Source: Felis catus (lineage: Eukaryota). From it: DNA of 64,000 bases. This document shows positions 1 to 64,000 of this stretch, in pieces. The notes below the pieces were generated by a model. The model had not been told where the DNA came from, did not search any database, and saw only the letters and a list, made by a program, of their open reading frames with translations. The stretch lies in contig NC_058371.1 of NCBI RefSeq assembly GCF_018350175.1, forward strand, positions 111,290,001 through 111,354,000, in the 5' to 3' direction. Positions within the stretch are counted from its first letter, which is position 1, and every line of letters starts with the position of its first letter. The position numbers and the translations under genes are program-made.

Positions 1-420
1 GCAGGATGCATGCAACTGACACTGAAGAGAAGATGTAGTTATTAATAGAAACAAAGTCTAGAGTAATGGCCATGGGAGTAGCTAGGTTGTTGTGACAACA
101 ACAATGAGGATTCATGGGTGATATAATCTGCTCACAGAGATCCTAAATGGGCAGTTTTTAGGAATGAGGGGGATTGGAAAATTGCAAGCAGCAATAAGGA
201 GCAATGAGGACATGTTCTCTGCTTCTAGGCCTAGTCCTGTGAGAACCATGGGAGACAAAATTAACTCCACTAAGGGAACGGGAGCAGTAGCAGTTTCCTC
301 AATGGAGAGCCAGGTTTCTCTTAAAGCGTGAAGGGGAGAAAAGCATTCAGACAGTACTTGCAGCATTAACATAGGGGATTTTGCTGGTGGCTGACTGAGT
401 TTTAGAGGATAGAGTGGAAG
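1..420 (-). mobile_element. Degenerate L2 LINE fragment (probable)
   Basis: Purine-rich decayed sequence resembling antisense L2 body; boundaries approximate. Confidence 0.35.
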
Positions 421-759
421 GATGTAAGAACTTGGGGAGAGATGGGAAAGGCAGACAGAATACGTTCACAGAGGCTAACAGGGATTCAACTGCAGGAGTT
501 AAGAGGCAGTGCAGCAGTCTAGGGGTGGCCTACATGGAGTAGGATAAAAGGCAGGGATGAGGTCAGTCCCGGTCGATTAAGGCTGATGATGGTGGTGAGG
601 CTGTGAATGTTGTAGGGGGAGAGAGGAGGGCTCTGGTGGAGGGGTGGGCTCTCTCAGGTTCTCACTGTCAGGAACCAATCAAGATGGATTTCAATCCAGA
701 TCTCCCCAGCTCCAGAAACAATGCCCTTTCCTCTCCACTGCATTTAAAGTGTAGACTAA

Positions 760-886
760 GGTCTAGCCTGAGAACTTGTTAGGAATGTGGACTCTCAGGC
801 CTCATTCCAGATCTACTGAATCTGAATCTGCATTTCCTCATGGTCTCCAGGTGATTCATATTCATGGTGGAGTTCGAGCAGCACTG
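760..886. mobile_element. MER5A/B-like hAT-Charlie MITE
   Basis: Motifs gaacttgttaggaatg..ctcaggcctcattccagatctactgaatctgaatctgcatt..ccaggtgattcatat..gagcagcactg resemble the MER5 consensus. Confidence 0.75.
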
Positions 887-1395
887 CCCTACACCACGTA
901 TTTTTCACCCTCTTAAAAATTACTTGTTTCGTGTCCACTCAATGAGATTTCATGGATTAAAAAAGGAATGTAACTTTTTGCAATGTAGACTTTCTGAAAT
1001 TTTCAAGACTTTATAGAAAACTTCAAAATAAAGGTGTGCAAAAATTGGAAAAGGGTGAGTACAAGATGAAAAAAAAATACTTGTCATATGTAGTTGTTTG
1101 GTAGATAACTAATCCAGTAAAATGCATTATTTTCCAAAGTTTTAGGGGTATGTGAGGAGAGAAACCCCTAAGCATTCGAGGTTAAATTCTTCCTTGTTAG
1201 ATTCTGGTGTGGTCACCAGTCTGATTAATAAGTAAACCAGAACTATTAGGAAAAGGAAAGGGGAGGGGTAAAATGAGTGTTTATTTTCTTCAGTTATTAT
1301 GAATCTAAGCTCTGGTGTTTGTACCAAAGAAAGGAATTACTTGTATTTATTCTTATGGCTAAGTTGCTAGCAATAAATTATGAAAAGAAAAAAAT

Positions 1396-1527
1396 NNNNN
1401 NNNNNNNNNNNNNNNNNNNNNNNNNNNNNNNNNNNNNNNNNNNNNNNNNNNNNNNNNNNNNNNNNNNNNNNNNNNNNNNNNNNNNNNNNNNNNNNNNNNN
1501 NNNNNNNNNNNNNNNNNNNNNNNNNNN
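1396..1527. other. N run, 132 nt
   Basis: Directly visible. Confidence 0.99.
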
Positions 1528-1719
1528 GACTGAAGTTTAATTAAATTTCTCCATAGAGACTGGGTATTCCAGTAGATGTCACTTTGAGATTTTGCTCAAT
1601 GAAGGACTGAATTCTGATTAAGTGATGCTACATTTGTCCTCAATAGTAGAGCGCTGATGATCGACACCTCTTTTCTCCAACTCTTCCATGCTAACCCAGC
1701 GGCAGCAAATGAGAAACAC

Positions 1720-1830
1720 TGGCCACTGAAACAGGACTCCAGAGGCTGGGCCTAGTCTTGCTTTATTCACTAACCAGCTGTATGACCTTGAGCAAGTCCC
1801 TTAAGACTTCTAGCATATTAAGGATTGGAG
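1720..1830 (+). mobile_element. MIR/MIR3 fragment
   Basis: cactaaccagctgtatgaccttgagcaagtcccttaa is the MIR core region. Confidence 0.6.
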
Positions 1831-2443
1831 ACATTGCTTTTTTGCCTGTGACATAAGTTCAGCAGTCGGTTCTAAAAGGCTTCTGGCTCTAAAAGCCTCT
1901 AGTTCTGTTGTATCATGTTATATGTTATGCAAATATACAGTCAGTGAAATTTAGCAAAAGGAAGAGGAATTTGGGGAGTTTTGGAAACTAGCAAACTTTT
2001 TACTGGGCTGGAGTCATCAGGTAATGGCATATTATTCCGGCATGAGAAATTCAAATGAATAGTATGTTTGTCTACACTTTTAAGTCTTAGACTTTCTTTA
2101 CCTTCAGTATTTAATTTACCAGACTTATAATACAGGTAGTACTGACCTTTCTTGATTTTGGCCATATTTCCAAGCCATTTGAGAACAGCAGACAAAAGGA
2201 TAACTATCTTCTGTATGTATTGCATTTTCTTCTTTTTCCAGGGTGTCTAAGGTGTGGGGGAAAATGTTAGACATAATCAGTATTTTTTTCTTAAGGACCT
2301 CAAACTCAGATATAGGATTGGAGGGAACAATAGGCATCTAGGTACTTGTTTACTCAATATATGACAACAATTAAAAACAGATTAACCACACAGGTACCAA
2401 AGAAATGTGTTTGGTAAATGAGTTGGGTAAATCCGGCTTTGCT

Positions 2444-2668
2444 GGGGCGCCTGGGTGGCGCAGTCGGTTGAGCGTCCGACTTCAGCCAGGTCACAATCTC
2501 GCGGTCCGTGAGTTCGAGCCCCGCGTTGGGCTCTGGGCTGACGGCTCAGAGCCTGGAGCCTGTTTCCGATTCTGTGTCTCCCTCTCTCTCTGCCCCTCCC
2601 CCGTTCATGCTCTGTCTCTCTCTGTCCCAAAAATAAATAAACGTTGAAAAAAAAAAATTAAAAAAAAA
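2444..2668 (+). mobile_element. Young full-length Can-SINE (SINEC_Fc type)
   Basis: ggggcgcctgggtggcgcagtcggtt head, A/B boxes, (CT)n region, aataaataaacgttg and A tail; perfect 15-bp TSD aaatccggctttgct at 2429-2443 and 2669-2683; most CpGs intact. Confidence 0.98.
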
Positions 2669-4160
2669 AAATCCGGCTTTGCTAAACCCACCTAGGTTTA
2701 TCCTAAGGTGGCATACCATTTTGGCTTCTACTGCTGTGAGATACAGTGGGCCATAGATTTTAGGAAAAGTGATAATTAGTCATGTATTAAATAAATCATA
2801 TTCCAATTGTTCAAGTATAGTACATGTGGGTAGGTGAAATGATAATTGGCCTCACAGCCCAAATATCTGCTGTTCCTTTGTGTTTTTGCCTGTTGTATTT
2901 CCTGTATTCCTGCAGGAACTTTTATCTGAGGTCAAAATCAAATTTTCCTCAGTTGTAGCTTTTACTTCTGGGTAGATGCTATCTTAGCAGGGAAGATATC
3001 TAAGGGTATTTCTCTTGACTCTGATTGTGGTGAAGATAGATAGTAGGCATAACTTGGTATGTTTGGTGAAGCTTGGTAAATTTATCTAGAGTGACTTTAT
3101 TAACTGGATACTTTACTATTACTCTTGCAATAAGAACTTTGGACATATTTTCTGCTTATCCATCTCTTTTTATTTCACCTGCTGGTAATTTATAAATTTG
3201 ACTTAAAGTGAAAATTCAGCAAAGTTGACCAAATGGCACCGTCACTAAAGCATGGACAAGTTTGTGGAAAACATTGTAACAACAGTAGGAAAACCTTTCT
3301 TTGTAACTGGTCACTGACTTACAGGAAAACTATTTTAAGGATTCACAAATTAAAAACAAACAGACAAACCAAGACCCCCCCCCAAACTAATTATTTTTAT
3401 TAGTTTATTTTTTTTACTTTAAGGAGAAAAACTTAAGATGTCCCTCATAGTCACTTTTAGGAGTCAGGCCAGGAAAGAGGGAAAATTGGAGGGGAATTTT
3501 ATTGTAGGACAAGGTCAGAGGGAATCTGGAGGATCAGCAATGATATTGCTCATTACTACTGCTCTTTGAAAGGCTGGCTTGGAATTCTTTCTTCCTTGCT
3601 AAGTAGTATGGATTCTTATTCAAAGTTTGAAGTGTTTCTTTGGAGAAGAATTTCCCCCAAGGAGTTCTGGAAGTTTCTCGTATCCATAACTAAATAGCTA
3701 AAGTTATAAAATTATATTTTGAAAGAAAGTGACTTTTCCCATACTTAGCAGTTATTCATTCCTTTACCATATATTTGTTGGGCTAGTCACCAGACAAGGA
3801 AATTGAAGATATAATAATAAAGTAGGCATGAACTTACCTTTAGGAGGCTTCAAGGAGTAGATAGCACTGGAACACTCAGGGGATTTATTGGCATATGCTG
3901 AAAAATAGAGTCTATTTTAAGCCAGTGTTTCTCATCTTGTATCTAATCACAGTACACATAGATAATGATAATGTTTGCAATGTACATTGGAATAACCTGC
4001 AGGAATTTATGGTGATAATAATAAAATACAGAGAAGAATGAGAGAAAATCAATGCTTAATTTACTAAAAATGCAGTATTTAATTTGCATAAAGATCAAAT
4101 AAAGTAATAGGAAGCTTCTTTATGAGATTTTTAAATTATGATCTCTTCAAGTTCTGATGA

Positions 4161-4364
4161 GAGGTGCCTGAATGGCTCAGTTGGTTGAGCTTCCGATGTC
4201 AGCTCAGGTCATGGTTGTGCGATCTGTGAGTTTGAGCCCTGGGTCAGGCTCTGTGCTGAAAGCTCAGAGCCTGGAGCCTGCTTCAGATTCTCTCTCTGCC
4301 CCTCCCCTGCTTGAGTTCTGTCTCTCTCTCAAAAGTCAATAAACATTAAAAAAATTAAAAAAAA
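4161..4364 (+). mobile_element. Can-SINE, older
   Basis: gaggtgcctgaatggctcagttggtt head, ctcagagcctggagcctgcttc body and A tail; partial TSD ctgatga. Confidence 0.95.
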
Positions 4365-5604
4365 TCACTGATGAGAAATTATTTGCATAAACAGCAGAGA
4401 ATATTGTTAAAACATATTTTTTTACCATGTAAAAATTTATGCCAGTTGAAATTATTATTTAAGAATCCAAAAGCCTTTAAATGTCTTTGAGTAAAAGATG
4501 TAATGTTAAAATATCTTGTGATGATGTACACAAATAGGGAATGTAATCCTTTTTCATATCAAGTATTTTTAAAATAAGAAATCTGTAATCAATAGAAATG
4601 CATAGATAGGTAGAACAGTTGCCCTCCAACTCACTTGTACACTGCTACCAGAGCATATAACCAACATCAAAGAAAAGTATGCAGCAGAGGTGAAGATTGC
4701 TTGCCAGCCTCCCTTTCAGCTTGTTAGTCAGCCCTTTACAGCTATAAACTTAGGCTGTATGCTATGCTTGATGAGTGCCTTTAGTTGCTCCTTGGGCCCT
4801 GGATCCATGGTGAGCATCAGTGGGCTGACTATTGAAGTAGAGATATTCAGGTAATATAGCATATGTGGCTTATACTTAGCATGTCATGGTAGAACAGTGA
4901 ATAGCTGGGTGTTACTCTTGGTTTTGCTGGCCATTGTGACCAGGAGGCACACAATCAATCTTCATTCTACTAGAGCAGTCCTTTGAGGAACTCTAGAAAA
5001 AGACGTTCCTGGATGGAGGTGGTTGGCCCTGGAACTCTGACCACCCAAACTGTCCCCAGCCTATCTAAGAGTGGATGGGAACAAGAGTCACAGCACACCT
5101 GTAATTCATTTGTAGCACATTGGATGCATACTTGCCACCAAATGAATTGTTCACTGAACAGGAGACAACCTGAAGAAAAAGTGTAGTGCTATGCAGTTGA
5201 AATTTAAGAAGCTGCCTCTTTGGTATTTTGTAATTGTATGAAAATTTGTGTGTTTACAAAGTGAAAATTAGAATGCAGGAAGTTCTTCCAAAATTTCATA
5301 GTTTTGTAATGTATTAAGAGCTCATGCTTTTTGAAAAAAGACAGAATTAAAGTATATCTTCACATTGTTTTCCGTGAATCCAATGCTGTTTTTTTGTAAA
5401 TTCACCAAACTACTCTCAGTGCTGGGCGAGCTGTCACTATATGGCGGCCCACCAGCTGGGCAGTCCCTGACCTTTCACAAAAGCAATTACAAAACATGTG
5501 TCATCTAATATCCACTCAAGGGAAATTGAAGAAGACATGAGTGACTCTCCCTCTGGACCTAGTATAGGTTGTTAGCATTCAGGAATCTACTTTTAGAAGC
5601 ACAG

Positions 5605-6039
5605 TGTATTAGTCAGGCTTCTCCAGAGAAACAGAATCAATAGGATGTATCTGTCTCTATCTCTATCTCTGTATCATCTGTCAAGAGATTTATTTTAAGA
5701 AATTGACTGACGTGATTGTGAAGGTTCACAAGTCCAAAATAGGCAGAGTAAGCCAGGAGGCTGGGTGCCCAGGAAGAGCTGATGGTTGCAGTTTGAGCCT
5801 GAAGGTAGTCAGCTGATAGGATTTCTTCTTCCTCAGAGGAGATCAGTCATTTTCTTAAGGCCTTCCACTGTTTGGATGAGGCCCACCCCCATTATGGAGG
5901 ATTATCTGCTTTACTCAGTCTACTGATTGAAATGTTAATCTCATCTAAGAAGTACTTTCATGACACTATACAGAAACATTTGGCCAAATATCTTGGTGCT
6001 GTGTCCTAGCCAGGTTAACACATAAAATTAACCATTACA
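5605..6039 (-). mobile_element. MLT2-family (ERVL) solo LTR
   Basis: tgtattagtcaggcttctccagagaaacagaa start and cacataaaattaaccattaca end are the reverse complement of MLT2 termini (TG..CA). Confidence 0.9.
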
Positions 6040-6374
6040 CTAGGCCAGGTTGAGTCTCAGGGACACAGAGAAAGCCCAGGTTTAATCCAAACTTTAACAG
6101 CTTTCCCCTAAAGATGAGCACCTAGGCTCTCATAAGCTCTTCCAGAAGAAACGAGGAGGGTTTTACTTTTTCCTCATCTCTTCCCTATGGTGAGTATATG
6201 CATAAATTTGGAATTTAGTTAAGCCTTCATAATGATAAAATCACCTAACTAGTTAAGTGAGAAACATCCACTTTTCCAGTTATAGGAATCAGTGCCACCA
6301 CTTGGGTATTGGCATTCAGATATTTGCTTTTAAATTAGTTGGACAGCAGATGAAGCTAGGCAGAATAAAAGTAG

Positions 6375-6590
6375 GTAACATTTATAAAATATTCACCCTA
6401 TGCCAAAATCAGTTTCAAGTACTTTACCTGAGTGAAGCAATTTAATCCCCACAGAACCTTAGGAATGAGTTCAATTATCCCCATAGTATATAGATGGGGA
6501 ACCTGAAGCAGAAAACGGTTCAGTAGATCTCTTAAGGCCACACAGCTAGTTAGTGACAGAGCCAGGACTCAGGTCAAGATGGAGAGAGCC
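6375..6590 (-). mobile_element. MIR
   Basis: attatccccat..agatggggaacctgaagcaga..aaggccacacagctagttagtgacagagccagga is the antisense MIR core. Confidence 0.85.
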
Positions 6591-7086
6591 TGGCTTTAGG
6601 GTCTGTTCCTAATAGTAACCATCCTGGATGCTGAATAAAAGAAGCAAGTTGCAAAGTACTCAGCAAAGCCCTGACACAGGCTGGTCCCAGGTCATGGAGC
6701 CACATTAATAGAGACTGAACATTGGTGACTTCCCCCCCACCCCACTCCCACCAGAGCAGAATGAAAGGTGCAAACCTGAATAGGGATCTACTGATAGTAA
6801 TTGTACTAGAAATACACACTGACCAACTTCATTAGCAGAGTCTTAGATGATGGTTCTAATATAAAAAAGCACTTTTTGATTTCTTTCATATGGCATGAGA
6901 AGGACTGAAGTACATAGAAGAGGTCAGAGAAATGAGCATTGCAAAGAGATAAGGGAGGCTGATGCCCTGGAACAGAGACCACATGTTTGGTCATTTGGCT
7001 AAGAATTTTTGCCAACTCTTAGAGAGGAGATAATTGGAAATTTATATTAGAGCCTTACTGCATAGGAGTTATAGTTTTGGTATATA

Positions 7087-7183
7087 CAATTGACCTTTGA
7101 ACAACAGGGAGATTAGTGGTACTGACCACCCTCACTTCTCACTACACAGTCAAAAATCCATGTGTAAGTTTTGATTCCCCAAA
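7087..7183. mobile_element. Tigger2-family terminal fragment (TcMar)
   Basis: TA followed by caattgacctttgaacaaca (Tigger2 TIR-like), then cagtcaaaaatccatgtgtaagttttgattcccc. Confidence 0.75.
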
Positions 7184-9526
7184 TTATAATTAGGTTTATT
7201 ACATATATGTACTTCATTCAATACTGTAGATTTAGTGATTACTCAATGATTTTCTTTGTTTTCTTCATGAAGTCTGAATTAAAGAATACTTTGAGCTATT
7301 GTGCCTTGAGCTGCCCACCTGGACCGGGTAGACCAGATCCTACCTTGACTATCATGGCCAAGATTCTGATGGTGACTGTGGTTAATCTGCCAAACTTGCT
7401 CCCTTTCATGTTAACACCTGGGTATGCTATATCAAGTCTGTGTTTGGCACAGAAATTCACAGTGATTGTCTTCTCTCAGATAAAAGCAGTAAGTGGCCCT
7501 CCACAGTGCCTAGCTCTTGGACATTGTGTCTTAACTCTATTTGGGTGGAAATACAAATTCATATGCTCTTGAACAAACCACTGATGTTTGAAGTATGAGG
7601 AAGGCTGATTAGAACGAGGAGTAACAGCAAGAGCTGTTGAGCTGTTTGAATACATTGGTGGAAAAGATTAAAAAAAGAAAACTTATCTGCAAAACTAATT
7701 ATGTGGATAGTCTTCAGAATGATTTAGAGGCTTTGGAGTGATCAGGCCATCACAAGCTTGGCTGTGGTTATAAGATGTTCACTCTTTTCTTTTACATTCC
7801 TGGCTGATGTTCAAAATTCTGAGAGGTGGCAGTGAAGGCTCCCCACAGCTGTCAGCATCTTTGTGGGCATCTGAGAGGGCAAGGTGCCTACATATGGCAG
7901 TGAGTCAGGCATGGGTCTTCCTTTCCACACTAGGGCTATGGGTGACATGTTGGCAAGGCCAGCCTTAGTATTGCAAGGGCTTGCACTGAGGGAATGTCTT
8001 GACTTCCACCTAGTGGTAATTGCAAATGGGTCAATCATTCTTTCCTGGTGAGGGACATTTCAGACTAACAGCCTTTCCAAATATGGGACTTAGGGCCTTC
8101 CTAACTGCTTCCTTTAAAGGCAGGCCCATTCTGATTGCTACCAAAAAATATCAACTTGTTGGGTGCACCTTCACAGAGAAACTTTTAATTTCACAGCAAG
8201 TATCATTTTGTATGTTCTCAGTAGAGGGAAAATGAAAACTTAACTTTTAGTTGTAAAGCTAATTTAATCTTACAAGTTAAAACTTCATGTTTTTCAATAA
8301 TTATGAGAAAGCAAATATATGGTTAAATTCATCTTTGCTCTCAAAATTACTGTTTTATTTGACACAGAGACAATAATGGAATGTTCTATATTAATTTATT
8401 CCATTTTAAACCACTTGCATTCATGTACTTATGTAACTTCACTTGGAAAACTAAGAAAATTAGAATATTGATTTATGGGAACTCTTCCTTATCTTCCATT
8501 ATATTTATTTCTAAAGATTTATATGTAAAACATGCTCTTCAGCAGTAATTAATGACAGTTCAAGATATATTTACTTCTTAAAAATTGTTTCAAGATTCTC
8601 TTTTTTTTAACTTAGAAAATCAAACTTTTTTTCTTTTGCTCATTACTTAGCAACCAATTTAACATCCTTAAAATTTGGTTTCCATTATGCAATTTAATTC
8701 TCTGATTTGATTCTGAATATAAAGATCCAGTATAGCATTAAAATACCATAAAACTATTAATGTTTGATTAAATTCTGTATGTATGAAATTCCATTGTAAT
8801 GATAAATCAATAAAATATTATTCCATAAAAATAAAACTTTGTTTTATTTAAGTGTGTTGTTATGAGTACAAGCATTTAGAATTGTGAAAATTAAATTCAA
8901 CTTTGGACACATGTATCAATATGATTGTTAAGGCATAGGGTGTGGCCTTTTAAAAGTGGTGTGTTAAAGGCAGGGAGGCAAGATTGACCATCATCAGTTT
9001 TGGGTTAGACCGATTGGCCTAGGGCAGAGAATGTGGCATCTCATTCTTTTAAGCAGATCTCATAAATTGGGGAAGAATACTCATTGTTGATAGGTGTTTT
9101 CGATGACTAATGCAGAAATCACAATGACTTTTTCATTTTGAAAAAATATATTTATACAGTGTTGTTAGGCTACATGAAAGATGGTATTTGTTTACTCTGT
9201 TTTGGTCCTTAACAGCATCATTAGGAACACAGCCCCCATTCCTGTTGCAGAATGGTTATTCAGGGAACTCTGCCCCAACAGACAATGTGCTGTTGGGCTG
9301 CACCCTTCACTCCCTAGCTTTCTCCTTTTTTAGGAGTATGAAGCACACTTCATGTAGTCCCTGTATTACTGGAGGTGGAGGCCCAGAAGTCTGTTTATTT
9401 CACAAATAACAGAAGGTAATGAGGTTCTTTCTGCTATTTGGCTCTGGGCCCAAATAATTCTAGCTTCATAAATGACCTTAGTGTCAGAAGACACTGAATT
9501 ATCATCTACTACATCTTTAAAAGACT

Positions 9527-9584
9527 AGATGTAGATGGAGATAGAGATAGAGATAGATGTGAATGTAGATTTAGATGTAGAGAT
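9527..9584. repeat. Degenerate (TAGATG/TAGAGA)n hexamer repeat
   Basis: Directly visible periodicity. Confidence 0.7.
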
Positions 9585-9757
9585 TGGTTTTGATAGTAGC
9601 AAAACTCATCTAAATGCAGTAAGGGAAAATACTCTGGGGTTCTAGCATATAAAGTATAAAAGGAAAAGTAAAGATACCAAGTGGGCCAACTTTTTCACTT
9701 TCATGTTTTATGTTTTGCTTGCTTGCCTTATAACCTATTTCTAAAGTATTATGAAGA

Positions 9758-9868
9758 AATATATATATATATATGTATATGCATGAATATACATATGTAT
9801 TCTGATATATGTATCTCTATCTATTCATACCTATATAACCCATATCTATGTATATGTATTTATATATA
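9758..9868. repeat. TA-rich low-complexity tract
   Basis: Interrupted (TA)n/(TATG)n. Confidence 0.8.
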
Positions 9869-10188
9869 GGATTTTATTGACTTTGTAAGTTGAATGTAAG
9901 ATTACACTTGGTTTGAATTTATGCTATTACTGATAAATGAAAAAAATGACTAGTTTGGTTGCATTATTCTTTTTCAATAATAAAGCAGAGATATCCTAAG
10001 TTATTTCTTCCAGCTTAGTTTTATGGTTTTGATGCAGTCATAAATTAGGCCAACTTCTTTCATTTCAGGAGTTTCATTTTACATATAAATCTTTAGAAAA
10101 CATTAACTCTTTTTTGTGCAAAATAAATGAGAATGTTTTATTGTATTTTTCCTATAAATTACATAAAATCCTGTAAAAACTTCTCATA

Positions 10189-10203
10189 GAGGTTAGGAGC
10201 TCA

Positions 10204-10251
<48 letters not shown>

Positions 10252-10342
10252 CTACATATATATATGTGTATATATATATATACACATATATATATGTAGT
10301 CCTACATATATATACATGAGCTCCTAACCTCAGCATATATAT
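10189..10342. repeat. (TA)n microsatellite with 48-bp perfect palindrome and flanking 15-bp inverted repeat
   Basis: (AT)n at 10206-10249; palindrome at 10252-10299; gaggttaggagctca at 10189-10203 and tgagctcctaacctc at 10317-10331. Confidence 0.95.
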
Positions 10343-10879
10343 TTGTCCTTCTGAGTAATATAGTTATATCTTTATACACTTAGTTTTCTAGGGAGTCTAT
10401 TTATTATTGTAGTTTTCTTTATAGGAACAACAATTATGGAGAAAAGAAAGAATAGAAAATATGCACACTTAGTTAGCAAGCAATAAGCTTTTGGTGTCCT
10501 ACTCTTTTCAGTTCCCCCAACCCTGATTAAAACGAATTTAATTAAAGTAACTTATATTAATAAAAATTCATCCCCTGCCACACACAGGTATTAGATGACC
10601 CCACCCGACTGTGTGAAGTAACTTCCAGAGGATTGTATTCAGTCCTGGGTATCACACTTTCAAGAATATAACAGATTGTACTTTTTCTGGGGGAAAAGAG
10701 CAGGAAGACAAGGGACTTAAAGCCATTCCAAATAGGAAGAGTAAATAGAACTGTGACCACTTCAGAGGGAAAGGAAAGGCTCAGGGGAATTTCTGGGAGC
10801 TCTCTTCAACTATCTCAGGACTCTTTCCTGGAGAAGAGTTGAATTTGTTCTACACAGCCCTAAAATGGACACAGAACTA

Positions 10880-11091
10880 CTAGCTGACACTGTAATGGAA
10901 GGATTTAGTCTAAATATAAGGATGAATTTCCCTGTGGTCAGGTATGCTCAAGAAAGAATTGACAACTTGAGATGTAGTGAAGGGTTTGAGCATAGCCTGG
11001 ATAACCTCTTGACCAGGGGTGGCTCTATCTTTAGGGTGTGGTTGGATTAAATTGTCTTTAATAGTCTTTCCAAACCTGAGATTCTATGATT
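10880..11091 (+). mobile_element. L3/CR1 LINE 3' end
   Basis: Ends ggttggattaaattgtctttaatagtctttccaaacctgagattctatgatt, the CR1/L3 3' terminus with the ATTCTATG octamer; upstream tttagtctaaatataaggatgaatttcc is also CR1-like. Confidence 0.8.
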
Positions 11092-14000
11092 TATTTTAAT
11101 CTTGTGTCAGATTTGTTCTAAAGAGCTGAGGTCTGGAACAGCTGTTGTCTTTACTTTTTTTTTTTTTTAAAGAGATTTGTATACTTCTCCTACATTGTAA
11201 TGCAACAATCCCTTAATTGTCTACATGAGGAGTATATTTAATATTTCGTGCCAGATATGATTACTGTTGTCAAGCATCAGAATAATCTTGTTTTACTTAT
11301 GTAATCTGTATATGGAAATATCTTCATGGAAGCCATTACAGTATGTTCATAAAACTTCATTTGAAATTTTAATGGTCGAAATTTGTAGTCAGTGGTGGAC
11401 TTGTATGCTTAACTGTATAAATATTTAATATTGGTTGCCTAAATCACTCTATGTTGCTCTCTTTGGTATGAAGAGTAGTACGTTGGAGGGCCCATTTCTT
11501 TTCTTTTACACCCTCCTTCCAGGGTGATTTTATTTTAGTTGGTTGGCTTAATGAATAAATATGGTAATTTTTGGACATGTGAGATCTGAAATCAGGTCTG
11601 TCTGAGGATGTGTCTCATTTTTTGAGATAGGAAGTCAAATTACTTGCCTAGGGCTTTAGAGATTAAAAAAAAAAAGTCCGGATTTAGAGATATATTGAAT
11701 TTGTTTGCTCCATACAATTCCTTCCAGGTTCTTTTGTATTCTCACTATCTCTGACTTTAGTGATAGTGGGGGAAGGAGAAATGGAGAAAGAAATGAATAC
11801 TTTTTACCAGGGAAAAAAGGAATATCTGGCTTAAGTAATCCCTAATTTGCTTCAGTTGCAAATTTATAAGTCTATCTAAGAGCTTAAACTCTAATAAGGA
11901 GTTTGAGAAATTGGAAAATGAAAGAAATATATAATAATTACATTGCTTCTAAAATTAGAAAATGAAAAATAGAATGTAAAGAGTCTTTTCTCCTTTAGCT
12001 CTCCTTTAGATTAATCTCAGGGGATAACTTCTGGAGCTAATGGTCTTCCATTGGTAGGTCCTCATGCATAGACATGTCTGAACATTACCCTAATCTGTGA
12101 AGAAATATTACAGTGTTAGAGGGAAAGTTGTGAAATTTTGTGTCTTATTCAATGGATTTACTGAATCTAACATCTTCTGTGCTAAAACAGAACAAATAAG
12201 AAGATAATAAGCAAGGGAGGAACTGTTTAGGTAAAGTGGGAATAGACACCTTTATAACTGAACGTGGCATATTATGAATGGCCTGAAGATGGAGCTCTTT
12301 GCAAAGTTTTCATGTAGAGTATGAAGACAGCATCTGGATATTTGTGTGTTTATAGCCTTCTAAAACTTACCTTTTTCCTTAGACTTTGTTTCATGATCTG
12401 CTTGGAATATAAGCTTAGACACCGTGTTTTTAAAAAGCCAAAGAATTAAGGAAAAATTATACAAAAGCTATAATCTTGGGATCATATTTCTGCAGATGGT
12501 AGCCTAATTTATATCTTAAAAGAACCCTTAACAGTTGTCCTTATTTTGTTTTCCTGTAACTCCTCCATGGCCTCATTTTTGGTCATAGCGATCATAGTTC
12601 ATTATGTAATGTTCATGGTGGACATCCTACGTTAATTGTGCTTGATACCTCTTTTTCCATGGCTATCATGTTTATCTTTTCTATTTATTTTTCCTTTCAG
12701 ATATGAAATACCACATGCAGAAAAAAAACCCACATATCTTTCAGATATATGTTAGCAATATTTTAGAGCTGTTTTGTGATCCAAAGGAAATATTTTCTGT
12801 AGCAATCTGTTATCTAGTTTTATTTTTAAAATGAATGAGTGCCCATATTCCCTCTCTTAACCTCTCCCTTCATATATTTATTGAGAGGAATTTACTGTTA
12901 CTCATTTTTCTTAGTACATAGTTGCTAAATCTTTTTGATGTTTTATATTTCCTCATTTTTCACATTTATGCATGTATGCTTTATAGCCCTAGGATTATTT
13001 TAGGAATGGAGTTTTATTTATGTAATATTTTAGGATGGATAGGGACACATTCACTTTTTAAAATCTTGCTTATTTAGGATTCAGTGTGAAGTCTTTATGA
13101 GGAAAACATTTTTAATATTTTCTCTATTTCCCTGTGTTTTAGTCAAGCTTCACACTGAGCATTGCCTGAGATAACTCAATTAATTATAATTGTGTCTGGT
13201 GAACGAAGGCAATTATTTTTAATTCTAAAATTTTAGGTCACAAGGTTTAAAGTCCTTCTAAACCACAGCTGAGATAGTCTCCAATGTGTATAAGACACAT
13301 CCTGTTATATCAATTCCTTAATTCATTGTTACATGATGGTTTAATTAAGATGTTAATCAAGTTTCAGAGATGATATGGTAAGAATTAATCTTGTCAACCT
13401 TTCTTTTTATGAACAAGTTGCTTGCTCATTTTTTTTTTTAATTTAAGTTATAAAGAGCACTACATAAATACTGGAAAATATCGTCTTTACTCCGTTTAAA
13501 TATAAATCAAAATCCTAAAGCTTTACTGTCTCAAAACAAAAATTAAAATGTATGCAAATCTCAGGTGGTATATTTTGGTGTAGTTAATAACCAATATTTT
13601 GCTATATTTGTTTATATGTTTTTAACTACACACACATATGTATACATATATTATGGATGAAGTTTGGTCAGATATTGGGGTGGCTTAAAAAATTAAAGAA
13701 CAATGAATGTCTGATTATAGTGTACTGAAAAAATGTTAAAAATACCTACAAATGGTAGTAACTAGTTTGTTTTTCTTTTTTTAAATAAATGAAAAACAAA
13801 TGGTTACAGTTGTATAATAAGTATTTTGAAATATGGAATTTTTGTAGGTTGATGCAGAGTATTGAACAGCCATTTAAAAATTATAATAATTATTGGTCTT
13901 TTATTATATAGAAACGTCACTAGATTAATAGTTTTCTTTGTATTGAGCTGGATCTTTAGGGAAGATCTACTCACCGCCTTTTCTAGAAAAAGATGCAGTT

Positions 14001-14149
14001 GTACTAAACTCTGATGGCCTTCCTTATACTAGTACTTTCACATAATATGCTAACCTGGCATTAACAATTTAAATCCAGATTGTGTTCATTTGTTTTAATT
14101 TGAATGTGACAGGCAGGAGCTGTGGACCTCTGTAAGTAAACTCCCTCTT

Positions 14150-14415
14150 TCTTCTAGCAGGAACCCTTGTAGGAAGCCTTGCTGAACTTCCAATATCTCC
14201 CCATCCCTAGCCATTCTGGACCAGGCACTTCTCAATTGCTCCTACGGTACCCTGTGCTTAACTCTTCCATAACACATGTAGCACTGTATTGTCATTACCT
14301 GTTTATTTCTCTCTTCCCTTTCTCCTAATAGATTAAGAACAAGAATATGTCTTATATTATTACAAAGATTAACGCAGTGAATAGATATTTTGGCATGCAA
14401 TAATTATTAATGAAC
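14150..14415 (+). mobile_element. L2 3' end
   Basis: aggaagccttgctga..gtaccctgtgctta..agcactgtattgtcattacctgttt resembles the L2 3' UTR. Confidence 0.65.
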
Positions 14416-16047
14416 ACATCAGGATTTTATAGTATCTGGCTGCATGCACGTGGTCTTCTTCAAAACAACAAGCCCACTAATGGTATAGTTATTCTTGCAA
14501 CTACCATTTCTATACACTCCCATTTACATATGTAAATTTAGAAACTTGAGTCTTTTTTTCCCTCTGAAACTAGTCATAGTATCAGTTTGAAAGTTTTTTA
14601 TTGGTAATTTGGCTTTCAACAACTTGAAATGAATAGTTATTTTCTTCCATGGTGATATACTTTTATATTTCTTTGATATTCCTTTTAGAATATGATTTAA
14701 CAAATTATAAATGTTTTAAAAAGGTCAATAACTTGTATTAATTTGTCAAGTTAATATTGTCATGAGTGATTATTTCTATATGAGATTTGGAGGGATACAA
14801 TGGGTGGCATTGGGATAATAGTCTATGAATGAATGGAAATATACTGTAAAACTGTCCATTTGGTTTTATGCTTTAAGTAATGTGGATTGGTTTCTCAGCA
14901 CTGTAATGAAATCATCTGAAATCCATTAAAATCTACTTGGAGCCCATGAAATTCAGAAGACAGAGAAATCATTTAATCCCTCTATGGCATAATGGAACAA
15001 AATAAAATCTTACATGGTACCAGTGATTAAAATCCCAGCTCAGTAGTCTTCTCAGTCATTTGGTCTCTTCTTCGTTTACTCCTACCTTTGTAGATGAGAC
15101 CCTTGAGATTTCGGTTTAATTCTCACCAGCTTTAACATGATCCCAGATGCCACGGAAGAATGCCCCATCCATTGCTAAATTGATTTTTCTCTTAGTCACT
15201 TATTTGCAAGTTTAAGAGATTATCCAAGGAATTTAGAAAGGTGTTTTTCCCTCCCCCCCCCCTCAAAATCTGCTATTCAAGAGCCTTATGAACATCTTAA
15301 ATTACTTCCTTTACCACCTTGCCACATCCTCTTCCAAACCTTTTTTGTCTTGAGTTCTGCGGTCAGTTATCCTGTTTGGGACTGATGAATAAGAACTATT
15401 CATAGATCTCTCAGCAACCCAGCAGATTAAGAGTCTCTTTGGGTATTTCCAGTGCTGAAAATTAGACCGCATAAAATAATACTTAACTGAAATTTTTTGA
15501 ATAAAAATTTATATATATGATAAATATGATATGATATAGACACCCAGAAAGCTATGATGTCTTTGAACATTGTATTTTCTCTTTTGAAAAAATGTTAAAA
15601 GCAAAATTTACTTTATTTTGGTATGATTTAGGTTAACATTGGAGGAAGCAACTTTAGGAAAGCATGAACTACAAAGATGCAAACTAAAAAAGATTGACTT
15701 AGGTATTGTTATGTAGAAAAAAGGTTGGTAAGGAGCAGTGACTATAATTAGAATTTAAGTGAACACTCTTGTTACTAAAATGATGTATACACATTTTTAC
15801 AGGAAAAGAGGGTTGGATTTTTTAAATAATCTAAATCAGAGTTAACTCACGGTGGATTGTGGTCAGCCAAAGAAAAACAGCACAACTAATTAAACAAAAC
15901 AGGAAATCAATGAAATGCTTTAACTCTTTGGGTTCTTTGAATGTTATGGTGTGAGGAGAGACTGTTTGGTAAGTGGAGCATGGTGCTGTTGATGGCAAAT
16001 TGAGGCAATTTTGAGCACTTTAGATACTGATGGTATCTAAAGAATAT

Positions 16048-16400
16048 GAATCTTAAATAGGCTCAATGCTGGGGCGCCTGGGTGGCTTGGTCGGTTAAGC
16101 GTCGGACTTCGGCTCAGGTCACGATCTCATGGTCCGTGAGTTCAAGCCCCGTGTTGGGCTCTGTGCTGACAGCTCAGAGCCTGGAGCCTGTTTCAGATTC
16201 TGTGTCTCCCTCTCTCTCTGCCCCTCCCCTATTCGTGCTCTGTCTCTCTCTGTCTCAAAAATAAATAAACGTTAAATTTTTTTTTTTTTTTAAATAGGCT
16301 CAATGCTTAATGCAGAGACCGACATGGGGCTTGGTCCCATGACCAAGCTGAGCCAAAATCAAGAGTCAGACCCTCAACTGACTGAGCTACCCAGGTGCCC
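16048..16400 (-). mobile_element. Older antisense Can-SINE, split by a younger SINE
   Basis: gaatcttaaataggctcaatgct (16048-16070) continues as taatgcagagaccgacatggggcttg..gagccaaaatcaagagtcagac..ctgagctacccaggtgccc (16308-16400). Confidence 0.85.
16071..16290 (+). mobile_element. Can-SINE (SINEC_Fc type), nested
   Basis: Full head and body; tail is mostly T; perfect TSD taaataggctcaatgct at 16054-16070 and 16291-16307. Confidence 0.97.
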
Positions 16401-16409
16401 AAACACTGG

Positions 16410-17350
16410 TTTTTTTAAGAGCAGTTTTAAGTTCACAACAAAATTGAGAGGAAGGTACAGTGATTTCCCATGTACTCCTGTTCCCACATTTGCATAGCCT
16501 CCCCCACCATTAAAATCTCCCACCAGGAGGGTACATTTGTTACAACTGATAAACCTACACTGATGCATCATTATGACTCAGTCTATACTCAGTCTATAAT
16601 TTACATTAGTGTTCACTCTTCACCATACATTCTATGGGTTTGGACAAATGTATAACGGCATGTATCCATCATTATACTACTATACAGAGTGTTTTCATTA
16701 TCCTAAAAATCCTCTGTCCTCTTCCTATTCATCCCTCTCTTGCCCCAACCCTTGGCAACCATTGATCTTTTTACTGTAAATGTAGTTCTCCTTTTCCAGA
16801 ATGGCGTATAGTTGGAATCATATAGTATATGGCCTTTTCAGATTGACTTCTCTGACTTAGCAATAGGCACTTAAATTTCCTCTGTGNNNNNNNNNNNNNN
16901 NNNNNNNNNNNNNNNNNNNNNNNNNNNNNNNNNNNNNNNNNNNNNNNNNNNNNNNNNNNNNNNNNNNNNNNNNNNNNNNNNNNNNNNNNNNNNNNNNNNN
17001 NNNNNNNNNNNNNNNNNNNNNNNNNNNNNNNNNNNNNNNNNNNCTTGTGTGGACACAGGTGTTCAACTCCTTTGGGTAAATATCAGTGAATTTGATTAAT
17101 GGATTACCTGGTAAGATCGTGTTTAATTTTGTAAGAAACTGCCAAACTGTCTTTCAGAGTGGCTGCACCATTTTCTATTTCCACCAGCGATGAATGAGCG
17201 TTCCTGTTGCTCCACATCCTCGCCAGCATTTGGTGTTGTCAGTGTTCTGGATCTTAACTATTGTAATAGGTGTGTGGAGGTATTTCATTTTTTTTTTTAT
17301 TGGCATTTCTTGGATGACATAAGATGTGGAGCAACTTTTTTGTATGCTTA
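16410..17350 (-). mobile_element. Old L1 3' end (L1MC1/2-like), containing N run 16887-17043
   Basis: agagcagttttaagttcacaacaaaattgagaggaaggtacag..aagaaactgccaaactgtctttcagagtggctgcaccatttt is antisense L1M 3' region. Confidence 0.9.
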
Positions 17351-18234
17351 TCACAAATTCTTAGTTGCTCCAATGAAATAGAAATAAACTCTGACAAGTA
17401 CTTCAGAAAGAGTTCATTTATACCAGTTATTGTTTATTCACCATCTTACAGGTGTTAACAACTAAATACATGTGATAAGCATTTGAGATATACAGACATC
17501 TTTTTGAAGTCAGTCAGAGAATTCTTTTCTTTTTGTTTTGGTTGGTACATATCTCTGAAATTATAATGAGAATAATGAAAAGCATTCCATTAGATACCCA
17601 AATGTTATTTTATATGTGCTAAAAGCTACTTATATGAAGCTGTCTATACAAAGCTTTGGAATTTAGCTTTCTATTTTATATTTTACATGTATAGATATGT
17701 GATAAAATAATAGCAATTTAGAAGTACTATGGACTTAAGTTTATCTTTCTAGAAGAACTCTTTATCAACCCAGATAGAGAGCACAGCACCTTAACGGAAG
17801 ATAATCCATTCCATTCTTTCTCATCTTAATTATTAAAACAATTAGTCTAATATTGAGTTACAAGTGGCTTTGCTGTATCTTATTCCTCTTCTGTAGCATT
17901 GGAATCCACATTTAAAGGCTTATTGTGTCCCATCTCCTAACTCCTTTAATGATACATGCTTGATTAATTTATAGGCTTCGGTGCCATCTTTTCCCCTTCT
18001 GAGTCCATTTCATCAAAATTTCTTAGGACTTGTGATGATGAGGACAGAATAAACCAGGATCACTCATCCCTTGTCTGTACTTTATCTGTACCAACATAAC
18101 TGGAGATTGCATTAGGCTTTGAAACTACCTCACCCTTCTGGATCATAGTAAACCTACTATAAATTCCAGTTATTAGGATGTTTTTTAATTGGTTGTTCTG
18201 TTCCTGGACTTTGAATATTGACGTGTAGAATTCA

Positions 18235-18360
18235 AATAATTAATCAATAAATAAATGTTTATTAAGCACCTATTAAATGGCAGATTCTGCATAATGTTCT
18301 GAGGATATACAATGGTATATAAACAGCCCTTGCTCTCACAGAGCTTAGATTCTCAGAGAA
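18235..18360 (-). mobile_element. L2 3' end fragment
   Basis: aataaatgtttattaagcacctat..cagcccttgctctcacagagcttagattct. Confidence 0.65.
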
Positions 18361-18655
18361 GAGCACCACTATAAGGAATGAGCATGGAATTAATGCTACT
18401 TAGTTCAATGATTAGAAGTAAAGTGGGGAGGCATCCATGGTTTACAAAAATAATTCCATGTTACCTCTTTTCTGGCTACATTTTTTTTTCTCAAAATATC
18501 AGTTTCTTTCAGAAATCCCTTATTAATTAATTTATATTGTAACATAGTAAAATTTCATTCAATTGGAGCATAGTTTATTCAATGCATTATTATTTTTATT
18601 ATCAATACTTTGCACAAGATACTGTTGTAAATATTTAAATATGAATTATGTTTTC

Positions 18656-18860
18656 GGGGCACCTGGGTAGCTCAGTCGGTTGAGCATCCGACTTCAGCTT
18701 AGGTCATGATCTCATGGCTCGTGAGTTTGGGCCTGCGGTGGGCTCTGTGCTGACAGCTCAGAGCCTGGAGCCTGCTTCGGATTCTGTGTCTCCCTCTCTT
18801 TCTGCCCGTCCCCAGCTCTCACTCTGTCTCTCTCTGTCTCTCAAAAATAAATAAACATTA

Positions 18861-18912
<52 letters not shown>

Positions 18913-18916
18913 AAAA
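18656..18916 (+). mobile_element. Can-SINE with (AAAT)n tail
   Basis: Full-length; 20-bp TSD taaatatgaatta[t/c]gttttc at 18636-18655 and 18917-18936. Confidence 0.97.
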
Positions 18917-19683
18917 TAAATATGAATTACGTTTTCAAACTGTGTAAAGAAACATTTCAGCATGCCCAGTGGCTTCATGTACTTCTTTTAGGTTCTTCAC
19001 TGTCCTTTTCTCTAATTCTTCATTTATTTTCACTTTATAGTGATTTTTTTCTAGAAAAAAAATCACTAAACCGAAATGTTAGATAAATATTTATTATTAT
19101 TTTTTTGGTTTATTTACTTAGGTGATAATGAGAGTTTGAAGACTATAAAAAGAATAAACTAGGGGGATGACAAGACAAACAAAAAATCCTTTGTGGAAGG
19201 AAAATATTTGACTTATAGAATCTGGAAACATTTTTACCCCTGCATTAGCATGTCCTTCCAGAACAAAACAAAACAAAACAAAACAGGAATGGAACAAGTT
19301 TGATGTGTTATATATGTTTACGTTGTCACTGAAGGGGTTTGTTGGGTATTTATATGTCCATAGATTCTACAAATAAAAATAAAAGATGTGTCTAAATAAA
19401 TCTGAATAGTATTAAGTGACTAGTTATGGTATCAAACTAATGAGAACCATAATCCATCTGAATTTATTATAAGGTCCCAATGTTTGCATAAAGTGTTAAA
19501 ATATGTTTGAAACTGAATGCAATTAGTGATATTTGATTTATTTTGGAGATTAATACATTGCAATGAAATGCAACTATGATTTTGCAAAAAAATACTGGCC
19601 TAGCTGGCCTTTAAAATGCATGTAGGATAGTGCATAGCCATTAATTCTTTCCTGTATTATTGAAATAGAGAAGAAAGGATAGC

Positions 19684-19825
19684 TAGCGGTGACCCTATAT
19701 CCTAGATGTGCTGGAATGTCCTGGTTTACACCTGTTGTAGATTAGTCAATGCCTATTAATTATTTCAGCCCCCCCTTTCATTCTCAATGGTGTCCCTGTT
19801 TGCATAGAAATATGTCCTCACTTTA
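19684..19825 (-). mobile_element. MER94-like hAT-Blackjack MITE
   Basis: ggtgacc TIR remnant, gtcctggtttacacctgttgt..cccccctttcattctcaatggtgtccctgtttg. Confidence 0.75.
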
Positions 19826-20035
19826 ATTAATAGATTCAAGGGTTTAATTTTATCTAGACAACTAAATTAAAGAAAAAAATGATGATTTTTTTTCCCACAG
19901 AAATTTAAACCTAAAGTAAAACATTTTGAAAAAATGGCAAGATCACAAAATCAACCTATAGTTTTCAGAGATATATCCTGACTCGACTAGTAATTGGTTC
20001 CTAGGACAATATGAATATTTCACTTTCAATTTCTT

Positions 20036-20248
20036 TTCTTTAAAAGTCTATATTTGAGAGAGAGAGAGTGAGAGAGTGCATGTGCACATGAGCAGAGGAG
20101 GGGCAGAGATGGATGGAAAGCAAAAATCTCAAGCAGGGTCTGCATTGTCAGTACAGAGCCTGGCACAGGGCTCGATCCCACCAACGGTGAGATCATGACC
20201 TGAGCCAGAATCAAGAGTCCGAGGCTTAACCAAGTAAACTGGTGCCCC
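20036..20248 (-). mobile_element. Can-SINE, older
   Basis: (GA)n, gagatcatgacctgagccagaatcaagag, ggtgcccc end; TSD cacttt[c/t]aatttctt at 20021-20035 and 20249-20263. Confidence 0.93.
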
Positions 20249-20389
20249 CACTTTTAATTTCTTAAGCCAAAATATGTTTTTCAATTTGCTGTGCTCTATA
20301 AAGCTTTGAAGGACCACCTTAGAGCTTCTAAATATGGATTATCAATATTTTCAAAATATTGTTAACAGTCAACTTTTTAATCAGTGTAT

Positions 20390-20512
20390 ACCACGAGCAA
20401 CCACTAAGAATTTTTTATGTGATTTTATTTAATCTTCAAAGCAACAAGATGAGGGTGACTATTAGCCCTATTTTACGGCTGAAGAGATTAAGGCTTAGAG
20501 TGTAAGTGATTT
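20390..20512 (-). mobile_element. MIR fragment
   Basis: tttaatcttcaaagcaac..ctattagccctattttacggctgaagagattaaggcttagag. Confidence 0.7.
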
Positions 20513-21157
20513 GTGTCCTTTCTGTCTTTCACCTTGCTGAAGAATTAAATAAATAGATACATTCTAAATCAGCAATATAACACAGGTACATCTCTGCTTC
20601 TTACCAGTGAACATAATATTAGTATTTGCTTCCTGACTCTCATTAAATGCTTAATTACATCTGAGAGATTATTTTGTTATATGTGGGGATATTGCACACA
20701 GAAGATGTAGTCTGGGCATTACTTGATATATTTTATCTTATTCTGGAATCAAGTCACACCACAGGGCATGCATATATGGATAATATTGCTCTGGAGCATT
20801 AAAAATGTACTTTTTTGAGCTAGGTTCTGTGTTATTCCCTAGGTTTGACTTTAAGGGAAATATGAGAAGGTGATATGTTTTTGTCGTTCATTTGTTTTTG
20901 TTTTTTAGACTACTTTTTGTTCTTTCTCATAATGTCCATCAGAGGAGAAGCCATGGTTTTTGTTGTTGTTGCTACTGGTATACCTTTTATTTTATGGGCA
21001 GTATAAACTTTGTTTCTGATTGTGTTGTTTTCTGTCTTTGGTTCCAGGAAAATCAGAGCCAAACTTATGATTCACATTTTGTATTAGACAAGATTTTCAA
21101 TGCACATTTCTTGGGCTGACTTTAACTCTGACTTTGTTTTCTTTCTCTATCCTTACT

Positions 21158-21338
21158 GTCAAGAGCATGGATCTAGGGTCAGATCGCCTGGATTCAAATC
21201 CCAATCCCAGCCACTCCTGCTCCTCAACTGGGGCAAGTTCTTTAGCCTCTCTTAGTCTCAATGTCTCATCTGTAACAAATGAGGATTGTACTAATAGACT
21301 AATAGACTGGCTTCATAAGGCTGTTACAAGAAATAAAC
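21158..21338 (+). mobile_element. MIR running into N run 21339-21470
   Basis: aagagcatggatctagggtcagatcgcctggattcaaatccc..gggcaagtt..tctcatctgtaa. Confidence 0.85.
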
Positions 21339-22750
21339 NNNNNNNNNNNNNNNNNNNNNNNNNNNNNNNNNNNNNNNNNNNNNNNNNNNNNNNNNNNNNN
21401 NNNNNNNNNNNNNNNNNNNNNNNNNNNNNNNNNNNNNNNNNNNNNNNNNNNNNNNNNNNNNNNNNNNNNNNAATATTTGTGAATCTACTCAACTATTTTT
21501 TGAGATTTGAGGCTTTTAAAGTAAATAAATGTTAAAACGTTGCCTTTTTCTCTATATTTAGCATGAAACAGAAACTTATAAATACTCTCACCAGATTGAA
21601 CTGTTTCTCAAAGTATATGTTATACTGAACCTACAATCACAAAATATAATATAGATTTTGTTTAGTTTATTTTGTTTATTTTCATAAAATATTTACAGAA
21701 TTTAGGCAAAACCAGAGAACTTGAGTGAATGAGTAGCTTTGAATGACATGTAATAGATACCCTGCAAACTTAGAGAAACTGATTACATAAATATAAACTT
21801 CTGATTCTGCTAGGATAGAAAAGAAATCTATTAAATAGGCAAATACGTCTTATAAAAAGAAAACCATGTATCAAATAAATATGGAATTTTTCAGATACTT
21901 AACCTTTTCAAAGACATGAAAATATTTTCTGTTATGTTGTGTAGGAGGAAGAATTTGAGTTTCAACCACAAAATCAAGCATGTTCAGACAACTGAATATG
22001 TGCAGGAGTGGTTGGACAGGCCCCATTTCTGCAACATGTTCATGAAAGATGGGTTAATTAGGTTAATACTCTGGCCTATGAAAAAAAACATTGAGGATAA
22101 TTAGCTCTTGTGGGGACATTGCATCTAACATTTCCTTTTATTTCTTCAAAGTTCTTCCAAGTTATAAAATAAAAAAACATTTTTGTTTGAAGCCTAGAAC
22201 TAGTGTTAAATTACAAGGGATAAAAATTGTTTTCATTTTTAATTTGCCTGAGCTTTATTATGAAGAACATTTGCATTATGCTTACAGATAGTTTTGTTTG
22301 TTTTTGAATTGTTAAGATTTATCCTGGCCTATATTTTTTTCACTTGGCTGACCATTATACCAGAATTATAATTGTCAGCCTCGCTATTCTGGATACCACC
22401 CAGGTCATGGCTTGGACTGTAGGACATGTCAATGGGAAAATCAAGGGGAAGAAATTTTAAGAGAAGAATCCTTCAAAGTGAGGTCTTCAATTTACTGAAA
22501 TATAGAAACAGACGACCAAGTTGCATAATACATGTTTGAGGTCACTTGTTGTAGGGTATGGAAGGAGGAGGGAGTGGATTGGCAGGATTAGAGAGGTAGG
22601 ATCCATCTACCATTATATCAGAGGATAAAATTAGAGTGGATGGAGAAGGGGATTGGAAAGAAAAAAAGTATTTATTACTTCATGTAAATGAGAGACAAGC
22701 TGGGGACTAGTTTGGAATAAGACCAAATCCTCTTCCTAGTAGTCCCAGGT

Positions 22751-22941
22751 CAAAAAGGTTAGCGAGGGAGGGAGCCAAAACATAAGAGACTCTTAAAAAC
22801 TGAGAACAAACTGAGGGTTGATGGAGGGTGGGAGAGAGGGGAGGATGGGTGATGGGTATTGAGGAGGGCACCTGTTGGGATGAGCACTGGGTGTTGTATG
22901 GAAACCAATTTGACAATAAATTGCATATTAAAACAATAAAA
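22751..22941 (+). mobile_element. 5'-truncated felid L1 3' UTR (L1_Fc-like)
   Basis: cataagagactcttaaaaactgagaacaaactgagggttgatgg..ggcacctgttgggatgagcactgggtgttgtatggaaaccaatttgacaataaa. Confidence 0.95.
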
Positions 22942-24712
22942 TCACTACTTTCTCTTAAAAAAAAATCCAATAATCACCCTCTAAGAGTTAATATCTTGGC
23001 TCAGTTAATTCATTCAGAAGTTGCATTCACTGATTTTAAACTAATTAAAGTCATCAATATGGATCTTGTGCATAATCCTGAAATTCCTAGTTTGGTATCT
23101 GCCTGTAGAGTCAAATACATAAATAAGATGCCAGAAATCCAATGTATTTACCTGGGCTACTACACAGTGGGAAGGAAGGAAGAAGACAACTCAAGAATAC
23201 TTGTGATTTCAATGCCTGGATTTAAAAGTGGTGTCACAATGCTGCTTTTCTTCTTCCCCTGAAATACTTTATTTTCTTAGTTATAATGATAAAGGCAAAT
23301 ATTTACTGAGAATTTATTTTTTATTAGGCACCTTAATATCTTGTTTAATCTATGGAAAAATGATGTGATTTACCTTTTCCAATTAACAGATAAGGAAAGA
23401 GAGGGTCAGAGTTATTGCAAGACTTTTTCAGGTACTGCAGCTACTCCATGAAAGGATTTCATAAGATTTTTCATAACTACATTTATGGAACTGGAGATAT
23501 GGAATAGATTGTAATGTAAATCTTATAACTTGACCAAGTGTTTTCTTGAAACTAAATGAGTCTATCAAACCAGTACACACTTGCCTTGTAGGGGTATTTC
23601 ACTTAAGAATGCTTTATAATTCAAATAATTTCAGATAATATAATTGAGATTTTCACATTTAGTTGTTACATTCAAATTTCCAGTAATGACTGAATATTCA
23701 TGGAGGATGGAGACCTAATCTTTGCTTTTACACTTGATGACTATCTTACATAAAAAAAAATCATATCATGGTCCGTACTTGCACACTTATCCGTAAAAAA
23801 TAGGAATGCATGCCTGTGTATTTTACTGTTGCAATTTGAAAAACAAACAAACAAACAATAAACAGAATTGTCTACTCTCTGAAAGATTAAACCAAATAAA
23901 GAAAAACTTTAACACTTTAAAGATGGGTTATCAGAAAATTTCAAGAGGTAATTAAGAGAATAAATGAACCAATGAACCACAGTAAATGTTGAGAATTTTT
24001 ATGTTTATGGAATAGTATAAAAGCAACAGAGCAGGTCTGACCTGGGGATACATATATGTATATTTTGGTCCATGGATGATTACTCATTTTAATTATCCAT
24101 TATTTTCTTAATATTTAGGAAATATCAATGTGGTCTTCTGCAATCTTTCCCAAATGAGTTATAAAACATATATTTGAAGAATGAAAAAAGGTTATTTGAA
24201 GGGAGATTAAACTTTAGTAGTGACTTGCCTTTCCATAAAGTTTTGATAACATATTTTAGAGAATGTTTTTCTCTTAGTTCAAATTTTGGTTCTGATGGTA
24301 TTGTGTATCACAAATTATTGAATAATACAAAAAATAGTTTTCCCCCCCAAAATACTTTTGCAAACAGCGCATAGCTTAATAAGTTAAAATTGTCTTCTCA
24401 GTGGGTCCTTATTCAGTGTCTGATATTCTGTTTGTGAACTAAGCAGTTTTGTCACTTTTCTTTTATCTCCTGTGATCTCTTTGGGATACATTTCACTGAC
24501 TATCCATTGATGTAATAAATTTAAGCCATTGTGGTCAATAAGGCAGTAAATAATACCTGTTGATTTTGATATTAGATGGCATGGGACGTAGAAAGTAAGT
24601 TTTTAAGGCAATAAGTGAATGAACATAAAGTTGAAGGGAGAATTATCAGTAATCAGTATATATTCTTGAAGTGGTAGTAAACATAAATTTGCTTGCACAA
24701 TTTATTATGGAT

Positions 24713-25017
24713 TTCAGTTCCTGCTTCTCGACTTTCCCATCTCTGTGACCCAGGTGAATTATTTAGTTTCCTAAAGCCTCAGGTTCCTTAAAGGAAGTAC
24801 TTAATTCATCATGTGTTATGACTAAACTAGATAATGTAGGTTTAGTGCTTAGTCCAGTACCCCTTAATATCTGCTTAGTAAGTGTGGTCGTTACATTTTT
24901 CCTAGCTATTGTTTTCTCCCTCCTGGCATACATTTCTTCTATCCCTCCACCTAGCCTAACTGGTCTACTTTTAAAGTTCTGCAGAAAGCCCTCATCCCTG
25001 TGAAGCCTTAACTAACT
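24713..25017 (+). repeat. Dispersed direct duplication, copy 1 (MIR 3' part plus non-MIR flank)
   Basis: Colinear with 26517-27064 once the SINE is removed; roughly 90% identical by eye. Confidence 0.95.
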
Positions 25018-25424
25018 CACAGTCATTCAGGTCACAGACCATGGCCTGGCCTTTGCCTCATTTTTCTCTTATTGCCTATAGCTAGTCACAAAGTTGTGTG
25101 GTATACTTCTTGATTGTTAGCACCACTACCTAAGTGGTGATATTTCTCTTGATTGTTTAAATTTTTATCCTTTATTCACTGATGTACAGATATATTAAAT
25201 TTGTAACTGATGTACAGGTATCTCAAATGCATTTCTGCCTCTGTGCTTTAGTGATTCTTTCTTTCCTTGTCCTTCTTTCTTTCTTTTTATTTAGAATCTC
25301 AAGGCCATTCAATGATTCTTGTCTCAATGTTCTATCTTTTCTTTGAATTCTTAATGAACTTGTCTAGAATCTTATAATTAACAACTTTAAGATGAGATCT
25401 CTTTGGATTAAAGATAGAATTATT

Positions 25425-26420
25425 AATTCAATTCAGTTCAACGAGCTTTGTTGAGCACCACCTATTTGCCAGGCATTGTGCCAGTTGCTGAGATATGGGG
25501 TACAATGATTTACTCATTAATTCAACAAATATTTTCAAATTCTTAAAATATGCCAAGTCCTGTCTTACCTACGAGTTCCTGCCCTCACAGAGCTTAAAAG
25601 CCAGTTGAGATAAGTATTTCCACTGATGTTTCTTCATGCATGCTAACAGTATGCATGCTAAAGGTAAATCGCAAACCCTTAACAAGGAGGAAACTGATTG
25701 GCCTTCTTTATTTCTTGAATGTCTCCTCATTTTTCTTAGGCACCCTTATTTCTGGAAACTCCTTCACCTAAATCCTCTGCTTCACTCCTCAGCTCTCTTT
25801 CCATGTTCTTCAGCAGCAAATTCAGTGCCCTTGCTTCTAATCACCTTCCAAAATCTGAAAACGAGTCCTCATGTCCAAGTTCCTACTCATCAGTTATTAA
25901 GATCCAACGTGCCTAAACATAAACTCATGTTCTCTCACCACAGTTTCCTCCTTCAGTTTTATTCATCATGGCGCCATCTCTTCTTGAAACCATCCAGTCA
26001 TCTTTGAGTCATCATTTCTCTGCTTCAGTCCTTACATCTAATTAGTCATGAAATTATGTTGATTCTTCCTTCTAATTGTTTTTCATATCCTTTTCTTTGA
26101 ATGTTTCATGATCGTGTTGACCACTCTGGATTAAACATCCGTCATGTCATACTTGAGCCATTAGATTAATTTTCTAACTGGCCCTTTATCTTCATCTTTT
26201 ACTCCCTCCATCTTCCTGCCATAGGAACATTCTTTGAATACTTCCCTTTATTGCCTTTCTTCCTGTTCAAAGATCTATAAAGAAGTCCCATTGTTTATTA
26301 AATCAAATCTAAATTTTCTTGAATTTTCAGGTACTCTATAACTTGGTTCTGATCTGTTTATTCAACTTTTTTTTTTTTTTTCTACTCTCAACATGATTCT
26401 TTTCTAGTCAGGCTATTTTC
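25425..26420. mobile_element. Degenerate L2 fragments, both orientations
   Basis: Antisense L2 tails at about 25425-25610 (ttgttgagcaccacctatttgccaggcattgtgc); pyrimidine-rich L2 body at about 25700-26420. Confidence 0.6.
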
Positions 26421-26454
26421 ATTATGCTATGCTCCTTCTCATGCCCTTGTTCCA

Positions 26455-26695
26455 GAAGTAGTAGTAGAATAAAGGTTAAGAGCTTGGCCTTGGGCATCAA
26501 ACAGACAGGGCTGAAATTCAGTTCCTGCTTGTGAACTTTCCTATCTCTGTGACCCAGGTGAACTACTTAGTTTCCTAAGCCTCAGGTTCCTTAAAGGAAG
26601 TACTTAATTCATTGTGTGTTATGACTAAACTAGATAATGTAGGTTTAGTGCTCAGTACAGTACCCCTTAATAGCTGCTTAGTAAGTGTGGTTATT
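26455..26695 (+). mobile_element. MIR, near full length; probable source of the duplication
   Basis: ggttaagagcttggccttgggcatcaaacagacagggctgaaattc..ctctgtgacccaggtga..agcctcaggttcct. Confidence 0.75.
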
Positions 26696-27064
26696 ACATT
26701 TTTTTCCTAGATACTGTTTTATCCCTCCTGGCATACTTTTCTTTTATCCCTCCACCTAGCTTAACTGGTCTAGTTTTTTTTTTTTTTTAATTTTTTTTAA
26801 CGTTTATTTATTTTTGACACAGAGAGAGACAGAGCATGAACAGGGGAGGGTCAGAGAGAGAGGGAGACACGGAATCTGAAACAGGCTCCAGGCTCTGAGC
26901 TATCAGCACAGAGCCCAACACGGTACTCGAACTCACGGACTGCAAGATCATGACCTGAGCCAAAGTCGGACGCTTAACTGACTGAGCCACCCAGGCGCCC
27001 CAATAACTGGTCTACTTTTAAAGTTCTGCACAAAGCCCTCATCCCTATGAAGCCTTAACTAACT
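26517..27064 (+). repeat. Dispersed direct duplication, copy 2 (SINE-interrupted)
   Basis: Same sequence as 24713-25017 with a SINE at 26774-27001. Confidence 0.95.
26774..27001 (-). mobile_element. Can-SINE (SINEC_Fc type)
   Basis: T tail, (GA)n, ccacccaggcgcccc end; TSD taactggtcta[g/c]ttttt. Confidence 0.97.
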
Positions 27065-27149
27065 TACTTGTGCTTTGTCTGAATTTCTAAATAACAGATT
27101 ACACAGAAATTTGGAGGTGAAATTACATATGTAGAGAGTGAATACAAAC

Positions 27150-27310
27150 TGGTATTTGGGGATCCAAGAGGCCTGGAATCTAAGCTATTTTTCCAATAAC
27201 TAGCGTGAGGCCCTAGACATACTCATTCTGAATCTCAGTTTCCTCATCTTAAAAATGAGGAAATTACTACTTTTTTCCACTTTATAATGTTGTCAGAGGA
27301 TCAAATGAAC
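27150..27310 (+). mobile_element. MIR fragment
   Basis: tctgaatctcagtttcctcatcttaaaaatgagg..gttgtcagaggatcaaatga. Confidence 0.7.
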
Positions 27311-27383
27311 TTACCTCAGAAATTGTCCTGGATTGTTACATGTACATGTTTTTTACCACATGTTGATAGATTGATTGTTAAGA

Positions 27384-27912
27384 TTTTTTTTCAGCTTTAT
27401 TGAGGTATAATTGACAAATGAAATGGTAAGATATTTAAAATGTAGACCATGATGATTTGATATATGTATGCATTGTGAAAGGGTCTCACCATCTAGTTAA
27501 TTAACACATACATCACTTCATGTATTTATCTTCTTGTGTGTGTGTGAGGACATTTAAATTCTACTCTCAGCAAATTTCAGTTAGACATTATAGTATGCAG
27601 TATCAACTATAGTCACTGTGTTATACATTAGATCCTCAAACCTTATTTATCTTATAGCTGAAAAGTCTGTACCCTTTTACCACCCTCTCCCTATTTCTTC
27701 CACACCTCAAGCCCCTGGCAACCACTTTTCTACTCTGTTTCTATGAGTTTGACTTTTTTTTTTGATTCCACATGTAAGTGATATCATATGGTATTTTCCT
27801 TTCTCTGTATAGTTTATTTCCCTTAGCATAATGCCCTCAAGGTCCAACCATGTTGTTGCAAATGGTGGGATTTTCTTCTTTCTCATGGCTGACTAATATT
27901 CCATTGTATATA
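27384..27912 (-). mobile_element. L1 3' end (L1MA8/9-like)
   Basis: cagctttattgaggtataattgacaaa..catgttgttgcaaatgg..atggctgactaatattccattgtatat; TSD tgattgtta[a/g]gat. Confidence 0.92.
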
Positions 27913-29271
27913 TGATTGTTAGGATATTTTGGTTAAGGTTACACATTGATTTGTGTAGCATTTATAGAACTTTGGGAAAATAACTATATAAAAATTATAC
28001 TTATTATAGGTATTATTTAACAAATACATTTCTTTAGGACAGTACTAAAATAACTTGTTATTAAGAAATTTAGTTTTCTAAATTTATTTTGTATTCATTA
28101 TTGTTTTGTCTAGGACCTTGAGAATTACACTTCTCGAAAGAATGGGGTTTAAAACAAACTTTTAAACAAAATTTTGGCATTCTTAGTGCTTAGTGATAAT
28201 TCTAGAGATTATTATGCTTTCTGGATTTATTTTAAGGCATAAGGAATAAAGGAGACATTAAGAATAAACACTAATTAGTAAAGCTTATTTTTTGCTAGCT
28301 TTACAGTCTAACTTTTCCCTATTTTTAAACTGTTTAGTTTTATTTTTAGTTAGTCTGAAGCCCACCAATTTTTGTCCAAAGGGCAAAATTATTGCTAAAA
28401 TGGTCCAGTATGTAAGATTACCCCTGTGTTGGCCCCACCCAGGCTAATTGGCATTATTGAAGGTGGGTAGAAGGAATGCTAGCCACAGGGAGTTGCCCAT
28501 TTTCTGTGATTCATATCTTGGAGACACTGGGGTAAAATTTAGAGGGAATCCACTCCTATTTAAATGCCAGGTTCTCACTTCTAGACAATTATTTTTCAGT
28601 ACACAACCCCCCCCCCCCTCGCTTTTTAAAATCTGGCCGCACCTCTTAGGAAAACAGAAAACACCTCAAGCTATCACAAGTTGCTTCTTCAGTATTATTC
28701 ATTCATATTTTTGTTAACTGCAAACACAAGAAATAAGATGTACAATTCAAAGTGGTGTTAGCTGTGTTTCTTTTTTGTTTTGTTTTGTTTTGTTTAGCTT
28801 CAGCTCTGGAGATTTTGTAAATAAAAATGCATGCAGTAGAGGTGAAAATGATGGTTTTCAAAGACCCAATTTGGAGTTTCTAGGAGTTCCTTCCTGCCCC
28901 TGCCCCCCCCACCCCAGCCCCCACCCTGTGTTAATGCTTTCAGAAGAAACAATATTGCAAAATTAATGTAATCTGTGAAGGAACCCTTTGGAGGCTATAG
29001 AGCTTTCCAAACTGACCATGCAAAGCACATATGCTATGTTAGCATCTTTGGTGATTTAGAAGAACCTGTGGCAATAACAGTAATAGGCCAAACTTTTCAC
29101 TAGGGTCTCTGAGTAGAATCCTTGAACAAAAAAAGTGAAAGTAGTGAGCATAAAGTCAGAAAATAATTAGACTTAACAGATGTCATTTATATAGAATTTA
29201 AAGCAGTTTAGCTGTCATCTTCCTATGGAAATGTTTCCATTTGTTTCTGTGCTGAAGTATGCAGCTAAGAA

Positions 29272-29411
29272 NNNNNNNNNNNNNNNNNNNNNNNNNNNNN
29301 NNNNNNNNNNNNNNNNNNNNNNNNNNNNNNNNNNNNNNNNNNNNNNNNNNNNNNNNNNNNNNNNNNNNNNNNNNNNNNNNNNNNNNNNNNNNNNNNNNNN
29401 NNNNNNNNNNN
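29272..29411. other. N run, 140 nt
   Basis: Directly visible. Confidence 0.99.
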
Positions 29412-30463
29412 GAGTGGAATTTGAAATGAAAATTACCATAAAGTAATATGCTTACATTCTTCCTTTAGGGTCAATATTTAAAGTTCGCTAATGTAAGAAC
29501 CTTTGAAAAGTAAGACTTTCATTTTCAAAAGTTTTTTTCTTTTTCTTTGCCTCCTGAGTAATTCTTCCTTAGTGGAGCTCCAGCCCTGTTTTCCAAAAGA
29601 GGATGATGGCTATGTCATTTTTCTGGTTTGTCCGTTTTTAAATTAGTCTTTGGTTTTCATATTATTTCTATCAGCTTATTTCAAAGTCCAATTTTTAAAT
29701 GAGGTTCTTTGACTTAATGAATTCTACTGGAAGTAATTATATTACTAGCCAAAATTCATTAATTCAACTAAATTTAATAATTTGCTAGGAAACATGACTG
29801 AATTTTTTTTTTAATGGCAATATGCTCCTGTGAATTGTGACAGGCCAAGCAGGAAAAGAAAACAAATAACCTCTGTAAGCTTCTATTATCAAAACTATTT
29901 CTGTGTACAGTTCTCTACTTTTTTTCTACCTCCACTCAAAATCCATAGGTAAATATTTTCTTCTTTTGACAACAAAGGGACTAATATAGTCTTTTTTTTG
30001 GGTTTTTGTTGTTGTTGTTTTAAGAATAGGAAGTTTGAGGAGTGGAGGAATTTGGGAGTAAATGTGGGTTGTAGGGTTAGCATGGGTAATAAAGACAGTA
30101 TTTTTCAACATAGCCTCTGGGGTGAAGAGTGGAAGTTTCTTGGACCTACAGAGGAAAGTGAGAGTCTAGAGATTAGATAAATCGAGGTTCAGCTATGTAA
30201 ATGAATTGACAAATTTTAGCTACCTCCCATAGAACACTTCAGAAATTTGTTTCTAATTGTGGCCCATTGCAGAAAAATATAAACATTGTTGATTTAGATC
30301 ACTGCTCTTACACAAATTGTCTACATTTCATGCAGTTTTAAGTAAAGTGATATTACAACATTTTTGTGTGGTGTTGGTTCATTCTCATTTTTTCTGATGG
30401 GTATGTTGTTCCTCCTCACTCCAGGTTCCCACTAAGTTTTCCTCTCACATGTCTACGACTCAG

Positions 30464-30757
30464 NNNNNNNNNNNNNNNNNNNNNNNNNNNNNNNNNNNNN
30501 NNNNNNNNNNNNNNNNNNNNNNNNNNNNNNNNNNNNNNNNNNNNNNNNNNNNNNNNNNNNNNNNNNNNNNNNNNNNNNNNNNNNNNNNNNNNNNNAAAGA
30601 GNNNNNNNNNNNNNNNNNNNNNNNNNNNNNNNNNNNNNNNNNNNNNNNNNNNNNNNNNNNNNNNNNNNNNNNNNNNNNNNNNNNNNNNNNNNNNNNNNNN
30701 NNNNNNNNNNNNNNNNNNNNNNNNNNNNNNNNNNNNNNNNNNNNNNNNNNNNNNNNN
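30464..30757. other. Two N runs (132 and 156 nt) separated by aaagag
   Basis: Directly visible. Confidence 0.99.
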
Positions 30758-31362
30758 ATAGGAGTCTTATAAATGCCTTGATGATGAAAAATGAGAATAG
30801 TATCCCTTTGGCCCTATGTATGAATATATGTATAATGTGTTGGGGTATTTTAACTCTTTGGTGCAATCCACAGTGGTAACACTTACACATTTCCATCTGA
30901 TTTTAGAGATGTATTTTGTAATGACTTTGGGATGAAGATAATACATATTAAAAATGGCAAAATCTTGTTCAATCTAAATCTTGACCATAGGAAGTAGAGG
31001 CAGATTGTCATGGATTAATTATATTTTTTATCTGATCAGAATTTACAAGCACATAATTGAAGTGTCCCAAATAGAAGTGTTACTTTCCAAATCCTCTAAA
31101 ACAGGATTTTGATATTTTTAACTGAATGCACATTATGGATAGGGATACGAATGGGAAATGTGGTATCATGAACAGATGATAAATTTCTCTTTCATGTATT
31201 GTTAGATATAGATCAGGCAAAAGTCTTAGCCTTTTCCAAGAACAAAATATTATTTTTTCCCTAAAATAATGCTAGCAAATAGAATTCAGATACTTTCTTT
31301 TTATAATCAGCCCAGGAATACAAATTTGAATGTGAAATGCTGTGTTTTCTTTGCCAAAACTT

Positions 31363-31584
31363 AAAAAATTTTTTTTAATTAACATTTATTTATTTTTTGA
31401 GAGTCGGAGAGAGACAGAGCACAAGCAGGGGAGGGGAAGAGAGAGGGAGACACAGAATTGGAAGCAGGCTCCAGGCTCTGAGCGGTCAGCACAGAGCTGG
31501 ATGCGGGGCTCAAACCCATGAACCGTGAGATCATGACCCGAGCTGAGGTCAGTCGCTTAACCAACTGAGCCACCCAGGCGCCCC
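31363..31584 (-). mobile_element. Can-SINE
   Basis: Full length; perfect TSD tctttgccaaaactt at 31348-31362 and 31585-31599. Confidence 0.97.
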
Positions 31585-31716
31585 TCTTTGCCAAAACTTT
31601 TGTCCTAACCAGAGAATTTTACTCATATTCAATACGACAATTCCTTAGAAAAACTGAATGCTATAGCTGAGTTTATTATAAAATAACTTTATGCTTCTTA
31701 TATGAGATACTCTTTT

Positions 31717-31932
31717 AAAAATTTTTTTAAATGTTTATTTATTTTTGAAAGAAACAGAGACAGAAAGCGAGTGGGTTAGGGACAGAGAGAGAGGGAGACA
31801 CAGAATCCGAAGCAGGCTCCAGGCTCTGAGCTGTCAGCACTAGAGCCTGATGCGGTGCTTGAACTCACCAACCTGAGATCATGACCTGAACAGAAGTTGG
31901 ACGCTCAACCAACTGAGCCACCCAGGAGCCCC
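31717..31932 (-). mobile_element. Can-SINE
   Basis: Full length; TSD ttatatgagata[c/t]tctttt. Confidence 0.96.
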
Positions 31933-31994
31933 TTATATGAGATATTCTTTACATTAGTAGTAATAGTGGCATGAGGAAGAAAATTCTGATTTTC

Positions 31995-32219
31995 TTTTTG
32001 TTTAAATTTTTTTTTTAACGTTTATTTATTTTTGAGACGGAGAGAGACAGAGCGTGAGCGGGGGAGGGGCAGAGAGAGAGGGAGACACAGAATCTGAAAC
32101 AGGCTCCAGGCTCTGAGCTGTCAGCACAGAGCTCGACGCGGGGCTCGAACCCACGGACCGCGAGATCATGACCTGAGCCGAAGTCGGATGCTTAACCAAC
32201 CAAGCCACCCAGGCACCCC
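31995..32219 (-). mobile_element. Can-SINE, CpG-rich and relatively young
   Basis: Full length; TSD gaaaattctgattttc at 31979-31994 and 32222-32237. Confidence 0.97.
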
Positions 32220-32605
32220 TTGAAAATTCTGATTTTCAATACTATTCAAATTTCTCTGTGTCTGTATCTTTGTAATGGTATAGCAGATGAATATAATGAT
32301 TTATAAATGGAAAATGATTGCCAAGGGACATGTATGGACATTTTTAGAAAAAAATATATCACTATTTAGCTGGGTTTTTCATAATAATAGATAAGATAAA
32401 ATTTCTTAAAAGTCATTATAATTGGCTTTCTATGAAACTATTATTATTTTAATTCTTAGTGTCTAATGACATTGGTGTTTTATTTTATATGATTTAAGTG
32501 ATCTAGAAGGTTGAAACATCAAACATATTATTTAAGTATCTTTTATTCTCTATTCTTTCTTCATAAAATTATCACCATTTGTGATTTTACATTTATTTCA
32601 TGATT

Positions 32606-32805
32606 AAAACATTTTTTGAATGTTTATTTATTTTTGAAGGAGAAAGAGACAGACTGTGAGCAGGGGAGGAGCAGAGAATCCAAAGTGGGCTGCAGGCTCT
32701 AAGTGGTCAGCACAGAGCCGGACCCAGTGTTTGAACTCATGAACTGTGAGATCGTGACCTGAGCCAAAGTTGGACGCGTAACTGACTGAGCCACCCAGGC
32801 ATCCC
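32606..32805 (-). mobile_element. Can-SINE, older
   Basis: Ends gccacccaggcatccc; TSD tatttcat[g/a]att. Confidence 0.95.
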
Positions 32806-33474
32806 TATTTCATAATTTTTTAAACTAATATTTGTATCTCAAATATAAACTAAGAATAGGAACTAGGTCTATTGTTTGCCAACTGTAGAATACTCACACT
32901 TAGTTTTTGACACATAGTAAGCCTTCAGTACATATTCTTGAATACATGTGAAAACAAAATACTTATAATGAATAAATTATCCTTTGAGACAGCTGCAATT
33001 TACCAAGGCAGAAATGAGGTCAGTGGCAGGAGAAGAAAAGGAAAGGTAAGAGTCTTTACTTCTTTCGCTATAAACAGATGGGACTTATTGGCCTATGACC
33101 TGTCCCATTTTGAGCAGGTTGTAGAATGCTGTCTTACCTAGGGCTTTTATTCATGATGATTTAAACCTGTGTTTATGAACACAGGAAGGAAAATGGTGAA
33201 GTTTCATGCTGTATAGAAAAATGTATCTCTGATTTGTAACTTTTGACAATTTTTGTGGTACAAATACTTTCACCAAGAATGATTTCAAATACCAAAGTGA
33301 TGTTACCAAATGCCAAGTTGGAAAGAGATATGCATGATGAGCTTTCTCCTGCAGAACTAGCACATCATTGTGAGAACATGTCTTTGAAAATCTACTTTTT
33401 CAACTTATTTTTCTTCTACTCCCACATGAAAGTTTATTCTAATAATACTGGACATCTGCTAGATTTATATTTGT

Positions 33475-33805
33475 GGTGAATGGGGGACCTGGTCTGCCTA
33501 GACCCCTTCCAGAAAGGACCTGTGCCCAGTTGCCTCCAGGTCTTAGCTTTTTTTTCTGACTACCTCAGCTTCCTAGTGTTGCCTCACCCAAGGTCACATC
33601 CTTCTGGACATTCTATGACAGAGCCAGGCAAGGATGTAAGGTCTGGCTCCAGAGCTCCCCATGGTGCTGGCAGACTTTCAAGTCCTGTATCACAGTTTAG
33701 TTTCCCCCTCTGCCTGATCCTCCTTCCTCTTGTTCCTTTCCACAGATATTTATCCTAATAATATCCTGCATTTAGTGTCTACTTCGGAGAACCAGATTTG
33801 ACCAC
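33475..33805 (+). mobile_element. LTR16-like (ERVL) LTR
   Basis: tgcctcacccaaggtcacatcc..cctctgcctgatcctccttcct..ttccacagat..cctaataatatcctgca..gtctacttcggagaacc. Confidence 0.7.
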
Positions 33806-33829
33806 CCTTCTGTACTATACTTCATTTTG

Positions 33830-34155
33830 CTCCATTGCCCTGGAAGAACCTTCCCATCTTCCCTGCTGACCAGGTGCTTATCCATCTTTTCCAAAGTTAG
33901 CACAGGTTCATCTTTTCCAGGAAATATGTGAACAACTATAGGATAGGCCAAGTGGTTTCATAGCACCCTTCTCTGGGTTTCATAGAATCTTGGGCAGATT
34001 GCTATCTCTTTTCTTACCACCTGTGCCAATATCTGTTTGCTTATCTTGCTCTAGATTGTGAATTCCTCAGGAGGTCTCTTCTATACCGTTACCCCCATGC
34101 CTGACACAATGATGACACATAATAAGCTCTCAATAAATAGTATTTGTTGAAGTTA
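33830..34155 (+). mobile_element. L2 3' end
   Basis: ctagattgtgaattcctcaggagg..ccatgcctgacacaatg..ctcaataaatagtatttgttgaa. Confidence 0.7.
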
Positions 34156-35041
34156 ATTAAGTCAAATGACCTATCTAAACTCATCCATTTCCCCTCGTGA
34201 GTTGATTATATAATAATAGGAGGAGTCTGAACCCCTGTGCTACTGAGGTGGAGTCCTGTAGGAAAGCAATTACAAACCTAATTCTTGAAGACTTGAAAAG
34301 ACCATCACCTGGACCATAGTGTTGGTCATCTTCTGTTGGTATGAAGGCAGTGACACTGACATATTTATAACATAGGCCAGAAGTAAAAACTTAAATGAAA
34401 ACGTATATGTCTCTTGAAAAAATACAAACAGCCAACTTCCAAATGATAGGGTAAGAGTCTTCTTCCCTGGTTCATATATTTGTACAAGAAAGAAAAATGA
34501 ATACTCAAATGTCATTTCTATTTATAAAGGAGTTAATTTCATTGTCTGATTAAAATATAAATATCTTCTGTAGAGTATATGTGAAGTTTATAAAATAAGT
34601 ACTGTTTACTATTTTTTTTTTAGTGTTCACTAATTTTGAAAGAAAGTAGAAATCACTGGTAAGGACATATTTAATAGTTGTCAGAGAACTGATTTCATGT
34701 TAGTAAAATCCAGTTGTATGATTTTATGACATGTTAATTCATAAAATCTGAGTTTGTTTTAACATTTGGTTTGACAGTAGTCTATTAATAGACAGCTAAA
34801 TTTGTGGAAATTAGACAAAGTGTTTACCTTTGTGATCACTGTTTGACCTGAAACGAACCTTTAAAAATATTTAACATAATTTTTGCAAGGGTTATTATAG
34901 AGGCCAACTTTTTTGTATAAAATCGTACAGAAGAAGAGAGACCAGAGAGTAGTATAAAGTAGGGAGTAGAGGAAATCTTATGTTGGAACATTTCTACCTT
35001 TGTTCAAATATTATGGTCTATAGTTAGAAATAACGTTTTTA

Positions 35042-35276
35042 TTTTTATTTTTTATTTAAAAAAATTTTTTTTTCAACGTTTATTTATTTTTGGGACAGAG
35101 AGAGACAGAGCATGAACGGGGGAGGGGCAGAGAGAGAGGGAGACACAGAATCAGAAACAGGCTCCAGGCTCTGAGCCATCAGCCCAGAGCCTGAAGCGGG
35201 GCTCGAATTCCTGGACGGCGAGATCGTGACCTGGCTGAAGTCGGACGCTTAACTGACTGCGCCACCCAGGCGCCCC
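35042..35276 (-). mobile_element. Young Can-SINE (SINEC_Fc type)
   Basis: Same diagnostic variants as the 2444 element; perfect 16-bp TSD agaaataacgttttta at 35026-35041 and 35277-35292. Confidence 0.98.
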
Positions 35277-35628
35277 AGAAATAACGTTTTTAAATGTGGC
35301 AATTAGATCATGATAAAATGGGGTGAAAATATATGTGAGGTCAATAGAGTTTTGTGTCTAGTTAAATGAAGCTTAATAATAATACAGCAGTATGACTAGG
35401 CTCTAGATATAATTGGTTTTTGTAGCACAGTGCCCTGTCTGTGTTTTTATGATTCTGTATTCTGTATTCAATTCATCCTCTAGTTACAATGCTATTTTAC
35501 GTATTTTTTTCTGGATCAAGTTCCAGCAACTAGAACATTTAAGTAAAGAGATCTAACTTTTGGCATGTGACTTACTCAATTAGATGATGGAGAAAAATTC
35601 CCCTTGAGTGAAGCTAAAGATCTAGAAT

Positions 35629-36044
35629 TGCATTAGTTTGTAAGAACTGCTGAAACAAAGTGTCGACGATCGAGGGGCTTAAACAACAGAAATGTATTGC
35701 CTTAGTTCTGGAGGCAAGAAATCTGAGATTGAGGGGTGTCAGCAGAGCTATGCTTCTCTGAGCGTATGAGGGAAGAATCTTTCCAAGGAATCTTTCCCAG
35801 AGCCTGTTAATTCCTTGGTTTGTGGAAGCATAACACCAACTTCCACATTGCATTCTTCCTATATCTCCAAATTTCCCCTTTTTGTAAAGACACTAGTCAT
35901 GTTGGTATAGGTTCACTCTTTTCCAGTGTGGGACCTCATCTTAACTAATAGCATGTGCAATGACCCTATTTCCAAATAAGGCTTTATTCTGAGGTATTAA
36001 GAGTTAAGACTTCAACACATGACTTTGGAATTCAACCCATAACA
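35629..36044 (-). mobile_element. MLT1A/B/C-like MaLR solo LTR
   Basis: tgcattagttt..ggcttaaacaacagaaatgtatt..gttctggaggc..ccctatttccaaataagg..ttcaacccataaca. Confidence 0.9.
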
Positions 36045-37029
36045 AGAGCCAATAAAATTTATGGCCAGTTTTAACAAAGATGCCTCCCATTGTTGCCTGG
36101 TACTCTAATTCTTTCTCTAAAATACTGTTTATTCAGAGATCACATGTTTATGGGATTCTATCAAGTTAATATTATAATTATTTTTTATTGACTCTTATGG
36201 GGAATAAATCCATAAGATGCCATGCTGAACACTTGACAGAATGAAACATTTACTGTACCTGGCAGCCTGCAGTGTGCAGTGTCTGGTCAAGTGTTATCAG
36301 CATCACAGGCAATGTGCTTTGTAAGACAAAGTCACTCTAATGCTTCTTTGGTGTCCACATTTTCTAGTACTACTGTTTTATCTAGGCTGTAGGAATCTTT
36401 TCCTGGTGCTCCCAGAGCTAAGCTGTTTTTCTCTTAGAAGGAGTGTGAAACCAGGTTTAGAACGTAGGCCTAGGAGCCAGAGACTCATGCCCAGCCTTAC
36501 ATCACTTGGTGCTCTTGGGAATATCACTGCCTTTTCAAGGTTCCAACTTCCTTTTTATCACATGAGATTTTGAACTAGGTCAGAGCTTGTACAGCGGTGC
36601 TGCTTAGACCTTTAGAATCTCTAAAGGCCCAGTGAAGGGAGCATAGAAGTAGAAGAACCAAGACCCTTCATACCCTGGCAGTTTCTATACCTTTAACTCT
36701 CAGACAATAGCTGTAGAGTAAATCATTTATTTACTGGGGATCTGAGTATGATTTTGATCTGATGCTACATGATGGATTGAAAATCACTAGACTGGATTCC
36801 ATGTTGCCTTCATGTTTTGAAATTCTATGTCACTATCATTTGAATAGAAATTGTTATAAATTAAGGCTCCTTATCATGGCTTTCAAAAGAAAAGAAATAT
36901 ATAATTTCGTTATGGATGATATCTTTATTCTAAGAGATTTTCCAATGTATATTACAAGAATCCTAAGTATATTAAACCTTATAAATTGCCTTTCTTCAGC
37001 ACTATCATTATCTTTCATTTAACCCTACT

Positions 37030-38200
37030 CAATAAACAAATATTCTATTATTATTAGCAATAAAAATCTATGTATACTTATTATGTGTCAGATCCAGTTA
37101 TAAATATTGGAATTAAAAGATGAAAGCTTAGGGCTCCTAGGTGGCTCAGTTGGTTGAGTGCCGACTCTTGATTTTGGCTTGGGTCATGATCTCATGTCAT
37201 GTTCTACATGGACAGCATGGAGCCTGCTTGGGATTCACTCTCTCCTCTCTCTCTTACCCTCCTCCACTTGTGTTCTCTCTGTCTCTTTCCCTCCCAAAAT
37301 GAATAAACATTAAAAAAAAGATGAAAACTCTACCTCAAACAGCCTCTAGCCTACTCAATGAGGCAAACAAATAACCAGAACATTACACTATCATGTGGTT
37401 ATGCACTGAGCTACAAGGAAACCATTTCACTCAAACTGAGTAGAAGTTGGGAAGTAATCAAAAAGGTGTTTTGAAAGAGTTTAATTTCAATTGGAGAAAC
37501 ATTATAGGCAATGGGGAAAAGGACATGGGAATACTGTAAAAGAGAAGAGGCAAATTGTTACTGCATCATCTCTTACCCATGGAGATGATATTAGGAGATG
37601 AGAAATGGGCAGAATTAGAGGGACCTCAAAGCTCAGCTTGATAATGACAATATATTCCTTGAGTGTTTTGAGTCTAGTGCTGTGCCAAGCAAGAGTTTAT
37701 TCAGGAGATAATCAGAGGAGGGGATACTACAACTGCATCCTGAAGATGTGACAATTAGGAGAGACAGGGATAGAGGAAAAAGTAGGGAAGCAATCTCTGC
37801 CAAAGCATAAAAACAAAACACAAGCCAGCATATTTTGGTAACTATAGAACATTTGCTGGGGCTGGATGTAATCAGCTATGAGAAGAGTAGTGAGAGATTA
37901 GGATGGATAGGTAAGCAAGGGAGAATTAACTAAGAGCCTTAAGAGTGCTGAGAAGGCTTTGGAGTTTACCCTGAACACTTTAAGGAACCATTTAGGGATT
38001 TTCAATTGGGATGACTGTATGATAAGATGTGCCCTCTTGAAAGCTCATACTAATATGAGCTTGTGATATAGAGCCTGCGTTAGAGATAGGTTACACTGTA
38101 AGTACAAATATCAGTTGAGCACTTTCATAACAGTCCAAGAAAGACATTATGAAGCTCAGAACTAAGATAGTGGAAGTATAGCTGGAGAAAACCTGGATTT
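37030..38200 (-). mobile_element. Degenerate L2, interrupted by a SINE
   Basis: Antisense L2-like segments, for example ggctttggagtttaccctgaa..aggaaccatttagggatttt..atgataagatgtg. Confidence 0.6.
37131..37315 (+). mobile_element. Can-SINE, older and internally deleted
   Basis: gggctcctaggtggctcagttggttgagtgccgactcttgatttt head; tail; TSD core aaaagatgaaa. Confidence 0.9.
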
Positions 38201-38450
38201 AGTTTTATATATATATACATTTATATTATTATATAGTATCTATTATATATATACAGTATATATATTATATATACAGTATTTAGTTACAGTATATTAGCAG
38301 TATACAGTATATTAGCTAATATTTAATGTATATTATTATATAGTATATATTATATACATACATAGTATTTAGTTACAGATTAGTTATATAGTAATAGATT
38401 TAGTTATATATATATAGTATTTAGTTATAGCATTTAATTATAGGTATATA
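38200..38450. repeat. TA-rich degenerate minisatellite (recurring tatttagtta/cagtatat units)
   Basis: Directly visible. Confidence 0.8.
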
Positions 38451-38462
38451 TCAACTTAAAGA

Positions 38463-38583
38463 TAGGGTCATAAACTATTGTCTGACTAGGACACTTTTAT
38501 AAATGAATGTAATATTTAAGCCATATAACTATTAATATTTAAGCCATATAAGAATTATACAAGATGGATGTGTGATCACTCTA
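38463..38583 (+). mobile_element. MER94/MER81-like MITE remnant with internal 23-bp tandem duplication
   Basis: tagggtca..ggacactttt..gtgatcactcta termini; aatatttaagccatataa occurs twice. Confidence 0.5.
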
Positions 38584-38624
38584 GTTTAAGGTGGAACAGT
38601 TCAATGGAGAGTTGGATATATGGC

Positions 38625-38862
38625 AAGAAGCACTGTATGATGGCAGAGTCCAAGGTTTAGATTTACTTAGATCTGCATTTGAATTTGGTTTCTGTTTTTA
38701 GACACTATGTGTTTTGAGAATATACTTCAGCTTCTATGAACCTCAAATTTTTCATTGTTAGTATGGGGGGTAAACTACCAGTCTCAAAGGATTTCTGGAA
38801 CATCAAATGAAGAAACTTAGGTGAGCACATACTTGACCTTCAATATATAGTAGTTATTATTA
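38625..38862 (+). mobile_element. MIR
   Basis: Degenerate head, ctatgaacctcaaatttttcattgtta core and gttattattat tail. Confidence 0.65.
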
Positions 38863-40639
38863 TATAAGGTCACAAGACAGCTGAGGACTGGAAACTTCTG
38901 AATGACCAGTGTGTTTACAGCAGATACACCAAAGGAAATAGGGTAGGCAATCTCAGCTGTGCTTATCATGTTCATGTTCTAAACCTTACACAGTCCTTGG
39001 AAGCCAAGGATTGTTTTTTATTTTTATTGAAAATATTGTTCGACATATTTTCAATGAGAATTGCTCAAAATATACTATACTGCTGTTCAACTTTGAAGTC
39101 AAAATTTTAATCCTGGGAATGTTAGCAGATTCAAGGAATGACGCAAAATATACTTATAAAGAACTTATTTTGGATGAAATTCTTTAGCCAATAAATTTAC
39201 TTCCAAGAGTTAATTTCATGTTTCCCTAAAACTGTGTGCTGCTGAGACTTTGTCTCTGAAGTAAAACTTGGCATAGGGAAGTGAAAACTTGGATGCTGTT
39301 TAACCACTTCTTGAGGTATTTTTCCATCTTTGCTGTGTCATCTTTTAATTTTACTGTCATATAAAATTAGACAATTTTAGTAATAATACTACCTTTCAGT
39401 GAATAAAGCTTTCTTCTTTTTTATCACATCATATAATTAAGAACCATTAACTACTGTTAGGGGATTTGGTTAAGTCATCTTTAAGTTCGTGAAAACAAAA
39501 TGAATGGCCTTTCATAATCTTAAAAAAGAGTCATAGACTTTGGCAGGCAGTACGATGCTACTGTCGACAATTCACCTAGAGTATTATTGCATTGTGGGAT
39601 CTTAATCACAGATGTTTTGAAGGCCTTATCAGTGTTTTTATGTAAACTTTCTAAAAGGTTTTGGGTTTACAGCAACATTAGCTAGTTATAACAGGGATTC
39701 GTTGTTAAAAATCACTTTCTAGGGAGCTTTGTATTTTAGTAGTGACAATTTGTGTATTTTAAGAATGAATGCATTGTTAAATAAGCAGAAATTAAAATCT
39801 AAATAAAACTTTTAAAGACAGTATTTAGGACTATGCTTAATTTTGCTTTGTTGTTTTTGTTGTTGTTAGAAAAGGGATAAAGGAGGACTTTGTTGTTTCA
39901 TGAGGCATGATAGACCTTTTACCTGCAATTGCAAAAAAATATTTTCTAAAAATTCTTCCTACTTCTCCACCACCAGTTCTCCTCAACTTTATTAAAGGAG
40001 ATAATTTCTTTCTCATTGTACCACAGTATTGTGATAATATACTTAATTTTAGGTTGTTGAAGATAGTAATTATTGAGATAATGTATTTTGCTTGAGCCTG
40101 ACTTAATGGGAAGAAGAGTTGGTCAAATGTTGAAATGGGTCCAGAGAATATCTATGATGATGTCAGACCACTGGGTACAATTTTGAAGACATCCAATCAT
40201 TGCTGTCTCCTCTACTAGTCTTTAGAAATGTAAAGCAGTTCGGGTTACTTCATAAGTCATGGGCAAGTCTGATCTTGGTGGGAAGCAAAATTAGGAAGGA
40301 GACACATGCTTTCAGTAGAAGGAAGCAATCAGATGCCAAATCAAGGGGTGGGGGTACTATTTTTTGTCACTTAAAAGAATAAAAGGTATAACCTGGCATG
40401 TGGACCCTACTTAGTTCACGGAATTAGAGATTTGTCCAATTTTCCTGCTGCGACAAACATATTCCATACACAAGTATTCAAACAGCTTCAAGGTACAATT
40501 TGTAAGAAGGTATTTTTATCTTGTGAAACGATGATTCCTTTCAAAGTATCTGTTAGGGAGAAAGAAACTTTTAAACAGAAATGGTTTGGATCCTGAAAAA
40601 TGCCAGCTTCTTTCCAATAGATGCTTGGATGTCTAATGG

Positions 40640-41400
40640 GTCCCTCATGAGTAACAAATTCCAAACTGGATTCATTGGCTTTCTCCCTCATCCTCCTGGG
40701 CTCCTGTCTTTCTTAATCAGGCTTGACTTTTCCATCAAAACCCATATCTGATAAATACCTGAGCCCTGTAAATTCTACCTCAATGTATTGTTTTAGACTT
40801 TCTCTTTACACTCACTACTCTGGCCCTTGTTGGGACCTTTAAAAAAATCTCTTTCCTGGGTTTTAAAAATATCTCCTGATATTTTCCCTCCAGCCCAGTC
40901 TTTTCTCATGCATCCTTCATATCCTGGTCAGAATTCTTTTTCCAAAATATATATGTATTATGTGTTTGTTTGTTTGTTTTTCTTTTCATTAAGACCCTTC
41001 ACTGATGCTCCATTGACAACAGGATAATCTAAACACCTTAGCGAGGCACATGAAGCCCTCCTTGAAGTGGCTCCTGCCCATGACCTTTGATGACCTCATC
41101 TACAGCCTCCTAGCAATATATACCTATCTGCATGATACTAATTGCAGTTTCAGTAATGTACTATGTTATTTTGTGCCTCCATGCTTTTGCCTATAATATT
41201 CCTTCTGCCTGGAATGCCTTCTCTCTCTTTTCCATCTTTTCCCATTCTAGGTAGCCCCCATTGCTCATCTGGCAGAGTCACTTTCATTCTTTAAAATTCA
41301 TTCTCTGAAGTTTAAACTTCTTTGGGAAGTTTTCCCTGAACTTGTCCTCCGCTTGTCATTGTGTCATCAGCACCTAGCACATGATAATATTCACTAAGTG
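40640..41400 (+). mobile_element. Degenerate L2
   Basis: tgcctccatgcttttgcctataatattccttctgcctggaatgccttct is an L2 hallmark. Confidence 0.7.
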
Positions 41401-42047
41401 TTAGGTGATAGTGATGGTGATGTCAATACACACCATTAGGTCGGAGGTAATTCTTTCACTTCAGTTTGGTTAGTTGATTTGTCTGTTGATTGAGAAGAAT
41501 GTAGGGGTATTTTATTCTTGCTCGTTGCTCTTTTATCAGAATTAAAAGATTCCTTTCTGGTTATGCCCAAAGACAGAAGAGATCTATGTAACCTGCATTT
41601 AACTGAACCTAGTGTTAAATCCTGAGGTAATCCTAGGGCTTGGACATTGGGAAACTTTGATCTTGAAGATCCTTTATTGATTGATTGATATGTTGGAATT
41701 TAAGAGAGATACAAGAGGACTGGGGATATTATCTTAAAATATTATTTAATTAAGTTCCTAAAACATGCCCTATTACTTAGAAATAGTAAATTTTTGTAGG
41801 TTAACTGTAATGTGTGAATTTACCAACCTGCATACTAATGAAAAATGCTTAGAGGATGACCAGTATAATTAGCAAAGAACTGGAAAGATAAATAAAATAT
41901 ATTTAAAATATTACAGACTTTTTGAATGTAGTATGGTTACTGTTCTTTATTTTTGAGGAGACCTGTTTTAAGTAAATTATGTTTCCTGAATTGTGATTGG
42001 ATTCCTTTTCTATATTACTTTTTTACTTACTTAAATTACGTTAAAGC

Positions 42048-42168
42048 ATTGTATATAATTGTATTTGTCATATATAATTGTATATAATTATATATATATG
42101 TCATATACATATGTCAATACATATATATATGTCAATACATATATATGTCATATATAATTGTATTTGTT
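42048..42168. repeat. TA-rich compound tandem repeat
   Basis: Recurring tatataattgta and atatgtcaatac units. Confidence 0.8.
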
Positions 42169-42411
42169 CAATAATAATCATGTGTTCAATTTTAGAACAA
42201 TGGTATATTTAGACCTGGATAGCCGTGATAAATTTTTGTTATAGATGAGCCATTGTTTTTAAAAAATTATCTTTTTGATGGATGGGTTATAATATGGTGA
42301 TTTTCTAATCATGGTATAGAGAGACATTGTGCTGTGTCAAATAAAGTATTAGAATTTCTTTCTCCAGCGTCTATAGGAACATTTTAGATAGTCTTTCCTG
42401 GATACCACTTA

Positions 42412-42464
42412 TAAATTAAATAATTAAATTAAATTAAATTAAATTAAATTAAATTAAATTAAAT
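42412..42464. repeat. (TAAAT)n pentanucleotide microsatellite
   Basis: About 10 near-perfect units. Confidence 0.92.
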
Positions 42465-43059
42465 AATTTCTCTCTTTCTCTCCTACCCCATATATAAACT
42501 TCACGCGTTATAAATTTTAATATAACAAAGTCAAATGGGTGGGAAGAAATAAATATAAGAACATAAAAATAGCAAAATCTAAAAGATGAAAAATAGTGCA
42601 GATCATATTATTTTTTGTTTTTCAAAGGTAAAAATTATTTACTAAACCATGATTTTCATTTAGAATTACATTTAAATGTATTAGTAACCATGTGGATAAT
42701 AACCATAGTGTAGATATCAATGCATTGAATGCACACAGCTTCAAATTATTATTGTAAAAAAACAGATGCCATGGTGTTACTGTAAAATTAAAGAAGCTTA
42801 GAATTGAAAATCATCTTGATACAGACTTCTAGTCTTCACATTTGTTTTTATGGAGTCTACAAAATTCAAAAATTTTTCTTCTATTTTGTTCTTATTTAAT
42901 TACAGACCACTGAATAGTAGACAAAGAGGAAATTTGTGGTAAATGATATGATTGCCAAAATATTTTGTAGTTTTCTGTACTGGACCCTTCTTTACTTGGC
43001 CCATATCTACTCAGGGGCTTGACAATGTCAAATTTAGCCAAGTTACGTATTTTGAGCAA

Positions 43060-43337
43060 TTAAATAAGTTACAATGAAATAAGTAAGGGCACAGGTGATA
43101 CGGGCCACTTCCACGCTGAAGTTTTAAAAGCCAATGTTTCATTCTCATCTCTTTTTTCCCTCTGCGACAAGGTCTCCACGTTCCACAAAAGGGCTGCTTA
43201 TTTAGATTTCCCTTCCTAAATTAGAGGACATTGAGCATAGATGTAGCTCACCTTGAATAGACATAAATGTGAGCAAGAAATAAACTTTTACTGCAGCATG
43301 TTACTGCAGCATGACTTAACCTAAGCTGGCTAACACA
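43060..43337 (+). mobile_element. Old MLT1 (I/J-like) LTR 3' part
   Basis: atgtgagcaagaaataaactttt..tgttactgcagcatgacttaacctaagctggctaacaca. Confidence 0.75.
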
Positions 43338-43698
43338 GATGAAAATTTTAATAATAAAATGACAATAGATGTAAATAAAAGCACATGCAAATTATTTTTT
43401 CAATGACTTCAAAGTATAATTCAATGACTTAATATAAAAAATAAATATATCTTCTAAAGTTGATTTTTAAGACAGGGTTGTTCCAAAAAAGGAGATAGCT
43501 TAACCCAATAGGATTTCTGTTGTGTTTCAATATCCCCTGGAAACACAATTGGTTTCAAGCTAAAGGAAAAGTAATTTAATTTCGTGGGAAGGTTAAAGAA
43601 GATTTTAAAAGATGTTATTAGCTGGAAATTGGAATTGTATTTTATATTTGGAATTTACTGTAAAGAAAGCATAATTTATTGGTTGGAATTAGATATAA

Positions 43699-43733
43699 TA
43701 TACTTGATCTTAGCCAAATGGCTGAGAAGCAAT
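43699..43733 (-). pseudogene. RNU2 (pseudogene): 3'-truncated U2 snRNA retropseudogene (nt 1-35)
   Basis: Reverse complement ATTGCTTCTCAGCCATTTGGCTAAGATCAAGTATA versus U2 ATCGCTTCTCGGCCTTTTGGCTAAGATCAAGTGTA (31/35); TSD ggaattagatataa at 43685-43698 and 43734-43747. Confidence 0.95.
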
Positions 43734-44008
43734 GGAATTAGATATAACAAACAGGTAAGATGAGTGTTAATGAAAGTTTGTGCCAGAAGTTTCTTATTAG
43801 AAAGATATCTGAGTTTGCGTGCAGAGAATAAAAAATGAGTATAATTAAATTAAATAAAGATACCTCATGTAATAGAATATAACACAACCTTGAAAACAGA
43901 TGTGACAATGAAGGTGCAACTCTCTGATGAATGTAATAAAAGCCTGGAAGAGACTGATAATCTTTTTGTAAGTAGTATGCCCTGTTCCACAAAGGCAACA
44001 TATGTATT

Positions 44009-44375
44009 TTTTTTTTAAATATTTAAAAAAAATTTTTTTAATTAAAAAAAAAAAAAGATTCCAAAACTTACCAGCCACTTTTGTTTCTTTCAACAGCCCC
44101 GTGTAGTTACTAAGCCTTCATCCCCATCCACTTCAAATCCCAACCTCACATCCAGTTAACATCCCCATCCCCATCCCCGCCCATCCCCCGCCTGCCCAGC
44201 ACAGACCAGATGTGGGGGAGCAGGGCTGGGCTGTGCTCTCTCACACGCCCCTTTCCACACGGATCCCTGTCACTCTGGGGTGGGGCCAAGGAAAGGGAAG
44301 GAGCCTATTCGTATTGGGTTCCCATGGGCGTCACACCATCGCCCTGTGTCGAGGCTTCAGCTCTTCTGCCCCGTT
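44009..44375 (-). pseudogene. Retroposed non-repeat sequence of unknown source (processed transcript fragment or orphan transduction)
   Basis: Perfect 19-bp TSD caaaggcaacatatgtatt at 43990-44008 and 44376-44394; T run at left end is a minus-strand poly(A); GC- and CpG-rich body unlike flanks. Confidence 0.85.
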
Positions 44376-45689
44376 CAAAGGCAACATATGTATTAATCAC
44401 TCAAGTACCTACCCACTTTTTTAGTACGCCTTCTTAATTGCCCAAGAAGCTCTGTCAACCGTTAATGGGAAGCTAGTTTTACTTTCAGTACTAGACATAG
44501 AGAGAACAGGAAAGTTTTTGCAGTTCACTGATGACTTTGACTCCGTTGGCCAAATAGTTGCAGTGCCAGGCTTGATTCTTTCTGCTGGATGCCTGTCCAC
44601 TCTGTAAGATTGAGTCACTATGTATATATATGCTTATATATGATTCACTATCACTATAGCACAACCACTGGGCCAGGGTGACTGAGTCTGAAAGTCCTCC
44701 TATGTCAGTCTCACTTACTGTCTAACATATTACTCTCAGTTTTTGTTCAAACTTCAGCTAACAACCTAGACTCCCCCTTCACTTAGGGACTCCTTGTTCT
44801 TTACTCTTATCAGGCCCTAGTTGGAGCTACCATGGTCCTGGACTTCCTATGAAAATGATTTACCATCTCCTTAGTAATAGCTCTACTTATAAAAGAATGG
44901 GGAGTATTTCACTAACGTAGTCAAAAAGCACAGGCTATTTTTTATATCAATCTCCTTGGACCCCAGGTGCCTCCTTATTTTATATTCGCAACTTATACTC
45001 AAACTAGCTAGTATTCAACTACCCAGAGGGCAACTATATTTTGGATCTATGTACTAGTAGAGAAGAAAATGTTAGGTTTCTTGTGGTCTTTGAAGTGATG
45101 CCTATTGACCTAAATTATCATAATGCACCTGGCTTGCTAAAGGGATTGGGCTGAAATGCCCAGGCATACTGGCCTTTCCATACATGGTTTGGTCAAAAGA
45201 GGTAACCCCTTTCCTCAAATACCCTTCGTTTACTGTCATATTTTGGCCATCTGCATTGATGACACATTTCTGTGAATTTTTAGAGCATTTCCTCTACCTT
45301 TGTTCTTTGCGATTTTTAACCCACTGAGGAAAACTAGCCCAGGTTATTATTTTTTGCTGAATAATGTGGTGATGATCAGTATATATAATTGGTAAGGCTG
45401 ACACATTTGAGGGCTGTGCTGCTAGGGATCCTGTCTTGCTACTTGACTTCTAAGTGTGGTTCAGAGCAGGCACTTCTGAGACTATGTGAGAACAAGATGT
45501 GTCTTTTGTGATGGTGACCAGGACCTTGAAAAGTTAGATACCATCACCATTTCATGGAACTTAAACTTGGACTTTTTATCTTCTTTCCAAAGGATATTGC
45601 CATTTCTCATTCTGTTCTCTACTTTTTTTTTTTTTCTGCACTTATAGGAGTAAGTCTTTATCTTTGAACATCCTCCCACCCCTTTTTAG

Positions 45690-46050
45690 TCTGAAGACCA
45701 ATGTTCACATTTGAAATTATTCTCAAATCCTTCTTAGTCCTTGAGGTTTAAAAGCTTAACAGTTAAGTATCTGTTTGGGGAAATGCTTTTGAAAGGAATC
45801 TGGTCTGTGTGAATATTAAGTTGGAATTATTTATTTTTGAATACTTTTATTCATGAGTGTTTTCTTTAATTATTGCATGTTTCCACTGGTCTACTTTTTG
45901 CAAGTTGGAGCTCCTGGGTTTTTTTGCCTTTTTTTTTTTCTATTTGGGCTTTTAATTTCCTTAGCATTATAATTTGTTAGTACATTTTAGCTATGATTTT
46001 GGTTTGCTACGTTATGTTTTATTCTAAATTATTGATTCTTAATTCTGTTA
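45690..46050 (-). mobile_element. Highly degenerate old L1 fragment
   Basis: T-rich antisense L1-like sequence; no family assignable. Confidence 0.4.
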
Positions 46051-48553
46051 TACCATTCTTTTTTTCTAGTCTCCATGCATGTTTCCTCTTCAACATCAAC
46101 AATGTTCACAAATACAACAAATTTATTTTGATTCATCACTCACTGTGACCTCCTGAATTCTGGCCTCCACTTCTGTACCTATTTGGGAGATGTCATTTAT
46201 TAGTCACCTGCCTTTCAGTCATTTGTTGCTGGCAAGGCATTCAGGACTGTTAGTTCTGTTCTGGAGCCCATTCAGATATTTTCAAGGCAGATGGCCATGG
46301 TCTTGACATCCTACCCCTTTGAAAGTAAGGGTTTTACAAAAACATACATTGCAGAACCTCAGTAGTCACCTATGCAAAATACTGACTATTCAACATAAAA
46401 GGCCTAAAATAACATGCTGTGACATAAATTTGATAATCTTTCACAAGGAGCAGAATATAAAAAACAGTTTAAATGTAGCATTTACTTTAATTTTAATAAA
46501 GTTCTATATTTAACTTTAATAAAGCTCTATATTTCATTAAAAATGGTAAAGATTCAGCAGACTTAAATAGGGAATTAAAGTATATATATTTATTTATAAG
46601 GAATTTCCAATGTCTTCCTGCACTCAAACTTCATCATGTAATTTGGCCAGGTTAAATAGTCCATCTGTGGTTTGCCATTTCTTGAAATATTGCAGAGAAG
46701 GCCCTTTGGCCTAGTAATCCCAGAGTCATCTTGGATTATTTTAAAATTTTGGCAATATCCTGAAGTGACACTTTGACCTTGTGATCCCTGGAGCCTCCCA
46801 AGAGTTGATTTGAACCCACTGGCCATTGTGCCTTTAAAGAATCTATCTCACATAAAAATAACTTTTTGTTCATGATATTGTCCAGTAGGAAAAAACTCCC
46901 TAAGGTTTATATAGTTTGCTATTATGACTGTCATTCAAAAATTCTGGACAGATTTTCCCACTAATACATCTGAAGATGCAATCAATTATCTAGTTTCATT
47001 ACCCTTCCTTAAAAATTGGATACATTATTTTCCTTCTTAACTGCTTCTAAGTACCAGTATATTCTAATCCTAATACTAATATTCAAGTAATATATTAAAC
47101 ATACATGTAGTTATTGTCCTCATGGAATCATATAAATCTTCCTGATTACTTTGATTATTCTGGTGCTCAGTACAAATGCATTTTCAGTGAAAAATATAAT
47201 CAGCAGAGAAGATTTTATTATCACCAAACCAGTTCTGTCCCAATCTATTGACCCTTAGTTTAAGTAACAAGTTAGAAATGAAGTTAGACTAAATGACTAT
47301 TGATTGATATTGGTCTCTAGTTTCTAGGATTCAAAGTAAAAGAAGGCGCTGCAAAAATCATTACACACTAACACATTTATCCAAAATGGATTTATAAATT
47401 AGTGTCTAAATATTTATGTGAAAATAGTAGATAGTAAATGGTTGCGTTTTATGAGTATTGGACATCAAGTTATGCTCCTTCTCTTTCTATTTCAATCCAG
47501 TTTAAAAATCTCTTCACTTAAAAAAGTGATTGCCTAGAGACCTTTGAAACCAGGGAAGATGATGTGGGGGCAAGAGGTTTATTCCCAGGGTCACACTTCA
47601 TTTGCATAAGCTAGTAACCATAGGGCACCGTGGAATGTCTGTAAATAGATTTCATTACAGGAGTTCAGCTTAAAGGGACTAAAATAAATCCTCAAGCAAA
47701 CAGTTTATATTGCTTCAGGTTCTGCTCTAATAAAAATATTTTAGTAACACAACATTCTATGAAGACAGGAAATGAAACAGGAGGGTCTCCATATCTTTCT
47801 TTTGGTGTACTGTTATGAAATGTTTTAAAAAAGACAAACACAATATTCTTATTATTTTAACAAAATGGTTCTACAAAAACAGGATTATGTCATTCTATAT
47901 GGCTGTCATGAGGCAGTAAAGCAAATACAAGTCTCTCTCTTTCTTATTTTTCTCTTCTCTCACTCCCTCCATCCTCCTCTTCTCTCTCCCTGTCCCTGTC
48001 CCTGACTTTCTCCTTCTCCTTTTCTCCTCTTTTTCTATTTTGGTTTTGTCTCTTCTGAACTCTTACTCTACCATCCTTTGGACTTTCAGCTTCATTGTTG
48101 TAGCATCTGCCCCAAAACAGGAAATGATGGATACTGCAGTCTGCTCTTTAAAGGAGTTTTGGCCAGAAAAACATGATTTAAAACCCAAATATCAGATTTA
48201 AACGTTGGCATTTCTGAAAAAGGAATGAGGGTAAAACACATTGTTTTAATTCTGACACAGCAAAAAGAGAATGTTCATTAATAACTCCTAATTAAGTTTG
48301 AACTTGAATGAAAACAGTGGAAGGCATTGGTATTCCCAATTCCTCAGATTATAATCGGAAATTAAATATGAAAGACCATATATTATGGTACTTTAAAATG
48401 TATCAGTTCTTCCAACAGAAAGTGCTACTATAAATGAGATTTTAATGAAATTTATTCTAATAATACATATTGTCATAATTTTGCATATTGGCTTTAAGAA
48501 ATAGTACATTTCAAATTTATAGGTCATGTTGTATACTCTACCAAATATATTGT

Positions 48554-48596
48554 GTATGTATGTATGTATGTATGTATGTATGTATTCATTCATTCA
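48554..48596. repeat. (TATG)n followed by (TTCA)n
   Basis: Directly visible; the TTCA part with tatttactaagcagccact suggests an L2 tail origin. Confidence 0.9.
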
Positions 48597-48768
48597 CTGG
48601 ATATTTACTAAGCAGCCACTACAGAATACTTGTGGGATTTATAGAAAACTTAGGTGAAATGATTAGTATTAGGTATGTTTGTTATATGGATGCTGAAAAC
48701 ATCATAGCTAATTTTATTATTGTGGTTAGTACAGATTTTTTTCCATTTTTAAGAAAATTAATTATTTT

Positions 48769-48862
48769 CTGTCAGTGCAGAGCCACTTCAGAACCTCTGT
48801 CTCCTTTCTCTGTCCCTCCTTTGCTCACACTCTCTCTCTCAAAAATGAATAAACATTAAAAA
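48769..48862 (+). mobile_element. 5'-truncated Can-SINE
   Basis: Only the 3' half is present (ctgtcagtgcagagcc..ctctctctcaaaaatgaataaacattaaaa); perfect 18-bp TSD aagaaaattaattatttt at 48751-48768 and 48863-48880. Confidence 0.93.
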
Positions 48863-49417
48863 AAGAAAATTAATTATTTTAAGCAATTTACAATATTCAT
48901 TTATCAGTGATACAGGAACACATTTTTTAATGGTTTCAAATTCAAAGGTCTCAATAAAGCAGGTTTTATTTGCATTTGTATGAGTTCGATACAACTAAAA
49001 TAAGTTTAATGGACTCAGCCATATTTTCAGAATATAAAGACTAATTCATTTGAAAACCTTGAGGCTTAATCTGGAATTGGTATTCAGGAAGAACATCTAT
49101 AAAAGAAGTAAGATGTTTGTTAGCCTAGGAACTGTCAGATCAGAATCTAAGCATATAATGCCATAGTATCTTTAATTGCACACGCCCCAAACTTCTATTT
49201 GTATTTAAAATATCCCCACATCCTCCATATGTATTTGATTATGAGAAGGTGTAAGTTATAGCAAAAAAAGGATAGGTAACACAGAGCACATAAATACTTC
49301 ATTTTTCTGTGGGAATACTACTTTTTCATAGCAATTTAATCAGATAATTTCAGTTTATGTTACTTTGTGTTTCATCGTGTTTACTTTTCTAATAACTACA
49401 ATTATTCTCAGACTGAC

Positions 49418-49636
49418 NNNNNNNNNNNNNNNNNNNNNNNNNNNNNNNNNNNNNNNNNNNNNNNNNNNNNNNNNNNNNNNNNNNNNNNNNNNNNNNNNNN
49501 NNNNNNNNNNNNNNNNNNNNNNNNNNNNNNNNNNNNNNNNNNNNNNNNNNNNNNNNNNNNNNNNNNNNNNNNNNNNNNNNNNNNNNNNNNNNNNNNNNNN
49601 NNNNNNNNNNNNNNNNNNNNNNNNNNNNNNNNNNNN
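49418..49636. other. N run, 219 nt
   Basis: Directly visible. Confidence 0.99.
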
Positions 49637-50969
49637 CTCAGAAATAGGTTATTATACCTAGGAGGGGTAAGGGGAAATATGAAGGCATAAAATGAGAGAA
49701 AGACCATTTTACTTCCATATATCTTTACCTGGGTAAAAATACTTCTGATTTAGATTTGTATGCAAAATTTGTTTAAGATAATAAAATCCAAAGCAGTGTA
49801 AAAGAGCTTTACATTTAATTTATTATATACATTACGTTTTCTAGAAGGAAGCTTTAGATGAAGATCTTTCTGACTAATAAGACCTCTCATAATGGCATTA
49901 TAAATGACTAGCATAGAGAGCAGGCATTATGAAGGATGGCATCTATTTTGACTAGGGATCCATACACTTAGCCCATAGAATTCATGTTTGGTTCAGTGTT
50001 GTTTGTAAGGCTTTAACGTATTTATGAACAATGCCTTTCTTGTTAAATATGTGGCCACTTACATAGTTGCCAAAAATGTTTTGGAGTGGCAGTGACAAAG
50101 TCAACATTACTCTAAGCATGGATTTTTAAATAAAGCACTAAAATGTGCTCATTTATATATAGTTGTGCTCTTGAATTTATTTACAATGACAATAACAAAA
50201 TGCTGTGAGAAACAGCACTTCACTGGAGAGTAGCACTTTAATATTATAGGAGGCATAGCATGGTTTGAGGTAAAGGTACCTGATTAATTGAATTCCATTA
50301 TGATGTGATTTTACCTATGCATTAGACCCTGCAGCATGGAATTTATGGACCTACTTAGAGCATTGTGCTAATGTTTAAATAACATGCTTTATAGAATCAA
50401 ATTCAAATGTGTTTGTGTATGTCACCAAAAATGTCATGGAATATGGTAACCATAAATATAATGTGTTTTTAGGTAAATAGTCTTTCAAAAAGAATCTTAT
50501 ATGCGTTCATATGAAGTGATCCAGAGTGAAAGCTTGACTCATCTTAGTAGTCCTTAATACTTATTCACTCTTTATCCTACTATTGTTTTTTCTTTTATAC
50601 TTATAAAAAAGAGATTTTGTTTACCTTTCTGCTCACTGTTTTGTATGTCTCTCCTGGTACTCAGGATAAACACAAGACGTGCTCATGATCCAATGTTATT
50701 TTGATTATGGGGAAATATTTTTCTAACTTTCAGATTCTGGAACACACTGTATGCAATGATACTGCTGCTACAGAATTTGAACAGTTATGACTGAGTAATG
50801 TAAGTCCTTGTAGAAAGTATCTGTCACTATTTCCTACTGATGGAAGTTGGGGTCAGCAGCATTCCTAAAGAGTAGGCATGAAGTAGGCATGAAATGCTTA
50901 AGAATTTTGGAATGACAGATTGCAGGGTTCCTGCACCAGGGGAGAAATTACCTTAACAGAGAAATAAAG

Positions 50970-51170
50970 ATAATAATAGTTGTTATTGTTTATTATGCTG
51001 TAAATAGAAGCCCAGCACAATGCTTCACATGCAGTACCCTAACAATAATCTTGGAAGGCAGATATTGTCTTCATAATTTCACAGTTGAAGGAGCTAGGCT
51101 TTATAGAATTTAAGTAACTTGTTGAATGCCACACAAACAGTGGCAGAGCTAAGATTCAAAAACAAATTTA
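50970..51170 (-). mobile_element. MIR
   Basis: aatttcacagttgaaggagctaggcttta..taagtaacttg..ccacacaaacagtggcagagctaagattcaaa. Confidence 0.75.
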
Positions 51171-51529
51171 ATTCCATAGGACAAGCAGAGATGGATGAAT
51201 GTATAGGTAGAATGAAAACGGACAGAGAAGTATGTAGGAGAAGAAAGACTGTGGATGTGAGTGACAAATCTAAACTGTGAACAATTTAATTGTGTGGGTT
51301 AAGATAGTGGGGTGGTCTCTGAGGCAACAGAAAGGATATCAGGTGTCTCAAATTTGTTGGTGCCCCAGGATTTGTTGATGTATTTGCAGGGGCGGAGTAT
51401 TGACAGGCCATAGTGTTCACTCTGGAAAGCCATGGTCATAGGACTTCAGGGGGTACTTCCTAAATGTGAATAGGTTGAGTGGCTCTGAGTACTACTTTGT
51501 CAGAGATATTTATGACTCACATAAGACAC

Positions 51530-52170
51530 ATATGAATATAGTTTCATTACACAAATTTAACAAAAAGACTTCACAGAATAAAAAGTGGATCTTTTTTATT
51601 TGCCCCTCATAGTAATACTCTTGCAAGAGATAATCATTTTTAACAATTATATGTGTGTATAACACATACACATACACATTTATAAAATCCATTTCTGCAC
51701 ATATATCATGTGGATTTATCATTTTTTTTGGTTAACGTTTATGAGGATCATATTCTAAACATTTGCAGCTTGAGTTTTCATTTGTGTGTCTCTTAGATAT
51801 TGACAAGGAAATATCTATCATGTTCTTTTTAACTGATAAGCACACACCAAATGGGTATCAGCATTTATTCAAACCATTCCCTTATTGGTGGATTCTTAGA
51901 GTGTTTTCACATTTCCACCACTGCAATTAATGAAAAGAATATTGTCAAAGAAACCTTTCTTCCACATGTGTAAATATTTCTCTAGAATATATAACTAGAA
52001 GGAATTAGTGGGTTAAAATGTATTTGCATTTAAAATTTTGATGGATACTGGTGAATTGAATCTCAAAATTCTTTACTATTTTACCCTACCACATTAAAGT
52101 GTATGAGAATGTTTATTTTTCCAATACCTTTACTCATACTGAATTTAACTTTTATCAATGTGATGGATAA
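51530..52170 (-). mobile_element. Old L1 (L1ME-like) 3' region
   Basis: tttattcaaaccattcccttattggtggattcttagagtgttttc..tatttctctagaatatataactagaaggaattagtggg. Confidence 0.75.
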
Positions 52171-52274
52171 AAATTATATATCCAGCCATATGTATGTTAG
52201 TTGTTGAATATTTGGTAGCATTGAGAAATGATCAGAAAATAAACATATCTGCACCTATGTTGATTATATTGTCC

Positions 52275-52334
52275 TTCTAATCAATACATTAGAAAAATCA
52301 GCTGGTTCTAATTAATACATTAGAAAAATCAGCT
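52275..52334. repeat. 31-bp tandem duplication
   Basis: ttctaat[c/t]aatacattagaaaaatcagct occurs twice. Confidence 0.92.
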
Positions 52335-52569
52335 CATAGTTCATTTCACTAAGTTGGTCAGTACTAATCTGCTTCAGATAATAGCTAATGAATGCAGTTT
52401 AGCCATGGGTACAGGTGCTAAAATTTTAGCTAGACTATTAGCAGGGACAAGATGATATAGTATTTTGAGATTTTTTTTAGAATGTATTATATTTCATCTT
52501 CTAAATGAATTATGATTAAATAAAGGATAACTGCAGCGTGTACATATCAGAAGTGATGTACATTTCTTA

Positions 52570-52930
52570 TTGTGATATAATAAAAAATAAATATATGGTC
52601 TTTGTCCCAGGTTCCTGGCACAGAGCTCCTAAAACCCTTGGAATTTACTGTCATTTGCTAATGAGATGACTCATAGTGTGGGGGCCCAATGTCTTTAGGA
52701 TGGAGTCTGGTCACCAGAAAAACCAATCAGGTGATGAGAGGGTTAGAACTTTCAGTCCTACCTTCCAACCTTTGGGGAGGGGAAAGGGGCTGGAAATTAA
52801 GTTCAGTCACCAATGGCCAATGATTTGATCAATCACGCCTACATAATGTAACCTCCACAAAAGTCTCTAAACAATAGGGTTTGGGAAGCTTCGGAATTAG
52901 TGGATACATCCATGTGCTAGGAAGGTAGTG
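52570..52930 (+). mobile_element. MER21-family LTR (partial)
   Basis: ggtctttgtcccaggttcctggcacagagctcctaaaacccttggaattt..ctggtcaccagaaa..ggccaatgatttgatcaatcacgcctac. Confidence 0.88.
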
Positions 52931-53717
52931 AGAAGAAAAAGATGGGCAGAATAGATGAAAATAAGAAGAGTTGGTAGGTTCATAGGGAAAGTTGGTAAGT
53001 TCATAGTAAACTCTATAAAGGAACATATGACCAAATAATTCCTATTCATCCATATTTTATGGGTCCTTAAAAACGATCTAAATAATGTTTTTAACCTTTG
53101 AGTACACCTACAGCTTTAATCAACTTTTTTAGTTTTAAATTACAAAGGACATAACAAAATGTGCAGGTTTGAATGTTATCAGCACTAATAATATTATTAA
53201 CCCTTTACATTTGTAAAGCATTTTATAGTTTACAGAGAGAGGGTTTTGTCATGCTCATCTTCATTTGATCTTTCTTACAACCAAATTAGTCACAGTTGTT
53301 ATTATCAAAAATGGAGACTAAACAGAAGTTATGTCTCTTGGCCAGAGTCCTAAAGAGTATTGGGTGAACCGGGAATATGATGAAAATCACCAAGTGGTGT
53401 CTTACATGAGCTCCCTAAACAGTCTAGTCAACTACCGAGGATTACTCCTTTCAACTCTGAAGTTCTATTTCTCGACCATGCTTGCTTATTTTCTTTCCTT
53501 GGATAGATTTGCTTTTCCTTCAGAGGTCTGTAAACCTCATATAAATGAACTTTTGTTGGGACTTCCCANNNNNNNNNNNNNNNNNNNNNNNNNNNNNNNN
53601 NNNNNNNNNNNNNNNNNNNNNNNNNNNNNNNNNNNNNNNNNNNNNNNNNNNNNNNNNNNNNNNNNNNNNNNNNNNNNNNNNNNNNNNNNNNNNNNNNNNN
53701 NNNNNNNNNNNNNNNNN

Positions 53718-53829
53718 TGGCTGCCAGCACAGAGCCTGATATGGGGCTTGAACTCATGAACTGTGAGATCATGACCTGAGCCCAAACCAAGATTCAGACA
53801 CTTAACTGACTGAGCCACACAGGCGCCCC
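53718..53829 (-). mobile_element. Can-SINE, 3' half hidden by N run 53569-53717
   Basis: cagcacagagcctgatatggggcttgaactc..actgagccacacaggcgcccc. Confidence 0.93.
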
Positions 53830-54098
53830 AATATACAAAAATGTTTTAATCCAAACTGGTGGAAGAGAAAAAAGATAATAATGACTGTCACTGGAGGCAG
53901 GGAGGGGGAACAACAGCAACAAAAGACAAAATGGACTAAAAACTGGCATATCATCAATGCCAATTTAGTGATTATACCTGCCAGGATTATTTCAGTTCTA
54001 AGTGATTGGAAGTTGAATTCCAACTAGTAAAAATAAGATTTATTGGCTCACATAATTGAAAAGATGATGGACAATACTAGTTTCAAGCTTCACTGAAA

Positions 54099-54305
54099 CT
54101 TTTATTTTTATTTATTTTGGAGACAGAGAGAGAGAGAGAGAGTGATTGAGAGAGAGAGAGAGTGAGTGATTGAGAGACAGAGAGAGATGGGCTCCAGGCC
54201 TGAGCTGTCATCACAGAGCCTGAGGCGGGGCTCAAACTCATAACTGTGAGTTCATGACCTAAGCTGAAGTTGGAAGCTCAACCTACTGAGCCACCCAGGC
54301 ACCCC
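54099..54305 (-). mobile_element. Can-SINE with expanded (GA)n
   Basis: Ends gagccacccaggcacccc; contains duplicated gagtgattgagaga units. Confidence 0.94.
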
Positions 54306-54889
54306 TACATTTTTACATTTATACATTTCATTTTGATTGGTTTCATTTTCAGGCAGAACTTTTTCATTACAGCAAGATGACTTCCAGAAGTTTTAGTCTC
54401 AAATGCTCACAACCCAATGCCAGTTGCACAGGACTGGAATAACAAGAATGGAGACTTAAGGAGCTTCAAATACATAGCTGGTCTTCCCTTCAAAACATTT
54501 TGTAAAATTTAAAGCTATAAAAGATGGAAGGGTAAAGAACCAAGACCCCTGAAACTGAGACTTTGAAAAAGCAGAACAGAAATTATAGCAAAATCTTAGT
54601 GTTGAGGGATGAAAACATGTTCTCAACTGAAATTCCTGGAAGGTCGTGCTCTGTGAATAGAAGTGGATTAAAGGTGTACTGAAGAGCAGAGTCAACCCCC
54701 CTCAGCCCATGATTGGATTAGGTGATTTGTTTTTGTTTTTGTGTTTGTTTTTTAACTCTGTGTCCCACTGTATTTGCTTGGCCAAAGAAAGGCTGAACCT
54801 CAAAAGTTGGAAGATAACATCATGACATACATCTTCATTTTTTATGCATAATTCCAAAACTTATTTACTAGGCATGTGAAAAGGACATC

Positions 54890-57240
54890 ATAGGTGGATC
54901 CAGACATTGAAATTAGTAGACAAGAATTTACTATACATATGTTTAGATAAAGAGAATTTCAGAATAAAATTAGTTTGTGAAAAGGCAACAAATTGGAAAC
55001 AATAAACCTGAAAAACACATCTGAATGTATGGGTTTAGCAGCAGATTGGTCATACCAGAAGACAGGGTTAGTGAGCTGTATATAATACAAGTCAACAGGA
55101 AATATCCAAATTAAAACAAAAAAGACAATATAAGAAGTATAGAACAAAGTTTAAGAAATGTGGCATGTTGTGAAAAAGCAGATATATATGTAATTGGAGA
55201 AATAGAGAAGACAGAAAATTGGGAAGAAGTATATGTGAAAGGATAATGGCTAAGTATATTCCAAAAATGATAAAAGACACAAACCCACAGATTGAAATTC
55301 TCAGCAAACCCCAAAAGGATACATACCAAACAAACAAAACCAGCACACACATACCATAGTTAAACTGCTGCAAACCAAGGACAAAGAGAAAAATTTTTAA
55401 TTAATAACCTTAAGACTGACAGCTTACTTCTCAGCAGAAATGATGAAAGCTAGAAGGCAATATTAAAAGAGTTGAGAGAAAATAGCTATGAGTCTAGAAT
55501 TTATATCCAGAGATAATAACCTTCAAAAATGAAGTGTAATTTTAAAATATTTTAAGCAAATAAAAACAGAGTTTGTCATAAAAAGACCTGAATTGAAAAA
55601 AAAATACTGAAGAGAGTTCTTAAAGAACAAGGAAATAACCTGAGACAAGACAACAGAACTGAAGGAAGAAAGGTAGAGTATTGGAAAAGATAACTGTGTG
55701 GATAAATATTGACTACACAAAATAATGTCTTATGGAGTTTAAAGTATTTGTAGAATATTTGTAAAACAAAAATTAAAAAAATAACTTGAAAAGCAGGAAG
55801 AGGTAATATTGGATTTAAGTTGCTTAGAGATTTTAGGGGCACCTGGGTGGCTCAGTTGGTTAATCGTCTGACTTCAGCTCAGGTCATGATCTCACAGTTG
55901 GCGGATTTGGTCAGGATCTCACAGTCCTATGGGCCCCACATAGGACTCTGTGCTGACAGCTCAGAGCCTGAAACTTGCTTGGGATTCTGTGTGTCCCTCT
56001 CTCTCTGCCCCTCCCCTACTTGTGCTTTGTCTCTCAAAAATGAATAAACGTTTTAAAAAAAATGCTTAGAGATTTTACGGTTTTTCAGAGAAAATGGTAA
56101 AATCAGTGGTAATAATTTACATGAGAGTATCATAGAGGATGCATGTTGTAATTTCTATAGTAATGTCTAAAAGAATGCATATCTGACAAGTTACAAGTCA
56201 GAAAATGGAATAATACAAATGAAATTTGTTTAGTCCTCAGGAAGGCAAGCAATGAGAACAGACAAATGTAAAAAAGATCAAATACAAAAAAAAAAGGTGA
56301 AAGATATAAACTTCATGTTATCAGTATTTAAATTAATGTAACTGGCCTAATTTAGCAAGAAAAATACTAAGGTTGTCAGACTTGGGGAAAAACAAACTAT
56401 GTGATGCTTAAAAGAGACACGTCTCAAACATAAGACAAAGATTGCAAGTAAAAAGATGAAAAAAGATGTATAATGTATACACTAACTGAAAATAAATAAT
56501 TCTAGAGAAATTACACATTAAGTCAAGAGCTATCATTGGAGATAAACAGGGCCATTTTAAATGATAATGGTAAACTCATGAGGTCAATATCATGATCTTA
56601 CATCTATGTATGTAATATAGTTTTATGATGCTAGAAAATATAAAGCATAAATTAACTGAAAGAAAAGGAGAAATACATAATCAGAGTAGGTGACTTAAAT
56701 AGACCTGTCCCAATAGCTAAGGGTACAAGAAGATGAAAATCTTTTTAAAAGAATTCCAAAAGAAATGATGAAAATATGACACATCAAAATTTATGGAATG
56801 TAACTAAAACAGAGCTGAGATAGAAATTTATAGCATGAAATGTATATGATAAAACGATATTAAGCTGAAAATCAATGTTCTAATGTTTCCATCTCAATAA
56901 GATAGAGAAAACGACACCAAATTCAATTGATCAGAAATGTAGGAAGGAAATAAAGATGAAAACAAAAATAAATGAAGGAGAAAGTAAACTTAAAGGAAAT
57001 CAAGAGTCAAAATTTGTTTTTATTAAAAGATAAATGCAATTGAAAAGCCCCTTGTAAGACTGATGAAGAAAAAGAGAGAACACCATTATCAATATCAAAA
57101 ATAAAAAAGACAATATTATTACAGACATTTAAAGGTAATAAGACATTATGAACACTTTTATACTAATAACTTTGTGATTAGATGAGATGGATAATTCTCT
57201 AAAAATACAAATAAATTGGACAGAACAAAAACTAAAATAC
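54890..57240 (+). mobile_element. Decayed old L1 body (ORF1/ORF2 remnants), no intact frame
   Basis: Strongly A-rich plus strand; L1 motifs such as acttctcagcagaaatgatgaaagctagaaggcaa and acacatcaaaatttatggaatgtaactaaaacagagctgagatagaaatttatagc. Confidence 0.85.
55836..56062 (+). mobile_element. Can-SINE inserted in L1, internally rearranged
   Basis: TSD tgcttagagatttta at 55821-55835 and 56063-56077. Confidence 0.96.
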
Positions 57241-57603
57241 AAATGCTTAAATGCTTGAAGAGTCAATTACCTTTAGTATAACATCCCAGGCTCCTCTGTT
57301 TACTATTATTTTCTTACCTCATAGTCTTTTGCTGATCCTCAAGCATCTTTTCCCTTTTTATATTTCTGCCCATTCTTCATTGGTTTAGGCTTCTCAAGCT
57401 CAGATTATTGAAATGACTTTCTTAATTTTTAATTTTTTTCTGCTTTAGATCTGCTCCTGACTCCAAATATTTCCTGAATATTTATGGCCTCATTGATCTT
57501 CCCAAAGCACTATTTTTATATTGGATTACTTATGATCTCTAAACAATTCTTGAACTTTTTAAGTCTTGAATATTTGCTTAAACAATTTTTATTTTCTTCT
57601 ACA

Positions 57604-57890
57604 TAGTGGTTCTCGATTTTTGGTTGTTAGATCAGCTGCCTCAGCATTATCTGGAAACTTGCCATTAAGTGGTAACTTCTCAAGTCCTGGCCTAGACTTA
57701 CTAAATCAGAAATTCTGGGGAATCTGGGTGGCCAGTCAGTTGAATGTCTGATTCTTGATAATGGTTCAGGTCATGATCTCACTGTTCAAGAGTCTCAACC
57801 CTGTGTCAGGCTCTGTGCTGACAGTGCAGAGCCTGCTTGGGATTCTCTGTCTCCCTCTCTCTCTCTTTGTCCTTCCCCTGCTTGCTTGCC

Positions 57891-57930
<40 letters not shown>

Positions 57931-57937
57931 GTGTCTC

Positions 57938-57980
<43 letters not shown>

Positions 57981-58085
57981 CCTAAAAAAGAAATTCTGTG
58001 AGAGTTTCTGAGTTAAATCTATTTAATAAGACTTCCAGGAGATTTCAGGTGATCCTGATCTATGCAATAATTTCGGAAACATTCC
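57604..58085. mobile_element. MER5A-like MITE split by a SINE
   Basis: tagtggttctc..cagcattatctggaaacttg..agacttactaaatcagaaattctg, resuming ..caggtgatcctgat..ttcggaaacatt. Confidence 0.7.
57718..57988 (+). mobile_element. Can-SINE with (CT)n and (TAAA)n microsatellites
   Basis: Head, body, (CT)n at about 57893-57929, (TAAA)n at about 57938-57980; TSD agaaattctg. Confidence 0.95.
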
Positions 58086-58355
58086 CCTACATAGAGAACC
58101 CTACCTTGCAAGACTTCATTAAATGACCTAGATATGCATTGAACCTTTTTTTTTTTTTGGATACCTGTATGCATTTATTATTTACAACATCATTATTATC
58201 ACATCATTTGCTACTGCTTTGACTTACTAATCATCCTTTTATATATGTATCATACCTTTTTAGCCAGATTGTATGTCATGCAAGATAAGGAAGCATTTAC
58301 TCTAACAGCACTTTATGGCATGTTCTTAATTAATTAAATCAACTAGAATACATAG

Positions 58356-58990
58356 GTATATGTTTTTCATTCATGATGTAACAAATCACCACATACTTAG
58401 CAGCTTTAAACAACACATATGTATTATTTTCTAATTTCTGTAGGTCAGAAATCCTCATGGACTTGACAGGGTTTTCTGCTTAGGGTCTCACAAGGTGAAA
58501 TAAAGGTTTTGACTGGGTTGCATTTCTTACTGGAGGCTCTGGGGAAGAATCTACCTCCATATTCATTCAGGTTATTGCCTGAATTTAGTTCCTTGTGATT
58601 GTAGGACTGAGGTCGCCATTTTCTTTGTTAGCTGTCAGCTAGGGCCAGTCTTTGCTCTTAGGGACTGTCTGCATTCTTTCTCAAGTTTTCCATGAAACCC
58701 CCTTTTACAATGGTGAGCTGATTCCTTATCATGTTTCAAATCCCTCTTTTTCTTTTTAATCTCTCTGATTTCTTCTGCAGCATCCTTTTTGACTATAGTC
58801 AGAAAAGTTAACTGTTTTTAAGGGCTCGCGTCATTAGATTGGGTTTACTTGGAAAATCTCTTAAAATCTATTTTAAGGTCCATAATTTTAATTACATTTG
58901 CAAAGTTCCTCTTGCCATGCAAGTTAACATATTCACAGATTCCAGGAACTAGGGCATGGGCATGTTTGGGGGGCTATTCTGCCCACCATG
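58356..58990 (-). mobile_element. MLT1D/E-like MaLR solo LTR
   Basis: tgtaacaaatcaccacatacttagcagctttaaacaacac..ggaggctctggggaagaatc..gggggctattctgcccacca. Confidence 0.9.
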
Positions 58991-59255
58991 TCAATGATGT
59001 AATGGCTGTATGCAAAGTACTGTGATTCAACTGAAAATTATGAATTCTGTGTTGCATTTGTAACCTACTAATTGTCAAAACAAACAAAATTACAGTACTA
59101 TGAATTTTACTAGTAGTGAGAAACATTGTTCCATATGAGTAGAACTGAGTGATACGGGGAGAAGAAAAAACAATTTCAAAACCCTTTAGCATTTTTAATA
59201 GTAGGGAGAAAAATGCCTTAGCTTGTACTCTAGTAGGATAAACTTGAGACTGCAT

Positions 59256-59496
59256 CTATGTATTACAGTTGACATTGCCTAGTGTATCTTCAAACGCTGT
59301 TGGCAGTTTCTGGATAATGATGGCTTCTCCCTTTGAGAGCACGCTGCCAGGGACCTCCCCATTGGACATATTAGACAATTATTACTTTCCTAAGTCAGGC
59401 CATAGCAAAGATACATGCCAAATTTGGTGAAAATCTGTCTAACCATTTTCAAGTGATGTTGTAATAGCTAGCAGATGAAAACTTTATTTATATAGA
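59256..59496 (-). mobile_element. Probable ancient non-autonomous Helitron relic
   Basis: Minus strand begins A|TCTATATAAATAAAG, contains gattttcaccaaatttggca, and ends ctaggcaatgtcaactgtaatacatag (possible decayed hairpin plus CTAG); no TSD. Confidence 0.55.
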
Positions 59497-60094
59497 TTAA
59501 GTCATAAATGCTTTGTATGCCAATTATGATGTAACAGTCATGCTTGAAAAGCTTTGAAATCTCTAAAACAAACATAAGGTATTATTATCATCAATAACAA
59601 CAATTATGTTTTATTATTTTCATTGTAAGCACTGTCATTTTATTTATGTCTATAAATAAGAAGGGATAAAATGTGCTATCAAATATCTGTTTAATAGGGC
59701 TTAATTATTTATTATGGGACTTAATAGTATATTTAATAAAATTAATGAGATTCTGATTACTTGAGCCTACCACTCTCTTTGGATGGAAACTCTCTTTGAT
59801 AAGAAGTAAAGCAAGATTGCCAGTTTTCTTATGAGAATTACAGGGTTTGAGGATTAGTCAACTGAGAATTGGTGAGGTCCTCCTCTAATTAATGTCTTCC
59901 CACTGCTGTTTGCCCTAATCTCCCCTTTTATTACATTTATTACAATGCTTCAGCGGGATGTCTGTGTGGCAAGGAAGATCTATTAAATAAGGTTACTATT
60001 CGGTTAGTGAAATAGCAATAAAGGTCCTAATTCTGCATTTGTTGCTTTGTTAATTCCTTTTAATTTAAAGAGTCATCTTGAGGGAGGCACACAC

Positions 60095-60245
60095 TTTTAA
60101 TGGGAAGAACAATTGGACTGGAAGTGAGGAGATCCACAGCCAATCTTGCCTTTGCAATTTTGGGTGGGTCATTGGATCTCTTTGGCCTCCAGTTTCCCAA
60201 ATTATAAAACATAGGGTTTGGACAAGAGGATCTGTAAAGTCAAAT
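60095..60245 (+). mobile_element. MIR/MIR3
   Basis: ggactggaagtgaggagatc..tctctttggcctccagtttccc..ggtttggacaagaggatct. Confidence 0.65.
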
Positions 60246-60559
60246 TAGCCCCCAAATTAAACATTTTGCTGATTTAAAGGAAACATCTTGCAGAAACTGG
60301 TGAGGAGATACATTTCCACAGTGTTATTTGAATCTCACTTAGATTTTTGCAATTGTCTTTTAACTGAATTTCCTGCTACCAATATTTTAATGCAATAACT
60401 GTTCTGTATTCCATTGCCAGATTTAGGTTCATAAAATGCTGTTCATTCCCTGTTCAAAAACATTCCATATTAAGTCTGAATTTCAGGACTGTCTGAATTT
60501 TGATCTGATCTTATTCTCTGCAAAATTCTTCTTCCTAACCCCATGTTTTAGCCACTTCC

Positions 60560-61125
60560 CTTGCTATAATTGAATATGTTTACATTTTGTCCTCCACATC
60601 CTTACTTATGCTATTTTATATACCTGATATCCTTTCTTTTCCAACCCTATCCCCTTCTACCCAGCACTCAAACACACATTTTTAACCCCACCTACTGAAA
60701 TTCTATTCATTCTCTAAGGTCAACTCAAGAACTATTTCCTTTAGATAGTCTTCTATAATTATACCAACTGGAAGCAATCTTTTCCCCTCTGACATCCTAT
60801 AAGACAATATATTTACAACTCAATAATAAACATTTAGCACATTTTTTAAATGTGTATGTGTTCTGGTCACTGTCATTGGTACTGGGGATAATATAAGAGG
60901 AGAAATGGACATGGTCACTGTCCTAATGAACTTACTGTCTCACGAGCAAGACAGATATTAGTCATAATTATATAAATTGAAATAAGTTATATGGGACTTC
61001 ATTTCATTTACCTTTTTACTGTTTAAATCTTAGCTCCTATAGTAAATTGTAAACTTGAAAAAGGAGTGGTTTTTCTAATCTCTGACAATATTAATTCATT
61101 TCTAAATAAATATTTATAGAATAAA
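60560..61125. mobile_element. L2 fragments; a sense copy apparently split by an antisense tail at about 60820-60965
   Basis: ttctattcattctctaaggtcaactcaag..; aataaacatttagcac..gtcactgtcctaatgaacttactgtct. Confidence 0.55.
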
Positions 61126-61979
61126 AGAAATGCTTGAACTTTCAGATCTGGGGTTGTAAATTAAAAATGGTCACTAAGATTGTCCTAGATGAGAGAATAA
61201 TTTGGACATTTTCCCCTATTTTCTCAAAGTTAAGTAGAAGTTATATTGGATTAAGTGCATTAATAAAAACCATGCATTTAATTTAGAATCTAAAAGATTC
61301 ATTCTTGCCACCCTGTGTTTTAAGGGTTTTAATATTAAAGTAATTGTATTGTTATATTTTGACATCTTCATTTCATAAAAAGGTCATAACTTTTCTAACA
61401 TATGGTTACTAAATACTGTCTATATATATATAGGACTGTGAAACTAGTTATGGATGCTACAGAATAGTATGAGTTCGTTCAATAAGCATTTGTTGAATGC
61501 ATACCAGAATCTTATGGTGTAAGCATGAATCAGGCACAATTTATGCCATCTGAAAGGGGTAGTTTGGGGGGAAGGCAGCAACAAATATTAATAGTAGCAA
61601 AATTTTGGATCCAAATATGGCTATTTTGTTTAATGAATATAAGTTCATATAAATCCCAACAATAATGTTCTTAAGAAGATAGAATTAAGAGCATACAATG
61701 TGAAAATAATGAAAACTCTAAGGAATGCTGTGACCATATTCATCCCATTGTGTCAGGTCTCTGGTTTCCAAGATAATTTATTATTGTTGTAAATATTGCT
61801 GCTGTTGTTATTTTATAGAGGGAATGGAAATACTTCAAAGATATACTTTGAGCTCCTATGAATATTTTCAAGTTAATATTTTTGGGTATAGTCATCCATT
61901 GTTCACACTAATCACAGGCCTAGGAATCTCACCTTCTACACTGATGACTGGTTTCCAATTACCAGAGAGGAAATTTATC

Positions 61980-62145
61980 AGATTGGTTAAACTCTTAACT
62001 CTAGATTCAGATAGGTCTGTGTTAGTATCAAAATCAAGGCTTTACTGCTTACTAGTAGTATGATGCCAAAAAAACCATGTCTCACTAAATCTCAATGTTC
62101 TTATGAATAAAATGGAGTTAATTACAAAACTATCTCACAGTAAAT
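61980..62145 (+). mobile_element. MIR
   Basis: ggttaaactcttaactctagattcagatag..tttactgcttactagtagtatga..tctcaatgttcttatgaataaaatggag. Confidence 0.6.
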
Positions 62146-62434
62146 ACTAAAGAAATGTAGCTATTCTTTATCTTTTCAAGCAGAATCTAATTTGAAAATG
62201 GAGGACCTTTATTGTACTTGTAAAATATTTTCAATCTGATGCTGAAATGCTTATTTCACACTTTCATTCAGTGAAGCAGTGATAATTAAGATGGGTCTAA
62301 AAGCAGAGGATAATATTTAGCCAAAGAAATAAAACTAAAGGCACCTGTATGAGTTTACATATGCATGGTCAAGTTACAACCAAATTGTCCACTACTGCTC
62401 AAAAGAGCATGAATTTTAAAGAAGATATAGGTTC

Positions 62435-62641
62435 TTTTTTTTTTTTTTTAGGTTTATTTTGAGAGAGAGAGAGAGTGAGAGAGAGAGAGTGAGCAGGGGA
62501 GGGAGAGAGAGAGAATCCCAAGCTGGCTCTGTACTGTCAGCACAGAACCCTATGCTGGGCTGGAACTCCTAAACCGTGAGATCATGACATGAGCCAAAAT
62601 CAAGACTCTGATGCTTAACTGACTGAGCCACCCAGTCACCC
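62435..62641 (-). mobile_element. Can-SINE, older
   Basis: T tail, (GA)n, actgagccacccagtcaccc end; TSD gaag[a/g]tataggttct. Confidence 0.95.
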
Positions 62642-63597
62642 TGAAGGTATAGGTTCTTTTTTGCTGAGTTTTGTTTACAGAATCATCATGTAGTAGTTTA
62701 TGAAATCATATAGGATAGGTCTATAGAATATCTTTTTAAGAAAAAAAAAAAAAAAGCATAAAAGCCCCGTAGTTCCAGAATTGTGAAGGCACAAAGAAGC
62801 TTTTAAATTTAGCATTACAAAAAAATAGACTTAGGGAACTCATTGGGGGAGAAAAAAAATAGAGAGGTAGATAAAAGAAAAATAAGACAAGTAGCCCTGA
62901 GTCCAATAAATTTTGTTCCTTTTTTGTCTTTGTAATATGCATTTAGAAAAGCATCTGACAACTGAGTGAGAATAACGTGCTCTTTTCAACATTAATACTT
63001 TCTAGAATATTAACATTATAAATTTTGCTGCCAACAGTTCAGAAATCCACAAAATTAAGCTTATATGAATCTCCTTGTTGAAGTGAAGCTACATAAATTA
63101 TAGAAATAAAATTAATTTTGAATAAGTACTATTTTGGTAAAGCTGAGTTTATTCCATTTAGGTTGTTTTTTTCTGCTTAAGGAATGGCATCATGTGGAGG
63201 TTATTAAAGTGAATTTATAAAGAATTATAAAAATATATATTCTATCACTAGTTCTAACTCTCAGCAATCTTTTACTCATTACCTGGAAATGTAACCTGTA
63301 AAGTTCAAAATACCATCTTATACTGCTAGGTCTTATTGTGTTCTTCACCAAAGCTCATGATAATACATGACTGTGATCAAATTTGAGATGGAAACAAATG
63401 TCAGGTGGCGAGAGAGAGAAAGAAAAGGGAGGGAGGGAAGAGAGAAAGGGAGAATAAATAAAAAATGAGATTAAAGGCCCTAATAAATCAATCAGGAGGC
63501 AATATCAGATCTGCCATCTTGAGAAAACTGGGGGGAGCTCTGTTTCCTTCCTAAGAAGAGATTTCTTAGGATCAGTTTCTTATTTTAGTGGGACATT

Positions 63598-64000
63598 ATT
63601 TCTTTTTTATTTTTTATTCAAGTATAGTTAACATACAGTGTTTTTATGGTTTCAGGTGTACAATATAATGATGCAACAATTGTATACACTTCTCAGTACT
63701 TATCAACATAAGTGTGCTCTTAATCCTCTTTATCTACTTCACCCATCCTCCCACCCACCTCCCCTCTGAAAACCATCAATTTGTTCTCTGTATTTGAGTC
63801 TGGCTTTTGTTCTGTTTTGTTTTCCTCTTTTTTTTCTTTGTTTATTTTTTTTGTTTCTTAAATTTCACATTGAGTAAAGTATGATATTTGCTTTTCTCTA
63901 ATTTTACTTAGCATTATATCTTCTAAGTTGATCCACGTTGTTGCAAATGGTAAGATTTCATTCTTTTTTATGGCTGAATAATATTTCAGTTTGTGTGTAT
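63598..64000 (-). mobile_element. Carnivore L1 3' end (L1_Carn-like), runs off window
   Basis: aagtatagttaacatacagtg..tttcaggtgtacaatataatg..cccacctcccctctg..atccacgttgttgcaaatggtaagatttcattctttttatggctgaataatatt. Confidence 0.92.

What the first reader, a model, noticed from the sequence alone, without database searches (positions are those of the whole stretch)
43990..44394. Orphan retroposed 367-bp GC-rich insertion of unknown origin (best novel lead)
Seen: perfect 19-bp TSD; minus-strand target TT/AATA resembling the L1 endonuclease consensus TT/AAAA; terminal A run with ATTAAA about 20 nt upstream; about 10 intact CpGs in a CpG-poor window, so likely recent; no resemblance to a repeat I recognise and no ORF. 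On the minus strand it carries a strong splice-donor-like CTG|GTAAGT (about 44066-44074). Its last ~40 nt (44017-44056) resemble an antisense Can-SINE tail. Inference: the source RNA read past a donor and was polyadenylated inside an antisense SINE tail, then was copied by L1. Alternatives are an orphan L1 3' transduction, a 3' UTR retrocopy or an undescribed low-copy retroposon.
Basis: partly seen in the sequence, partly recalled or inferred. Interest (0 to 1): 0.75.

Follow-up and report, generated by a model that had tools for sequence, protein, structure and literature searches.

The report
Truncated retrocopy of non-coding RNA end
A 367-base stretch flanked by a perfect 19-base duplication shares sequence with a second locus elsewhere and was likely pasted here by the LINE-1 copying machinery from the tail end of a likely non-coding RNA that possibly ended inside a backwards SINE tail; it is real, but most likely an ordinary by-product of retrotransposition rather than a new mobile element.

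Summary
There is an exact 19-bp duplication (43990-44008 and 44376-44394; 0 of 500 simulations reach 19), a TT/AATA nick site, an 8-10-nt A tail, ATTAAA 20 nt before it, and 10 CpGs. The insert is not parentless. A profile search of its plus-strand frames returned one machine-called ORF (P0005, one 1,230-nt Logan contig). It matches 44233-44373 at 46 of 47 residues, then leaves the window sequence at the insert/TSD boundary and runs about 720 nt into other, non-coding-looking DNA, with no detectable young L1 3' end or Can-SINE. So a second, longer locus exists and this copy is 5'-truncated and young. The source gene was not named. The antisense Can-SINE tail is plausible but only modestly supported (13 of 1000 shuffles; the tract is near-palindromic). 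ATTAAA placement alone is weak evidence (912 of 5000 shuffles). Best reading: a truncated L1-made retrocopy of a Pol II transcript's non-coding 3' end (0.5). Main rival: orphan L1 3' transduction (0.3). An ordinary kind; low interest.

The parts
43990..44008 (-). 3' copy of the 19-bp target-site duplication
   Evidence: exact repeat; chance test
44009..44016 (-). short poly(A) tail (8 nt; 10 with two TSD bases)
   Evidence: sequence
44017..44056 (+). A/T tract resembling a Can-SINE tail lying antisense to the retroposed RNA (inferred; no SINE body present)
   Evidence: score 43.7 against 11 window SINE tails, reached by 13 of 1000 shuffles; the opposite strand scores 34.0, reached by 39 of 1000 of its own shuffles; 31-nt 93.5% match to a window SINE tail
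44037..44042 (-). ATTAAA, candidate poly(A) signal, preceded by a U13 run and ending 20 nt before the tail
   Evidence: chance placement 912 of 5000
44066..44074 (-). consensus-like 5' splice site CTG|GTAAGT, left unspliced in the copy; use not shown
44057..44375 (-). 319-bp GC-rich (57%) unique core copied from the source locus, 5'-truncated
44233..44373 (+). part shared with the second locus: P0005 residues 1-47 (46 of 47, reading its GTG start as M; one Gly-to-Cys change at 44284); divergence begins at codon 44374-44376
44367..44375 (-). first 9 nt of the insert; source-encoded, and 8 of 9 identical to target bases 43986-43978 just beyond the TSD
43978..43986 (-). target bases matching the insert's 5' end at 8 of 9 (possible guide for 5' attachment)
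   Evidence: 6 such matches among 125,422 window positions, both members of this pair included
44376..44394 (-). 5' copy of the 19-bp target-site duplication; L1-endonuclease-like site TT/AATA at 44394/44395

Best explanation
The 367-bp insert sits between two identical 19-bp repeats and shares its core with a longer second locus, and it is likely a 5'-truncated copy, made by LINE-1 target-primed reverse transcription, of the likely non-coding 3' end of a cellular Pol II transcript that was probably cut and polyadenylated 20 nt after an ATTAAA inside a possibly antisense Can-SINE tail. Steps: (1) Pol II reads the source locus on the strand that is minus here, through at least about 1.1 kb of non-coding-looking DNA (locus shown by P0005; transcription and strand inferred). 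(2) It passes a donor-like site unspliced and meets U13-AUUAAA; if the tract is a SINE tail, the missing SINE would supply a U-rich element after the cut (inferred). (3) L1 ORF2p nicks 5'-TATT/AA here and primes on the poly(A) tail (site and tail shown; enzyme inferred from established L1 biology). (4) Copying stops after about 360 nt, and the cDNA end joins the target 19 bp from the first nick, perhaps helped by an 8 of 9 match just beyond it (junction shown; its role inferred). (5) The copy has no promoter, ORF or host exon that was found, and is probably inert.
For: TSD, nick site and tail. Second locus: hmmsearch of 1.84 billion representatives gave 3 hits, of which P0005 matches the insert at 46 of 47 residues and departs at codon 44374-44376, the boundary set independently by the TSD. 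It comes from one 1,230-nt Logan contig. Its other ~240 residues have no Pfam family, no close Atlas cluster (best 0.77), 5.2% Trp as expected if TGA was read through, and no match to the window's L1 3' end or SINEs at E<0.01, whereas planted 120-nt pieces of either were found in 72 of 72 trials at 5-20% divergence. 5' truncation down to the 3' UTR is common in processed pseudogenes (PMC3996531, passages), and trans-mobilised copies seldom have short TSDs (PMC2912911, passages). Antisense SINE tails are known to feed poly(A) sites (Alu: PMC2553571, passages).
Against: The source gene or transcript was not named. No protein C-terminus matches either plausible minus-strand frame, so it is not anchored to a known mRNA. 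Expression evidence is thin: only 4 RNA or guessed-RNA runs hold 0.63-0.81 of the words, three of them metatranscriptome assemblies of 1.1-1.9 Gb that may hold it as DNA, and none was laid. The SINE-tail match is modest and the tract scores on both strands; none of the 10 SINE-tail motifs in the window has the insert's AAATATT spelling. The ATTAAA position arises in 18% of shuffles. In dog, SINE-supplied signals at 3' UTR ends are overwhelmingly sense-oriented (92% of Can-SINEs near 3' ends; PMC11699766, passages). A strong donor 29 nt upstream of the signal would be expected to suppress cleavage (U1 telescripting, recalled). P0005 could be a longer sibling copy rather than the parent. The empty allele was not seen.
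Confidence: 0.5

Rival explanations
1. Orphan L1 3' transduction: an active L1 upstream of the source read through its own poly(A) signal, ended at this ATTAAA, and the copy was truncated so early that no L1 sequence came along.
For: Same hallmarks. It needs no annotated gene, which fits the failure to find a coding end and the thin RNA signal. Orphan transductions are defined this way (PMC7058536, passages). In dog, 24 of 27 mapped transduction sources had no adjacent L1 in the reference because the parent is polymorphic (PMC13141329, passages), so a missing L1 upstream does not exclude it.
Against: No young L1 3' end in the ~720 nt upstream covered by P0005, so the transduction would exceed about 1.1 kb or the L1 would be absent from that sample. 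Only about 1.8% of dimorphic dog L1s carry mappable transductions (PMC13141329, passages; cat not measured).
Confidence: 0.3
2. Twin-primed inversion: the RNA ran on the plus strand; the first primer copied only poly(A), and the second target end primed internally at 44375, so the whole core is inverted.
For: The 8 of 9 match between the target beyond the TSD and the insert's 5' end. Inverted copies are common and depend on microhomology (PMC2912911, PMC3996531, passages). The A/T tract would then be a sense SINE tail. P0005 residues just past the junction (LNK) can encode a plus-strand AATAAA (inference).
Against: It needs a non-inverted part of only 8 A plus a deletion of more than 100 nt. 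No microhomology at the junction base itself if the source codon is TTA/TTG. The 8 of 9 match fits ordinary 5' attachment equally well. The well-placed ATTAAA would be coincidence (18%).
Confidence: 0.08
3. A member of an undescribed low-copy retroposon family, or of a catalogued repeat that the first reader did not recognise.
For: Dfam and Repbase could not be searched here, and copy number was not measured.
Against: The second locus continues into unrelated non-coding-looking DNA instead of ending at the same boundary. No second copy in 64 kb, no look-alike in earlier windows, no Rfam family, no stable fold (z -0.67).
Confidence: 0.05
4. No true 3' processing: the A run is templated (internal priming on a genomic A tract of a nascent RNA), or the segment is a DNA-level duplication captured at a break, with the tract being a plain A/T microsatellite.
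For: The tail is only 8-10 nt and completes a perfect 24-nt palindrome. The signal's placement is weak evidence.
Against: A 19-bp TSD plus an endonuclease-like site plus a tail at the nicked end is the TPRT signature. If the tract is an antisense SINE tail, the source would continue with T-rich, not A-rich, sequence (window SINE tails).
Confidence: 0.07

Closest known systems
5'-truncated L1-mediated processed pseudogenes / mRNA retrocopies (PMC2912911, PMC3996531, passages; canid retroCNVs PMC9435743, search listing only)
   Same: Long TSD, TT/AAAA-like nick, poly(A) tail, 5' truncation, a longer source locus elsewhere
   Different: No exon junction or coding sequence was found, the parent gene is unnamed, and a donor-like site is retained unspliced
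Orphan L1 3' transductions (PMC7058536; canine 'parentless' transductions, PMC13141329 and PMC13756887, passages)
   Same: Unique non-coding DNA with TSD and poly(A), no L1 body
   Different: No source L1 seen in the ~720 nt upstream; further upstream untested
SINE-derived poly(A) sites (dog Can-SINE, PMC11699766; human Alu/MIR, PMC2553571, passages)
   Same: RNA end proposed to fall in a SINE tail
   Different: Here the tail would be antisense and would supply the hexamer itself (ATTAAA); dog consensus tails carry AATAAA only on the sense strand, and antisense Alu tails supply downstream T-rich elements

Membership tests
L1-mediated (TPRT) insertion | target-site duplication of about 7-20 bp | tested here: met
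   19 bp exact; 0 of 500 simulations
L1-mediated (TPRT) insertion | endonuclease site near 5'-TTTT/AA | tested here: met
   TATT/AA, 5 of 6
L1-mediated (TPRT) insertion | 3' poly(A) at the nicked end | tested here: met
   8-10 nt, short
L1-mediated (TPRT) insertion | empty site in other individuals or species | not tested
   no genome held; no reads were laid on the locus
Processed pseudogene / retrocopy | a source locus elsewhere that extends past the 5' junction | tested here: met
   P0005, 46 of 47 residues, diverges at the junction; one contig only
Processed pseudogene / retrocopy | source is a transcribed gene and the copy ends at its poly(A) site | tested here: inconclusive
   RNA-run shares 0.63-0.81, unlaid and possibly DNA; no protein end found
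Processed pseudogene / retrocopy | removed introns | not testable with these tools
   copy appears to lie within one exon or unspliced RNA; parent DNA not retrievable
Orphan L1 3' transduction | no L1 sequence in the insert | tested here: met
   no match of the core to the window, which holds an L1 3' end near 22776-22940 (the L1 label is recalled)
Orphan L1 3' transduction | source lies downstream of an active L1 on the same strand | tested here: inconclusive
   none within ~720 nt; further upstream and polymorphic L1s untested
Can-SINE-derived poly(A) site | tract is the tail of a Can-SINE at the source | tested here: inconclusive
   13 of 1000 shuffles reach the score and 15 of 5000 start with the tail motif, but the other strand also scores, 39 of 1000; parent 3' flank unseen
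Can-SINE-derived poly(A) site | 3'-end reads at the site | not tested
New retroposon family | multiple dispersed copies with shared ends | tested here: inconclusive
   1 copy in 64 kb; the one other locus seen does not share the 5' end; no genome-wide count
Catalogued repeat (Dfam/Repbase) | match to a consensus | not testable with these tools
   no such library available; Rfam negative

The most novel reading that the evidence does not exclude
The copy is a germ-line fossil of a felid-specific transcript end built wholly inside an antisense Can-SINE tail (U13, AUUAAA, cut site and downstream U-rich element all from the SINE), used despite a strong upstream splice donor. The mixed A/T tails of cat SINEs could then create poly(A) sites in the orientation usually thought harmless, truncating transcripts at intronic antisense SINEs.
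Probability: 0.3. Interest if true: 0.4.

Novelty: new member of a known kind. Interest (0 to 1): 0.2.

Why it matters
As a truncated retrocopy or orphan transduction it is one of many such insertions, useful at most as a presence/absence marker in cats or as a tag for an active L1. It would matter more only if the source proved to end in an antisense Can-SINE tail, because dog data suggest that SINE-supplied signals are nearly all sense-oriented; one locus would be an example, not a new rule.

Tried and rejected
No whole genome is held, so no direct BLASTN was possible.

Coding-end idea: minus-strand frames ending in 14 and 22 residues found nothing in the PDB (2 chance hits to a designed protein; 0) or among 5.8 billion proteins (0 candidates; 16 candidates, none at E<=10). 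Whether that collection holds felid proteins well was not controlled. The alignment of three plus frames gave 95 candidates, none at E<=10. 0 of 9 junction or internal ORFs are in the collection by exact match.

P0004 and P0006 are repeat-rich unrelated proteins and were dropped.

Exact DNA patterns: 0 hits in viral contigs and 0 in metagenome contigs. P0005 as query: 20, 0 and 10 pattern matches in metagenome, viral and prokaryote genome contigs, none confirmed. A viral or microbial origin is therefore unsupported.

A 31-bp TSD with a deletion was considered and rejected, because P0005 shows the nine bases are source-encoded. Structured RNA: z -0.67; Rfam matches far below threshold.

Host gene: one weak exon candidate; 25 of 26 frames had no Pfam family, and the other was below its cut-off. 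No host gene was found.

Two 'feline metagenome' runs with shares 0.13 and 0.09 are too small to count. The FA-SAT satellite came to mind from recall and was not tested. Earlier-finding look-ups near the site, by sequence and by words gave nothing.

Full report
Setting. The window carries 18 matches to one of its own Can-SINE-like copies and is 34% GC with CpG O/E 0.16. No exon or host gene was found, and no whole genome is held.

Observation. The repeat at 43990-44008 and 44376-44394 is exact over 19 nt. The longest comparable repeat in 500 simulated 3-kb sequences was 15 nt. SINEs in the window have flanking repeats of 7-18 nt found by the same logic (15 copies). The insert is 367 bp, 50% GC, with 10 CpGs. 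On the minus strand it ends in U13, ATTAAA, 20 further A/T bases and an 8-10-nt A run, and the reconstructed target is TT/AATA. This is the signature of L1 target-primed reverse transcription as described in PMC2912911 (12 of 20 passages seen). The core has no second copy in the window, no Rfam family and no unusual fold (23 of 100 shuffles fold as well).

A second locus exists. Three stop-free plus-strand frames were pooled and searched against 1,835,955,588 representative proteins, giving 3 hits. Two are repeat-rich and unrelated. The third, P0005 (289 aa), equals the window's frame from 44233 for 47 residues, with one Gly-to-Cys change at 44284 and the GTG start read as M. It then departs at codon 44374-44376: 11 of the next 13 residues differ. 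The TSD had fixed the 5' junction at 44375/44376 independently. P0005 is a one-member cluster from one 1,230-nt Logan contig. Its 15 Trp in 289 residues (5.2%, against about 1.6% expected under the standard code and 3.2% with TGA read through), its lack of a Pfam family and its weak Atlas scores suggest a machine-called frame over non-coding DNA. Residues 76-112 resemble the TGAA-repeat end of an ancient MIR/L2 element; this is recalled and not tested against a library. The ~720 nt upstream show no match to the window's L1 3' end or SINEs, while planted 120-nt pieces of either were found in 72 of 72 trials. That control covers only repeats within 20% of the window's own copies. Limits: one contig, seen only as protein, species unknown, and possibly a longer sibling copy rather than the parent.

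Age and spread. One forced difference among 71 positions fixed by the amino acids (141 nt) is a lower bound near 1%, which points to an event within the cat radiation (inference). The core is held at share 1.00 by 14 of 24 listed runs, all genome-sized and from one organism. Eight are flagged as a possible source of this DNA, leaving 6 runs from 3 studies. These runs cannot tell the parent from the copy. Four RNA or guessed-RNA runs hold 0.63-0.81, the share expected from 2-4 differences or from partial cover; three are very large metatranscriptome assemblies that may hold it as DNA. No reads were laid, so expression, strand, 3' end and the empty allele remain open.

The 3' tract. Read on the plus strand, 44017-44056 begins like the window's SINE tails and scores 43.7 against 11 of them (13 of 1000 shuffles reach this; 15 of 5000 start with the motif). 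The other strand also scores above most of its own shuffles (39 of 1000). The motif has 16 hits in the window: 10 at SINE tails, 2 in this tract, 4 elsewhere. None of the 10 shares the insert's spelling. The antisense reading is the more economical, because cleavage would explain the missing SINE body. Of 15 window SINE ends, 14 carry sense AATAAA, none antisense AATAAA and 2 antisense ATTAAA nearby, so this would be an occasional tail variant. In dog, Can-SINE consensus tails carry AATAAA only on the sense strand and 92% of those near 3' ends are sense (PMC11699766, 10 of 10 passages). Antisense Alu tails supply downstream T-rich elements (PMC2553571, 12 of 14 passages). Feliform SINEs end in poly A/T tails (PMC4084570, passages). 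I put the SINE-tail origin a little above even. The ATTAAA position alone is weak evidence (912 of 5000 shuffles), and the donor is strong but unproven.

The 5' junction. The first nine insert bases match the target 3-11 nt beyond the TSD at 8 of 9; the window has 6 such matches in 125,422 positions, both members of this pair included (noticed after the fact). Since the source encodes these bases, a longer decayed TSD is rejected. The match may have guided end-joining, as microhomology often does (PMC2912911), but it fits twin priming as well (PMC3996531, 12 of 14 passages).

Mechanism and rivals. That this is a TPRT copy of a longer locus I put near 0.9. Which RNA carried it is unresolved: the non-coding 3' end of a cellular transcript (0.5), or read-through from an L1 (0.3). 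Orphan transductions are well described (PMC7058536, 10 passages). In dog most transduction sources lack an adjacent L1 in the reference, 24 of 27, though only about 1.8% of dimorphic L1s carry one (PMC13141329, 12 of 13 passages; PMC13756887, 7 passages). Twin priming (0.08), templated A or DNA capture (0.07) and a family (0.05) are minor. No protein end matched.

Novelty. Seven literature searches listed no paper on this locus or on a catalogue of felid orphan insertions. The library lacks most subscription journals, and supplementary lists of cat structural variants were not examined and may contain it. The kind is known; this is a new member. Interest 0.2.

Noticed in passing
window 24713-25017 and 26517-27064: A segment of about 300 bp is duplicated about 1.8 kb downstream (many exact 14-38-nt matches); the second copy is interrupted by a young SINE (26776-27001) with an 11-nt TSD.
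   Followed up: no
window 1-800: GC-richer stretch with open frames that recall a decayed retroviral pol fragment (recalled resemblance only); Pfam gave no match for three frames.
   Followed up: partly
window 16053-16307: Young SINE with an 18-bp TSD whose tail is a T run rather than an A run, showing how variable these A/T tails are.
   Followed up: no
window 22776-22965: Short young L1 3'-end fragment on the plus strand (label recalled), used here as a control.
   Followed up: partly
window 44009-44032: The A tail and the end of the tract form a perfect 24-nt palindrome; probably a by-product of A/T runs.
   Followed up: partly
window 31330-32810: Cluster of four SINE copies in the same orientation within 1.5 kb.
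   Followed up: no
window 44253-44375 and on to 44009 (minus, frame starting 44375): All four stops in this frame across the insert are TGA; no protein match; likely chance.
   Followed up: partly
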